A stretch of 64,000 nt of DNA from Escherichia coli. GTDB lineage: Bacteria; Pseudomonadota; Gammaproteobacteria; Enterobacterales; Enterobacteriaceae. The notes under the pieces were generated by a model. It did no database searches and was not told the DNA's origin. It saw nothing but the letters and a program-made list of their open reading frames with translations. Positions 1 to 64,000 of the stretch are shown here, piece after piece. Both the position numbers and the translations under genes were made by a program. Each line of letters starts with the position of its first letter. Positions within the stretch are counted from its first letter, which is position 1. The stretch is from assembly GCF_009931435.1 (NCBI RefSeq), contig NZ_CP043414.1. One strand, written 5' to 3'.

Positions 1-185
<185 letters not shown>

Positions 186-201
186 TTACAGGCGTTAGAT
201 T

Positions 202-225
202 TACATACATTTGTGAATGTATGTA
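202..225. promoter_or_regulatory. AcrR operator, 24-bp palindrome in the acrR/acrAB divergent promoter region
   Basis: tacatacatttgtgaatgtatgta is a perfect inverted repeat between the acrR and acrA starts; matches the known AcrR binding site. Confidence 0.8.
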
Positions 226-314
226 CCATAGCACGACGATAATATAAACGCAGCAATGGGTTTATTAACTTTTGACCATTGACCAATTTGAAATCGGACA
301 CTCGAGGTTTACAT

Positions 315-1508
315 ATGAACAAAAACAGAGGGTTTACGCCTCTGGCGGTCGTTCTGATGCTCTCAGGCAGCTTAGCCCTAACAGGATGTGACGACAAACA
401 GGCCCAACAAGGTGGCCAGCAGATGCCCGCCGTTGGCGTAGTTACAGTCAAAACTGAACCTCTGCAGATCACAACCGAGCTTCCGGGTCGCACCAGTGCC
501 TACCGGATCGCAGAAGTTCGTCCTCAAGTTAGCGGGATTATCCTGAAGCGTAATTTCAAAGAAGGTAGCGACATCGAAGCAGGTGTCTCTCTCTATCAGA
601 TTGATCCTGCGACCTATCAGGCGACATACGACAGTGCGAAAGGCGATTTAGCGAAAGCCCAGGCTGCAGCCAATATCGCGCAATTGACGGTGAATCGTTA
701 TCAGAAACTGCTGGGTACGCAGTACATCAGTAAGCAAGAGTACGATCAGGCTCTGGCTGATGCGCAACAGGCGAATGCCGCGGTAACTGCGGCGAAAGCT
801 GCCGTTGAAACTGCGCGTATCAATCTGGCTTACACCAAAGTCACCTCTCCAATTAGCGGCCGCATTGGTAAGTCAAACGTGACGGAAGGTGCCCTGGTGC
901 AAAACGGTCAGGCGACTGCGCTGGCAACCGTGCAGCAACTTGATCCGATCTACGTTGATGTGACTCAGTCCAGCAACGACTTCCTGCGCCTGAAACAGGA
1001 ACTGGCAAATGGCACGCTGAAACAAGAGAACGGCAAAGCCAAAGTGTCGCTGATCACCAGTGACGGCATTAAGTTCCCACAGGACGGTACGCTGGAGTTC
1101 TCTGACGTTACTGTCGATCAGACCACCGGGTCTATCACCCTACGCGCTATCTTCCCGAACCCGGATCACACTCTGCTGCCGGGTATGTTCGTGCGCGCAC
1201 GTCTGGAAGAAGGGCTTAATCCAAACGCCATTTTAGTCCCGCAACAAGGTGTAACCCGTACGCCGCGTGGCGATGCTACCGTACTGGTGGTAGGCGCGGA
1301 TGACAAAGTGGAAACCCGTCCGATCGTTGCAAGCCAGGCTATTGGCGATAAGTGGCTGGTGACAGAAGGTCTGAAAGCAGGCGATCGCGTAGTAATAAGT
1401 GGGCTGCAGAAAGTGCGTCCTGGTGTCCAGGTAAAAGCACAAGAAGTTACCGCTGATAATAACCAGCAAGCCGCAAGCGGTACTCAGCCTGAACAGTCCA
1501 AGTCTTAA
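315..1508 (+). CDS. acrA: Multidrug efflux RND periplasmic adaptor lipoprotein AcrA (397 aa)
   Basis: ORF 279..1508 trimmed to ATG 315 (MNKNRGFTPLAVVLMLSGSLALTGC lipoprotein signal); immediately upstream of acrB. Confidence 0.97.
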   Translation: MNKNRGFTPLAVVLMLSGSLALTGCDDKQAQQGGQQMPAVGVVTVKTEPLQITTELPGRTSAYRIAEVRPQVSGIILKRNFKEGSDIEAGVSLYQIDPATYQATYDSAKGDLAKAQAAANIAQLTVNRYQKLLGTQYISKQEYDQALADAQQANAAVTAAKAAVETARINLAYTKVTSPISGRIGKSNVTEGALVQNGQATALATVQQLDPIYVDVTQSSNDFLRLKQELANGTLKQENGKAKVSLITSDGIKFPQDGTLEFSDVTVDQTTGSITLRAIFPNPDHTLLPGMFVRARLEEGLNPNAILVPQQGVTRTPRGDATVLVVGADDKVETRPIVASQAIGDKWLVTEGLKAGDRVVISGLQKVRPGVQVKAQEVTADNNQQAASGTQPEQSKS

Positions 1509-1527
1509 CTTAAACAGGAGCCGTTAA

Positions 1528-4680
<3,153 letters not shown>

Positions 4681-4698
4681 TACAACGTGTAATCACTA

Positions 4699-4722
4699 AG
4701 GCCGCGCAAGCGGCCTTTTTTA
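4699..4722 (+). terminator. Rho-independent terminator after acrB
   Basis: GC hairpin ggccgc-gcaa-gcggcc followed by tttttt directly after the acrB stop. Confidence 0.7.
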
Positions 4723-5226
4723 GATGCATAACCTACGAGTTGAATGGGGAACTGAACAATCAACTCAGAATCTCATATGAAAACCAGTATTAACTTCGCA
4801 TAAAATTCATAAAAAATACTGATTGTTAGTTAATTTATATTAAGCAGGGCTAATAGATTTAATAATCCATAATCATTTAGAGGCTTTTCTTAATTATTTG
4901 CGGTAATTCTTTATTCATTCCTCGGTTATTACGACATATTCAGAGCATTCCTGGTATTAGTGTGACCAATTTCATCAGGCGATAATCTTGAAATGTTATG
5001 AACAGTTCGAGCAAACTGCTTTTACCTGCAGCGGGTTGGTGCTAGTATGAAAAAATGAGTCCTATCCCGCTTCCTTCCTATTTGTAATTTTTCGTAATAA
5101 TGCGATGAAAACCTGCAAAGAGTGGCTTATAGTTAAGCTAACAAACGAGAGGGCAAGTCCAGGTCAGTAAGTTTTTTCCATCCCGAAAGGTGTCCGTTAG
5201 TTCAACCGCTAAGAAGGGGACGCGTT

Positions 5227-5601
5227 ATGGATGAATACTCACCCAAAAGACATGATATCGCACAGCTTAAGTTTCTCTGTGAAACCCTGTATCATGATTG
5301 CCTTGCAAACCTTGAAGAAAGCAACCATGGCTGGGTTAACGACCCAACCTCGGCGATCAACCTCCAGTTGAATGAACTGATTGAGCATATTGCGACCTTC
5401 GCACTTAATTACAAAATTAAGTATAATGAAGACAATAAGCTCATTGAGCAGATCGACGAATATCTGGATGACACCTTTATGTTGTTCAGTAGTTATGGTA
5501 TTAATATGCAGGATCTTCAAAAATGGCGGAAGTCAGGTAATCGACTATTCCGTTGTTTTGTCAATGCGACGAAAGAGAATCCTGCGAGTTTATCTTGTTA
5601 G
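5227..5601 (+). CDS. tomB: Hha toxicity modulator TomB (YbaJ), 124 aa
   Basis: [29 protein letters not shown]..., directly upstream of hha. Confidence 0.95.
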
Positions 5602-5626
5602 AATTATTACAACCATGGGTAGAAGT

Positions 5627-5845
5627 ATGTCCGAAAAACCTTTAACGAAAACCGATTATTTAATGCGTTTGCGTCGTTGCCAGACAATTGACACGCTGGA
5701 GCGTGTTATCGAGAAAAATAAATACGAATTATCAGATAATGAACTGGCGGTATTTTACTCAGCCGCAGATCACCGCCTCGCCGAATTGACTATGAATAAA
5801 CTGTACGACAAGATCCCTTCCTCAGTATGGAAATTTATTCGCTAA
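5627..5845 (+). CDS. hha: Hemolysin expression-modulating protein Hha (72 aa)
   Basis: Internal ATG at 5627 of ORF 5381..5845 gives [72 protein letters not shown]. Confidence 0.95.
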
Positions 5846-6016
5846 TAAATAATTGGCTTTCGGAGCTATAACCAGCTGTTTATTAAGAATTTTATACTTT
5901 ATCGCCATGAAGGCGCACCCTATGTGATCTTCATCACACAGACGTAATGGGAACGTTCTCTTCACTGACTTTTCGTCTTACTGTGTTGCCGCATTTTCAG
6001 CAACCGGAGGTCAGTA

Positions 6017-6568
6017 ATGAGCACAGAAAAAGAAAAGATGATTGCTGGTGAGTTGTATCGCTCGGCAGATGAGACGTTATCTCGCGATCGCCTGCGCGCT
6101 CGTCAGCTTATTCACCGATACAATCATTCCCTGGCGGAAGAGGAAACATTACGCCAGCAAATTCTCGCTGAATTATTCGGTCAGGTGACAGAGGCTTATA
6201 TTGAGCCAACGTTTCGCTGTGACTATGGCTATAACATTTTTCTCGGCAATAATTTTTTCGCCAACTTCGATTGCGTGATGCTTGATGTCTGCCCTATTCG
6301 CATCGGTGATAACTGTATGTTAGCGCCAGGTGTTCATATCTACACGGCAACACATCCCATCGACCCTGTAGCACGTAATAGCGGTGTTGAACTGGGGAAA
6401 CCCGTCACCATCGGTAATAACGTCTGGATTGGCGGACGCGCAGTCATTAACCCTGGTGTGACCATTGGTGATAACGTCGTGGTAGCCTCAGGTGCAGTTG
6501 TCACAAAAGATGTCCCGGACAATGTTGTCGTGGGCGGTAATCCAGCCAGAATCATTAAAAAATTGTAA
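6017..6568 (+). CDS. maa: Maltose O-acetyltransferase (hexapeptide-repeat acyltransferase), 183 aa
   Basis: [24 protein letters not shown]... with left-handed beta-helix hexapeptide repeats ([27 protein letters not shown]). Confidence 0.95.
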
Positions 6569-6683
6569 CCTGTTTTTCGCAACTGTTATGCAAAATCGTG
6601 GCAAATCTGTTACTTTCCCTCTACTATTCCCACGTTAAAATAGGGTGTTCCCTGGAAAGTTGCAGATACCACGAAGGCAAACG

Positions 6684-7154
6684 ATGACCGAAATACAACG
6701 CCTGCTGACCGAAACGATTGAGTCTCTGAATACCCGCGAAAAACGCGACAACAAACCCCGCTTTAGTATCAGTTTTATCCGTAAACATCCGGGGCTGTTT
6801 ATCGGTATGTACGTTGCTTTTTTTGCCACCCTGGCGGTGATGTTGCAGTCCGAAACGCTGTCAGGCTCTGTCTGGCTACTGGTTGTATTATTTATCCTGC
6901 TTAATGGTTTCTTCTTTTTCGATGTCTACCCACGCTACCGCTATGAAGATATCGACGTGCTTGATTTCCGCGTTTGCTATAACGGCGAATGGTACAACAC
7001 GCGCTTTGTACCTGCCGCGCTGGTTGAAGCCATCTTGAACTCTCCGCGTGTCGCGGATGTTCATAAAGAACAACTGCAAAAAATGATCGTCCGTAAAGGT
7101 GAACTGTCTTTTTACGATATTTTTACCCTCGCTCGCGCCGAATCAACATCTTAA
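6684..7154 (+). CDS. ylaC: Inner membrane protein YlaC (DUF1449)
   Basis: ORF trimmed to ATG 6684 ([27 protein letters not shown]...); two hydrophobic segments; K-12 synteny. Confidence 0.85.
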
Positions 7155-7317
7155 GTTAGGATTACATACCAGGCGTAAAGCTCTACGCCTGGTCAAATGA
7201 CAACGATCGTTTCCACCCATCGCTTCATGAAATACCAGCTCTACCTCCTTATCTCCTGCCAGCCTTTTTCCACAATCAGATATACTTTCCCTACACTGTG
7301 TTAATAAGGATATGCTG

Positions 7318-8868
7318 GTGAGAACACGACATCTGGTCAGCCTGATTTCGGGAGTACTGATTCTTTCAGTATTACTGCCTGTCGGCTTAAGCATCTGGCT
7401 GGCCCATCAGCAAGTACAAACATCGTTTATTGAAGAGCTGAATACTTATTCCTCCCGCGTCGCTATTCGGGCCAATAAGGTGGCGATACAAGGGAAAGAT
7501 GCTCTGCAGGAGCTGGAAAGGTGGCAAGGTGCGGCCTGTAGCGCAGCCCATCTCATGAAAATGCGTCGGGTATCTTACAGTTATCGCTATATTCAGGAAG
7601 TGGTCTATATCGATAACAACGTTCCCCAGTGTTCGTCTCTGGAGCATGAAAGCCCACCCGATGCCTTCCCCGAGCCAGGTAAAATTTCGAAAGATGGTTA
7701 TCGGGTCTGGTTAACATCGCATAACGATTTAGGCATTATCCGTTACATGGTCGCTATAGGAACGGCACATTATGTCGTCATGATCGACCCCGCTTCCTTT
7801 ATTGATGTCATTCCCTATAGCTCATGGCAAATTGATGCCGCCATTATTGGCAATGCCCATAATGTTGTCATAACCAGCAGCGATGAAATTGCTCAGGGAA
7901 TTATTACCAGGCTACAAAAAACACCCGGTGAGCATATCGAAAATAATGGAATTATTTACGATATCCAGCCCTTCCCGGAGATGAATATTTCGATCATCAC
8001 CTGGGCTTCAACGAAAATGTTGCAGAAAGGCTGGCATCGGCAAGTCTTTATTTGGTTACCGCTCGGGTTGGTGATTGGCCTGCTGGCAGCGATGTTTGTG
8101 CTGCGTATTTTGCGCCGTATCCAGTCACCGCATCATCGGCTGCAGGATGCTATCGAAAATCGTGATATTTGCGTGCACTATCAGCCGATTGTCTCCTTAG
8201 CCAATGGAAAAATTGTCGGTGCTGAGGCACTGGCGCGCTGGCCGCAGACAGACGGTAGTTGGTTGTCACCAGATAGTTTTATTCCGCTGGCACAGCAAAC
8301 GGGGCTTTCTGAGCCGTTGACGCTACTGATTATAAAAAGTGTCTTTGAAGATATGGGCGACTGGCTGCGTCAGCATCCGCAGCAGCATATTTCGATCAAT
8401 CTTGAATCCACCGTGCTCACCTCGGAAAAAATCCCGCAATTGCTGCGTGAAATGATCAATCACTATCAGGTTAATCCCAGACAGATCGCGCTTGAACTCA
8501 CTGAACGCGAGTTTGCCGATCCGAAAACCAGCGCCCCGATAATTTCTCGCTACCGGGAGGCGGGCCATGAAATTTATCTCGATGATTTTGGTACGGGGTA
8601 TTCAAGTTTAAGCTATTTACAGGATCTGGATGTCGACATTCTGAAGATCGATAAATCTTTCGTTGATGCGCTGGAATATAAAAATGTCACGCCACATATC
8701 ATCGAAATGGCAAAAACACTGAAACTGAAAATGGTAGCGGAGGGAATCGAAACCAGTAAACAAGAAGAGTGGCTACGCCAGCATGGCGTGCACTACGGCC
8801 AGGGCTGGCTCTATAGCAAGGCATTACCGAAAGAGGATTTCTTACGCTGGGCCGAGCAACATTTGTGA
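7318..8868 (+). CDS. pdeB: c-di-GMP phosphodiesterase PdeB (YlaB), CSS-motif sensor plus EAL domain
   Basis: ORF 7312..8868; EAL-domain signatures (EALARW, DDFGTGYSSLSYL, KIDKSFV); start could be ATG 7312 or in-frame GTG 7318. Confidence 0.88.
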   Translation: MRTRHLVSLISGVLILSVLLPVGLSIWLAHQQVQTSFIEELNTYSSRVAIRANKVAIQGKDALQELERWQGAACSAAHLMKMRRVSYSYRYIQEVVYIDNNVPQCSSLEHESPPDAFPEPGKISKDGYRVWLTSHNDLGIIRYMVAIGTAHYVVMIDPASFIDVIPYSSWQIDAAIIGNAHNVVITSSDEIAQGIITRLQKTPGEHIENNGIIYDIQPFPEMNISIITWASTKMLQKGWHRQVFIWLPLGLVIGLLAAMFVLRILRRIQSPHHRLQDAIENRDICVHYQPIVSLANGKIVGAEALARWPQTDGSWLSPDSFIPLAQQTGLSEPLTLLIIKSVFEDMGDWLRQHPQQHISINLESTVLTSEKIPQLLREMINHYQVNPRQIALELTEREFADPKTSAPIISRYREAGHEIYLDDFGTGYSSLSYLQDLDVDILKIDKSFVDALEYKNVTPHIIEMAKTLKLKMVAEGIETSKQEEWLRQHGVHYGQGWLYSKALPKEDFLRWAEQHL

Positions 8869-8909
8869 ATTTTTGGGCTGACGGCACGCCGCACAGCCCG
8901 TCACGCTAC

Positions 8910-9263
8910 CTATTCGTCGATGATTGACTCGAATCCGCCATAGATCATTCGCTTGCCATCAAACGGCATGGACTCGCCGAACTCCTTCATCCGTGGGTCC
9001 GACATCATCTTTTGATTAGCAGCGTCGCGGACCTCTTTTGAAGGGTATTCAATCCAGCTAAAGACAACCTCTTCATTCTCTTCCGCTTTCACCGCCATAC
9101 GAAAATCGGTCACTTTGCCATCCGGTACATCGCTGGCCCAGCATTCGACAATACGAAGCGCGCCAAACTCTTTAAACAATGGCGCGGCCTTAGCGGCCAT
9201 TTCCCGATAGGCATCCTTTTTATCGGCAGGAACGGCAACCACAAAACCATCAACATACTTCAT
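8910..9263 (-). CDS. ybaA: DUF1428-family protein YbaA (117 aa)
   Basis: ORF MKYVDGFVVAVPADKKDAYREMAAKAAPLFKEFGALRIVECWASD... Confidence 0.9.
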   Translation of the reverse strand: MKYVDGFVVAVPADKKDAYREMAAKAAPLFKEFGALRIVECWASDVPDGKVTDFRMAVKAEENEEVVFSWIEYPSKEVRDAANQKMMSDPRMKEFGESMPFDGKRMIYGGFESIIDE

Positions 9264-9373
9264 CAGACATACCTCCGAAGCGTACTGCGCAGCCAGACAA
9301 TTCTTGCGACGTCAGTTGTGGTTAAAGTTTAGCCATGTTGGGATTTTTTGACGAAACGGGGGGAGGCAGAAAT

Positions 9374-9487
9374 GGGTGGGGGCCCTGCCAGCTACATCCC
9401 GGCACACACGTCATCTGCCTTGGCTGCTTCCTTCCGGACCTGACCTGGTAAACAGAGTAGCGTTGCGGGAGAACCAACAGAGCCCCC
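9374..9487 (-). ncRNA. ffs: 4.5S RNA (signal recognition particle RNA), 114 nt
   Basis: Minus strand reads GGGGGCTCTGTTGGTTCTCCCGCAACGCTACTCTGTTTACCAGGTCAGGTCCGGAAGGAAGCAGCCAAGGCAGATGACGTGTGTGCCGGGATGTAGCTGGCAGGGCCCCCACCC, the recalled E. coli 4.5S RNA sequence; expected between ybaA and atl. Confidence 0.92.
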
Positions 9488-9563
9488 ATTGAGAGCGTTG
9501 AGAACCAACGCGCAGGCGCATTATCACTGCTGCCCCGGCTAATTGCAACCCATTGCGTGCCAG

Positions 9564-9953
9564 ATGCTGGTTTCTTGCGCAATGCGGCTTCACTCGGGCG
9601 TTTTTCCAGATTATGCTGAAAAATTACCTCAGGAAGAAAAGATGGAAAAAGAAGATTCATTTCCCCAACGCGTCTGGCAAATCGTAGCCGCTATTCCCGA
9701 AGGCTATGTCACCACTTACGGTGATGTGGCGAAACTGGCGGGCTCGCCCCGCGCCGCGCGCCAGGTGGGTGGTGTGTTAAAGCGTCTCCCGGAAGGCAGC
9801 ACCTTGCCCTGGCATCGGGTGGTTAATCGCCACGGCACCATTTCGCTAACCGGACCGGATTTACAGCGTCAGCGACAGGCATTACTGGCAGAAGGTGTGA
9901 TGGTGTCAGGAAGAGGGCAAATCGACTTGCAGCGTTATCGCTGGAACTACTAA
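9564..9953 (+). CDS. atl: Alkyltransferase-like DNA-binding protein Atl (YbaZ), 129 aa
   Basis: ORF 9543..9953 trimmed to internal ATG (MLVSCAMRLHSGVFPDYAEKL...); MGMT-like DNA-binding domain motif (VTTYGDVAKLAGSPRAARQVG ... PWHRVVN). Confidence 0.85.
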   Translation: MLVSCAMRLHSGVFPDYAEKLPQEEKMEKEDSFPQRVWQIVAAIPEGYVTTYGDVAKLAGSPRAARQVGGVLKRLPEGSTLPWHRVVNRHGTISLTGPDLQRQRQALLAEGVMVSGRGQIDLQRYRWNY

Positions 9954-9976
9954 CCCTCTCCGGGCGGAGAGGGTTA
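9952..9976. terminator. Hairpin between convergent atl and ybaY (probable bidirectional terminator)
   Basis: Inverted repeat aaccctctccg / cggagagggtt around a short loop directly after the atl stop. Confidence 0.5.
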
Positions 9977-9983
9977 ACTTCGC

Positions 9984-10556
9984 TTAATATTGCGTAGGAG
10001 CTGGAACTGCCGAAGACGGATTCACCTGGGTTGGTGAAGTTGATGGTACGGTAGTCGTTGCGCCCCCGCTGGCCTGAACCGGCACGGCGGTTTGCTGCAC
10101 CGGCACCAATGTCAGGTCAGCTTTAGTTCCGCCCTGGTTGATCACCGGCTGAACGGTATCGGTAATAAATACCAGTTTGTCATTCACGGTAATCGCCGCA
10201 CTCAACAGAATACGCGCGTTCGGCTGAACATCTGCCGGGTTAAATGGCAGAACAAAGCTGAATGGTGACTGTTTGCCTTCGGTACGCACCGCTTTCTGCG
10301 CCAGTACTTTTGACGGTGCATCGGCTAACGACGCGTCAGAAAGTGTCACGGTCAGCACGGCATCAGGCGGCAGTGCGACTTTCTGACGGATCCAGACGGT
10401 ACCGGAAACATTCGGTTGCTGGATAGCAGGTTGCTGTGTTGCTGAAATAGAGGTATTTGCAGCCGGTGCTGGCGTCTGAATATCCGCGCTTTTATCTGCG
10501 CAAGCCGCCAACGCAATCGCAACCGCTAAACCACTGACCATGTGCACGAGTTTCAT
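9984..10556 (-). CDS. ybaY: Outer membrane lipoprotein YbaY (190 aa)
   Basis: ORF MKLVHMVSGLAVAIALAACADKSADIQ... with lipobox LAAC. Confidence 0.9.
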   Translation of the reverse strand: MKLVHMVSGLAVAIALAACADKSADIQTPAPAANTSISATQQPAIQQPNVSGTVWIRQKVALPPDAVLTVTLSDASLADAPSKVLAQKAVRTEGKQSPFSFVLPFNPADVQPNARILLSAAITVNDKLVFITDTVQPVINQGGTKADLTLVPVQQTAVPVQASGGATTTVPSTSPTQVNPSSAVPAPTQY

Positions 10557-10773
10557 TCACTTCTCCTTATTATCAATGCACCAGCGGGCTAACTTTCCTC
10601 GCCGGAAGAGTGGTTAACAAAATAGTAACGTCAACAAGTGTGGCACACATCACGCATTTCTGCCTGTAATTGGCTAGTAATTCAGACTATTGCACCCATC
10701 GGACCAGTGGCAAATTTGCGTTATACTCAACTCACTTTGGCTTGCTGCGGCAGCTTTGTTACTGGAGAGTTAT

Positions 10774-11634
10774 ATGAGTCAGGCGCTAAAAAATTTACTG
10801 ACATTGTTAAATCTGGAAAAAATTGAGGAAGGACTCTTTCGCGGCCAGAGTGAAGATTTAGGTTTACGCCAGGTGTTTGGCGGCCAGGTCGTGGGTCAGG
10901 CCTTGTATGCTGCAAAAGAGACCGTCCCTGAAGAGCGGCTGGTACATTCGTTTCACAGCTACTTTCTTCGCCCAGGCGACAGTAAGAAGCCGATTATTTA
11001 TGATGTCGAAACGCTGCGTGACGGTAACAGCTTCAGCGCCCGCCGGGTTGCTGCTATTCAAAACGGTAAACCGATTTTCTATATGACAGCCTCTTTCCAG
11101 GCTCCGGAAGCGGGTTTCGAACATCAAAAAACAATGCCGTCCGCGCCAGCGCCTGATGGCCTGCCTTCGGAAACGCAAATCGCCCAATCGCTGGCGCACC
11201 TGCTGCCGCCAGTGCTGAAAGATAAATTCATCTGCGATCGTCCGCTGGAAGTCCGTCCGGTGGAGTTTCATAACCCACTGAAAGGACATGTCGCAGAACC
11301 ACATCGTCAGGTGTGGATCCGCGCAAATGGTAGCGTACCGGATGATCTGCGCGTTCATCAGTATCTGCTCGGTTACGCTTCTGACCTTAATTTCCTGCCG
11401 GTAGCTTTACAGCCGCACGGCATCGGTTTTCTCGAACCAGGGATTCAGATAGCAACCATCGACCATTCCATGTGGTTCCATCGCCCGTTTAATTTGAATG
11501 AATGGCTGCTGTATAGCGTGGAGAGCACCTCGGCGTCCAGCGCACGCGGCTTTGTGCGCGGTGAGTTTTATACCCAGGACGGCGTGCTGGTTGCCTCGAC
11601 CGTTCAGGAAGGGGTAATGCGTAATCACAATTAA
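10774..11634 (+). CDS. tesB: Acyl-CoA thioesterase II (286 aa)
   Basis: ORF 10690..11634 trimmed to ATG 10774 ([44 protein letters not shown]...). Confidence 0.95.
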
Positions 11635-11672
11635 AAAAACAGCCGGAGGTGAAAACCGTCCGGCTGTTTTTT
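11634..11672. terminator. Bidirectional rho-independent terminator between tesB and amtB
   Basis: aaaaaaa-cagccgga-(11 nt loop)-tccggctg-tttttt, flanked by A-run and T-run. Confidence 0.7.
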
Positions 11673-11682
11673 GCAGTGCTTA

Positions 11683-12969
11683 TTACGCGTTATAGGCATT
11701 TTCACCGTGGCTGTTGACGTCCAGCCCTTCTCGTTCCTGCTCTTCCGGTACACGCAGACCAACCGTCAGATCCGCCAGTTTGTAGCCGATAAAAGCCACC
11801 ACACCAGACCAGACAATCGTAATGGCAATACTTTCCAGCTGTACCAGCAGCTGATGCCCCATCGTCACACCTTCGGCAAAACCCACTCCGCCCAGCGAAC
11901 TGGCGGCAAAAATCCCAGTCATGATACAGCCGACAATGCCACAAACGCCGTGCACACCGAAGACATCGCAGGGATCATCCACCCGCAGCAAGCGTTTGAG
12001 CATGGTAACGCCCCACAAGCCCGCCAGACCAGCGACTACGCCGATAATCAACGCGCCGCCAACACCAATGTAGCCACAGGCTGGCGTCACGCCGACCAGA
12101 CCGGCAATCGCGCCAGAACACGCCCCCAGCAGTGAAGGCTTACCGCGCAGCGCCCATTCACCGAAGATCCAGCCAAGAATTGCCGCCGCCGTTGCGACCA
12201 CAGTATTCACAAATGCCAGTGCTGCGATTTCATTCGCCATGCCCGCTGACCCGGCATTAAAGCCAAACCAACCGATATAGAGAATGGCAGTCCCGGTGAA
12301 GACCATCGGCAGGTTGTGCGGTTTAAACGCCTCTTTGCCGAAGCCCACGCGTTTGCCAATTAGATATGCGCCCACCAGACCTGCAATAGCGGCGTTAATG
12401 TGCACCACCGTGCCACCCGCAAAATCCAGCGCACCGTGAGAAGCCAGCAAACCGCCGCCCCAGACCATATGCGCAATCGGAATGTAAGAAAGCGTCAGCC
12501 ACACCACCACGAAAATCAGCACAGCTGAGAAGCGGATCCGTTCCGCCAGTGCCCCGACGATCAAGCCGACGGTAATGCAGGCAAACGATCCCTGAAACGC
12601 CACGTGGATATACTGATAAATGCTGCCCATCACCGCCGTCAGTTCGATGTTTTTCAGCATCAACCAGTTAATGTTACCGAAGAAGTTGTTGCCCTCACCA
12701 AACGCCAGCGAGTAGCCGTAAACCACCCAGAGAATGCAGACCAGAGCAAACGTCACCGTCACCTGCGTCAGCATCGACAGCACGTTTTTGCCGCGAATTA
12801 ACCCACCGTAAAACAGGGCAATCCCCGGAATAGTCATAAACAGCACCAGCGCAGTACAAATCATCATAAACGCATTGTCGGCTTTATCGGCCACCGCAGG
12901 TGCAGCCATTACCAGTCCCGGCAGCATCGCCAGTGAAGCAAGCCCAGTTTTTATCGTCGCTATCTTCAT
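11683..12969 (-). CDS. amtB: Ammonium channel AmtB (428 aa)
   Basis: ORF MKIATIKTGLASLAMLPGLVMAAPAVADKADNAFMMICTALVLFMTIPGIALFYGG...; downstream of glnK. Confidence 0.97.
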   Translation of the reverse strand: MKIATIKTGLASLAMLPGLVMAAPAVADKADNAFMMICTALVLFMTIPGIALFYGGLIRGKNVLSMLTQVTVTFALVCILWVVYGYSLAFGEGNNFFGNINWLMLKNIELTAVMGSIYQYIHVAFQGSFACITVGLIVGALAERIRFSAVLIFVVVWLTLSYIPIAHMVWGGGLLASHGALDFAGGTVVHINAAIAGLVGAYLIGKRVGFGKEAFKPHNLPMVFTGTAILYIGWFGFNAGSAGMANEIAALAFVNTVVATAAAILGWIFGEWALRGKPSLLGACSGAIAGLVGVTPACGYIGVGGALIIGVVAGLAGLWGVTMLKRLLRVDDPCDVFGVHGVCGIVGCIMTGIFAASSLGGVGFAEGVTMGHQLLVQLESIAITIVWSGVVAFIGYKLADLTVGLRVPEEQEREGLDVNSHGENAYNA

Positions 12970-12998
12970 TTTTCGTTCCTGTTGCTGTGTGCCAGAGA

Positions 12999-13337
12999 TT
13001 ACAGCGCCGCTTCGTCGGCTTCGCCGGTACGAATACGAATGACGCGTTGCAATTCAGCGACGAAGATTTTGCCGTCGCCAATTTTTCCGGTGTAAGCCGC
13101 CTTGCTGACGATATCGATCACTTCATCGAGTTGGTCATCAGCAATCGCCACATCAATTTTTACTTTTGGCAGAAAGTTGACGCTGTATTCCGCCCCCCGG
13201 TACAGCTCGGCATGCCCTTTCTGACGCCCGAAACCTTTCACTTCGGTGACGGTCAGGCCCTGAATACCAATGGAAGATAACGCTTCACGAACGTCTTCCA
13301 GCTTGAATGGTTTGATTATCACGGTCACCAGCTTCAT
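12999..13337 (-). CDS. glnK: Nitrogen regulatory protein PII-2, GlnK (112 aa)
   Basis: Internal ATG of ORF 12999..13475 gives MKLVTVIIKPFKLEDVREALSSIGIQGLTVTEVKGFGRQKGHAELYRGAEY... Confidence 0.97.
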   Translation of the reverse strand: MKLVTVIIKPFKLEDVREALSSIGIQGLTVTEVKGFGRQKGHAELYRGAEYSVNFLPKVKIDVAIADDQLDEVIDIVSKAAYTGKIGDGKIFVAELQRVIRIRTGEADEAAL

Positions 13338-13388
13338 AGATCCCCTCCGGTCAGAATTCGGTAATGGTTCTGCTACACAAATAAGGTA

Positions 13389-13406
13389 TTGCAAGCGGTG
13401 TGCCAG
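13389..13406 (-). promoter_or_regulatory. sigma54 (-24/-12) promoter of glnK-amtB
   Basis: Minus strand reads cTGGCACaccgcTTGCAa (TGGCAC-N5-TTGCA) about 50 nt upstream of the glnK ATG; NtrC-like GCAC-N7-GTGC palindromes further upstream at 13459..13503. Confidence 0.7.
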
Positions 13407-13517
13407 AAATGAAAAACGAGAAAGAGAGCAGGAAGTTAAGAAGATTGAAAACAAAAACGCACTATGACAGTGCACAGTGCGTTACATTTTTGCACCAACG
13501 ATGAAATATTGCGCTAT

Positions 13518-17064
<3,547 letters not shown>

Positions 17065-17093
17065 GCGTAGTGTCCTGACCTGATTCTGGATAT

Positions 17094-17552
17094 TTATTCG
17101 ATGGGTAAAGAAGTGGTGTATTTAATCTGTTCCATCGCGAAGCTGGAAGTGACGTCCGACAGCCCCGGCACGCTGTTTACCAGACGCTTATAAAACTCGT
17201 CGTAGCGTTTCATATCGGCAACCTGGACGCGCATCAGATAATCGTATTCCCCGGCCATGCGCCAGAACCCCAGCACTTCTGGCATTTCAGTAACCACCGT
17301 CACAAAGCGGCAATACCATTCGCTGCTGTGATGTTGCGTTTTTATCAGCACAAAGGCGGTCAGACCGAGGCCAATTTTTTCCGGGTCCAACAGGGCGACT
17401 TTGCCGATAAGGATACCGTCATCCTCCAACCGTTTCAGTCGCTTCCAGCAAGGCGTGGTTGTCAGATTAACGGCTTCAGCCAATGCCTGCAAAGAGAGGG
17501 TGCAATCCTGCTGTAGTAAGGCCAGCAGCTTACGGTCAATTTTATCTAACAT
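17094..17552 (-). CDS. decR: Lrp/AsnC-family transcriptional regulator DecR (YbaO), 152 aa
   Basis: ORF 17094..17660 trimmed to ATG at 17552 ([48 protein letters not shown]...). Confidence 0.9.
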
Positions 17553-17663
17553 AACCCTTCCACAGAGAAATTTTTTCTCTTTTAATTCTATTTTAAAGGT
17601 GAAATCGCGACAATTTATTCTGTGCGGTTTAAACACCACGGCACAAAATGACAAATTCAACGC

Positions 17664-17687
17664 AAAAAAAACCGGGCAATTGCCCGG
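17664..17687 (-). terminator. Rho-independent terminator after cof
   Basis: Palindrome ccgggcaattgcccgg with a T-run on the minus strand (aaaaaaaa on plus), just downstream of the cof stop. Confidence 0.6.
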
Positions 17688-17704
17688 TGCTGGAAGGGAT
17701 CTCG

Positions 17705-18523
17705 TTATTCGGGGGAATAAGGTAGATGTGGATAGTCCAGCCAGTGTGTCAAATAGTGAGAGACAGCCTGATTTCGGCAGTGTCCAATCACCGGTAAATG
17801 AGGGAGCTCCGCGCGCAGTTGCGGCATCGCATTGCCCATAATAAAGCCGCTACCGACGCTGCCTAACATTTCGCGATCGTTCATCGCATCACCAAAGGCC
17901 ATGCAATCGCGCAACGATAAACCTAAATGTTGGGTCAGCACCGTCAATGCAGCGCCTTTATTGCAGCCCACCGGGAGCACTTCGAGGCAATCAGTCGCGG
18001 AAAAACACAAATGTGCACGCTCGCCTAATGCTTCGTGTAGTTGGATCTGCAAGCGTGTAAGATCGTCGTGATCGCCACAGAAGCAGATCTTGGTGACGCG
18101 ATCGAGTGGCATTTTTTTAACATCGATTATCTGATAACGAAAACCGCTATAGACAAATGCCTGCAACAACGCAGGGATCTCTTTTCCGGTAAACCAACCA
18201 TCGTCATTGAAAATATGCATGCTAGCTCGGGTATCCCATTGCTGATACAGCACCAGCTCTGCCACATCCGCAGGTAAATCATCACGATGTAAAAGTTCAC
18301 CTTCCAGAGAATGCACGCGCGTTCCGTTGCCGGTAATCAAATACGCATCCAGCGATAGCGCCCCGAGAATATGCTGCATCTCCAGCGCATGACGACCTGT
18401 GGCGAAAGTGAGGGTAATGTCGCGTTCACGCAGTCGTGCCAAAGTAGAGAGTGTTTTCTCACCTAAATGATGGTCAGGCATCAATAAAGTGCCGTCCATA
18501 TCAAATGCTGCCAGACGAGCCAT
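17705..18523 (-). CDS. cof: HAD-superfamily HMP-PP phosphatase Cof (272 aa)
   Basis: ORF 17705..18535; start taken at [14 protein letters not shown] (HAD motif I DxDGT); the ATG 12 nt upstream is an alternative. Confidence 0.9.
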
Positions 18524-18622
18524 TTCTTTCTCCACTCTGTGACACGGTTAATAGCGATTGAGTATCACCTGATATATACGGAAGTAATAGTGAATAGTTA
18601 AATAATATTGTTCCGGGTTTAT

Positions 18623-20323
18623 ATGCGACTGCTCAACCGTCTTAACCAGTATCAACGTCTGTGGCAACCTTCCGCCGGAAAGCCGCAAACCGTCACCGTC
18701 AGCGAACTGGCCGAACGCTGTTTTTGCAGCGAACGCCATGTTCGTACGCTGTTACGCCAGGCACAGGAGGCGGGATGGCTGGAGTGGCAGGCGCAGTCAG
18801 GACGCGGAAAGCGCGGTCAACTACGCTTTCTGGTCACGCCAGAATCGCTACGCAATGCGATGATGGAACAGGCGCTGGAAACCGGAAAGCAGCAAGATGT
18901 GCTGGAGCTGGCGCAACTGGCCCCAGGTGAGCTGCGGACCCTGTTACAGCCGTTTATGGGCGGACAATGGCAAAACGATACGCCCACGTTGCGTATTCCC
19001 TACTATCGCCCGCTCGAACCGCTACAACCGGGCTTTTTGCCCGGCCGTGCCGAGCAGCATCTCGCCGGACAGATATTTTCCGGCCTGACCCGCTTCGATA
19101 ATAATACCCAGCGCCCGATTGGTGATTTAGCGCATCACTGGGAAACCTCTGCTGACGGGTTACGCTGGGACTTTTATCTTCGTTCAACCCTACACTGGCA
19201 TAACGGCGATGCAGTAAAAGCCTCACACTTACACCAGCGGTTATTGATGCTGTTACAACTGCCAGCACTGGGTCAATTATTTATTAGCGTGAAGCGTATT
19301 GAAGTCACCCATCCGCAGTGTCTGACCTTCTTTTTACATCGCCCCGATCACTGGCTTGCGCACCGGCTGGCGAGCTACTGCAGCCATCTGGCGCATCCGC
19401 AATTCCCCCTGATCGGCACTGGTCCTTTTCGCTTAACACAATTCACAGCGGAACTGGTGCGCCTGGAGAGCCATGATTATTACCATTTGCGTCATCCGCT
19501 GCTTAAAGCGGTTGAGTACTGGATAACTCCGCCGCTTTTCGAAAAAGATTTGGGAACCAGTTGTCGGCATCCCGTGCAAATCACCATCGGCAAACCGGAG
19601 GAGCTGCAACGCGTCAGCCAGGTCAGTAGCGGCATCAGTTTAGGTTTTTGCTATTTAACGTTGTGCAAAAGTCCCCGACTGTCCCTCTGGCAGGCGCGAA
19701 AAGTGATCTCCATTATTCATCAATCCGGTTTATTACAAACGTTAGAAGTCGGAGAAAACCTGATCACCGCCAGTCATGCATTACTGCCTGGCTGGACTAT
19801 TCCACAATGGCAAGTACCGGATGAAGTCAAACTACCGAAAACCTTGACGCTGGTTTATCACCTACCGATAGAACTTCATACCATGGCAGAACGCCTACAG
19901 GCGACACTGGCAGCGGAAGGCTGTGAACTCACGATTATTTTTCATAACGCAAAAAACTGGGACGACACGACCCTACTAGCACACGCAGACCTCATGATGG
20001 GCGACAGGTTAATTGGCGAAGCACCGGAATATACCCTGGAGCAATGGCTGCGTTGCGATCCACTGTGGCCACATGTTTTCGACGCTCCAGCATATGCACA
20101 TTTGCAATCGACACTGGACGCGGTGCAAGTAATGCCTGATGAGGAAAACCGATTTAATGCCCTGAAAGCGGTTTTTAGCCAGTTAATGGCAGATGCGACG
20201 CTGACGCCGCTGTTCAACTATCACTATCGCATTAGCGCCCCTCCCGGCGTGAACGGTGTGCGGCTGACACCGCGAGGCTGGTTTGAATTTACCGAAGCCT
20301 GGCTTCCCGCGCCGTCGCAATGA
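18623..20323 (+). CDS. ybaE: Uncharacterised SgrR-like / solute-binding-domain protein YbaE (about 566 aa)
   Basis: ORF 18608..20323 (MRLLNRLNQYQRLWQPSAGKPQTVTVSELAERCFCSERHVRTLLRQAQEAGWLEWQ...); start ATG 18608 or 18623. Confidence 0.85.
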   Translation: MRLLNRLNQYQRLWQPSAGKPQTVTVSELAERCFCSERHVRTLLRQAQEAGWLEWQAQSGRGKRGQLRFLVTPESLRNAMMEQALETGKQQDVLELAQLAPGELRTLLQPFMGGQWQNDTPTLRIPYYRPLEPLQPGFLPGRAEQHLAGQIFSGLTRFDNNTQRPIGDLAHHWETSADGLRWDFYLRSTLHWHNGDAVKASHLHQRLLMLLQLPALGQLFISVKRIEVTHPQCLTFFLHRPDHWLAHRLASYCSHLAHPQFPLIGTGPFRLTQFTAELVRLESHDYYHLRHPLLKAVEYWITPPLFEKDLGTSCRHPVQITIGKPEELQRVSQVSSGISLGFCYLTLCKSPRLSLWQARKVISIIHQSGLLQTLEVGENLITASHALLPGWTIPQWQVPDEVKLPKTLTLVYHLPIELHTMAERLQATLAAEGCELTIIFHNAKNWDDTTLLAHADLMMGDRLIGEAPEYTLEQWLRCDPLWPHVFDAPAYAHLQSTLDAVQVMPDEENRFNALKAVFSQLMADATLTPLFNYHYRISAPPGVNGVRLTPRGWFEFTEAWLPAPSQ

Positions 20324-20387
20324 ATAGCTGGTCCGGGTTAATCGCAGGCGTTACCATAACGCTTTTATTGTTCAAGCAGGATTATCT

Positions 20388-21083
20388 ATGAAACGTGCTG
20401 TCGTTGTGTTCAGTGGAGGCCAGGATTCCACCACCTGTCTGGTGCAGGCATTACAACAATATGATGAAGTCCATTGCGTGACGTTCGATTACGGTCAGCG
20501 ACATCGCGCAGAAATCGACGTGGCACGCGAACTGGCGCTGAAACTGGGGGCACGCGCGCATAAGGTTCTTGATGTAACGCTGCTCAACGAACTGGCGGTC
20601 AGTAGCCTGACACGTGACAGCATTCCGGTGCCTGATTATGAACCTGAAGCTGATGGCATCCCGAATACGTTTGTCCCTGGGCGTAATATTTTGTTCCTGA
20701 CACTGGCGGCAATATATGCGTATCAGGTAAAAGCAGAAGCCGTAATTACCGGCGTCTGCGAAACGGATTTCTCCGGTTACCCGGATTGCCGCGATGAGTT
20801 TGTGAAAGCACTAAACCATGCCGTCAGTTTAGGCATGGCGAAAGATATTCGTTTTGAAACGCCGCTGATGTGGATTGATAAAGCGGAAACCTGGGCGCTG
20901 GCTGATTATTACGGCAAACTAGATTTAGTCCGTAACGAAACGTTGACCTGCTATAACGGCATTAAAGGCGACGGTTGCGGTCATTGTGCGGCGTGTAATT
21001 TACGCTCCAACGGTTTGCATCATTATCTGGCCGATAAACCGACGGTGATGGCAGCGATGAAGCAGAAAACCGGGTTGAAGTAA
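20388..21083 (+). CDS. queC: 7-cyano-7-deazaguanine synthase QueC (231 aa)
   Basis: [42 protein letters not shown] (PP-loop SGGxDS) with C-terminal Cys cluster. Confidence 0.97.
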
Positions 21084-21097
21084 TTATTCCGGGTGTC

Positions 21098-21122
21098 GCC
21101 GGATGCGGCTTGAGCATCCGGC
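21098..21122. repeat. REP-like palindromic element between queC and fadM
   Basis: gccggatgcggcttgagcatccggc imperfect palindrome of the REP type. Confidence 0.5.
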
Positions 21123-21134
21123 ACCACAAAACGT

Positions 21135-21533
21135 TTACTTAACCATCTGCTCCAGCTTTTCGCGCAATTCCCCTTCCAGAGCTAATGCTTTCTGCGTTTT
21201 AAGATCAATACAAACAAACGTAATAAGCGCATCCGCGACCACCTGCCCTTCCGGCTCCAGTGTAATGACCTGGCTTAAGATGCCGCTTTTACCGTTTAAT
21301 TGCTGCAACTGACTGGTAATGGTTAACAGGTCGCTTAATACCGCCGGGCGACGATAGTTAATATTGATATTGACCACGACGAAGGCGATGTTATGGGCCG
21401 TCATCCACTGAAAACTGTCGCTATTTTCCAACCCATCCCAGCGGGCTTCTTCGAGAAACTCAAGGTAGCGGGCGTTGTTTACGTGCTGGTAAACGTCGAG
21501 ATGATATCCACGAACTTTGATTTGTGTTTGCAT
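21135..21533 (-). CDS. fadM: Long-chain acyl-CoA thioesterase FadM (132 aa)
   Basis: ORF MQTQIKVRGYHLDVYQHVNNARYLEFLEEARWDGLE... (hotdog fold). Confidence 0.95.
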   Translation of the reverse strand: MQTQIKVRGYHLDVYQHVNNARYLEFLEEARWDGLENSDSFQWMTAHNIAFVVVNININYRRPAVLSDLLTITSQLQQLNGKSGILSQVITLEPEGQVVADALITFVCIDLKTQKALALEGELREKLEQMVK

Positions 21534-21586
21534 AGCGCAATAACCTTACGTTGTTGTTATAAGAACTGTTATAAGTACAGAGGTCA

Positions 21587-21618
<32 letters not shown>

Positions 21619-21619
21619 T

Positions 21620-22052
<433 letters not shown>

Positions 22053-22066
22053 ACAGTGAAAACAGG

Positions 22067-24032
<1,966 letters not shown>

Positions 24033-24223
24033 GGTGTAACAACACTCCGCTGTAGATGACTGTGTACCTCACGCAACGTATCGATGCGCGCAAAGGCCTA
24101 TTGTGACAAGAAACGGGGGCAATTGTCAGCCCACAAGACGCAGAAAGTCACCGAATACAAATAAAAAAGGCACATCAGTAGATGCGCCCTTGAACTTCGT
24201 CACACCCCCACTGGGGACAACGC

Positions 24224-24496
24224 TTAGTTTACCGCGTCTTTCAGTGCTTTACCTGCACGGAAGCTCGGTACTTTAGCGGCAGCGATGGTGATCTCTTTAC
24301 CGGTCTGCGGGTTGCGGCCAGTACGGGCAGCACGCTCTTTAACGGCAAAAGTACCAAAACCTACCAGTGCTACATCATCCCCTTCTTTCAGAGATTCAGT
24401 TACGGAAGCAATAATAGCATCTAACGCACGGCCAGCCGCAGCTTTAGAGATATCAGCCCCTGCAGCAATCTTGTCGATCAATTGAGATTTATTCAC
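24224..24496 (-). CDS. hupB: DNA-binding protein HU-beta (90 aa)
   Basis: [93 protein letters not shown]. Confidence 0.97.
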
Positions 24497-24635
24497 TCTT
24501 CTCTTCCTCTTTATAATTTATATCGCACTTGAATCCTTCAAGGTACGAACGCGCAGCAGTTATATCAGGCCAGCCATCCCCTTACAACACCCCTTAATAA
24601 GGGCAAGCCCAATCCGCCATCTAACTTAGCGAGAC

Positions 24636-24680
24636 AAAAAAAGGCTGGCAAGTCCGAATTAGCCTGCCAGCCCTGTTTTT
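24636..24680 (-). terminator. Rho-independent terminator after lon (bidirectional hairpin)
   Basis: aaaaaaa-ggctggca-(14 nt)-tgccagcc-ctgttttt directly downstream of the lon stop. Confidence 0.7.
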
Positions 24681-24704
24681 ATTAGTGCATTTTGCGCGAG
24701 GTCA

Positions 24705-27059
24705 CTATTTTGCAGTCACAACCTGCATGCCAGACGGTTCATTTTGCAGCGCCAGAGTCAGAACTTCCTCAATGCGTTTCACAGGATGAATGTCCAGATC
24801 AGCAATTACGTTGTCAGGAATCTCTTCCAGATCGCGTTTATTTTCGAACGGAATTAACACTGTTTTAATCCCGCCGCGATGCGCTGCCAGTAGTTTTTCT
24901 TTCAAACCACCGATCGGCAGTACCTGACCACGCAGAGTGATCTCACCGGTCATTGCCACATCGGCACGAACCGGGTTACCGGTCAGGCAAGAAACCAGCG
25001 CGGTGCACATAGCAATACCGGCACTCGGACCATCTTTTGGCGTCGCACCTTCAGGTACGTGGACGTGGATGTCGCGTTTTTCGTAAAAATCAGGGTTGAT
25101 CCCCAGTTTTTCCGCACGCGCACGAACCACCGTTAACGCCGCCTGAATGGACTCCTGCATCACTTCGCCGAGCGAACCGGTATAGGTCAGTTTGCCTTTA
25201 CCCGGAACGCACGCGGTTTCAATGGTAAGTAAGTCACCGCCCACTTCCGTCCACGCCAGACCGGTTACCTGACCGACACGGTTTTCGTTATCCGCGCGTC
25301 CATAGTCGAAACGCTGAACACCGAGGTAGTCATGCAGGTTATCGCCGTTAATTTCGATATGTTTTAATGACTTATCGAGCAGTAACTGCTTAACCGCTTT
25401 GCGGCACAGTTTGGAGATTTCACGTTCCAGACCACGTACGCCCGCCTCACGGGTGTAGTAACGAATAATGCCGATAATGGCGCTATCGTCGACGGTCAGC
25501 TCACCTTTTTTCAGTGCATTACGTTCAATCTGCTTTGGCAGCAGGTGACGTTTGGCGATGTTCAGTTTTTCATCTTCGGTATAACCGGAGAGGCGAATCA
25601 CTTCCATACGGTCCAGCAGTGGTGCCGGAATGTTCATGGAGTTTGACGTCGCGACAAACATCACGTCGCTGAGATCGTAATCCACTTCCAGGTAGTGGTC
25701 GCTGAACGCTACGTTCTGCTCTGGATCCAGCACTTCAAGCAGTGCGGAAGCCGGATCGCCACGCATGTCAGAAGACATTTTGTCGATCTCATCGAGCAGG
25801 AACAGCGGGTTTTTCACGCCCACTTTCGCCATTTTCTGGATCAGTTTACCCGGCATAGAACCGATGTAAGTACGGCGGTGACCACGGATTTCCGCTTCGT
25901 CACGCACGCCGCCCAGCGCCATACGAACATATTTACGTCCGGTAGCTTTGGCGATGGACTGACCAAGAGAAGTTTTACCTACCCCCGGCGGCCCAACCAG
26001 GCAGAGGATCGGCCCCTTGATTTTGTTGACACGGCTTTGAACCGCAAGATACTCAAGGATACGATCTTTAACGCGCTCCAGACCATAATGGTCGGTATCA
26101 AGGATTTCTTGCGCCTGACGCAGGTCTTTTTTGACCTTGCTACGCGCATTCCACGGCACCTGCACCATCCAGTCGATATAACCACGCACCACGGTCGCTT
26201 CTGCCGACATCGGAGACATCATTTTCAGCTTCTGCAACTCTGCTTCCGCTTTCTCTTTTGCCTCTTTCGGCATTTTCGCCGCGTCGATTTTGCGCTTCAG
26301 GGCTTCGTTTTCGTCCGGTGCATCGTCCATTTCGCCGAGTTCTTTCTGAATAGCTTTCATTTGCTCGTTCAGATAGTACTCACGCTGGGATTTTTCCATC
26401 TGCTTTTTAACGCGGTTGCGAATGCGTTTCTCAACCTGCAGCAGATCGATTTCCGATTCCATCATCGCCATCAGATATTCCAGACGTTCGTTGACGTCGG
26501 ACATCTCCAGAACAGACTGTTTGTCAGCGAGTTTCAGCGGCATATGCGCAGCAATGGTATCCGCCAGACGCGCCGGATCGTCGATGCTGTTCAGCGACGT
26601 CAGCACTTCTGGTGGGATTTTTTTGTTCAGCTTGATATAACCTTCAAACTGGCTGATTGCGGTGCGCACCAGCACTTCCTGTTCCCGCTCATCAATGGTC
26701 GGCGACTCCAGATACTCCGCCTTCGCAGAAAAGTGTTCGCCATTGTCAGAGAGCGCAGAAATACGCGCGCGCTGTAACCCCTCGACCAGCACTTTGACGG
26801 TGCCGTCAGGCAGTTTCAGCATCTGCAATATAGAGGCCACGGTCCCGACGGTGAAAAGATCGTTTACACCCGGCTCATCCGTTGAAGCTTCTTTCTGCGC
26901 GACCAGCATAATTTTTTTATCATGGTCCATCGCCGCTTCCAGACAACGGATAGATTTTTCCCGCCCGACAAATAAGGGGATGACCATGTGCGGATAAACC
27001 ACCACATCGCGCAGCGGCAATACGGGGATTTCAATGCGTTCAGAACGCTCAGGATTCAT
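24705..27059 (-). CDS. lon: ATP-dependent Lon protease (784 aa)
   Basis: ORF 24705..27104 trimmed to ATG at 27059 ([44 protein letters not shown]...); Walker [10 protein letters not shown]. Confidence 0.97.
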
Positions 27060-27142
27060 AGAGCTCTCTCTTAGTTTAATTTCCGCCAGGTAATCAGATG
27101 ACACGACTGTGCTTCACGCCATCTATTAACATGTACGTCAGT

Positions 27143-27170
27143 ATATGGGGATGTTTCCCCCACATTCAAC
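27143..27170 (-). promoter_or_regulatory. sigma32 heat-shock promoter of lon
   Basis: Minus strand reads TTGAAT-gtgggggaaacat-CCCCATAT, matching the sigma32 -35/-10 consensus (cTTGAAa / CCCCATnT), about 85 nt upstream of the lon ATG. Confidence 0.7.
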
Positions 27171-27189
27171 GCCGAGAATAGAGGAAAAA

Positions 27190-27222
27190 TTAAAGGGGAG
27201 ATAAAATCCCCCCTTTTTGGTT
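27190..27222 (-). terminator. Rho-independent terminator after clpX
   Basis: Minus strand gggggga-ttttatc-tcccc followed by tttaattttt, just downstream of the clpX stop. Confidence 0.6.
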
Positions 27223-27246
27223 AACTAATTGTGTGGAAATGGTTAA

Positions 27247-28521
27247 TTATTCACCAGATGCCTGCTGAGCTTCCGGCTTGCCATAAATCAGCAACGGTTT
27301 GCTTTGGCCATCAATTACCGACTCGTCGATAACCACTTTTTCGACATCTTCCATGGACGGCAGATCATACATGGTATCGAGCAGTGCGGCTTCTACGATG
27401 GAACGCAGGCCACGGGCACCGGTTTTACGCGCCATCGCTTTCTTAGCGATAGCATCCAGCGCCTCGTCACGGAATTCCAGATCCACGCCTTCCAGATTAA
27501 ACAGCGCCTGATACTGCTTGGTCAGGGCGTTTTTCGGCTCTTTGAGGATCTGAATCAGAGCTTCTTCGCTCAGTTCATTCAACGTTGCGACAACCGGCAG
27601 ACGACCAATGAACTCAGGGATCAGACCAAACTTGATCAGATCTTCCGGTTCAACCTGCGCCAGCAGCTCGCCTTCACTTGCTTTGTCAGATTTCGCTTTT
27701 ACCGTCGCGCCAAAACCAATGCCGGAGCCTGTTTCTACACGATGGGAAATCACTTTATCCAGACCGGCAAACGCACCGCCACAGATAAACAGGATCTTAG
27801 AGGTATCAACCTGCAAGAATTCCTGCTGCGGATGTTTACGCCCACCTTGCGGTGGAACAGCAGCTACCGTACCTTCGATCAGTTTCAACAGTGCCTGCTG
27901 TACGCCTTCACCGGAAACGTCTCGGGTAATGGACGGGTTGTCTGACTTACGAGAAATCTTGTCGATTTCATCGATGTAGACAATCCCGCGCTGCGCTTTC
28001 TGTACGTCGTAATCGCACTTTTGCAACAGCTTCTGAATGATGTTTTCAACGTCTTCGCCCACATAACCGGCTTCGGTCAGCGTGGTTGCATCGGCCATGG
28101 TGAACGGGACGTCCAGCAGGCGCGCCAGCGTTTCGGCCAGCAGCGTTTTACCGGAACCGGTCGGACCGATCAGCAGAATGTTACTTTTGCCCAACTCGAC
28201 ACCATTGCTGGTATCGCCGTTGCGCAGACGTTTGTAGTGGTTGTATACCGCGACCGCCAGCACTTTTTTCGCCTGTTCCTGACCGATAACGTAATCGTCC
28301 AGGTGGTTGCGAATTTCATGCGGCGTCGGTAGCGCACTGCGTTCACGATGCGGTGCAACTTCTTTAATCTCTTCGCGAATGATGTCGTTACATAAATCAA
28401 CACATTCGTCGCAGATATACACGGATGGACCGGCAATCAGCTTGCGCACTTCATGCTGGCTTTTGCCGCAAAAAGAGCAATACAGCAATTTGCCTGAGCC
28501 ATCTTTGCGTTTATCTGTCAT
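27247..28521 (-). CDS. clpX: ATP-dependent Clp protease ATP-binding subunit ClpX (424 aa)
   Basis: [51 protein letters not shown] (zinc-binding domain) plus Walker A GPTGSGKT. Confidence 0.98.
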
Positions 28522-28647
28522 GGGTCAAAACCTCTTCTTTGTTCTTTGTGCCGCACACGACGACGCAAATGCCATTCTCAGGCGCAAGCCGCTTTATAGC
28601 GTTGTGCCGCCCTGGATAAGTATAGCGGCACAGTTGCGCCTCTGGCA

Positions 28648-29271
28648 TCAATTACGATGGGTCAGAATCGAATCGACCAGACCGTATTCCACCGCTTCAG
28701 GGGCGGAAAGGAAGCGATCGCGTTCGGTGTCACGTTCAATCTGTTCTAATGATTGACCCGTATGAAGCGCCATAAGTTCATTCATACGCCCTTTAACTTT
28801 CAGAATTTCACGGGCATGAATTTCGATATCGGTCGCCTGGCCCTGGTAGCCGCCCAACGGCTGGTGAATCATCACGCGCGAATTCGGCAGGCAGAAACGT
28901 TTACCTTTTGCCCCGGCGGTCAGCAAGAAAGCGCCCATCGAGGCCGCCTGGCCCATGCAGATGGTGCTGACATCAGGCTTGATAAACTGCATGGTGTCAT
29001 AGATAGACATCCCGGCAGTGATCACCCCGCCTGGGGAGTTAATGTACAGATAGATATCTTTTTCTGGGTTTTCTGCTTCCAGGAACAGCATCTGCGCCAC
29101 AATCAGGTTAGCCATGTGGTCTTCAACCTGGCCAGTCAGAAAAATGACGCGTTCCTTAAGTAGACGAGAATAGATATCAAAAGAGCGCTCACCACGTGAG
29201 GTCTGTTCAATGACCATCGGCACCAGCGCCATATGGGGTGCAAAGTTATCTCGTTCGCCGCTGTATGACAT
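28648..29271 (-). CDS. clpP: ATP-dependent Clp protease proteolytic subunit ClpP (207 aa)
   Basis: [50 protein letters not shown]... Confidence 0.98.
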
Positions 29272-29451
29272 TTCCGTCTCCTGGATAAAATTGAAAAAAC
29301 CTGCTGTACCGATTGTAACCTTATGGACGGATTATCAGCTAGTCCCTGTGTTATGGGTACGGCATCACCATATTTCAAGCATAACAATCTTTTGTTGTTA
29401 CGCTAACACCGAAAGAGGCTTTTCGCACGGTTCCATGCAAAATTCATGACA

Positions 29452-29488
29452 AAAAAAAGCCCACCACCTGGCGGTGACGGGCCTTTGT
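29452..29488 (-). terminator. Probable terminator after tig
   Basis: GC-rich imperfect hairpin (gcccaccacctggcggtgacgggc) followed by a T-run on the minus strand (aaaaaaaa on plus). Confidence 0.45.
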
Positions 29489-29516
29489 GCGAATTTAGCG
29501 CGTTATGCTGCGTAAA

Positions 29517-30824
<1,308 letters not shown>

Positions 30825-31158
30825 TCAAAAAATCACAGTGCTCGGTCAACTCTTACCCCGCAAGCACAGGTTGTTGGCTTCGCGGAACCGGGATGTTCTT
30901 ATAATCAATCACATTCCCTGTTACCAGAATCATCCCGAAAGCATTCAAATAGGACGCGGCATTATAGCGGCATCACTTTTATGAGTCGAGAACGGTTATT
31001 GCGCGCTGTCGCGTATTTTTTCACAATTCCCGGGCAATTTTCGTCTGAATGCTGGGCAAAAAGCGCAAAATCCAGACAAAACAAAACGGCCCGCAGGCCG
31101 TTTTTCATAAAATCTTTAGCAACATACTGGAAAAGCGCCGACAGTTGCAAATGCGTTT

Positions 31159-31476
31159 TTACGCGATGCTTCCTGCTCCACGACAGGGAGGAGAGGCAAA
31201 GACGGTGTCCTGCAACCCTTCCCACTCCTTAATAGTGTAAGTATGCAGAGCCAGCGCATGAACGGTAGTAGAGAGTTCCTCCGCTAAAGTACTGTAAATC
31301 ATTCGATGACGATTCAGAAAACGTTCACCCGTAAAACGATCGCTGACCAGCACAACTTTAAAATGGCTTTCAGAGCCGGCTGGGACATTGTGACGATAGC
31401 TTTCATCCACTACTTCGAGGAATACGGGTTGGAACGCCGCCCTTAATTTTTCTTCTATCCGCTCACGTATCATCAT
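31159..31476 (-). CDS. bolA: Stress/morphogene transcriptional regulator BolA (105 aa)
   Basis: ORF 31159..31509 trimmed to internal Met ([48 protein letters not shown]...). Confidence 0.93.
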
Positions 31477-31780
31477 GAAATATCTCCTCCGACAACGCTG
31501 AGATGTCATCCATCCCTTTAAATACTAGCCGCTTTTACCGTTTCCATTGCAGCTTAACAACAAATATTTAGGTTTCGTCCTGGTTTTTCCGTCAAGCGTA
31601 TGAAGTTTACTGATTTAAAGATTGAAACACAGGCCTCGCATCAGCGTTTCTTTTACCAGGGGCGATTATTTCGTCAACATGATGAATTTACATGCCTTAC
31701 CCACTTCCCCTCGCCGTTGGCAATGTTATGATGGCGGGAATTTTTACCAAACACGCTTAAGAGTCTCTGAGAGCCCGAAC

Positions 31781-32359
31781 ATGTTCAAAAAAATCCTCTT
31801 CCCGTTAGTTGCTCTGTTTATGCTTGCAGGATGCGCAAAACCGCCAACAACTATTGAAGTTTCACCGACGATAACACTGCCACAGCAGGATCCAAGCCTG
31901 ATGGGCGTCACCGTAAGCATTAATGGTGCCGATCAGCGTACCGATCAGGCGCTGGCAAAAGTCACCCGCGATAATCAAATCGTTACCCTGACTGCCTCCC
32001 GCGATCTGCGTTTCCTGCTGCAAGAAGTGCTGGAAAAACAGATGACCGCGCGTGGTTACATGGTTGGTCCGAATGGCCCGGTTAATCTGCAAATCATCGT
32101 TAGCCAACTGTATGCTGACGTGTCCCAGGGCAACGTGCGCTATAACATCGCCACCAAAGCGGATATCGCTATCATCGCTACCGCGCAGAATGGCAACAAA
32201 ATGACCAAAAACTATCGTGCCAGCTACAACGTTGAAGGTGCGTTCCAGGCCTCCAACAAAAATATCGCCGATGCGGTTAACAGTGTGCTGACCGATACCA
32301 TCGCTGATATGTCTCAGGACACCAGCATCCACGAATTCATCAAGCAGAACGCGCGTTAA
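31781..32359 (+). CDS. yajG: Lipoprotein YajG (192 aa)
   Basis: ORF 31622..32359 trimmed to ATG 31781 (MFKKILFPLVALFMLAGCAKPP, lipobox LAGC). Confidence 0.9.
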   Translation: MFKKILFPLVALFMLAGCAKPPTTIEVSPTITLPQQDPSLMGVTVSINGADQRTDQALAKVTRDNQIVTLTASRDLRFLLQEVLEKQMTARGYMVGPNGPVNLQIIVSQLYADVSQGNVRYNIATKADIAIIATAQNGNKMTKNYRASYNVEGAFQASNKNIADAVNSVLTDTIADMSQDTSIHEFIKQNAR

Positions 32360-32402
32360 TTTCTGCCCTCTGGCCCGGTGCAAGCCGGGCCTGTAGACGC
32401 CC

Positions 32403-33878
32403 ATGTCCAGTCAATATTTACGTATTTTTCAACAGCCACGTTCAGCCATATTGCTGATTCTGGGTTTTGCTTCCGGGCTACCGCTCGCCCTGACATCCGG
32501 CACCTTACAGGCCTGGATGACGGTCGAGAATATCGATCTTAAAACCATTGGTTTCTTCTCTCTGGTAGGCCAGGCTTACGTTTTTAAATTCCTCTGGTCA
32601 CCGCTGATGGATCGCTACACGCCCCCATTTTTCGGGCGGCGGCGCGGTTGGTTGCTCGCCACACAAATCCTGTTATTAGTCGCCATTGCGGCGATGGGTT
32701 TTCTCGAACCAGGCACCCAGCTCCGCTGGATGGCGGCACTGGCGGTGGTGATCGCTTTTTGCTCTGCCTCCCAGGATATTGTCTTCGATGCGTGGAAAAC
32801 CGATGTGCTCCCGGCAGAAGAGCGTGGTGCGGGCGCGGCAATCAGCGTGCTGGGTTACCGTTTAGGGATGCTGGTTTCCGGCGGCTTAGCCCTGTGGCTG
32901 GCAGATAAATGGCTGGGCTGGCAGGGCATGTACTGGTTGATGGCGGCGCTGTTGATCCCCTGTATTATCGCGACGTTACTTGCACCAGAACCAACCGACA
33001 CCGTTCCTGTGCCCAAAACGCTGGAACAAGCGGTTGTTGCACCTCTGCGCGATTTCTTTGGTCGCAATAATGCCTGGCTTATTTTGCTTCTTATCGTGCT
33101 GTATAAGCTGGGCGACGCATTCGCCATGAGCCTGACAACCACGTTTTTGATTCGCGGCGTCGGGTTTGATGCAGGTGAAGTAGGCGTGGTTAACAAAACG
33201 CTTGGCTTACTGGCGACCATTGTTGGCGCATTGTACGGTGGGATTTTGATGCAGCGCCTGTCACTGTTCCGGGCGCTGCTGATTTTCGGTATTTTACAAG
33301 GTGCGTCTAACGCCGGTTACTGGCTGCTGTCGATTACTGATAAGCATCTCTACAGCATGGGCGCAGCCGTCTTTTTCGAAAACCTCTGTGGCGGGATGGG
33401 TACATCAGCCTTTGTCGCGCTGTTAATGACGCTGTGTAATAAGTCATTTTCCGCTACTCAATTTGCCCTGCTCTCAGCGCTTTCTGCTGTAGGGCGAGTT
33501 TATGTCGGCCCCGTGGCGGGTTGGTTTGTTGAAGCACACGGCTGGTCGACATTCTATCTGTTCTCCGTCGCCGCTGCCGTACCAGGGCTTTTTTTGCTGC
33601 TGGTTTGTCGCCAGACGCTTGAATATACACGAGTAAATGACAACTTTATCTCCCGTACCGAATATCCGGCAGGTTATGCCTTTGCCATGTGGACATTGGC
33701 GGCGGGCGTCAGCCTGTTGGCCGTGTGGTTACTGCTGTTGACGATGGACGCGCTGGATTTGACGCACTTCTCTTTCCTGCCTGCGCTGCTGGAAGTCGGG
33801 GTTTTAGTCGCCCTTTCTGGTGTCGTGCTTGGTGGTTTACTGGATTATCTGGCGCTACGAAAAACGCATCTGACGTAA
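32403..33878 (+). CDS. ampG: Muropeptide (anhydromuropeptide) MFS permease AmpG (491 aa)
   Basis: ORF MSSQYLRIFQQPRSAILLILGFASGLPLALTSGTLQAWMTVENIDLKTIGFFSL... Confidence 0.97.
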   Translation: MSSQYLRIFQQPRSAILLILGFASGLPLALTSGTLQAWMTVENIDLKTIGFFSLVGQAYVFKFLWSPLMDRYTPPFFGRRRGWLLATQILLLVAIAAMGFLEPGTQLRWMAALAVVIAFCSASQDIVFDAWKTDVLPAEERGAGAAISVLGYRLGMLVSGGLALWLADKWLGWQGMYWLMAALLIPCIIATLLAPEPTDTVPVPKTLEQAVVAPLRDFFGRNNAWLILLLIVLYKLGDAFAMSLTTTFLIRGVGFDAGEVGVVNKTLGLLATIVGALYGGILMQRLSLFRALLIFGILQGASNAGYWLLSITDKHLYSMGAAVFFENLCGGMGTSAFVALLMTLCNKSFSATQFALLSALSAVGRVYVGPVAGWFVEAHGWSTFYLFSVAAAVPGLFLLLVCRQTLEYTRVNDNFISRTEYPAGYAFAMWTLAAGVSLLAVWLLLLTMDALDLTHFSFLPALLEVGVLVALSGVVLGGLLDYLALRKTHLT

Positions 33879-33889
33879 TCTGTAAATAT

Positions 33890-33934
33890 TATTTAGCCGT
33901 AGTAATCACTCGCCGTAATTATTACGGCTAAATA
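33890..33934. repeat. Inverted repeat / hairpin downstream of ampG
   Basis: tatttagccgta ... tacggctaaata, 12-bp perfect arms around a 21-nt spacer; no clear T-run. Confidence 0.4.
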
Positions 33935-34337
33935 AACATCAGCATCGCTTATTAATATTTGTTCTTTTGTGCGGCTTAGCGTCTGGAAATTATTGACGCC
34001 ATTTATGAATTCTATTTTTCTTACACGATTCAGCTAATGAGTCTTTATTTTCTCACTACCCAGTTGTCACCTTAATGATAATTATTTGTTAAATAATTGT
34101 TTTATTTTGTATTGGTTATACCAATTGCCCGCCCAAACTCCTTCTGCACTCCCCTTTCGTTATAACGCCCTTTTGCAACAGCTTCTTAAAATCAACTTGA
34201 TATGTTTTGCAACATATGTGACCTAATAGCCAAATCCAAGTAACAGGAATTTAATCATGTTTACAGTAATGTAACCTTCCCGTAAAATGCCCACACACTT
34301 TAAACGCCACCAGATCCCGTGGAATTGAGGTCGTTAA

Positions 34338-35285
<948 letters not shown>

Positions 35286-35294
35286 AGGGGTTGA

Positions 35295-38231
<2,937 letters not shown>

Positions 38232-38242
38232 GAGCGGCGGTT

Positions 38243-39133
38243 ATGATGTTTAAGCAATACCTGCAAGTAACGAAACCAGGCATCATCTTTGGCAACCTGA
38301 TCTCGGTGATTGGGGGATTCCTGCTGGCCTCAAAGGGCAGCATTGATTATCCCCTGTTTATCTACACGCTGGTTGGGGTGTCACTGGTTGTGGCGTCGGG
38401 TTGTGTGTTTAACAACTACATCGACAGGGATATCGACAGAAAGATGGAAAGGACGAAGAATCGGGTGCTGGTTAAGGGCCTGATCTCTCCTGCTGTCTCG
38501 CTGGTGTACGCCACCTTGCTGGGTATTGCTGGCTTTATGCTGCTGTGGTTTGGCGCGAATCCGCTGGCCTGCTGGCTGGGGGTGATGGGCTTTGTGGTTT
38601 ATGTCGGCGTCTACAGCCTGTACATGAAACGCCACTCGGTCTACGGCACGTTGATTGGTTCGCTCTCTGGCGCTGCGCCGCCGGTGATCGGCTACTGTGC
38701 GGTAACCGGCGAGTTCGATAGCGGCGCAGCGATCCTGCTGGCTATCTTCAGCCTGTGGCAGATGCCTCACTCTTATGCCATCGCAATTTTCCGCTTTAAG
38801 GATTATCAGGCGGCAAACATTCCGGTACTGCCAGTGGTGAAAGGCATTTCGGTAGCGAAAAACCACATTACGCTGTATATCATCGCCTTTGCCGTTGCCA
38901 CGCTGATGCTCTCTCTTGGCGGTTACGCTGGGTATAAATATCTGGTGGTCGCCGCGGCGGTTAGCGTCTGGTGGTTAGGTATGGCGCTGCGTGGTTATAA
39001 AGTTGCTGATGATCGAATCTGGGCACGCAAGCTGTTCGGCTTCTCGATCATCGCCATCACTGCCCTCTCGGTAATGATGTCCGTTGATTTTATGGTGCCG
39101 GACTCGCATACGCTGCTGGCTGCTGTGTGGTAA
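38243..39133 (+). CDS. cyoE: Heme O synthase (protoheme IX farnesyltransferase) CyoE (296 aa)
   Basis: ORF 38198..39133 trimmed to [32 protein letters not shown]... Confidence 0.93.
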
Positions 39134-39145
39134 CACAACCTCTCT

Positions 39146-39176
39146 ATAAAAAAGGTGCTACGGCACCTTTTTTATT
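39146..39176 (+). terminator. Rho-independent terminator of the cyo operon
   Basis: aaaaaaggtgc-tacg-gcacc-ttttttatt directly after the cyoE stop. Confidence 0.75.
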
Positions 39177-39212
39177 GTCTGAGAACAGAGATACGGCTAA
39201 TAACCGTATCTC

Positions 39213-39241
39213 TTGACAGAGTGAGTATATGCACATAAATT
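39213..39241 (+). promoter_or_regulatory. Putative sigma70 promoter of the antitoxin-toxin operon
   Basis: TTGACA-N17-TAAATT about 75 nt upstream of the antitoxin ATG, immediately preceded by a 9-bp inverted repeat (gagatacgg-N7-ccgtatctc, 39188..39212). Confidence 0.4.
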
Positions 39242-39317
39242 AATCATTCGGTTGATAGCCGTATTATGCATGAGATCGACTCCCTACGATTTCATTCAGT
39301 TAATCAAAGAGGTCATA

Positions 39318-39629
39318 ATGCCTGGAAAAACAGTCGCTCTACCCGATATCGATAAAACGCTGAAAAATGCGCGGGTTGAACTCAAAACCAGTCCCGACGC
39401 CAAAAACAAACTTCGTGAAGCTGCGCAAGCCGTTGGGGTAGATTTAAGCGCTTTTATTTTGAGCGCAGCTATGGAACGCGCCGAAAGTGTGCTTGATAAC
39501 CAACGTCGCCGTGAGCTTTCGAATCAAAGCTGGGAACTGATGAACCAACTCATCGCTGAACCTGCTCAACCGACGCTCGCCCTCAAGGCGTTAATGAAAA
39601 GGAAAAACAGCGATGGTCGACAAGCATGA
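39318..39629 (+). CDS. Putative type II antitoxin, DUF1778 family (TacA/AtaR-like ribbon-helix-helix), 103 aa
   Basis: ATG 39318 preceded by RBS aaagagg; product MPGKTVALPDIDKTLKNARVELKTSPDAKNKLREAAQAVGVDLSAFILSAAMERAESVLDNQRRRELSNQSWELMNQLIAEPAQP... has the size and pattern of DUF1778 antitoxins; 17-nt overlap with the downstream GNAT gene. Confidence 0.75.
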   Translation: MPGKTVALPDIDKTLKNARVELKTSPDAKNKLREAAQAVGVDLSAFILSAAMERAESVLDNQRRRELSNQSWELMNQLIAEPAQPTLALKALMKRKNSDGRQA

Positions 39630-40155
39630 AGAGATTACTCTGCCCATAGTCCTCTCCTGTAATTATCAGTCTGATATTACTTATCCTGGGCAAAAACAGT
39701 TTGATTGCGGTAACCCTGTTATCGATAAATTTGTACGCGCATCGCTAAAGAAAAGTGTGCGTAATAGCGACTGTGCTGCTAAAGCACTTATTGACAGACA
39801 AAGTGGTGAACTGATTGGCATCTGTACTTTTACGGCATATTCGCTGGAAAAACAACGCGTTTCTGGCGTCCTTCAGGGTTCACAACCTTCAGAGATTGGT
39901 GTTGTCAGATTAGTCATGTTAGGGGTAGCGCGGAAATATCAAAAGCGGGGCTTTGGTCAGGACCTACTATGTGATTTTTTTGAACATGTAAAAATAATTC
40001 ACCGGGCATTACCAATTAAAGGGGTTTATCTTGATGCTGACCCTGCCGCCATTAACTTTTATACTCGTCTCGGCTTTGTTCAGCTTTCAGCGAGGCCCAA
40101 TGTTTTCGGTGCTGTACCGATGTTTTTAGCGATTCAGCATATTCTCGCGGCTTAG
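39613..40155 (+). CDS. Putative GNAT-fold acetyltransferase toxin (TacT/AtaT/ItaT-like), 180 aa
   Basis: MVDKHEEITLP...FDCG...RLVMLGVARKYQKRGFGQDLL...INFYTRLGF carries the GNAT acetyl-CoA motif (R/Q-x-x-G-x-G/A); start overlaps the antitoxin stop, typical of translationally coupled TA pairs. Confidence 0.75.
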   Translation: MVDKHEEITLPIVLSCNYQSDITYPGQKQFDCGNPVIDKFVRASLKKSVRNSDCAAKALIDRQSGELIGICTFTAYSLEKQRVSGVLQGSQPSEIGVVRLVMLGVARKYQKRGFGQDLLCDFFEHVKIIHRALPIKGVYLDADPAAINFYTRLGFVQLSARPNVFGAVPMFLAIQHILAA

Positions 40156-40210
40156 ATTATTATCGCCTCCGGCCATGGCAAGTTTTGCCTCAGCCGGGGA
40201 CTGAGCAGCG

Positions 40211-41146
40211 TTACCACTTTTGTTCAATTGCCCCCGCTTTCATCAGGTCCACATCCTTGCCTTTAATGGTTGCCGTTGCGGCAACCATTGTGGTCCTTAT
40301 TGCTGCACAAGATTTTCGTTCAAATTCCGGTTTATAAAGAATAAGCAACGAATTACTGGTAAATGAATCAAGCCGGTAATCTGTAAAGTTAATATCCAGT
40401 CGGTTTAAGCCGAAAGGTGCAAAGCCGACCGTTTGAATAGTTTCCTTACCTGACGGACTCTTGATGTTGTACGTAACACGAAGATTGGCCACTTCGCCTA
40501 ATTTATTGGTTTTGGCAAAGAGGCTATCCATGCAGGAAAAACCTTTATCTAAAAAATTATCCCGCATTCCAGAACGGGTAATCGTGATCACAGGTAACGT
40601 ATCGTCAACCGTTTTTCTGTCAATCATATCTTTTCGACAGGTGGCCATAAAGTCTTCCGGACCAGTATAAATGTGAACACCCTTATCAAGATATTCTTTC
40701 GCTTTACTACAATCCACCTCGACATACTGACCATTGGCGTACATCATGCCCAACCTGGACCATGCTAAATTCACACCGCGTTGCGTAGCCTGATTAAATA
40801 ACGCATACGCTTTGGCATAATCCACCCGCACCTGTTCACCTTCGTAGTAGATATCCCCCAGCGCTAACGGAGCTTCTTCATCACCTTGTTTAGCGGCTAA
40901 CTCGAACCATTTAATGGCTTCCTGAACGTTGGGTTTGGTATCGTAGCGGGGCTGATAATATTCCCAGCCTAACAGGCTTTGCGCGTCGACATCCCCCGAC
41001 TCAGCCATTTTATACAGTGTCCTTATCACATCGGGGGCAGGCTTTTCACTGTATATGCTGTCATACAATTCATGCGCTTTCTCGCTTGCCAGTGAACCTT
41101 GTGAGGCAATTAATAAAATAGCCAATAAACTCTTTTCATTTAACAT
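40211..41146 (-). CDS. Secreted Sel1-like repeat (SLR/TPR-like) protein with an unassigned C-terminal domain, 311 aa
   Basis: N-terminal Sec signal peptide (MLNEKSLLAILLIASQGSLA|SE); Sel1 repeats (LGWEYYQ..., LGDIYYEGEQVRVDYAKAYALFNQATQRG, LGMMYANGQYVEVDCSKAKEYLDKG); C-terminal 160 aa unrecognised; convergent with the TA operon. Confidence 0.75.
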   Translation of the reverse strand: MLNEKSLLAILLIASQGSLASEKAHELYDSIYSEKPAPDVIRTLYKMAESGDVDAQSLLGWEYYQPRYDTKPNVQEAIKWFELAAKQGDEEAPLALGDIYYEGEQVRVDYAKAYALFNQATQRGVNLAWSRLGMMYANGQYVEVDCSKAKEYLDKGVHIYTGPEDFMATCRKDMIDRKTVDDTLPVITITRSGMRDNFLDKGFSCMDSLFAKTNKLGEVANLRVTYNIKSPSGKETIQTVGFAPFGLNRLDINFTDYRLDSFTSNSLLILYKPEFERKSCAAIRTTMVAATATIKGKDVDLMKAGAIEQKW

Positions 41147-41562
41147 AAATAACCTTTATGCATCCATCACTATATTTTTCAATAAACCTAACCACCAAAC
41201 ATCCACTTCATGAATAAATACACAGCCATAACAACCTCAGGTAATAAGTAAACATTTAAGCTGAAGCAGAATAACCAGCACCTCCAACACCTCTATTTAT
41301 TGCGATAAAATAACACCATCCTTTAATAAAAAATCACACGCTCATCAACAAATCCGAAAATAATATCATTCGTGGCAGGATAAAATCAGGCGAGCTTTTC
41401 ATTTGTTATATTTAACGCACAAAGTATTAATGGCAAGAATACGAGGGAAGCGCATGCCTGACGTAAAAATCACGCTCTTATGTAATATTTACTCATTAAC
41501 ACTCTGTTTACCCAACATGCGCTCCGCACTACACTATGTGGGCAATTTTTTAAGAGGTGGTA

Positions 41563-42927
41563 ATGAACGATTATAAAATGACGCCAGGTGAGCGGCGCGC
41601 GACCTGGGGTTTAGGGACCGTATTTTCATTGCGCATGCTGGGCATGTTTATGGTACTGCCGGTTCTAACTACGTACGGTATGGCACTGCAAGGTGCCAGT
41701 GAAGCATTAATCGGTATTGCCATTGGTATTTATGGCCTGACTCAGGCCGTTTTTCAGATTCCGTTTGGCCTGCTCTCAGACCGTATTGGTCGCAAACCAT
41801 TAATTGTCGGCGGGCTGGCGGTGTTTGCTGCCGGTAGTGTTATCGCTGCGCTTTCCGACTCAATCTGGGGAATTATTCTGGGCCGGGCGTTACAAGGTTC
41901 TGGAGCGATTGCCGCTGCCGTTATGGCGCTACTTTCTGATCTCACGCGCGAACAAAACCGCACCAAAGCGATGGCGTTTATCGGCGTGAGTTTTGGCATT
42001 ACCTTCGCCATTGCGATGGTACTTGGCCCTATCATCACTCACAAACTTGGACTGCACGCGCTGTTCTGGATGATCGCTATTCTGGCAACGACCGGTATTG
42101 CGTTGACCATTTGGGTTGTGCCCAACAGCAGCACGCACGTACTTAATCGTGAGTCCGGAATGGTGAAAGGCAGTTTCAGCAAAGTGCTGGCAGAACCGCG
42201 ACTGCTGAAACTCAACTTCGGCATTATGTGTCTGCACATGCTGCTGATGTCGACGTTTGTTGCCCTGCCCGGACAGTTGGCTGATGCGGGGTTCCCGGCG
42301 GCTGAGCACTGGAAGGTCTATCTGGCGACGATGTTAATCGCCTTTGGCTCGGTTGTGCCTTTCATTATCTACGCGGAAGTTAAGCGCAAAATGAAGCAAG
42401 TCTTTGTCTTCTGCGTCGGGCTGATCGTGGTTGCGGAAATTGTGTTGTGGAACGCACAAACGCAGTTCTGGCAACTGGTGGTCGGCGTGCAGCTTTTCTT
42501 TGTGGCGTTTAATTTGATGGAAGCCCTCCTCCCCTCGCTTATCAGTAAAGAGTCGCCAGCCGGTTACAAAGGTACGGCGATGGGCGTTTACTCCACCAGC
42601 CAGTTTCTTGGCGTGGCCATTGGCGGTTCGCTGGGTGGCTGGATTGACGGCATGTTTGACGGTCAGGGCGTATTTCTCGCTGGCGCAATGCTGGCCGCTG
42701 TGTGGCTGGCTGTCGCCAGTACCATGAAAGAACCGCCGTATGTAAGCAGTTTGCGCATTGAAATCCCATCGGACATTGCCGCAAACGAGGCGTTAAAAGT
42801 GCGTTTGCTGGAAACTGCGGGTGTCAAAGAAGTGTTGATTGCAGAAGAAGAACATTCGGCTTACGTGAAAATCGACAGCAAAGTGACGAATCGCTTTGAA
42901 GTTGAACAGGCAATTCGTCAGGCATAA
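41563..42927 (+). CDS. yajR: MFS transporter YajR (454 aa)
   Basis: ORF 41557..42927 trimmed to ATG 41563 (MNDYKMTPGERRATWGLGTVFSLRMLGMFMVLPVLTTYG...); RBS aagagg. Confidence 0.93.
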   Translation: MNDYKMTPGERRATWGLGTVFSLRMLGMFMVLPVLTTYGMALQGASEALIGIAIGIYGLTQAVFQIPFGLLSDRIGRKPLIVGGLAVFAAGSVIAALSDSIWGIILGRALQGSGAIAAAVMALLSDLTREQNRTKAMAFIGVSFGITFAIAMVLGPIITHKLGLHALFWMIAILATTGIALTIWVVPNSSTHVLNRESGMVKGSFSKVLAEPRLLKLNFGIMCLHMLLMSTFVALPGQLADAGFPAAEHWKVYLATMLIAFGSVVPFIIYAEVKRKMKQVFVFCVGLIVVAEIVLWNAQTQFWQLVVGVQLFFVAFNLMEALLPSLISKESPAGYKGTAMGVYSTSQFLGVAIGGSLGGWIDGMFDGQGVFLAGAMLAAVWLAVASTMKEPPYVSSLRIEIPSDIAANEALKVRLLETAGVKEVLIAEEEHSAYVKIDSKVTNRFEVEQAIRQA

Positions 42928-42964
42928 AAAACGAGGCGAATTGCCTGTTGCGCTACGCTTTTCA

Positions 42965-43040
42965 GGCCTACAAAGTTCCTGAGTGACAAATCTTTGTAGG
43001 CCAAATCAGGCGTTCATGCCGCATCTGACATGAACAAAGC
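42965..43040. repeat. REP-like palindromic element between yajR and yajQ
   Basis: ggcctacaaag ... ctttgtaggcc, 11-bp inverted arms, followed by the REP-like motif gccgcatctgacatg. Confidence 0.5.
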
Positions 43041-43054
43041 GCAGGTTGTCGCGA

Positions 43055-43546
43055 TTAATCGCGGAAGTTTTTGAACTGGAACGGCTGACCCAGATCGCCA
43101 CCACGTACCATCGCCATGACAGCCTGCAAATCATCACGAGATTTGCCCGTCACACGGATCTCATCGCCCTGAATTTGCGCCTGCACTTTCAGTTTGCTGT
43201 CTTTGATCATCTTGACGATTTTCTTCTGGGTCGCGCTTTCAATGCCCTGTTTCAGTTTCGCTTCCACAAACCAGGTTTTACCGCTATGAACGATATTTTC
43301 CGGTACATCCAGCGAACTGCCTTCAATGCCGCGCTTCAGTAGCTTGGCACGCAGAATATCCAGCAACTGATTGACCTGGAAGTCGGACTCGCTCAACACT
43401 TTGATGGTTTTGCTGGCGTCGTTCAGCTCAAATGAGGCTTCAACGTTACGGAAGTCAAAACGGGACTCCACTTCGCGGCTCGCGTTATCGACCGCGTTTC
43501 GTGCTTCCTGAAGATCAACTTCAGAGACAATATCGAAAGATGGCAT
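43055..43546 (-). CDS. yajQ: Nucleotide-binding protein YajQ (UPF0234), 163 aa
   Basis: ORF 43055..43714 trimmed to ATG at 43546 ([35 protein letters not shown]...). Confidence 0.93.
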
Positions 43547-43623
43547 CTTTTCCTCTCCCTTCATTTTTGATGCGAAGCATAATACCTGCAAAGTTAAATA
43601 ACCGACAGTCCTGCACCAGGACG

Positions 43624-43671
43624 TATCCCTTAATTGTGCATAGTCGCAACAGCATGCACAATTAAGGGATA
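43624..43671. repeat. Perfect 18-bp inverted repeat with 12-nt spacer in the yajQ/panE divergent intergenic region
   Basis: tatcccttaattgtgcat-agtcgcaacagc-atgcacaattaagggata; the arms are exact reverse complements. Confidence 0.85.
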
Positions 43672-43713
43672 GCCTTATTGAACACCCGGAGTGGTTGCGG
43701 GTGAGGAGGAACA

Positions 43714-45178
<1,465 letters not shown>

Positions 45179-45180
45179 TG

Positions 45181-45220
45181 TCAGATGCGGCAAACGTCGC
45201 ATCTGACCAGATGCGACGTC
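45181..45220. repeat. REP-like palindrome between yajL and thiI
   Basis: tcagatgcg-gcaaac-gtcgcatctga followed by ccagatgcgacgtc. Confidence 0.5.
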
Positions 45221-45231
45221 ACAACCACAAA

Positions 45232-46680
45232 TTACGGACGATACACCTTCACATTGTTAAAGCCCTGCTCGCGCAGATAGAGCGCCTGCAGGCGGCTCAT
45301 CACCCCGCGCTCACACCACAACAGCCAGGTTTTGTTCTGGTCGAGATCGCCAAATTTGGTGCTCAGTTTATAGAACGGCAGAGAAACCACGTCGATACCT
45401 TCAACTCTCAGCGGCTTATCTTCTTGTTCATCAACAGAACGGATATCGAGGATCACGTCGTTCGGGCCGAAGCCGTTGACGGTTTCCACTTCCACCACTT
45501 CCTGCTCGGTCTGCTGAGCGATTTCGCGGATATCAACGTTATTCGCTTCCTCAACCACTTTATCGAGAATGCTGAAGTCGAACTTCTCTTCTTCCGCTTC
45601 AATCTTCGATTTAACCGCTTTCACCGTCGGGCTTTTGGAGATAACACCGCAGTATTCCGGCATGGTGCGGGCAAAATCTTCGGTGCCAATCTGGCGAGCC
45701 AGGTTGATGATGTGCTCTTTGTCGTAAGAGATCAGCGGACGCAGGATCAGCGTATCGGAGACGTTATCAATCAGGCGCAGGTTGGTTAGCGTCTGGCTGG
45801 ACACCTGTCCCAGCGCTTCGCCGGTGACGAGCGCCTGTACGCCGTAACGTTCAGCCACTTTAGACGCGGCACGCACCATCATACGTTTGAGAATTACGCC
45901 CATCTGACCGTCGTCGATTTTCTCGAGAATTTCACCGACGACCGGCTCAAAGTTAATGGCGACAAAACGCACGCGGTGGGAGCTACCAAAACGGTTCCAC
46001 AGATAATGCGCCACCTGACGAACACCAATTTCATGCGCCGCGCCGCCGAGATTAAAGAAGCAGTAATGCACGCGGCAGCCGCGACGCATCAACATATAAC
46101 TGGAAACACCGGAGTCGAAACCACCGGAAATAAGCGACAGCACATCTTCCTGGGTGCCGATTGGGAATCCGCCAATACCTTCGTAACGACCTTTAATCAG
46201 CAGGAGACGATCGTCTTCAACTTCCAGATGGACAGTCACATCCGGATTGGTCAGCTTCACGCGCGCGGATTCAATATGCTGATTTAAACCGCCGCCGACG
46301 TAACGTTCCACATCAATCGAGCTAAACTCATGTTTACCACGGCGCTTCACGCGTACGCAGAAGGTTTTACCTTCCAGCTGATCGCGATACTGAACCAACG
46401 CTTTCTCAAAAATATCGTGCATGTCGGTAAACGGCACGTCTTCGACTTCGAGAATATGGTGGATACCCGGAATACGGGTCAGGGCGTCGCGAATAGCCAG
46501 ACGCTGGCTTTCATCTTTTGCGCGAACTTCGATGTTATCCCAGTGGCGGACGACAGCGAGTGTCTCATCATAGTGCTTTAAAACGTTACGAATGTTCCCG
46601 GTAAGGATTTTTATAAAGCGCAAGCGCACAGATTGGCTTTTGATGGTGATTTCCGGGAACAATTTAATGATAAACTTCAT
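45232..46680 (-). CDS. thiI: tRNA 4-thiouridine synthase / thiazole biosynthesis sulfur carrier ThiI (482 aa)
   Basis: [38 protein letters not shown]...; C-terminal rhodanese domain. Confidence 0.97.
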
Positions 46681-46885
46681 GGCGGCAATGGTTCGTTGGC
46701 AAGTCTTAAGCGACTTGTATAGGGAAAAATACAGCAGCCCACACCTGCGGCTGCATCCAGGCGCGGAAGTATACCACTAACATCGCTTTGCTGCGCACAT
46801 CACCTTACCATTGCGCGTTATTTGCTATTTGCCCTGAGTCCGTTACCATGACGGGGCGAAAAATATTGAGAGTCAGACATTCATT

Positions 46886-47128
46886 ATGCCGAAGAAAAAT
46901 GAGGCGCCCGCCAGCTTTGAAAAGGCGCTGAGCGAGCTGGAACAGATTGTAACCCGTCTGGAAAGTGGCGACCTGCCGCTGGAAGAGGCGCTGAACGAGT
47001 TCGAACGTGGCGTGCAGCTGGCACGTCAGGGGCAGGCCAAATTACAACAAGCCGAACAGCGCGTACAAATTCTGCTGTCTGACAATGAAGACGCCTCTTT
47101 AACTCCTTTTACACCGGACAATGAGTAA
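46886..47128 (+). CDS. xseB: Exodeoxyribonuclease VII small subunit XseB (80 aa)
   Basis: [67 protein letters not shown]... Confidence 0.97.
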
Positions 47129-48027
47129 TGGACTTTCCGCAGCAACTCGAAGCCTGCGTTAAGCAGGCCAACCAGGCGCTGAGCCGTTTTATTGCCCCAC
47201 TGCCCTTTCAGAACACTCCCGTGGTCGAAACCATGCAGTATGGCGCATTATTAGGTGGTAAGCGCCTGCGACCGTTCCTGGTTTATGCCACCGGCCATAT
47301 GTTCGGCGTTAGCACAAACACGCTGGACGCACCCGCTGCCGCCGTGGAGTGTATCCACGCGTATTCATTAATTCATGATGATTTACCGGCAATGGATGAT
47401 GACGATCTGCGTCGCGGTTTGCCGACCTGCCATGTGAAGTTTGGCGAAGCAAACGCGATTCTCGCTGGCGACGCTTTACAAACGCTGGCGTTCTCGATTT
47501 TAAGTGATGCCGATATGCCGGAAGTGTCGGATCGCGACAGAATTTCGATGATTTCTGAACTGGCGAGCGCCAGCGGTATTGGCGGAATGTGCGGTGGTCA
47601 GGCATTAGATTTAGATGCGGAAGGCAAACACGTACCTCTGGACGCACTCGAGCGTATTCATCGCCATAAAACCGGCGCATTAATTCGCGCCGCCGTTCGT
47701 CTTGGTGCATTAAGCGCCGGAGATAAAGGACGTCGTGCTCTGCCAATTCTCGACAAGTACGCAGAGAGCATCGGCCTTGCCTTCCAGGTTCAGGATGACA
47801 TCCTGGATGTGGTGGGAGATACTGCAACGTTGGGTAAACGCCAGGGTGCCGACCAGCAACTTGGTAAAAGTACCTACCCTGCACTTCTGGGTCTTGAGCA
47901 AGCCCGGAAGAAAGCCCAGGATCTGATCGACGATGCCCGCCAGTCGCTAAAACAACTGGCTGAACAGTCACTCGATACCTCGGCACTGGAAGCGCTAGCG
48001 GACTACATCATCCAGCGTAATAAATAA
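47128..48027 (+). CDS. ispA: Farnesyl diphosphate synthase IspA (299 aa)
   Basis: [34 protein letters not shown]... with the two aspartate-rich motifs (LIHDDLPAMDDDDLRRG; FQVQDDILD); TAATG overlap with xseB. Confidence 0.97.
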   Translation: MDFPQQLEACVKQANQALSRFIAPLPFQNTPVVETMQYGALLGGKRLRPFLVYATGHMFGVSTNTLDAPAAAVECIHAYSLIHDDLPAMDDDDLRRGLPTCHVKFGEANAILAGDALQTLAFSILSDADMPEVSDRDRISMISELASASGIGGMCGGQALDLDAEGKHVPLDALERIHRHKTGALIRAAVRLGALSAGDKGRRALPILDKYAESIGLAFQVQDDILDVVGDTATLGKRQGADQQLGKSTYPALLGLEQARKKAQDLIDDARQSLKQLAEQSLDTSALEALADYIIQRNK

Positions 48028-48051
48028 ACAATAAGTATTAATAGGCCCCTG

Positions 48052-49914
48052 ATGAGTTTTGATATTGCCAAATACCCGACCCTGGCACTGGTCGACTCCA
48101 CCCAGGAGTTACGACTGTTGCCAAAAGAGAGTTTACCGAAACTCTGCGACGAACTGCGCCGCTATTTACTCGACAGCGTGAGCCGTTCCAGCGGGCACTT
48201 CGCCTCCGGGCTGGGCACGGTCGAGCTGACCGTAGCGCTGCACTACGTCTATAACACCCCGTTTGACCAATTGATTTGGGATGTGGGGCATCAGGCTTAT
48301 CCGCATAAAATTTTGACCGGACGCCGCGACAAAATAGGCACCATCCGTCAAAAAGGCGGCCTGCACCCGTTCCCGTGGCGCGGCGAAAGTGAATATGACG
48401 TGTTAAGCGTCGGGCATTCATCAACCTCTATCAGTGCCGGAATTGGTATTGCGGTTGCTGCCGAGAAAGAAGGCAAAAATCGCCGCACCGTCTGTGTTAT
48501 AGGCGATGGCGCGATTACTGCTGGCATGGCGTTTGAAGCGATGAATCACGCGGGCGACATCCGCCCGGACATGCTGGTTATTCTCAACGACAACGAAATG
48601 TCGATTTCCGAAAATGTTGGCGCGCTCAACAACCATCTGGCGCAGCTGCTTTCCGGCAAGCTTTACTCTTCACTGCGCGAGGGCGGGAAAAAAGTATTCT
48701 CCGGCGTTCCGCCCATTAAAGAGCTGCTCAAACGTACCGAAGAACATATTAAAGGCATGGTAGTACCAGGCACGCTGTTTGAAGAGCTGGGCTTTAACTA
48801 CATCGGCCCGGTTGACGGTCACGATGTGCTGGGGCTTATCACCACGCTTAAGAACATGCGCGACCTGAAAGGCCCGCAGTTCCTGCATATCATGACCAAA
48901 AAAGGTCGTGGTTACGAACCGGCAGAAAAAGATCCAATCACCTTCCACGCCGTGCCTAAATTTGACCCCTCCAGCGGTTGCCTGCCGAAAAGCAGCGGCG
49001 GCCTGCCAAGCTATTCAAAAATTTTTGGCGACTGGTTGTGCGAAACCGCAGCAAAAGACAACAAGCTGATGGCGATTACCCCGGCGATGCGCGAAGGTTC
49101 AGGCATGGTCGAGTTTTCACGTAAATTCCCGGATCGCTACTTCGACGTGGCAATCGCCGAGCAACACGCAGTGACCTTTGCTGCGGGTCTGGCGATTGGT
49201 GGCTACAAACCGATCGTGGCAATTTATTCCACTTTCCTGCAACGTGCCTATGATCAGGTGCTGCATGACGTGGCGATTCAAAAGCTCCCGGTCCTGTTCG
49301 CCATCGACCGCGCGGGCATTGTTGGTGCTGACGGTCAAACCCACCAGGGCGCTTTTGATCTCTCATACCTGCGCTGCATTCCGGAAATGGTCATTATGAC
49401 CCCGAGCGATGAAAACGAATGTCGCCAGATGCTCTATACCGGCTATCACTATAACGATGGCCCGTCAGCGGTGCGCTATCCGCGCGGCAACGCCGTTGGC
49501 GTTGAACTGACGCCACTGGAAAAACTGCCAATTGGCAAAGGCATTGTGAAGCGTCGTGGCGAGAAACTGGCGATCCTCAACTTTGGTACGCTGATGCCGG
49601 AAGCAGCGAAAGTCGCAGAATCGCTGAACGCTACGCTGGTCGATATGCGTTTTGTGAAGCCGCTTGATGAAGCGTTAATTCTGGAAATGGCCGCCAGCCA
49701 CGAGGCGCTGATCACCATTGAAGAAAACGCCATTATGGGCGGCGCAGGCAGCGGCGTGAACGAAGTGCTGATGGCCCATCGTAAACCAGTACCCGTGCTG
49801 AATATTGGCCTGCCGGACTTCTTTATTCCACAAGGAACGCAGGAAGAAATGCGCGCTGAACTCGGCCTCGATGCCGCCGGTATGGAAGCCAAAATCAAAA
49901 CCTGGCTGGCATAA
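48052..49914 (+). CDS. dxs: 1-deoxy-D-xylulose-5-phosphate synthase Dxs (620 aa)
   Basis: [58 protein letters not shown]... Confidence 0.98.
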
Positions 49915-49921
49915 TCCCTAC

Positions 49922-50078
49922 TCCACTCCTGCTATGCTTAAGAAATTATTCATAGACTCTAAATAATTCGAGTTGCAGGAAGGCGGCAAACGAGTGAAGC
50001 CCCAGGAGCTTACATAAGTAAGTGACTGGGGTGAACGAATGCAGCCGCAGCACATGCAACTTGAAGTATGACGAGTAT
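49922..50078. repeat. ERIC / IRU element between dxs and yajO
   Basis: Contains gtgaagccccaggagcttacat-aagtaagtgactggggtgaacg, matching the ERIC1R and ERIC2 consensus cores; boundaries approximate. Confidence 0.6.
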
Positions 50079-50093
50079 GGCAGGAGTGGCAGC

Positions 50094-51068
50094 ATGCAAT
50101 ACAACCCCTTAGGAAAAACCGACCTTCGCATTTCCCGACTTTGCCTCGGCTGTATGACCTTTGGTGAGCCGGATCGCGGTAATCACGCATGGACACTGCC
50201 CGAAGAGAGCAGCCGTCCCATCATTAAACGCGCGCTGGAAGGCGGCATAAATTTCTTTGATACCGCCAATAGTTATTCTGACGGCAGCAGCGAAGAGATC
50301 GTCGGTCGTGCACTGCGGGACTTTGCCCGTCGTGAAGACGTGGTCGTTGCAACTAAAGTGTTCCATCACGTTGGTGATTTGCCGGAAGGATTATCCCGTG
50401 CGCAAATTTTGCGCTCTATTGACGACAGCTTGCGACGTCTCGGCATGGATTATGTCGATATCCTGCAAATTCATCGCTGGGATTACAACACGCCGATCGA
50501 AGACACGCTGGAAGCCCTGAACGATGTGGTAAAATCCGGGAAAGCGCGTTATATCGGCGCGTCATCCATGCACGCCTCGCAGTTTGCTCAGGCGCTGGAA
50601 CTGCAAAAACAGCACGGCTGGGCGCAGTTTGTCAGTATGCAGGATCACTACAATCTGATTTATCGCGAAGAAGAACGAGAGATGCTGCCGCTGTGTTATC
50701 AGGAAGGCGTGGCGGTGATTCCGTGGAGTCCGCTGGCGCGGGGACGTCTGACGCGTCCGTGGGGAGAAACCACCGCGCGGCTGGTGTCGGATGAAGTGGG
50801 GAAAAATCTCTACCAAGAAAGCGATGAAAATGACGCGCAGATCGCAGAACGGTTAACAGGCGTCAGTGAAGAACTGGGGGCAACGCGAGCACAAGTCGCG
50901 CTGGCATGGTTGTTGAGCAAACCTGGCATTGCCGCACCAATTATCGGTACATCGCGGGAAGAACAACTTGATGAATTGCTGAACGCGGTGGATATCACCT
51001 TGAAGCCGGAACAGATTGCTGAACTGGAAACGCCGTATAAACCGCATCCGGTCGTAGGATTTAAATAG
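50094..51068 (+). CDS. yajO: Aldo-keto reductase family oxidoreductase YajO (324 aa)
   Basis: ORF 50022..51068 trimmed to ATG 50094 (MQYNPLGKTDLRISRLCLGCMTFGEPDRGNHAWTLPEE...). Confidence 0.93.
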   Translation: MQYNPLGKTDLRISRLCLGCMTFGEPDRGNHAWTLPEESSRPIIKRALEGGINFFDTANSYSDGSSEEIVGRALRDFARREDVVVATKVFHHVGDLPEGLSRAQILRSIDDSLRRLGMDYVDILQIHRWDYNTPIEDTLEALNDVVKSGKARYIGASSMHASQFAQALELQKQHGWAQFVSMQDHYNLIYREEEREMLPLCYQEGVAVIPWSPLARGRLTRPWGETTARLVSDEVGKNLYQESDENDAQIAERLTGVSEELGATRAQVALAWLLSKPGIAAPIIGTSREEQLDELLNAVDITLKPEQIAELETPYKPHPVVGFK

Positions 51069-51076
51069 GAATCCAG

Positions 51077-51109
51077 GCCTGATGAGACGTGACAAGCGTC
51101 ACATCAGGC
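51077..51109. repeat. REP-like palindrome between yajO and pgpA
   Basis: gcctgatgagacgtgacaagcgtcacatcaggc imperfect palindrome. Confidence 0.45.
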
Positions 51110-51121
51110 ATCGGTGCACAG

Positions 51122-51640
51122 CTACGACAGAATACCCAGCGGCCAGTGATGACCAATAAAGTACAGGATGCCTGCGGAAATCACCCCGGCGACGATATCA
51201 TCTATCATGATCCCCATGCCGCCATGCACATTGCGATCAAACCAGCGGATCGGCCACGGTTTCCACATATCCAGAATACGGAAAATCACAAACCCGGCGG
51301 CGACCCACTGCCAGTCATTGGTCGGCAATGCCATGAGCGTGATCCACATGCCGATAAATTCGTCCCAGACAATGCTGCCGTGATCATGCACGCCCATATC
51401 TTTTGCGGTCTGATGACAAAGATAGACGCCAATACAGATCCCCAGCATGACTACCAGTGAATAGAGCTGCCAGGGCAAAAAGGTCATCAGATACCAGAAC
51501 GGAATCGCCGCCAGCGACCCCATCGTGCCTGGAACAATTGGGCTTAATCCACTACCAAATCCAACAGCAAGCAGATGCCACGGATTACTCAGCTTAAGGC
51601 GACTTTTCGCGACATCTTTATGGCGTGGCAAAATGGTCAT
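51122..51640 (-). CDS. pgpA: Phosphatidylglycerophosphatase A PgpA (172 aa)
   Basis: ORF 51122..51676 trimmed to ATG at 51640 ([16 protein letters not shown]...); membrane protein. Confidence 0.93.
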
Positions 51641-52595
51641 ATCCTTTCCAGTCAAATGTGACAGGTTCGCCGTCACGAATAAAACAAAGCCCTTCGATAT
51701 CGGCAGTCATTTGCCCGATACAGGTAAACGGTACGCCCAGATGTCCGAGAGCCACATCCAGCGCGCCACGGTTAAGCTCTGGCACAGTGAAACACAACTC
51801 GTAATCTTCACCGCCAGAGAGCGCCCAGCGCAGCGCCTGTTCCGGCTCAACATGGCGAGAAAGCGCATCAGAAAACGGCAGCAATGCCAGGTCAATACGT
51901 GCGCCGCAGTCGCTGGCTTTCACGATATGCCCGAGATCAGAAATCAGACCGTCAGAGAGATCGATAGCTGAATTTGCCAGATCACGCAAAGCCTGTCCCT
52001 GTAAAATACGCGGCGACGGACGGAGATGACGTTTGATCAAGTAGTCCGCATCTTTAGCATCGGCAACCTGCAAACGGTTTTGCAATATCGCCAGCCCGGC
52101 GGCGCTATCGCCCGGTGTACCGGTCACATAGATCCAGTCACCCGGTTTCGCCCCAGAGCGCGTTAAGGCTCGTCCCATCGGAACAAAGCCGTGGATACCC
52201 AACGTCATTGATAATGGCCCACGCGTGGTATCGCCGCCAATAAGTTGCATATCGTAATAATTGAGAAGATCAAACAAACTGTCGCTGAAGGACTCAAGCC
52301 ACGCTTCATCGACGTCCGGTAAGGTTAATGCCAGCGTTAGCCAGGCCGGATCGGCCCCCATCGCTGCCAGATCGCTTAGGTTCACCGCCAGTGCTTTATA
52401 CGCCAGATCCGCAGGATCGATATCAGGGAGGAAATGGTTGCCCGCCACCAGCGTATCAGTGCTGATCGCCAGGGTCTGTTTCTCGGGGATATTGAGAAGT
52501 GCGCAATCGTCGCCAATGCCCAGTTCGACATCAAGACGAGAACTTCTTACACGGTCAAAATAACGGGCAATCAGGGAGAACTCGCCACATGCCAT
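51618..52595 (-). CDS. thiL: Thiamine-monophosphate kinase ThiL (325 aa)
   Basis: [38 protein letters not shown]...; 23-nt overlap with the pgpA start. Confidence 0.95.
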
Positions 52596-52672
52596 ACGTT
52601 ATGCCTCAGCAGGTAAAAAAGAAAAGGCCGGCGATCGCGGAACGGTCTTCCGTGAATCTACCGGCCTGGATA

Positions 52673-53092
52673 TCACTTTTTGTTAGGGCGAATCACAGGT
52701 GCTGCTTTATCGAGTACGCCGTTGACGAACTTATGGCTGTCTTCTGCGCCGAACGATTTTGCCAGTTCGATCGCTTCGTTAATGGCCACTTTGTATGGCA
52801 CATCGCTACGTTTAGACAGCTCGTACAGCGCAATGCGCAGTACAGCTTTTTCTACCTGGCCCAGTTCTTCCAGCAGGCGGGACAGGTATGGCTTCATCAG
52901 TCCGTCGAGGTATGCGGTGTTAGTCGCCACCCCGGCCAGCAGCTCACGGAAGTACAGGACGTCAACATCTTTTACATCCTGTTCAGCCAGGAACTGGTAT
53001 TCAACATCAGCGATGTCGTTCTGGGACAACTGCCAGGAGTAGAGCGCCTGGACGGCACACTCACGAGCGCGGCGACGAGCAGCAGGTTTCAC
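52673..53092 (-). CDS. nusB: Transcription antitermination factor NusB (139 aa)
   Basis: [47 protein letters not shown]... Confidence 0.97.
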
Positions 53093-53111
53093 GGATTTCC
53101 CCTTACTAATT

Positions 53112-53582
53112 TCAGGCCTTGATGGCTTTCAATACATTAATCATTTCAAGCGCGGTCAGTGCAGCTTCTGCACCTTTGTTGCCAGCTTTGGTGCCAGCAC
53201 GTTCGATCGCTTGTTCAATGCTTTCAGTGGTCAGAACACCAAAAGCAACCGGAATTTCGCTGTCCTGGGCAACATGCGCCAGGCCGTTGCTTGCACCACC
53301 AGCGACATATTCAAAGTGGGCAGTGCCACCACGAATAACCGTACCCAGCGCAATCACCGCGTCATATTTACCGGTTTTAGCCAGTGCACCCGCCGCCAGC
53401 GGCAGCTCATAGGCACCAGGCACCCAAACAACGGTAATGTTTTCATCTTTTACCTGACCGATACGTTTCAGTGCGTCAATTGCACCTTCCAGCAGGCTGT
53501 CATTGATAAAGTTGTTGAAACGCGCGATGGTGATGGCGACGCGAGCGTCCGGGGTAGCAACGTTAGCTTCAATAATGTTCAT
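53112..53582 (-). CDS. ribE: 6,7-dimethyl-8-ribityllumazine synthase RibE/RibH (156 aa)
   Basis: ORF 53112..53678 trimmed to ATG at 53582 ([40 protein letters not shown]...). Confidence 0.95.
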
Positions 53583-53670
53583 TTTCTTCCTTCGGGTTCG
53601 AGTATGGCCCCGCAGGGGGGCGGATTTTAGCATAATATTTCGTGCGCTGCTTCCCTTTCGAGCCGGGAGA

Positions 53671-54774
53671 TCATGCACCCACTAAATGCAGGCAAACATC
53701 CGGGCCTACATGACGTATCTCTTTGAATTTAAATTGGGGGGCGTCGGCTAATTTCTCAAGTCCTGGCAGCGTGCATAATCCACGGGCGTCGTTGCCTAAT
53801 AGTTTAGGTGCGATATAGACAATCAGCTCATCAACTAAACCAGCCTGTAGCAATGCGCCAGCGAGCGTTGGCCCAGCTTCCACCCAGATGCTATTAATCT
53901 GCTGTTTACCCAGTTGCATCATCAATACAACCAGATCCAGATGACCTTTATGCTCTGGAATCAGCAAGGTTCGCACCGTTTCCGGCCACTCGCGAGAATC
54001 TTCCTGCGTACGCGCGAACCAGGTTTCGCCAGACTGCTGCACAATACGGTGTTCCGGCGTCACGCGATTTTGGCTATCAATCACAATACGTACTGGCTGG
54101 CGGAGATTTTGTTGCGGATAGAGCGCCTGAGTTTGTTCATCCAGTTCAGACCAACGCACCGTTAAGGCTGGATCGTCCGCCATGACTGTTGCGCTGCTGG
54201 TTAAAATGGCATGACTTTGCGCACGCAGACGTTGTACATCGCGTCGCGCCTGAGGAGACGTGATCCACTGGCTCTCACCGCTCGCCATCGCCGTGCGACC
54301 ATCAAGCGACGCGCCAAGTTTTAACTGGATATAAGGAAAGCCGGTGCGCATGCGCTTGAGAAAGCCTTTATTCAATTGCTCGGCTTCACTCATCATCAGG
54401 CCGTGGCTGACGTCAATGCCAGCCTGTTGCAAACGATAAAGTCCACGCCCAGCGACCTGCGGGTTAGGATCCTGCATCGCGGCAACCACGCGCGTGACAC
54501 CCGCAGCAATCAACGCATCGCAACATGGCGGCGTACGACCATGATGGCTACAGGGTTCGAGTGTGACATACGCCGTTGCGCCTTTGGCTTTTTCGCCGGC
54601 CATGCGCAACGCGTGTACCTCGGCATGCGGTTCACCCGCTCGTTGATGGTAACCTTCACCGACAATTTCGCCATCTTTGACAATGACGCACCCGACATTC
54701 GGGTTGGGATGCGTGGTAAAACGTCCTCGTTGCGCCAGCTTTAGCGCCCGCGCCATGTAATACTCGTCCTGCAC
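53671..54774 (-). CDS. ribD: Bifunctional riboflavin biosynthesis deaminase/reductase RibD (367 aa)
   Basis: [59 protein letters not shown] (CMP/dCMP deaminase zinc motif). Confidence 0.97.
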
Positions 54775-54777
54775 GGC

Positions 54778-55263
<486 letters not shown>

Positions 55264-55377
55264 TTACCCTGAACTGACGATACAACAAAGGCGCAACGCT
55301 TTTGAGATAAAGGATCGATGCTTTCGCTGCTTTTACCCTCTACCATTAGGCTAATTGCGACGAGAAAGGGACGACCT

Positions 55378-55917
55378 ATGAATACTAACGTTTTTCGACT
55401 GCTCCTGCTGGGAAGCCTGTTCAGCCTTAGCGCCTGTGTGCAGCAAAGCGAAGTGCGACAGATGAAACACAGCGTCAGCACACTGAACCAGGAGATGACG
55501 CAACTCAATAAAGAAACGGTCAAAATCACTCAGCAAAACAGGCTGAATGCAAAATCCAGCAGTGGGGTTTACCTTCTGCCTGGAGCGAAAACACCAGCAA
55601 GACTGGAAAGCCAGATCGGTACTTTACGTATGTCGCTGGTGAATATTACGCCTGATACAGATGGCACCACCCTGACGCTACGTATTCAGGGCGAGTCGAA
55701 TGATCCCTTGCCCGCATTCAGCGGAACTGTTGAATATGGACAAATTCAGGGAACAATAGACAACTTTCAGGAAATCAATGTGCAGAATCAATTGATTAAC
55801 GCCCCTGCCAGCGTCCTCGCCCCCAGCGATGTTGATATTCCGTTACAGTTAAAGGGTATTTCTGTGGATCAGTTAGGCTTTGTACGTATCCACGACATTC
55901 AACCTGTTATGCAGTAA
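55378..55917 (+). CDS. yajI: Lipoprotein YajI (179 aa)
   Basis: ORF 55318..55917 trimmed to ATG 55378 (MNTNVFRLLLLGSLFSLSACVQQSEV, lipobox LSAC). Confidence 0.9.
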   Translation: MNTNVFRLLLLGSLFSLSACVQQSEVRQMKHSVSTLNQEMTQLNKETVKITQQNRLNAKSSSGVYLLPGAKTPARLESQIGTLRMSLVNITPDTDGTTLTLRIQGESNDPLPAFSGTVEYGQIQGTIDNFQEINVQNQLINAPASVLAPSDVDIPLQLKGISVDQLGFVRIHDIQPVMQ

Positions 55918-56214
55918 ACGTATCGCGGGGCGTTTTGTGCGTCCCGCAACATCTTTCCCCGTCATTTTGTTACTCTGCTTACATCACCCAGATTGATAGT
56001 AAAAGTTTGCAACAAGGGTGAAAGTCAGTACAATCCCCGCCCGAATGTGTGTAAACGTGAACGCAATCGATTACGTAAATGATAGAACTGTGAAACGAAA
56101 CATATTTTTGTGAGCAATGATTTTTATAATAGGCTCCTCTGTATACGAAATATTTAGAAACGCAATTTGCGCCTTTTTCACTCCCGCAAGGGATTTTCAA
56201 ACAGTGGCATACAT

Positions 56215-57099
56215 ATGAAAAAAACATTACTGGCAGCCGGTGCGGTACTGGCGCTCTCTTCGTCTTTTACTGTCAACGCAGCTGAAAACGACAAACCGCA
56301 GTATCTTTCCGACTGGTGGCACCAGAGCGTTAACGTTGTCGGAAGCTATCACACCCGTTTCGGACCGCAGATCCGCAACGATACCTACCTTGAGTACGAA
56401 GCATTCGCTAAAAAAGACTGGTTCGACTTCTATGGGTATGCGGATGCGCCGGTATTCTTCGGCGGTAACTCCGATGCAAAAGGTATCTGGAACCACGGTT
56501 CCCCGCTGTTTATGGAAATCGAACCACGTTTCTCCATCGACAAGCTGACCAATACTGACCTTAGCTTTGGTCCGTTCAAAGAGTGGTACTTCGCGAACAA
56601 CTACATTTACGACATGGGTCGTAATAAAGATGGTCGCCAGAGCACCTGGTACATGGGTCTGGGTACCGATATCGATACTGGCCTGCCGATGAGCCTGTCC
56701 ATGAACGTGTATGCAAAATACCAGTGGCAGAACTATGGCGCAGCGAACGAAAACGAGTGGGACGGTTACCGTTTCAAAATTAAATACTTTGTGCCGATTA
56801 CCGATCTGTGGGGTGGTCAGCTGAGCTACATCGGCTTCACCAACTTCGACTGGGGTTCCGATTTAGGGGATGACAGCGGTAACGCAATCAACGGTATTAA
56901 GACCCGTACCAATAACTCCATCGCTTCCAGCCATATTCTGGCTCTGAACTACGATCACTGGCACTACTCTGTCGTAGCTCGTTACTGGCACGACGGTGGT
57001 CAGTGGAACGACGATGCAGAACTGAACTTCGGCAACGGCAACTTCAACGTTCGCTCTACCGGCTGGGGTGGCTACCTGGTAGTAGGTTACAACTTCTGA
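56215..57099 (+). CDS. tsx: Nucleoside-specific outer membrane channel Tsx (294 aa)
   Basis: ORF 56167..57099 trimmed to ATG 56215 ([46 protein letters not shown]...), C-terminal ...GYNF. Confidence 0.97.
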
Positions 57100-57106
57100 T
57101 GAATGA

Positions 57107-57134
57107 AATGCCGGATCTTGTATCCGGCATTTCA
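57107..57134 (+). terminator. Hairpin directly after tsx (probable terminator)
   Basis: aaatgccggat-cttgt-atccggcattt perfect hairpin just after the tsx stop; weak T-run. Confidence 0.55.
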
Positions 57135-57310
<176 letters not shown>

Positions 57311-57316
57311 TTTTTA

Positions 57317-57664
57317 TCACTTCTTCTTATTCATCATCGCTTTTAAATCAGCGAATGGGTTGTACTTCGCTTCACCGACATCTTTCTGCGCATCTTCCCC
57401 TGCGATAACGGTCGTACCATACTGATCCGCTTCGGTATATTTCGAATGCTCATGATCGTGGCAATAGAGACACAACAATTCCCAGTTACTGCCATCTTCC
57501 GGGTTATTAGTATGGTCGTGATCGATATGGTGAACGGTAAGTTCACGCAGATTGGAGTAGACAAACTCGCGGGAGCAGCGTCCACACACCCACGGATAGA
57601 TTTTTAATGCTTTTTCGCGATAGCCGCTTTCTAACCGCGCATAATTTTTTGGGATGATAGCCAT
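57317..57664 (-). CDS. yajD: HNH nuclease-family protein YajD (115 aa)
   Basis: ORF MAIIPKNYARLESGYREKALKIYPWVCGRCSREFVYSNLRELTVHHIDHDHTNNPEDGSNWELLCLYCHDHEH. Confidence 0.93.
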   Translation of the reverse strand: MAIIPKNYARLESGYREKALKIYPWVCGRCSREFVYSNLRELTVHHIDHDHTNNPEDGSNWELLCLYCHDHEHSKYTEADQYGTTVIAGEDAQKDVGEAKYNPFADLKAMMNKKK

Positions 57665-57740
57665 GAGAAGTTACCTGGATGAAATGTAGGGTTAGGCGCA
57701 GTTTCCCAAGATGCGAGGGTTTTCGCAATCACCTTACATC

Positions 57741-57773
57741 AAAAAAAATCCCGATCTTCTGACCGGGATTTTC
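57741..57773 (-). terminator. Rho-independent terminator of the yajC-secDF operon
   Basis: Minus strand aaatcccggtcagaagatcgggatttttttt just downstream of the secF stop. Confidence 0.65.
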
Positions 57774-57792
57774 AACATCAGCTGAAACTTGA

Positions 57793-58764
57793 TTAAGGCA
57801 GAATTGACGGCTGATCCGCCCCTTCTTTTTCCACTTTCTGCTGCAGCATGTGTTCGCGCTTCATACCCAGTTTCAGAGCCAGCGCCGATGCTACGTAGAT
57901 GGAAGATGCAGTACCGATGGAAACACCGATAAGCATGGTCAGCGAGAAGCCTTCCAGTACCGGACCACCGAAGAGGTACAGCATCAGGATAACCATCAAG
58001 GTAGTACCGGATGTGATCAAGGTACGGTGCAGCGTCTGGGTCAAGGACACGTTAAAGATTTCGTAAGGCGTACCGCGACGGATCTTGCGGAAGTTTTCAC
58101 GAATACGGTCCGATACCACGATACTGTCGTTAAGCGAGTAACCGATAACCGACATCAACGATGCCACAATGGTCAGGTCAATCTCGATATGGAATAACGA
58201 CAAAATACCCAGCGTAATGATAACGTCGTGCGCCAGCGCAATAACAACCCCTGCCGCCAGTCGCCACTCAAAGCGGAAACCAACGTACACGAGGATAGAC
58301 AGCAGCGCTGCCATCAGCGCCATCGCACCGGTTTGCGCAAGGTCTGCCCCCACGCTCGGACCGACGAACTCAATACGCTTCACTGCCGCATTCTGATTGG
58401 TGGATTCGTTAATCACCTTCAGAACCTGGCTGCCCAGCACCTGACCGCCGGTTTCGCCTTCAGCAGGCGGCATACGGACCATGATGTCGTGGCTGCTACC
58501 AAAGTTTTGCAGCATCGGCTCTTCAAAGCCCGCTTTCTGCAATGCATCACGCATCACATCGATTTCAGCCGGTTTTTCGAGCGTAATTTCGATAACCGTA
58601 CCACCGGTGAAATCCAGCCCCCAGTTAAAGCCGCGCACGCCCATAATAACGATAGCGGCGATTAACAGCAGACCAGAGATGCCGAAAGCCCAGTAGTCCC
58701 AGCGCATAAAGTCATAGACTTTACGGCCGTGGTTTAGTTGTTCAACAGTATATTCCTGTGCCAC
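57793..58764 (-). CDS. secF: Protein translocase subunit SecF (323 aa, GTG start)
   Basis: ORF 57793..58809; start taken at the in-frame GTG at 58764 ([32 protein letters not shown]...). Confidence 0.93.
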
Positions 58765-58774
58765 ATCGCACTCC

Positions 58775-60622
58775 TCAGATTGACAGCTTCTTGACGCGCT
58801 TGCCGCCATATAGCAGGTTTACGATGGCACGCGTACCGACAATCGCGGTAAACATCGACGTCGCCACACCGATACCGGTAGTAATCGCGAACCCTTTAAT
58901 TGCCCCGGTACCCACTGCGTACAGGATGATGACTTTAATCAGCGTGGTGATGTTCGCATCGAAGATGGAACTGAACGCGCCACGATAACCTTCATCAATT
59001 GCCTGCTGAACAGTACGCCCGTTGCTTAACTCTTCTTTAATACGTTCGTTGATCAGTACGTTCGCATCGACCGCCACCGCAAGGGTTAAGACGATACCCG
59101 CGATACCCGGCATACTCAGCGTTGCGCCTGGCAACAGCGACATAATGCCGACGATCAAGATCAAGTTGGCAATCAGAGCACTGGTCGCAATCAGACCAAA
59201 CTTCTTATAGAAGATGATCATAAACAGAATAGAAACCAGCAGACCGGCAAGGCAAGCCTCCAGCCCCTGTTCAATGTTCTGCATACCCAGAGTCGGGCCA
59301 ATGGTACGTTCTTCAACAATCTGAATTGGCGCGATCAACGCACCGGCACGCAGCAAAAGTGAAAGCTGACGGGCTTCGTTCGGGTTGTTAATACCGGTGA
59401 TACGGAAGCTGTTACCCAGACGAGACTGGATGTTAGCGATGTTAATCACCTCTTCCTGTTTCACCAGAACCGCACGACCGTTAGCATCTTTCTTGCCGCT
59501 GTCTTTGTACTCCACAAACAGGGTCGCCATCGGTTTGCCGATGTTGTCCTTGGTGAAGTTAGACATGATGTTGCCACCAGCGCTATCGAGCGAGATGTTA
59601 ACCTGCGGCTGGTTGTATTCGTCCTGGCTGGAAGTGGAGTCGGTGATATGGTCACCGGTCAGAATTACGCGTTTGTACAGCACAACAGGCTGACCTTCGC
59701 GGGTCTGTTTCACTTCAGAGTCGCCCGGTACGCGTCCAGACGCAGCAGCGGCCTGGTCAACGTTGGTGTTTACCAGACGGAATTCCAACGTTGCCGTTGC
59801 ACCCAGAATCTCTTTCGCTCGTGCGGTGTCCTGGATACCAGGCAGCTCAACAACGATACGGTCAGCACCCTGACGCTGAACCACCGGCTCCGCCACGCCA
59901 AGCTGGTTTACACGGTTACGCAGGATGTTGATGTTCTGTTGCACCGCATATTCACGCGCTTCACTCAGGCGAGCATCGCTCATTACCGCACGCAGCTGGT
60001 TGCTGCCCTGGCTACTAATCACCAGGTCCGGATGACGCTTGCTCAGATACGCAATGGCTTCATCACGAGCTTTAGCATCGCGGAAAGTGATGCTCAGGCC
60101 GTAGTTGTTTTCTTTACGAACGATGGTATACGGGATGCCCTTTTCGCGCAGGTCGCTGCGCAGGCTATCGATGTTTTGTTCCTGGAGTTTGCCAAGCGCG
60201 GTGTCCATATCCACTTCCATCAGGAAGTGAACGCCGCCACGCAGGTCAAGGCCGAGCTTCATCGGCTCAGCGTGAATAGCTGCCAGCCAGCGCGGCGTTG
60301 CCGGGGCAAGGTTAAGCGCCACGACGTATTTGTCACCCATAACGCCCATTAATGCTTCACGAGCGCGCAGTTGGGTGTCAGTGGAGTCGAAGCGCGCAAG
60401 AATAGCGCCCTCTTCCAGTGCCACAGACTTAGCAGTTATTTTTTCTTCTTGTAACGTTTTCTGGACCTGGATCAGCGTTTGCTCACTGGCGGCGACTCCG
60501 CGCGCGCCAGTGATCTGAACAGCCGGATCCTCACCAAACAGGTTGGGAAGTGCATACAGCAGACCGATGACAATCACCACGATCAGCATGACATACTTCC
60601 ACAAAGGATAACGGTTTAACAC
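58775..60622 (-). CDS. secD: Protein translocase subunit SecD (615 aa)
   Basis: [45 protein letters not shown]... Confidence 0.98.
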
Positions 60623-60649
60623 GGCAATTCCCTTAGGGAAAAATTTTAA

Positions 60650-60982
60650 TTACAGCGCCTTCATGGTGCCTTTCGGCAGAACGGCAGCTACGAAGTCACG
60701 TTTAATAACTACTTCAGTGGTGTCATTCAGCGCGATAGCAATGTAGCCGTTTTCCGCTACTTTGGTTACGCGACCGACCAGGCCACCGTTCGTCAGAACT
60801 TCATCACCTTTGGCAATGGAGTCCATCAGCTTTTTGTGTTCTTTGGTGCGCTTCTGCTGTGGACGCAGGATCATGAAATAGAAAATCAGACCGAATACCA
60901 CCAGCATCAAAATCAAAGACATCGGGCTACCTTGCGCCGGTGCACCCGTTGCCGCTACCGCATCAGAAATAAAAAAGCTCAT
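60650..60982 (-). CDS. yajC: Sec translocon accessory subunit YajC (110 aa)
   Basis: ORF 60650..61012 trimmed to ATG at 60982 (MSFFISDAVAATGAPAQGSPMSLILMLVVFGLIFYFMILRPQQKR...). Confidence 0.95.
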   Translation of the reverse strand: MSFFISDAVAATGAPAQGSPMSLILMLVVFGLIFYFMILRPQQKRTKEHKKLMDSIAKGDEVLTNGGLVGRVTKVAENGYIAIALNDTTEVVIKRDFVAAVLPKGTMKAL

Positions 60983-61004
60983 TAAATTTCCCTCATTATT
61001 AATA

Positions 61005-62147
<1,143 letters not shown>

Positions 62148-62186
62148 TCAGAAAAACAGTCCAACGTTTAAACCAGCGCCGCGGAA

Positions 62187-63257
62187 TTACTCCCCGACGC
62201 GCTCATTAATTGCCTGCGGATTGTACGTGATAAACATCGCATCACCGTAACTAAAAAAGCGATATTTCTCTTCTACCGCCGCTTTATAGGCGTTCATAGT
62301 GTGTTGATAGCCGGCAAAGGCCGAAACCAGCATAATCAGCGTCGATTCAGGAAGGTGGAAGTTCGTCACCAGCGCATCGACCACTTTGTACTGGAAGCCC
62401 GGATAGATAAAGATTTGGGTATCGTCAAAGAACGGTTCAATGAGATCGTTTTTCGCCGCCTGGGCCGCGCTTTCCAGCGAACGTACCGAGGTGGTGCCAA
62501 CCGCAATCACCCGATTGCCGCGCGCTTTTGCTGCCAGTACCGCGTCTACCACATCCTGCGGCACTTCAGCGTATTCTGAGTGCATGATGTGATCTTCAAT
62601 GGTGTCGACGCGCACCGGCTGGAAAGTACCCGCACCAACGTGCAGAGTTACGAACGCCATCTCCACGCCTTTGGCGCGCAATTTTTCCAGCAAAGGTTCG
62701 TCAAAATGCAGCCCGGCAGTCGGGGCCGCTACCGCGCCCGGTTTTTCACTATAAACTGTTTGATAAAGTTCGCGGTCTGCATCTTCGTCCGGACGGTCGA
62801 TGTACGGCGGCAGCGGCATGTGGCCGATGCTGTTGAGGATATCCAATACTGAACGCTCATCATTAAATTCGACTTCAAACAGTGCGCCGTGGCGAGCGGT
62901 CATTGTTGCGTTGATACTTTCGTCATCGCCCAGCAGCAGCTCTGCGCCCGGTTTTGGCGCTTTCGAGGCGCGAATATGCGCAAGAATGCGTTTGTCGTCG
63001 AGCATACGCTCAACCAGCACTTCAATCTTGCCGCCGCTGGCTTTACGCCCAAACAGGCGCGCCGGGATCACGCGGGTATTATTAAAAACCAGAAGATCGC
63101 CGGGGTTGAGCTTATCGAGTAAATCGGTGAAAGTACCGTGCGTCAGCGCGCCCGTCGGCCCGTCCAGCGACAGTAAACGACAGCTACTGCGTTCAGGCAT
63201 TGGATAGTGGGCAATCAGGGATTCGGGTAATTCAAAGGAGAAATCGGTAACGCGCAT
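62187..63257 (-). CDS. queA: S-adenosylmethionine:tRNA ribosyltransferase-isomerase QueA (356 aa)
   Basis: [50 protein letters not shown]... Confidence 0.98.
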
Positions 63258-63349
63258 GACACTGACTCAGACTAAAATAAGAGGCGGGTAGTCTAGTGCC
63301 GGGGCGCTCTCCCTGCAACCTTTACCCCCCTTTGGATAGAATATAATCG

Positions 63350-63931
63350 ATGAATTTTTTAGCTCACCTGCATCTAGCCCATCTCGCGGAAAGTTCGCTT
63401 TCCGGTAATTTACTGGCTGATTTCGTACGCGGAAATCCTGAAGAAAATTTTCCGCCCGACGTCGTGGCTGGCATTCATATGCATCGCCGTATCGACGTAC
63501 TGACCGATAATCTGCCGGAAGTCCGCGAAGCAAGGGAGTGGTTTCGTCGTGAAACCCGCCGCGTTGCGCCTATTACGCTGGATGTCATGTGGGATCACTT
63601 TCTTTCACGCCACTGGTCGCAGCTATCACCGGACTTTCCGCTACAGGAATTTACCTGTTATGCCCGTGAGCAAGTGATGACTATTCTTCCAGACTCACCG
63701 CCACGCTTTATCAATCTGAACAACTACTTATGGTCTGAGCAATGGCTGGTTCGCTATCGCGATATGGATTTCATCCAGAACGTGTTAAACGGCATGGCAA
63801 GCCGTCGCCCACGTCTGGATGCCCTGCGTGACTCCTGGTACGATTTAGACACCCATTACGACGCCCTGGAAACCCGCTTCTGGCAGTTTTATCCGCGGAT
63901 GATGGCGCAGGCGTCACGCAAGGCGTTATAA
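63350..63931 (+). CDS. acpH: Acyl carrier protein phosphodiesterase AcpH (YajB), 193 aa
   Basis: [56 protein letters not shown]... Confidence 0.95.
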
Positions 63932-63935
63932 GAGG

Positions 63936-64000
63936 TTAATTCATCCACACCGTAGCCGAAATGGCAGACAAAGCCAGAATCCCGTCCGTCAGTTGCCCAT
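63936..64000 (-). CDS. malZ: 3' end of a convergent gene running off the window end; by K-12 synteny probably malZ (maltodextrin glucosidase)
   Basis: Minus-strand frame reads ...GQLTDGILALSAISATVWMN then stop at 63936..63938; only 21 codons visible, so identity rests on gene order alone. Confidence 0.45.
   Translation of the reverse strand, partial: GQLTDGILALSAISATVWMN

Follow-up and report, generated by a model that had tools for sequence, protein, structure and literature searches.

The divergent spacer between a Sel1-repeat gene and yajR in Escherichia coli: a probable two-module bidirectional promoter region

Genes and base composition of the locus

The locus lies within a 64-kb window of Escherichia coli DNA (the whole stretch that was analysed), in which the gene order is cyoABCDE (plus strand), a DUF1778/TacA antitoxin gene, a GNAT toxin gene, a Sel1-repeat gene (minus strand), a non-coding spacer and yajR (plus strand). 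The Sel1-repeat reading frame starts at 41146 on the minus strand and yajR at the ATG at 41563 on the plus strand, leaving between them a divergent spacer of 416 bp. The genes and the spacer are as follows:

39318-39629, itaR, DUF1778/TacA antitoxin, 103 aa
39613-40155, itaT, GNAT toxin, 180 residues
40211-41146, minus strand, Sel1-repeat gene, 311 aa, with three Sel1 repeats and a secreted-looking product
41147-41562, no strand, the whole divergent spacer, 35.8% GC
41563-42927, plus strand, flanking gene yajR (MFS transporter)

The GNAT protein matched the chain of PDB entry 7BYY over all of its 180 residues (E = 1e-115). This entry is ItaT, and the itaRT toxin-antitoxin was characterised in E. 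coli HS (Wilcox et al. 2018, PMC6125619). Therefore, the pair found here is the characterised itaRT module, with which it shares the GNAT toxin and the 103-aa TacA/DUF1778 antitoxin. However, the characterised itaRT promoter/operator maps to the other spacer, at 39134-39317, and neither the Sel1 gene nor the 416-bp spacer appears in the available part of PMC6125619. Two palindromes of this cyoE-itaR spacer, at 39187-39213 and 39246-39264 (AGAGATACGGCTA/TAACCGTATCTCT; ATACGGCTAATAACCGTAT paired with ATTCGGTTGATAGCCGTAT), look like operator sites of the ItaR-ItaT repressor complex. The N-terminus of the Sel1 protein resembles a signal peptide, and no Pfam match was detected in its C-terminal half (~150 residues).

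The GC content of the spacer was 35.8% (64% AT) compared to 51.1% (49% AT) for the window, which placed it in the lowest 0.7% among all 416-bp windows. It was also compared with the 27 spacers that measure 60 bp or more within the first 50 kb, using the annotation of the collinear genome NZ_AP027764.1, whose coordinates coincide with those of the window. In this set the Sel1-yajR spacer ranked fourth in AT-richness and third in length (416 bp, where the median is 171 bp), and three core spacers were equally AT-rich: cof-ybaE (34.3% GC), ampG-cyoA (35.4%, 460 bp) and acrR-acrA (35.5%). Its density of A-tracts, 38.5 per kb, was usual for spacers. The native ampG-cyoA spacer (33878-34337) is longer than the one studied here, as is the native acrB-tomB spacer (4680-5225, 546 bp), of comparable AT-richness (37.7% GC).

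A preliminary description of this DNA had presented the region as a non-coding, AT-rich block of about 410 bp containing three quoted A/T-rich strings and no open reading frame of plausible length. Its exact coordinates are 41147-41562, all three strings were found in it, and the longest open reading frame touching it (57 codons with a TTG start, 41403-41576) runs into the start of yajR; in matching genomes, no RefSeq annotation was found under the spacer. The block had also been said to exceed the core around it greatly in AT content, which is correct with respect to coding DNA but not with respect to other spacers, and the proposal that this composition marks an islet was abandoned, as native spacers are equally AT-rich. 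Therefore, the AT-richness is real but ordinary for promoter regions of E. coli and gives by itself no indication of foreign DNA; in E. coli intergenic DNA, it should not serve alone as a mark of islets or of H-NS.

The Sel1 gene is divergent from yajR and convergent with itaT, and therefore needs a promoter of its own within the spacer. The earlier expectation that the spacer must hold the promoters of both genes thus follows from the gene topology.

Islet boundaries, alleles and the yajR-side module

The cyoE-yajR gap of E. coli K-12, in which yajR is on the minus strand, measures only 148 bp. When the locus was aligned to K-12, one segment was found to be absent from the latter:

39177-41483, no strand, 2,307 bp containing itaR, itaT, the Sel1 gene and the Sel1-side spacer, in place of 24 bp of K-12

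The left junction falls at 39176, just past the cyo terminator. On the right side, homology to K-12 resumes at 41484 and extends to 41548 with about 61-70% identity; the local alignment of this region scored 35, while shuffled sequences averaged 17.8 with a maximum of 30, and none of 500 shuffles reached 35. In total, 337 bp of the spacer (81%) have no K-12 counterpart and the remaining ~80 bp are homologous. The alignment thus fixes precisely where the itaRT/Sel1 accessory segment, or islet, begins and ends. The block had been described as probably marking the right-hand junction of the islet, a view that a match of the whole block to K-12 would have refuted; no such match was seen. Most of the block is indeed absent from K-12, but the insertion point is internal, at 41483/41484, and not at its edge. 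Likewise, an islet origin fits the 81% without K-12 counterpart but not the yajR-proximal ~85 bp, which appear to be a conserved yajR promoter (~83% identity to L030, a locus from a different genus whose yajR is 77% identical to that of E. coli at the nucleotide level).

A population scan of 5,426 complete E. coli genomes showed that the locus is strictly biallelic, with the K-12-type spacer in 4,053 genomes (97-100% identical across phylogroups) and the islet type in 1,367-1,373 (~25%). Islet-bearing strains include E. coli HS, O104:H4 C227-11 and 2017-02-2CC. There are two main islet alleles: allele A, that of the window itself, was present in 17-18 genomes and allele B in ~1,350. The identities between A and B along the locus were:

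itaRT, 96-100%
Sel1 gene, 96% falling to 74% toward its 5' end
Sel1 side of the spacer, 49-77%
92 bp directly upstream of yajR, 92%
yajR, 90-97%

An unusual A/B conservation of the yajR-proximal 92 bp was considered and dropped, as 92% is like the value for the coding sequence (93-96%). The Sel1 gene, with a dS between A and B of 0.35 (0.69 in the signal-peptide codons) and a dN/dS of 0.24, adjoins itaRT with a dS of ~0.08, and is a mosaic between alleles. In strain P19_598 the Sel1 gene is frameshifted.

When allele B was compared to K-12, the 92 bp upstream of yajR were 61% identical and the yajR coding sequence 97-100%, with the step in identity at the yajR Shine-Dalgarno/ATG. Because of the position of this step, the whole 416-bp spacer, yajR promoter included, segregates with the islet in E. 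coli.

The yajR-proximal part of the spacer was then aligned across eight taxa from five genera (E. coli alleles A and B, K-12, E. albertii, L030, Salmonella, Citrobacter and Kluyvera), the loci of the relatives having been retrieved via Sel1 and YajR homologues. The elements of this module are:

41477-41562, plus strand, predicted yajR promoter/leader module, ~83% identical to the L030 yajR upstream region and 92% between alleles A and B
41480-41502, plus strand, conserved upstream element ATGTAATATTTACTCATTAACAC, recognisable in 7 of 8 taxa
41507-41512, plus strand, predicted yajR -35 TTTACC, invariant in 8 of 8 taxa
41530-41535, plus strand, predicted yajR -10 TACACT, 17 bp past the -35, invariant in 8 of 8 taxa
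41554-41560, plus strand, yajR Shine-Dalgarno GAGGTGG, from which near-identity with islet-free E. coli begins

Across the eight taxa the invariant positions were TTTACC(C), the 17-bp gap, CCGC within this gap and TACACT(A), while the flanking bases varied. The same TTTACC-17-TACACT arrangement (41507-41535), present in all 8 Escherichia alleles, was the top plus-strand candidate in a scan with a sigma-70 position weight matrix, built on textbook frequencies; its -10 ends 27 bp before the ATG. A simple consensus scan of 40900-41800 returned one promoter-like site, located inside yajR, which is fewer than in shuffled sequences. The last 84 bp of the spacer were ~83% identical to L030, compared to only 77% for the yajR coding sequence of the latter. 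The invariance across genera and the rank in the matrix scan argue strongly that 41477-41562 is the genuine, old promoter of yajR and not foreign DNA, with the two hexamers as its predicted active elements. Transcription of yajR would start near 41541-41544, a position deduced from the hexamers, and would produce a leader of ~20 nt with GAGGTGG. A literature search found no paper mapping the yajR transcription start, and the gain here is a well-supported prediction of a previously uncharacterised promoter.

Upstream of the hexamers, (A)TGTAATATTTACTnATTAAC was kept in most of the eight taxa aligned; of the element at 41480-41502, K-12 keeps mainly the core AATATTTACT and Citrobacter lacks the element. 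A second plus-strand candidate, CTGACG (41458-41463)-17-TGTAAT (41481-41486), has a -10 that overlaps this element, which could be an UP element, a regulator site or the -10 of the second candidate promoter.

The Sel1-side module and its putative roles

The rest of the spacer constitutes a second module, with the following elements:

41147-41476, minus strand, Sel1-linked module, ~330 bp, about 65% AT (60-70%), without K-12 counterpart
41152-41157, minus strand, Sel1 ribosome-binding site AAAGGT, 5 nt upstream of the ATG (41146) and kept in every allele
41189-41220, no strand, best-conserved island of the module, TAACCACCAAACATCCACTTCATGAATAAATA, in which TGAATAAATA is invariant in all alleles
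41241-41248, no strand, second invariant island, GTAATAAG, followed by conserved ATTTA and CTGAA

This module occurs only alongside the 311-aa Sel1 gene. Orthologous versions were found in E. coli alleles A and B, in cryptic-clade Escherichia and in E. albertii, and no homology was detected between the 330 bp and the spacers of Salmonella, L030, Citrobacter and Kluyvera. The same Sel1 gene and spacer are carried by E. coli R32_14_1F, cryptic-clade Escherichia and E. albertii, in which a gene for a hypothetical protein of 315-325 aa replaces itaRT. With 49-77% identity between alleles, the module is the fastest-diverging stretch of the locus. Given the dS of 0.35 for the Sel1 gene, this divergence is about what neutral drift predicts since the split of the Sel1 alleles; outside a few short islands of conservation, the module changes at a roughly neutral pace. 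Those at 41189-41220 and 41241-41248 are candidate promoter or regulator sites.

The best candidates for the Sel1 promoter in allele A were TTGGTG-18-TATAGT (41198/41174) and TTGCCA-17-AAATAT (41436/41413), neither of which is conserved in allele B. The sole -10-like hexamer common to all alleles lies at ~41273-41268 and has no convincing -35. A putative degenerate duplicate of the Sel1 5' end within the spacer was rejected, as its local alignment score was reached by 139 of 300 shuffles.

Taken with the yajR side, these data make it probable, at about 80%, that the spacer is a conventional bidirectional promoter/regulatory region composed of two modules with different histories. The Sel1 side (41147-41476) would carry the Sel1 ribosome-binding site, necessarily the promoter of this gene and any regulator sites, and the yajR side (41477-41562) would be the second module. 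The spacer resembles the divergent acrR-acrA and bolA-yajG spacers of the same E. coli window, which are also non-coding and AT-rich (35-43% GC) between back-to-back genes, and shares with this type a predicted sigma-70-type promoter 20-60 bp before a start codon. Unlike typical divergent spacers, it is longer and composite, with one side conserved across genera and the other linked to accessory genes and fast-diverging. By itself it is of little importance: it behaves as a normal promoter-bearing spacer in which the tests revealed no hidden gene.

The preliminary description had left room for an undetected small RNA or small protein in the block. In favour of such an unannotated gene are the length of the spacer (third among those of the first 50 kb), a weak terminator-like hairpin with a T-run (41523-41552), which lies downstream of the second promoter candidate, and the conserved start of a short ATG/GTG reading frame at 41211. 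However, this frame is shifted between alleles A and B, and the T-run is missing in L030, Salmonella and Kluyvera. A search of 38900-42000 against Rfam gave no match within the spacer at E<=1. Neither strand folded better than shuffled sequences (minus strand z = +2.07, plus strand z = +0.18), and RNAalifold, applied to the leader of yajR in eight taxa, gave -2.1 kcal/mol with zero compensatory pairs. Reading frames from all six frames were placed on an alignment of 8 alleles; outside the near-invariant yajR promoter, not one kept start, frame and sequence across the 8 alleles. The one conserved frame, of 19 codons with a GTG start on the minus strand, lies wholly inside that promoter and is trivially conserved. 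No tRNA, meaningful tandem repeat or significant internal duplication was found in the spacer. With the Rfam, folding, covariation and conserved-frame tests all negative, a hidden RNA or protein gene is highly improbable. Outside the spacer, the Rfam search also returned a sub-threshold STnc50 match at 39142-39209 on the minus strand (23.5 bits, where the gathering score is 55; E = 0.78), which sits on the cyo terminator hairpin and is almost certainly just the terminator of the cyo operon.

The bidirectional promoter reading could be complemented, and would not be excluded, by silencing through H-NS, a protein that prefers AT-rich acquired DNA. In this proposal the spacer, especially its Sel1 side, would be an H-NS nucleation/silencing site that represses the Sel1 gene and perhaps yajR. 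The 60-70% AT of the Sel1 module over ~330 bp, its linkage to accessory cargo in ~25% of strains and the lack of a strong conserved sigma-70 promoter for the Sel1 gene, as is often the case in silenced genes, are consistent with it. Against it, the AT content equals that of native spacers of the same window, and the nucleation motif TCGATAAATT had a single 8/10 match in the spacer, GCGATAAAAT at 41302-41311. The curvature that had been raised as a check was approached through AA/TT phasing, which is a proxy and not a full curvature model: the power at 10-11 bp was 0.62 (shuffles: mean 0.39, sd 0.25), and it was not significant, since 16% of shuffles were as high. The spacer is thus similar to DNA under xenogeneic silencing in being AT-rich and linked to accessory genes in about a quarter of strains, but differs from H-NS-silenced acquired DNA in that its motif and curvature proxies are unsupportive and its composition is that of native spacers. 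Binding of H-NS is plausible from composition only, and silencing is a tentative proposal; both are given somewhat less than even odds. H-NS ChIP-seq reportedly exists for ETEC H10407, a strain without the islet; no H-NS occupancy dataset was found for an islet-bearing strain, and nothing relevant emerged from the literature on H-NS with yajR and cyoE or on the HS locus tags that was searched. The sole perfect TCGATAAATT match of the 64-kb window lies inside itaT, at 39722-39731.

Cargo of the cyoE-yajR gap and variants of the predicted yajR promoter

The content of the gap between cyoE and yajR varied among the relatives as follows:

K-12: nothing
E. coli islet type: itaRT and Sel1
E. albertii: a 325-aa hypothetical protein and Sel1-311
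L030: a lone TacA, Sel1-308 and Sel1-478
Salmonella: genes for two large Sel1 proteins (~490-500 aa), in divergent orientation to yajR
Citrobacter: two DUF1493 genes
Kluyvera: a hok/gef toxin

Farther upstream of the yajR promoter, the sequences were unrelated between genera. For the 315-325-aa hypothetical protein that replaces itaRT no Pfam family was found; the loci with this alternative left cargo are L002 (1976-2953), L028 (4048-5025) and L006 (4621-5568).

The spacer might be the scar or attachment site of a mobile element that delivered the islet. The presence/absence polymorphism with sharp edges would agree with such an element, and insertion sequences do enter here (ISEc8 in strain R1, IS1 in strain 100416). 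However, the flanking direct or inverted repeats were only chance-level short matches, there is no tRNA target, and the islet contains neither integrase nor transposase. No true plasmid or phage carrying the Sel1 gene and the spacer was found, the three "plasmid" matches being chromosome-sized records of 1.2-4.8 Mb. Moreover, the presence of unrelated cargo in the same gap of other genera, next to a conserved yajR promoter, agrees with a cargo exchange in which homologous recombination acts through the flanking cyoE and yajR genes, which we infer to be the route. A mobile-element scar is accordingly given very little credence. In E. coli, the spacer segregates with the 2.3-kb accessory segment (itaR-itaT and the Sel1 gene) within a gap of variable cargo.

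Over the last 62 bp of the spacer (41501-41562), the identities between types were:

K-12 type against Citrobacter, 82%
K-12 type against E. coli islet type, 74-76%
islet type against L030 and E. albertii, 79-84%

Within E. coli, the K-12 and islet types were 99% identical in the coding sequence of yajR, despite the 74-76% over these promoter-proximal 62 bp. On these alignments, E. coli holds two deep variants of the predicted yajR promoter. The gap resembles other hotspots between conserved core genes in its variable cargo across the Enterobacteriaceae, but unlike usual hotspots it has the promoter-proximal ~62 bp of the core gene itself in two deep variants. A broader reading, in which cargo exchange at an old hotspot shared by several genera would bring the yajR promoter along, with the Sel1 side as an H-NS-silenced control region, is considered unlikely as a whole. 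If the hotspot did carry the promoter in this way, yajR regulation would also be rewired whenever the Sel1/itaRT cargo is gained or lost. The compact gap and yajR promoter of K-12 are one of two sharply different versions, which could matter when yajR expression is compared across strains.

The ISEc8 copy of strain R1, of the IS66 family (L023, 597-2909), lies ~59 bp before the start codon of yajR, right next to the predicted -35; the IS1 of strain 100416 lies within the islet.

Follow-up and report, generated by a model that had tools for sequence, protein, structure and literature searches.

The spacer between dxs and yajO in this Escherichia coli genome contains a genuine, ordinary full-length ERIC copy, which lies in the apical loop of a conserved dxs-yajO hairpin that is older than the insertion. 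We examined the locus in a stretch of 64,000 nucleotides of contig NZ_CP043414.1, referred to as the window, and positions are counted from its first letter (Table 1). ERIC in the loop of an older hairpin, a yajO promoter within the hairpin arm, insulation of yajO from upstream transcription, near-neutrality of the insertion and an antisense promoter at the K-12 junction form a combined picture that we hold to be probably correct. A more specific version is favoured with clearly less assurance, and we lean towards it only somewhat: a promoter-in-hairpin insulator on which ERIC landed independently at least twice (in Escherichia and in Phytobacter/Kosakonia), with a junction-made antisense promoter in K-12 that is weakened by an A-to-G change.

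Knowledge of the ERIC family dates from 1990-91, and K-12 shares this copy, with one flanking base different. To this we add revised boundaries, a conserved architecture with a promoter in a hairpin, three junction states and a plausible connection of a published antisense RNA with the ERIC junction. According to the folding predictions, the locus would be an example of a MITE that does no harm although it lies 2 nt from a ribosome-binding site, by folding on itself in the loop of a regulatory hairpin that was already there. The locus also suggests that an insertion junction can make an antisense promoter against the essential isoprenoid gene dxs and the back-up enzyme gene yajO. Three published K-12 observations, namely an antisense RNA with its dsRNA cluster, a sigma-S ChIP peak and an RNA 3' end at the yajO ATG, may be reinterpreted simply from this arrangement. 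They had no earlier connection to ERIC.

Table 1. Features of the dxs-yajO locus in the window
Feature	Position	Strand	Details
xseB, ispA, dxs, yajO gene run	46886-51068	+	ORFs; same annotation in matching E. coli records
dxs ORF, 620 aa	48052-49914	+	stop TAA 49912-49914; annotated dxs in matching records
K-12 antisense RNA, ~212 nt	49856-50067	-	inferred from published 5' and 3' ends
Native hairpin 5' arm	49923-49938	+	anti-SD CCACTCCTGC 49923-49932, then TATGCT; complementary to 50074-50089
yajO promoter -10 region GCTATGCTTAA	49931-49941	+	hexamer TATGCT 49933-49938, TG 49930-49931
yajO transcription start (A)	49945	+	K-12 TSS transferred; 7 nt past hexamer
Full-length ERIC/IRU element, 127 bp	49953-50079	+	125-bp indel, ybhJ-ybhI identity, RF02818 alignment, fold
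ERIC flanking dinucleotides	49953-49954, 50078-50079		TA (left), TG (right); right one TA in K-12
ERIC left terminal inverted-repeat arm	49956-49977	+	22 nt, 77% complementary to 50055-50076
ERIC central core (ERIC1R/ERIC2 primer region)	49994-50037	+	42/44, unique in window
ERIC right terminal inverted-repeat arm	50055-50076	+	partner of 49956-49977
Antisense transcription start, K-12-mapped	50067	-	Cappable-seq, transferred
Antisense -10 region at ERIC right junction	50074-50084	-	window TGCCATACT, K-12 TGCTATACT
Outer hairpin 3' arm	50074-50089	+	last ERIC bases, then GCAGGAGTGG, yajO SD within
yajO Shine-Dalgarno AGGAG	50082-50086	+	inside outer-hairpin 3' arm
yajO coding sequence, 324 aa	50094-51068	+	ATG at 50094; annotated yajO in matching records

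The ERIC copy and its boundaries

The xseB, ispA, dxs and yajO genes are given as a single operon in a published operon listing, and the dxs-yajO spacer is 179 nt long. The sequence at 49994-50037 of the plus strand is identical at 42 of 44 positions, with two mismatches, to a 44-mer that concatenates the complement of ERIC1R with ERIC2. Both primer sequences were confirmed from the literature, where they occur together in 246 papers. This core is the sole match in the 64-kb window, and there was no match in 100 dinucleotide-preserving shuffles. A sequence-only reading of the region had claimed the primer-core match and an ERIC/IRU identity. The match is the one described here, and the identity is established by a full-length alignment, a collinear copy of 127 bp elsewhere in the genome and a clean indel of 125 bp. 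Alignment thus recovered the element at full length, 49953-50079, and not merely its primer-like core.

Filled alleles (the window, strain 2017-02-2CC and K-12) and empty alleles (O157:H7 and SF-468) differ by a single clean indel of exactly 125 bp, which can be placed from 49952-50076 to 49956-50080, with zero mismatches for the placements up to 49954-50078. The ERIC copy corresponds to this indel plus a 2-bp duplication. Its termini are TA...TA in K-12 and E. albertii and TA...TG in the window, the TA rule being taken from the literature. The empty E. coli sites read CATGG, and an AT duplication fits them equally well as a TA duplication. The copy starts 39 nt past the dxs stop. Its right end falls at 50077-50079, the yajO Shine-Dalgarno sequence begins at 50082 and the ATG at 50094, as expected from the earlier statement that ERIC adjoins the yajO ribosome-binding site. 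The interval first proposed for the repeat, 49922-50078, is ERIC in its right part, but its left edge lies about 31 nt too far out, in native spacer that belongs to the 5' arm of a separate hairpin.

In the empty-site genomes, the best other ERIC copy lies between ybhJ and ybhI. It shows 92-94.5% identity over 127 bp and is collinear with the yajO-leader copy from end to end. Another copy is found between yeiS and preT. With the 129-nt element as a probe, an E. coli genome has a median of 10 ERIC-type places (range 2-21). The copy shares the 127-bp length, the core, the terminal repeats and the TA ends with the published ERIC/IRU/RU-1 family (Sharples & Lloyd 1990; Hulton et al. 1991; Wilson & Sharp 2006), as well as the long RNA stem-loop, the multi-copy, intergenic and transcribed character and the strain-variable presence. 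Nothing essential is different, apart from the right flank of the window allele, which is TG where the family has TA. Our literature search found nothing linking yajO with ERIC. A "long" ERIC form with a 78-nt internal insert occupies the same site in some strains and in E. albertii.

Rfam, as searched, was without an ERIC family of its own. The covariance model RF02818 (V_AS5, Vibrio antisense RNA AS5) aligned with positions 1-129 of its 129 at 49952-50075, with 52.5 bits and E = 4e-11. This score is below the gathering score of 96, and the copy is not a member by the Rfam rule. The long-hairpin architecture and the end-to-end alignment are shared, and V_AS5 probably represents the Vibrio branch of this repeat family and not an identical RNA gene.

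The ERIC copy alone folds as RNA to -56 kcal/mol (z = -8.3). The 186-nt region 49915-50100 forms a single long rod at -80.1 kcal/mol (z = -7.9), and the opposite strand of the same region reaches -65.4 kcal/mol (z = -4.3). Within ERIC, a central inverted pair is formed by 50000-50013 and 50018-50031. The longer imperfect palindrome that had been proposed is therefore real. It is made of this pair, the terminal arms 49956-49977/50055-50076 and the outer arms 49923-49938/50074-50089.

Presence of the copy varies among strains. A 581-nt probe across the spacer found a match in 5,425 of 5,426 complete E. coli genomes, and a genome was counted as filled when one place covered at least 80% of the probe. 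By this measure 2,843 of the 5,426 genomes are filled. Another 2,582 have a probe match and are unfilled, and in those sampled from this remainder the match is 451 bp compared with 576 bp, so that the comparison across strains suggested by the sequence-only reading returned the same 125-bp difference. Exact junction probes gave 1,158 genomes with the window-type junction ...GAGTATGGCAGG (G), 1,284 with the K-12-type junction ...GAGTATAGCAGG (A) and 2,486 with the empty junction, each out of 5,426. Since about half of the strains are without ERIC and the rest have two junction alleles, natural isogenic-like comparisons are available.

The native hairpin and the promoter in its arm

Located 8 nt past the dxs stop, the sequence CCACTCCTGC is exactly complementary to GCAGGAGTGG. 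The 5' arm is also present in ERIC-free alleles, whose spacer reads TAATCCCTACTCCACTCCTGCTATGCTTAAGAAATTATTCATGGCAGGAGTGGCAGCATG and folds to -28.1 kcal/mol (z = -6.2). The stem that pairs with the ribosome-binding site is older than ERIC because the empty allele already forms it. The pairing of the ribosome-binding site thus comes from a pre-existing conserved hairpin and not from ERIC, a point that the sequence-only reading had missed.

We compared the yajO loci of a further 80 species of Enterobacteriaceae, including Citrobacter, Enterobacter, Klebsiella, Kosakonia and Raoultella. The dxs gene is directly upstream of yajO in all 80. The spacer measures 54-75 nt in 75 of them, and all 75 of these spacers fold to the same hairpin, in which the anti-Shine-Dalgarno sequence CTCCTGC of the 5' arm is paired with the yajO ribosome-binding site. 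The eight core pairs of this stem are invariant or nearly so, and hence uninformative for covariation. Three basal pairs vary yet stay paired in a gapless two-arm alignment. One of them is GC in 27 sequences, GU in 26, AU in 8, UA in 2 and other in 3; another is CG in 43, UA in 9, UG in 7 and other in 7. The covariation score was higher than in each of 500 shuffles and in every slid control, with the arms cut by motif anchors and in this respect biased towards structure. Phytobacter and Kosakonia have independent ERIC-like insertions in the same hairpin loop.

Part of the arm is conserved beyond what pairing would need. The 14-mer CTCCTGCTATGCTT is essentially invariant across the 80 species, and the following AA is retained in 74-76 of them. 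The bases opposite TATGCTTAA vary between species, so its conservation is not explained by pairing. The invariant TGCTATGCTTAA in the 5' arm fits the sigma-S -10 consensus. The published form of this consensus is KCTAYRCTTAA (PMC5650638), and GCTATGCTTAA agrees with it at 11 of 11 positions; the agreement is exact in 69 of the 80 species. Because a TG stands ahead of the hexamer, the element is an extended -10. Two other explanations of conserved or promoter-like sequence here were rejected. The TGCTATGCTTAA motif as the end of a small ORF or of a dxs read-through extension is excluded, as its frame relative to the stop differs among species. A CATAAT over the dxs stop as a conserved yajO -10 is excluded as well, being present in a minority of species.

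In K-12, SMRT-Cappable-seq (PMC6131387, Supplementary Data 2) reported a yajO-only transcript (b0419) that begins at reverse-strand position 438284 of NC_000913.3. With K-12 yajO at 437161-438135 in NC_000913.3, this start equals window position 49945. The start context, TGCTATGCT-TAAGAA-[A], is the same in K-12 and in the window. A published study (PMC4447067) counts yajO among the sigma-S-regulated genes, with reference to Weber 2005, and assigns an E-sigma-S ChIP peak in K-12 to it. This peak converts to 49984-50124 of the window, and the sense -10 hexamer at 49933-49938 is outside it. The ERIC copy is located between the yajO start and the ATG and within the listed operon, in line with the earlier view that it is transcribed, on K-12 data transferred by sequence.

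Two side observations concern the start site. The A at 49945 had been predicted from the -10 element before the comparison with the published K-12 start. Adams et al. cloned what they called the "entire 5' UTR" from window position 49922, which implies a start upstream of the anti-Shine-Dalgarno arm. The CATAAT over the dxs stop might explain that start.

Access to the yajO ribosome-binding site

The arrangement of promoter and arm suggests how yajO may be insulated from dxs. In the proposed mechanism, CCACUCCUGC (49923-49932) just past the dxs stop would pair with the yajO ribosome-binding site GCAGGAGUGG (50080-50089), and the same 5' arm would double as the carrier of the sigma-S-type -10 TGCTATGCTTAA of yajO. 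The yajO transcript is without the anti-Shine-Dalgarno arm because its start at 49945 falls inside the hairpin. Read-through RNA from dxs has both arms, and therefore its yajO ribosome-binding site would be buried. Such RNA would give no YajO translation and would be terminated by Rho, ending at the hairpin base. We infer from these predictions a translational insulation of yajO from dxs read-through RNA.

Thermodynamic predictions were compared for transcripts with and without the 5' arm. With the arm, the Shine-Dalgarno sequence has a predicted unpaired probability of 0.000 in every case. The predicted opening cost for read-through from dxs is 19.5 kcal/mol in the filled allele and 26.5 kcal/mol in the empty one, and for a start at 49922 it is 17.6 kcal/mol (filled) and 25.1 kcal/mol (empty). 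In the own transcript from 49945, where the arm is absent, the unpaired probability is 0.34 at a cost of 5.1 kcal/mol (filled) and 0.70 at a cost of 5.5 kcal/mol (empty). The idea that ERIC strengthens the sequestration of the ribosome-binding site was rejected, as ERIC lowers the predicted opening cost (19.5 versus 26.5 kcal/mol).

With ERIC, the terminal hairpin of dxs read-through RNA becomes a rod of about 70 bp, and the yajO leader measures 149 nt compared with 24 nt in the empty allele, ERIC spanning +9 to +135. Since ERIC folds on itself, it would rejoin the two native arms, and the insulation would thereby be kept. ERIC is predicted to lengthen the yajO leader yet leave the access to the ribosome-binding site nearly unchanged, which agrees with the roughly even split of filled and empty alleles among genomes. 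On this modelling, ERIC appears to be a tolerated, roughly neutral insertion at this site.

Published transcript ends, all from K-12 and hence from the A allele, are consistent with the insulation. The K-12 xseB-ispA-dxs transcripts are marked "ShorterEnd", that is, they stop before yajO (PMC6131387). Term-seq found a very abundant 3' end at 438135(-), with a score of 38352, which responds to Rho inhibition (PMC7815308). This end is the A of the yajO ATG, window position 50094, 5 nt past the stem. A fusion beginning with TCCACTCCTGC (window 49922, arm included) was more than 2-fold higher in rhoR66S (PMC7815308).

The same ends could be taken to mean that the palindrome is an intrinsic terminator of the xseB-ispA-dxs operon. 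A very stable stem-loop does lie right past dxs, dxs transcripts end before yajO and the strong 3' end is 5 nt past the stem. However, the stem is followed by CAGCAUGCAAUAC (CAGCAUGC) without a U-run, a terminator scan of the spacer found no site and the 3' end responds when Rho is inhibited. We regard an intrinsic terminator as very improbable.

Translational coupling would explain the arm in the opposite sense. Ribosomes ending at dxs would melt the anti-Shine-Dalgarno arm and open the yajO ribosome-binding site, and ERIC would weaken this by a separation of 125 nt. The position of the arm 8 nt past the stop, with the motif CCTG 13-19 nt past the stop in the other species, means that a terminating ribosome could reach it, and the listing of xseB-ispA-dxs-yajO as one operon fits. 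In the full-length reads, nevertheless, the dxs transcripts stop short of yajO and yajO has a transcript of its own, and the arm-bearing construct is under Rho termination, as expected of untranslated RNA. Coupling also leaves the invariant TATGCTTAA unexplained. It seems to us unlikely, and we prefer the insulation of yajO by a promoter placed inside the hairpin.

The insulating arrangement resembles fold-back inhibition of the IS10/IS50 transposase, for which Davis, Simons and Kleckner in 1985 reportedly described read-through RNA that hides the ribosome-binding site and an own promoter that starts inside the hairpin. Shared features are an arm complementary to the ribosome-binding site upstream of the gene's own start (here 49923-49932 versus 49945) and occlusion of the site in read-through transcripts only, which here is an in silico result. 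The present case differs in that yajO is a chromosomal housekeeping/stress gene after an essential operon and not a transposase gene. It also differs in that the -10 of the yajO promoter is embedded in the inhibitory arm itself.

Antisense transcription at the right ERIC junction

Published K-12 Cappable-seq data place a start at 437386(+) of U00096.2, with a score of 38.7 (PMC4782308). The shift between U00096.2 and NC_000913.3 at the locus is 776 bp (IS1I, 768 bp, plus 8 bp), and therefore this antisense start is window position 50067 on the minus strand. Its context in K-12 is CCTGCTATACT-CGTCAT-[A], with an extended -10, a C at -13 and the start 7 nt past TGCTATACT. The hexamer is assembled from a native TGC, the TA duplication and the terminal TACT of ERIC. 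At the corresponding position of the empty allele there is no comparable hexamer. The K-12 antisense promoter thus likely originated from the TGCTATACT made by the junction. The G at 50079 gives TGCCATACT in the window, and a weaker antisense promoter is therefore expected there. In about 41% of filled alleles, the window included, the antisense -10 reads CATACT where K-12 has TATACT, and this G allele likely weakens the promoter.

Term-seq reported an antisense 3' end at 438373(+) (PMC7815308), which equals window position 49856 and delimits the RNA given in Table 1. The dsRNA cluster S-43, captured with p19 and dependent on RNase III, ranks fourth in abundance among the clusters that overlap coding genes. 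Its authors attributed it to an unannotated antisense RNA and made no mention of ERIC (PMC7373196). We mapped S-43 to 49874-50060 of the window. The K-12 antisense RNA would pair with the 3' end of dxs and with the yajO leader, and the resulting duplexes would be cleaved by RNase III. The E-sigma-S ChIP peak at 49984-50124 is centred near the antisense promoter. The junction promoter could therefore be the source of both S-43 and the E-sigma-S peak attributed to yajO.

These RNA data bear on a different role for the repeat. ERIC may act mainly as a dxs mRNA-stability element, by exposing an RNase E site or as an RNase III substrate, as reported for Yersinia. Reviews report an orientation-dependent destabilisation of upstream transcripts by ERIC via RNase E. 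Here the copy lies 39 nt past the dxs stop, and with it the terminal hairpin reaches -80 kcal/mol. In K-12 the copy is spanned by a dsRNA cluster that is abundant and depends on RNase III, and a strong RNA 3' end is found at the hairpin base. On the other hand, a stable terminal hairpin of 14-16 bp is already present without ERIC in all examined species, and half of the E. coli genomes are without ERIC at this essential-gene operon. The p19 cluster moreover reaches about 40 nt into dxs, past any intramolecular ERIC stem, and a sense/antisense duplex fits better. A stability role is a possible reading that we consider doubtful, although of the alternatives weighed here it deserves the most attention.

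Under another alternative, the locus is an independent gene for a small or antisense RNA, this RNA is the functional product and the ERIC sequence is only a scaffold. The best Rfam match is the antisense RNA family V_AS5, and K-12 data show an antisense start and 3' end, plentiful duplex RNA and an abundant RNA 3' end at 50094, just past the hairpin. The V_AS5 score is nevertheless far under the gathering score, the element is missing from about 48% of E. coli genomes and the substitution of CATACT for TATACT affects a large share of the filled alleles. The same sequence also occurs about 10 times per genome. A dedicated RNA gene is accordingly improbable in our assessment, slightly more so than coupling, and we retain an antisense promoter probably made by insertion of an ordinary repeat.

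The junction promoter can be compared with the Correia/NEMIS elements of Neisseria, which are MITEs that make promoters and RNase III sites. A -10 hexamer supplied by the junction and a transcript region processed by RNase III are common to both. The sequence families are unrelated, and the ERIC-junction promoter points inward and is antisense to the host genes. Another difference is the substrate of RNase III, which at the present locus appears to be a sense/antisense duplex. As a separate matter, Gordon 2017 mentions an RNase III site "5' of yajO", which was set aside as a slip for yajQ; the table of that work has panE-yajQ at 444573.

ERIC-like elements in the dxs-yajO loop

We compared the loop of the yajO hairpin across loci of other genomes. 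Phytobacter ursingii, P. diazotrophicus, and Kosakonia sp. S29 carry a diverged ERIC-like element at the homologous loop position, directly 5' of AGCAGGAG. The same position is empty in P. massiliensis, and only the fused termini of an ERIC-like element remain in the metagenome-assembled genome UBA3516 (TACTCGAAGTAAGACGAGTAATA). These filled, empty, and fused-termini states suggest that the dxs-yajO loop has been targeted repeatedly, with the element decaying afterwards.

A long form of ERIC, with an extra 78 nt placed inside the element after ...GGGGTGAACGA, is found at the dxs-yajO site of E. coli Z1323HEC0462, strain 104, and E. albertii. The ERIC between yeiS and preT shares this insert, and at least 80% of the long-ERIC probe (151 nt) was found in 689 of the 5,426 complete E. 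coli genomes searched. By eye, small hairpins are apparently present in the insert.

Coordinates of the compared loci, ERIC features, and other RNAs of the window (L-handles are loci fetched from other genomes, each with its own coordinates)
Feature	Location	Strand	Remark
Loci compared for the homologous loop	L032:1015-1200, L034:1015-1200, L040:1014-1200, L044:1116-1200, L051:1138-1200		
Long ERIC, dxs-yajO site	L009:601-807, L092:425-681, L011:944-1200		Site is window 49953-50079
Insert-bearing ERIC between yeiS and preT	L093:501-650		
ERIC ends with TACTC terminus and TA duplication	Window 49953-49959 and 50073-50079; L005:598-606 and 720-728		
sraA sRNA	Window 27131-27226	+	Rfam, 106.7 bits, above gathering score
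Small SRP RNA	Window 9383-9479	-	Rfam, 65.8 bits, above gathering score

Promoter-like sequences and yajO start sites

Read inward at each ERIC end, the TA duplication and the ERIC terminus TACTC form TATACT, so that, by sequence, every ERIC with intact TA flanks has a -10-like hexamer at both ends. A further promoter-like site, TTAAGA-18-AATAAT (window 49938-49967; 9/12, a consensus match only), takes its -35 from native sequence and its -10 from within the ERIC left end.

In published E-sigma-S ChIP-seq data, the peak assigned to the yajO promoter spans window 49984-50124. The mapped yajO -10 and start (49933-49945) lie outside this peak, whose centre is close to the antisense transcription start of the ERIC junction. 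The yajO 'entire 5' UTR' construct of Adams et al. (2021) starts at TCCACTCC, window 49922, which is 23 nt upstream of the SMRT-Cappable-seq yajO start. For a start at 49922, a suitable -10 would be CATAAT at 49910-49915, which spans the dxs stop.

Upstream reading frame and naming of yajO

The yajO frame is open upstream as far as a GTG at 50022, within ERIC (window 50022-50093). The ORF listed from this GTG, a hypothetical start, has 348 aa.

In their discussion, Gordon et al. (2017; PMC5371410) place hairpins '5' of yajO'; the data in that paper are for yajQ (panE-yajQ, position 444573). The phrase is a slip for yajQ and could mislead text searches.
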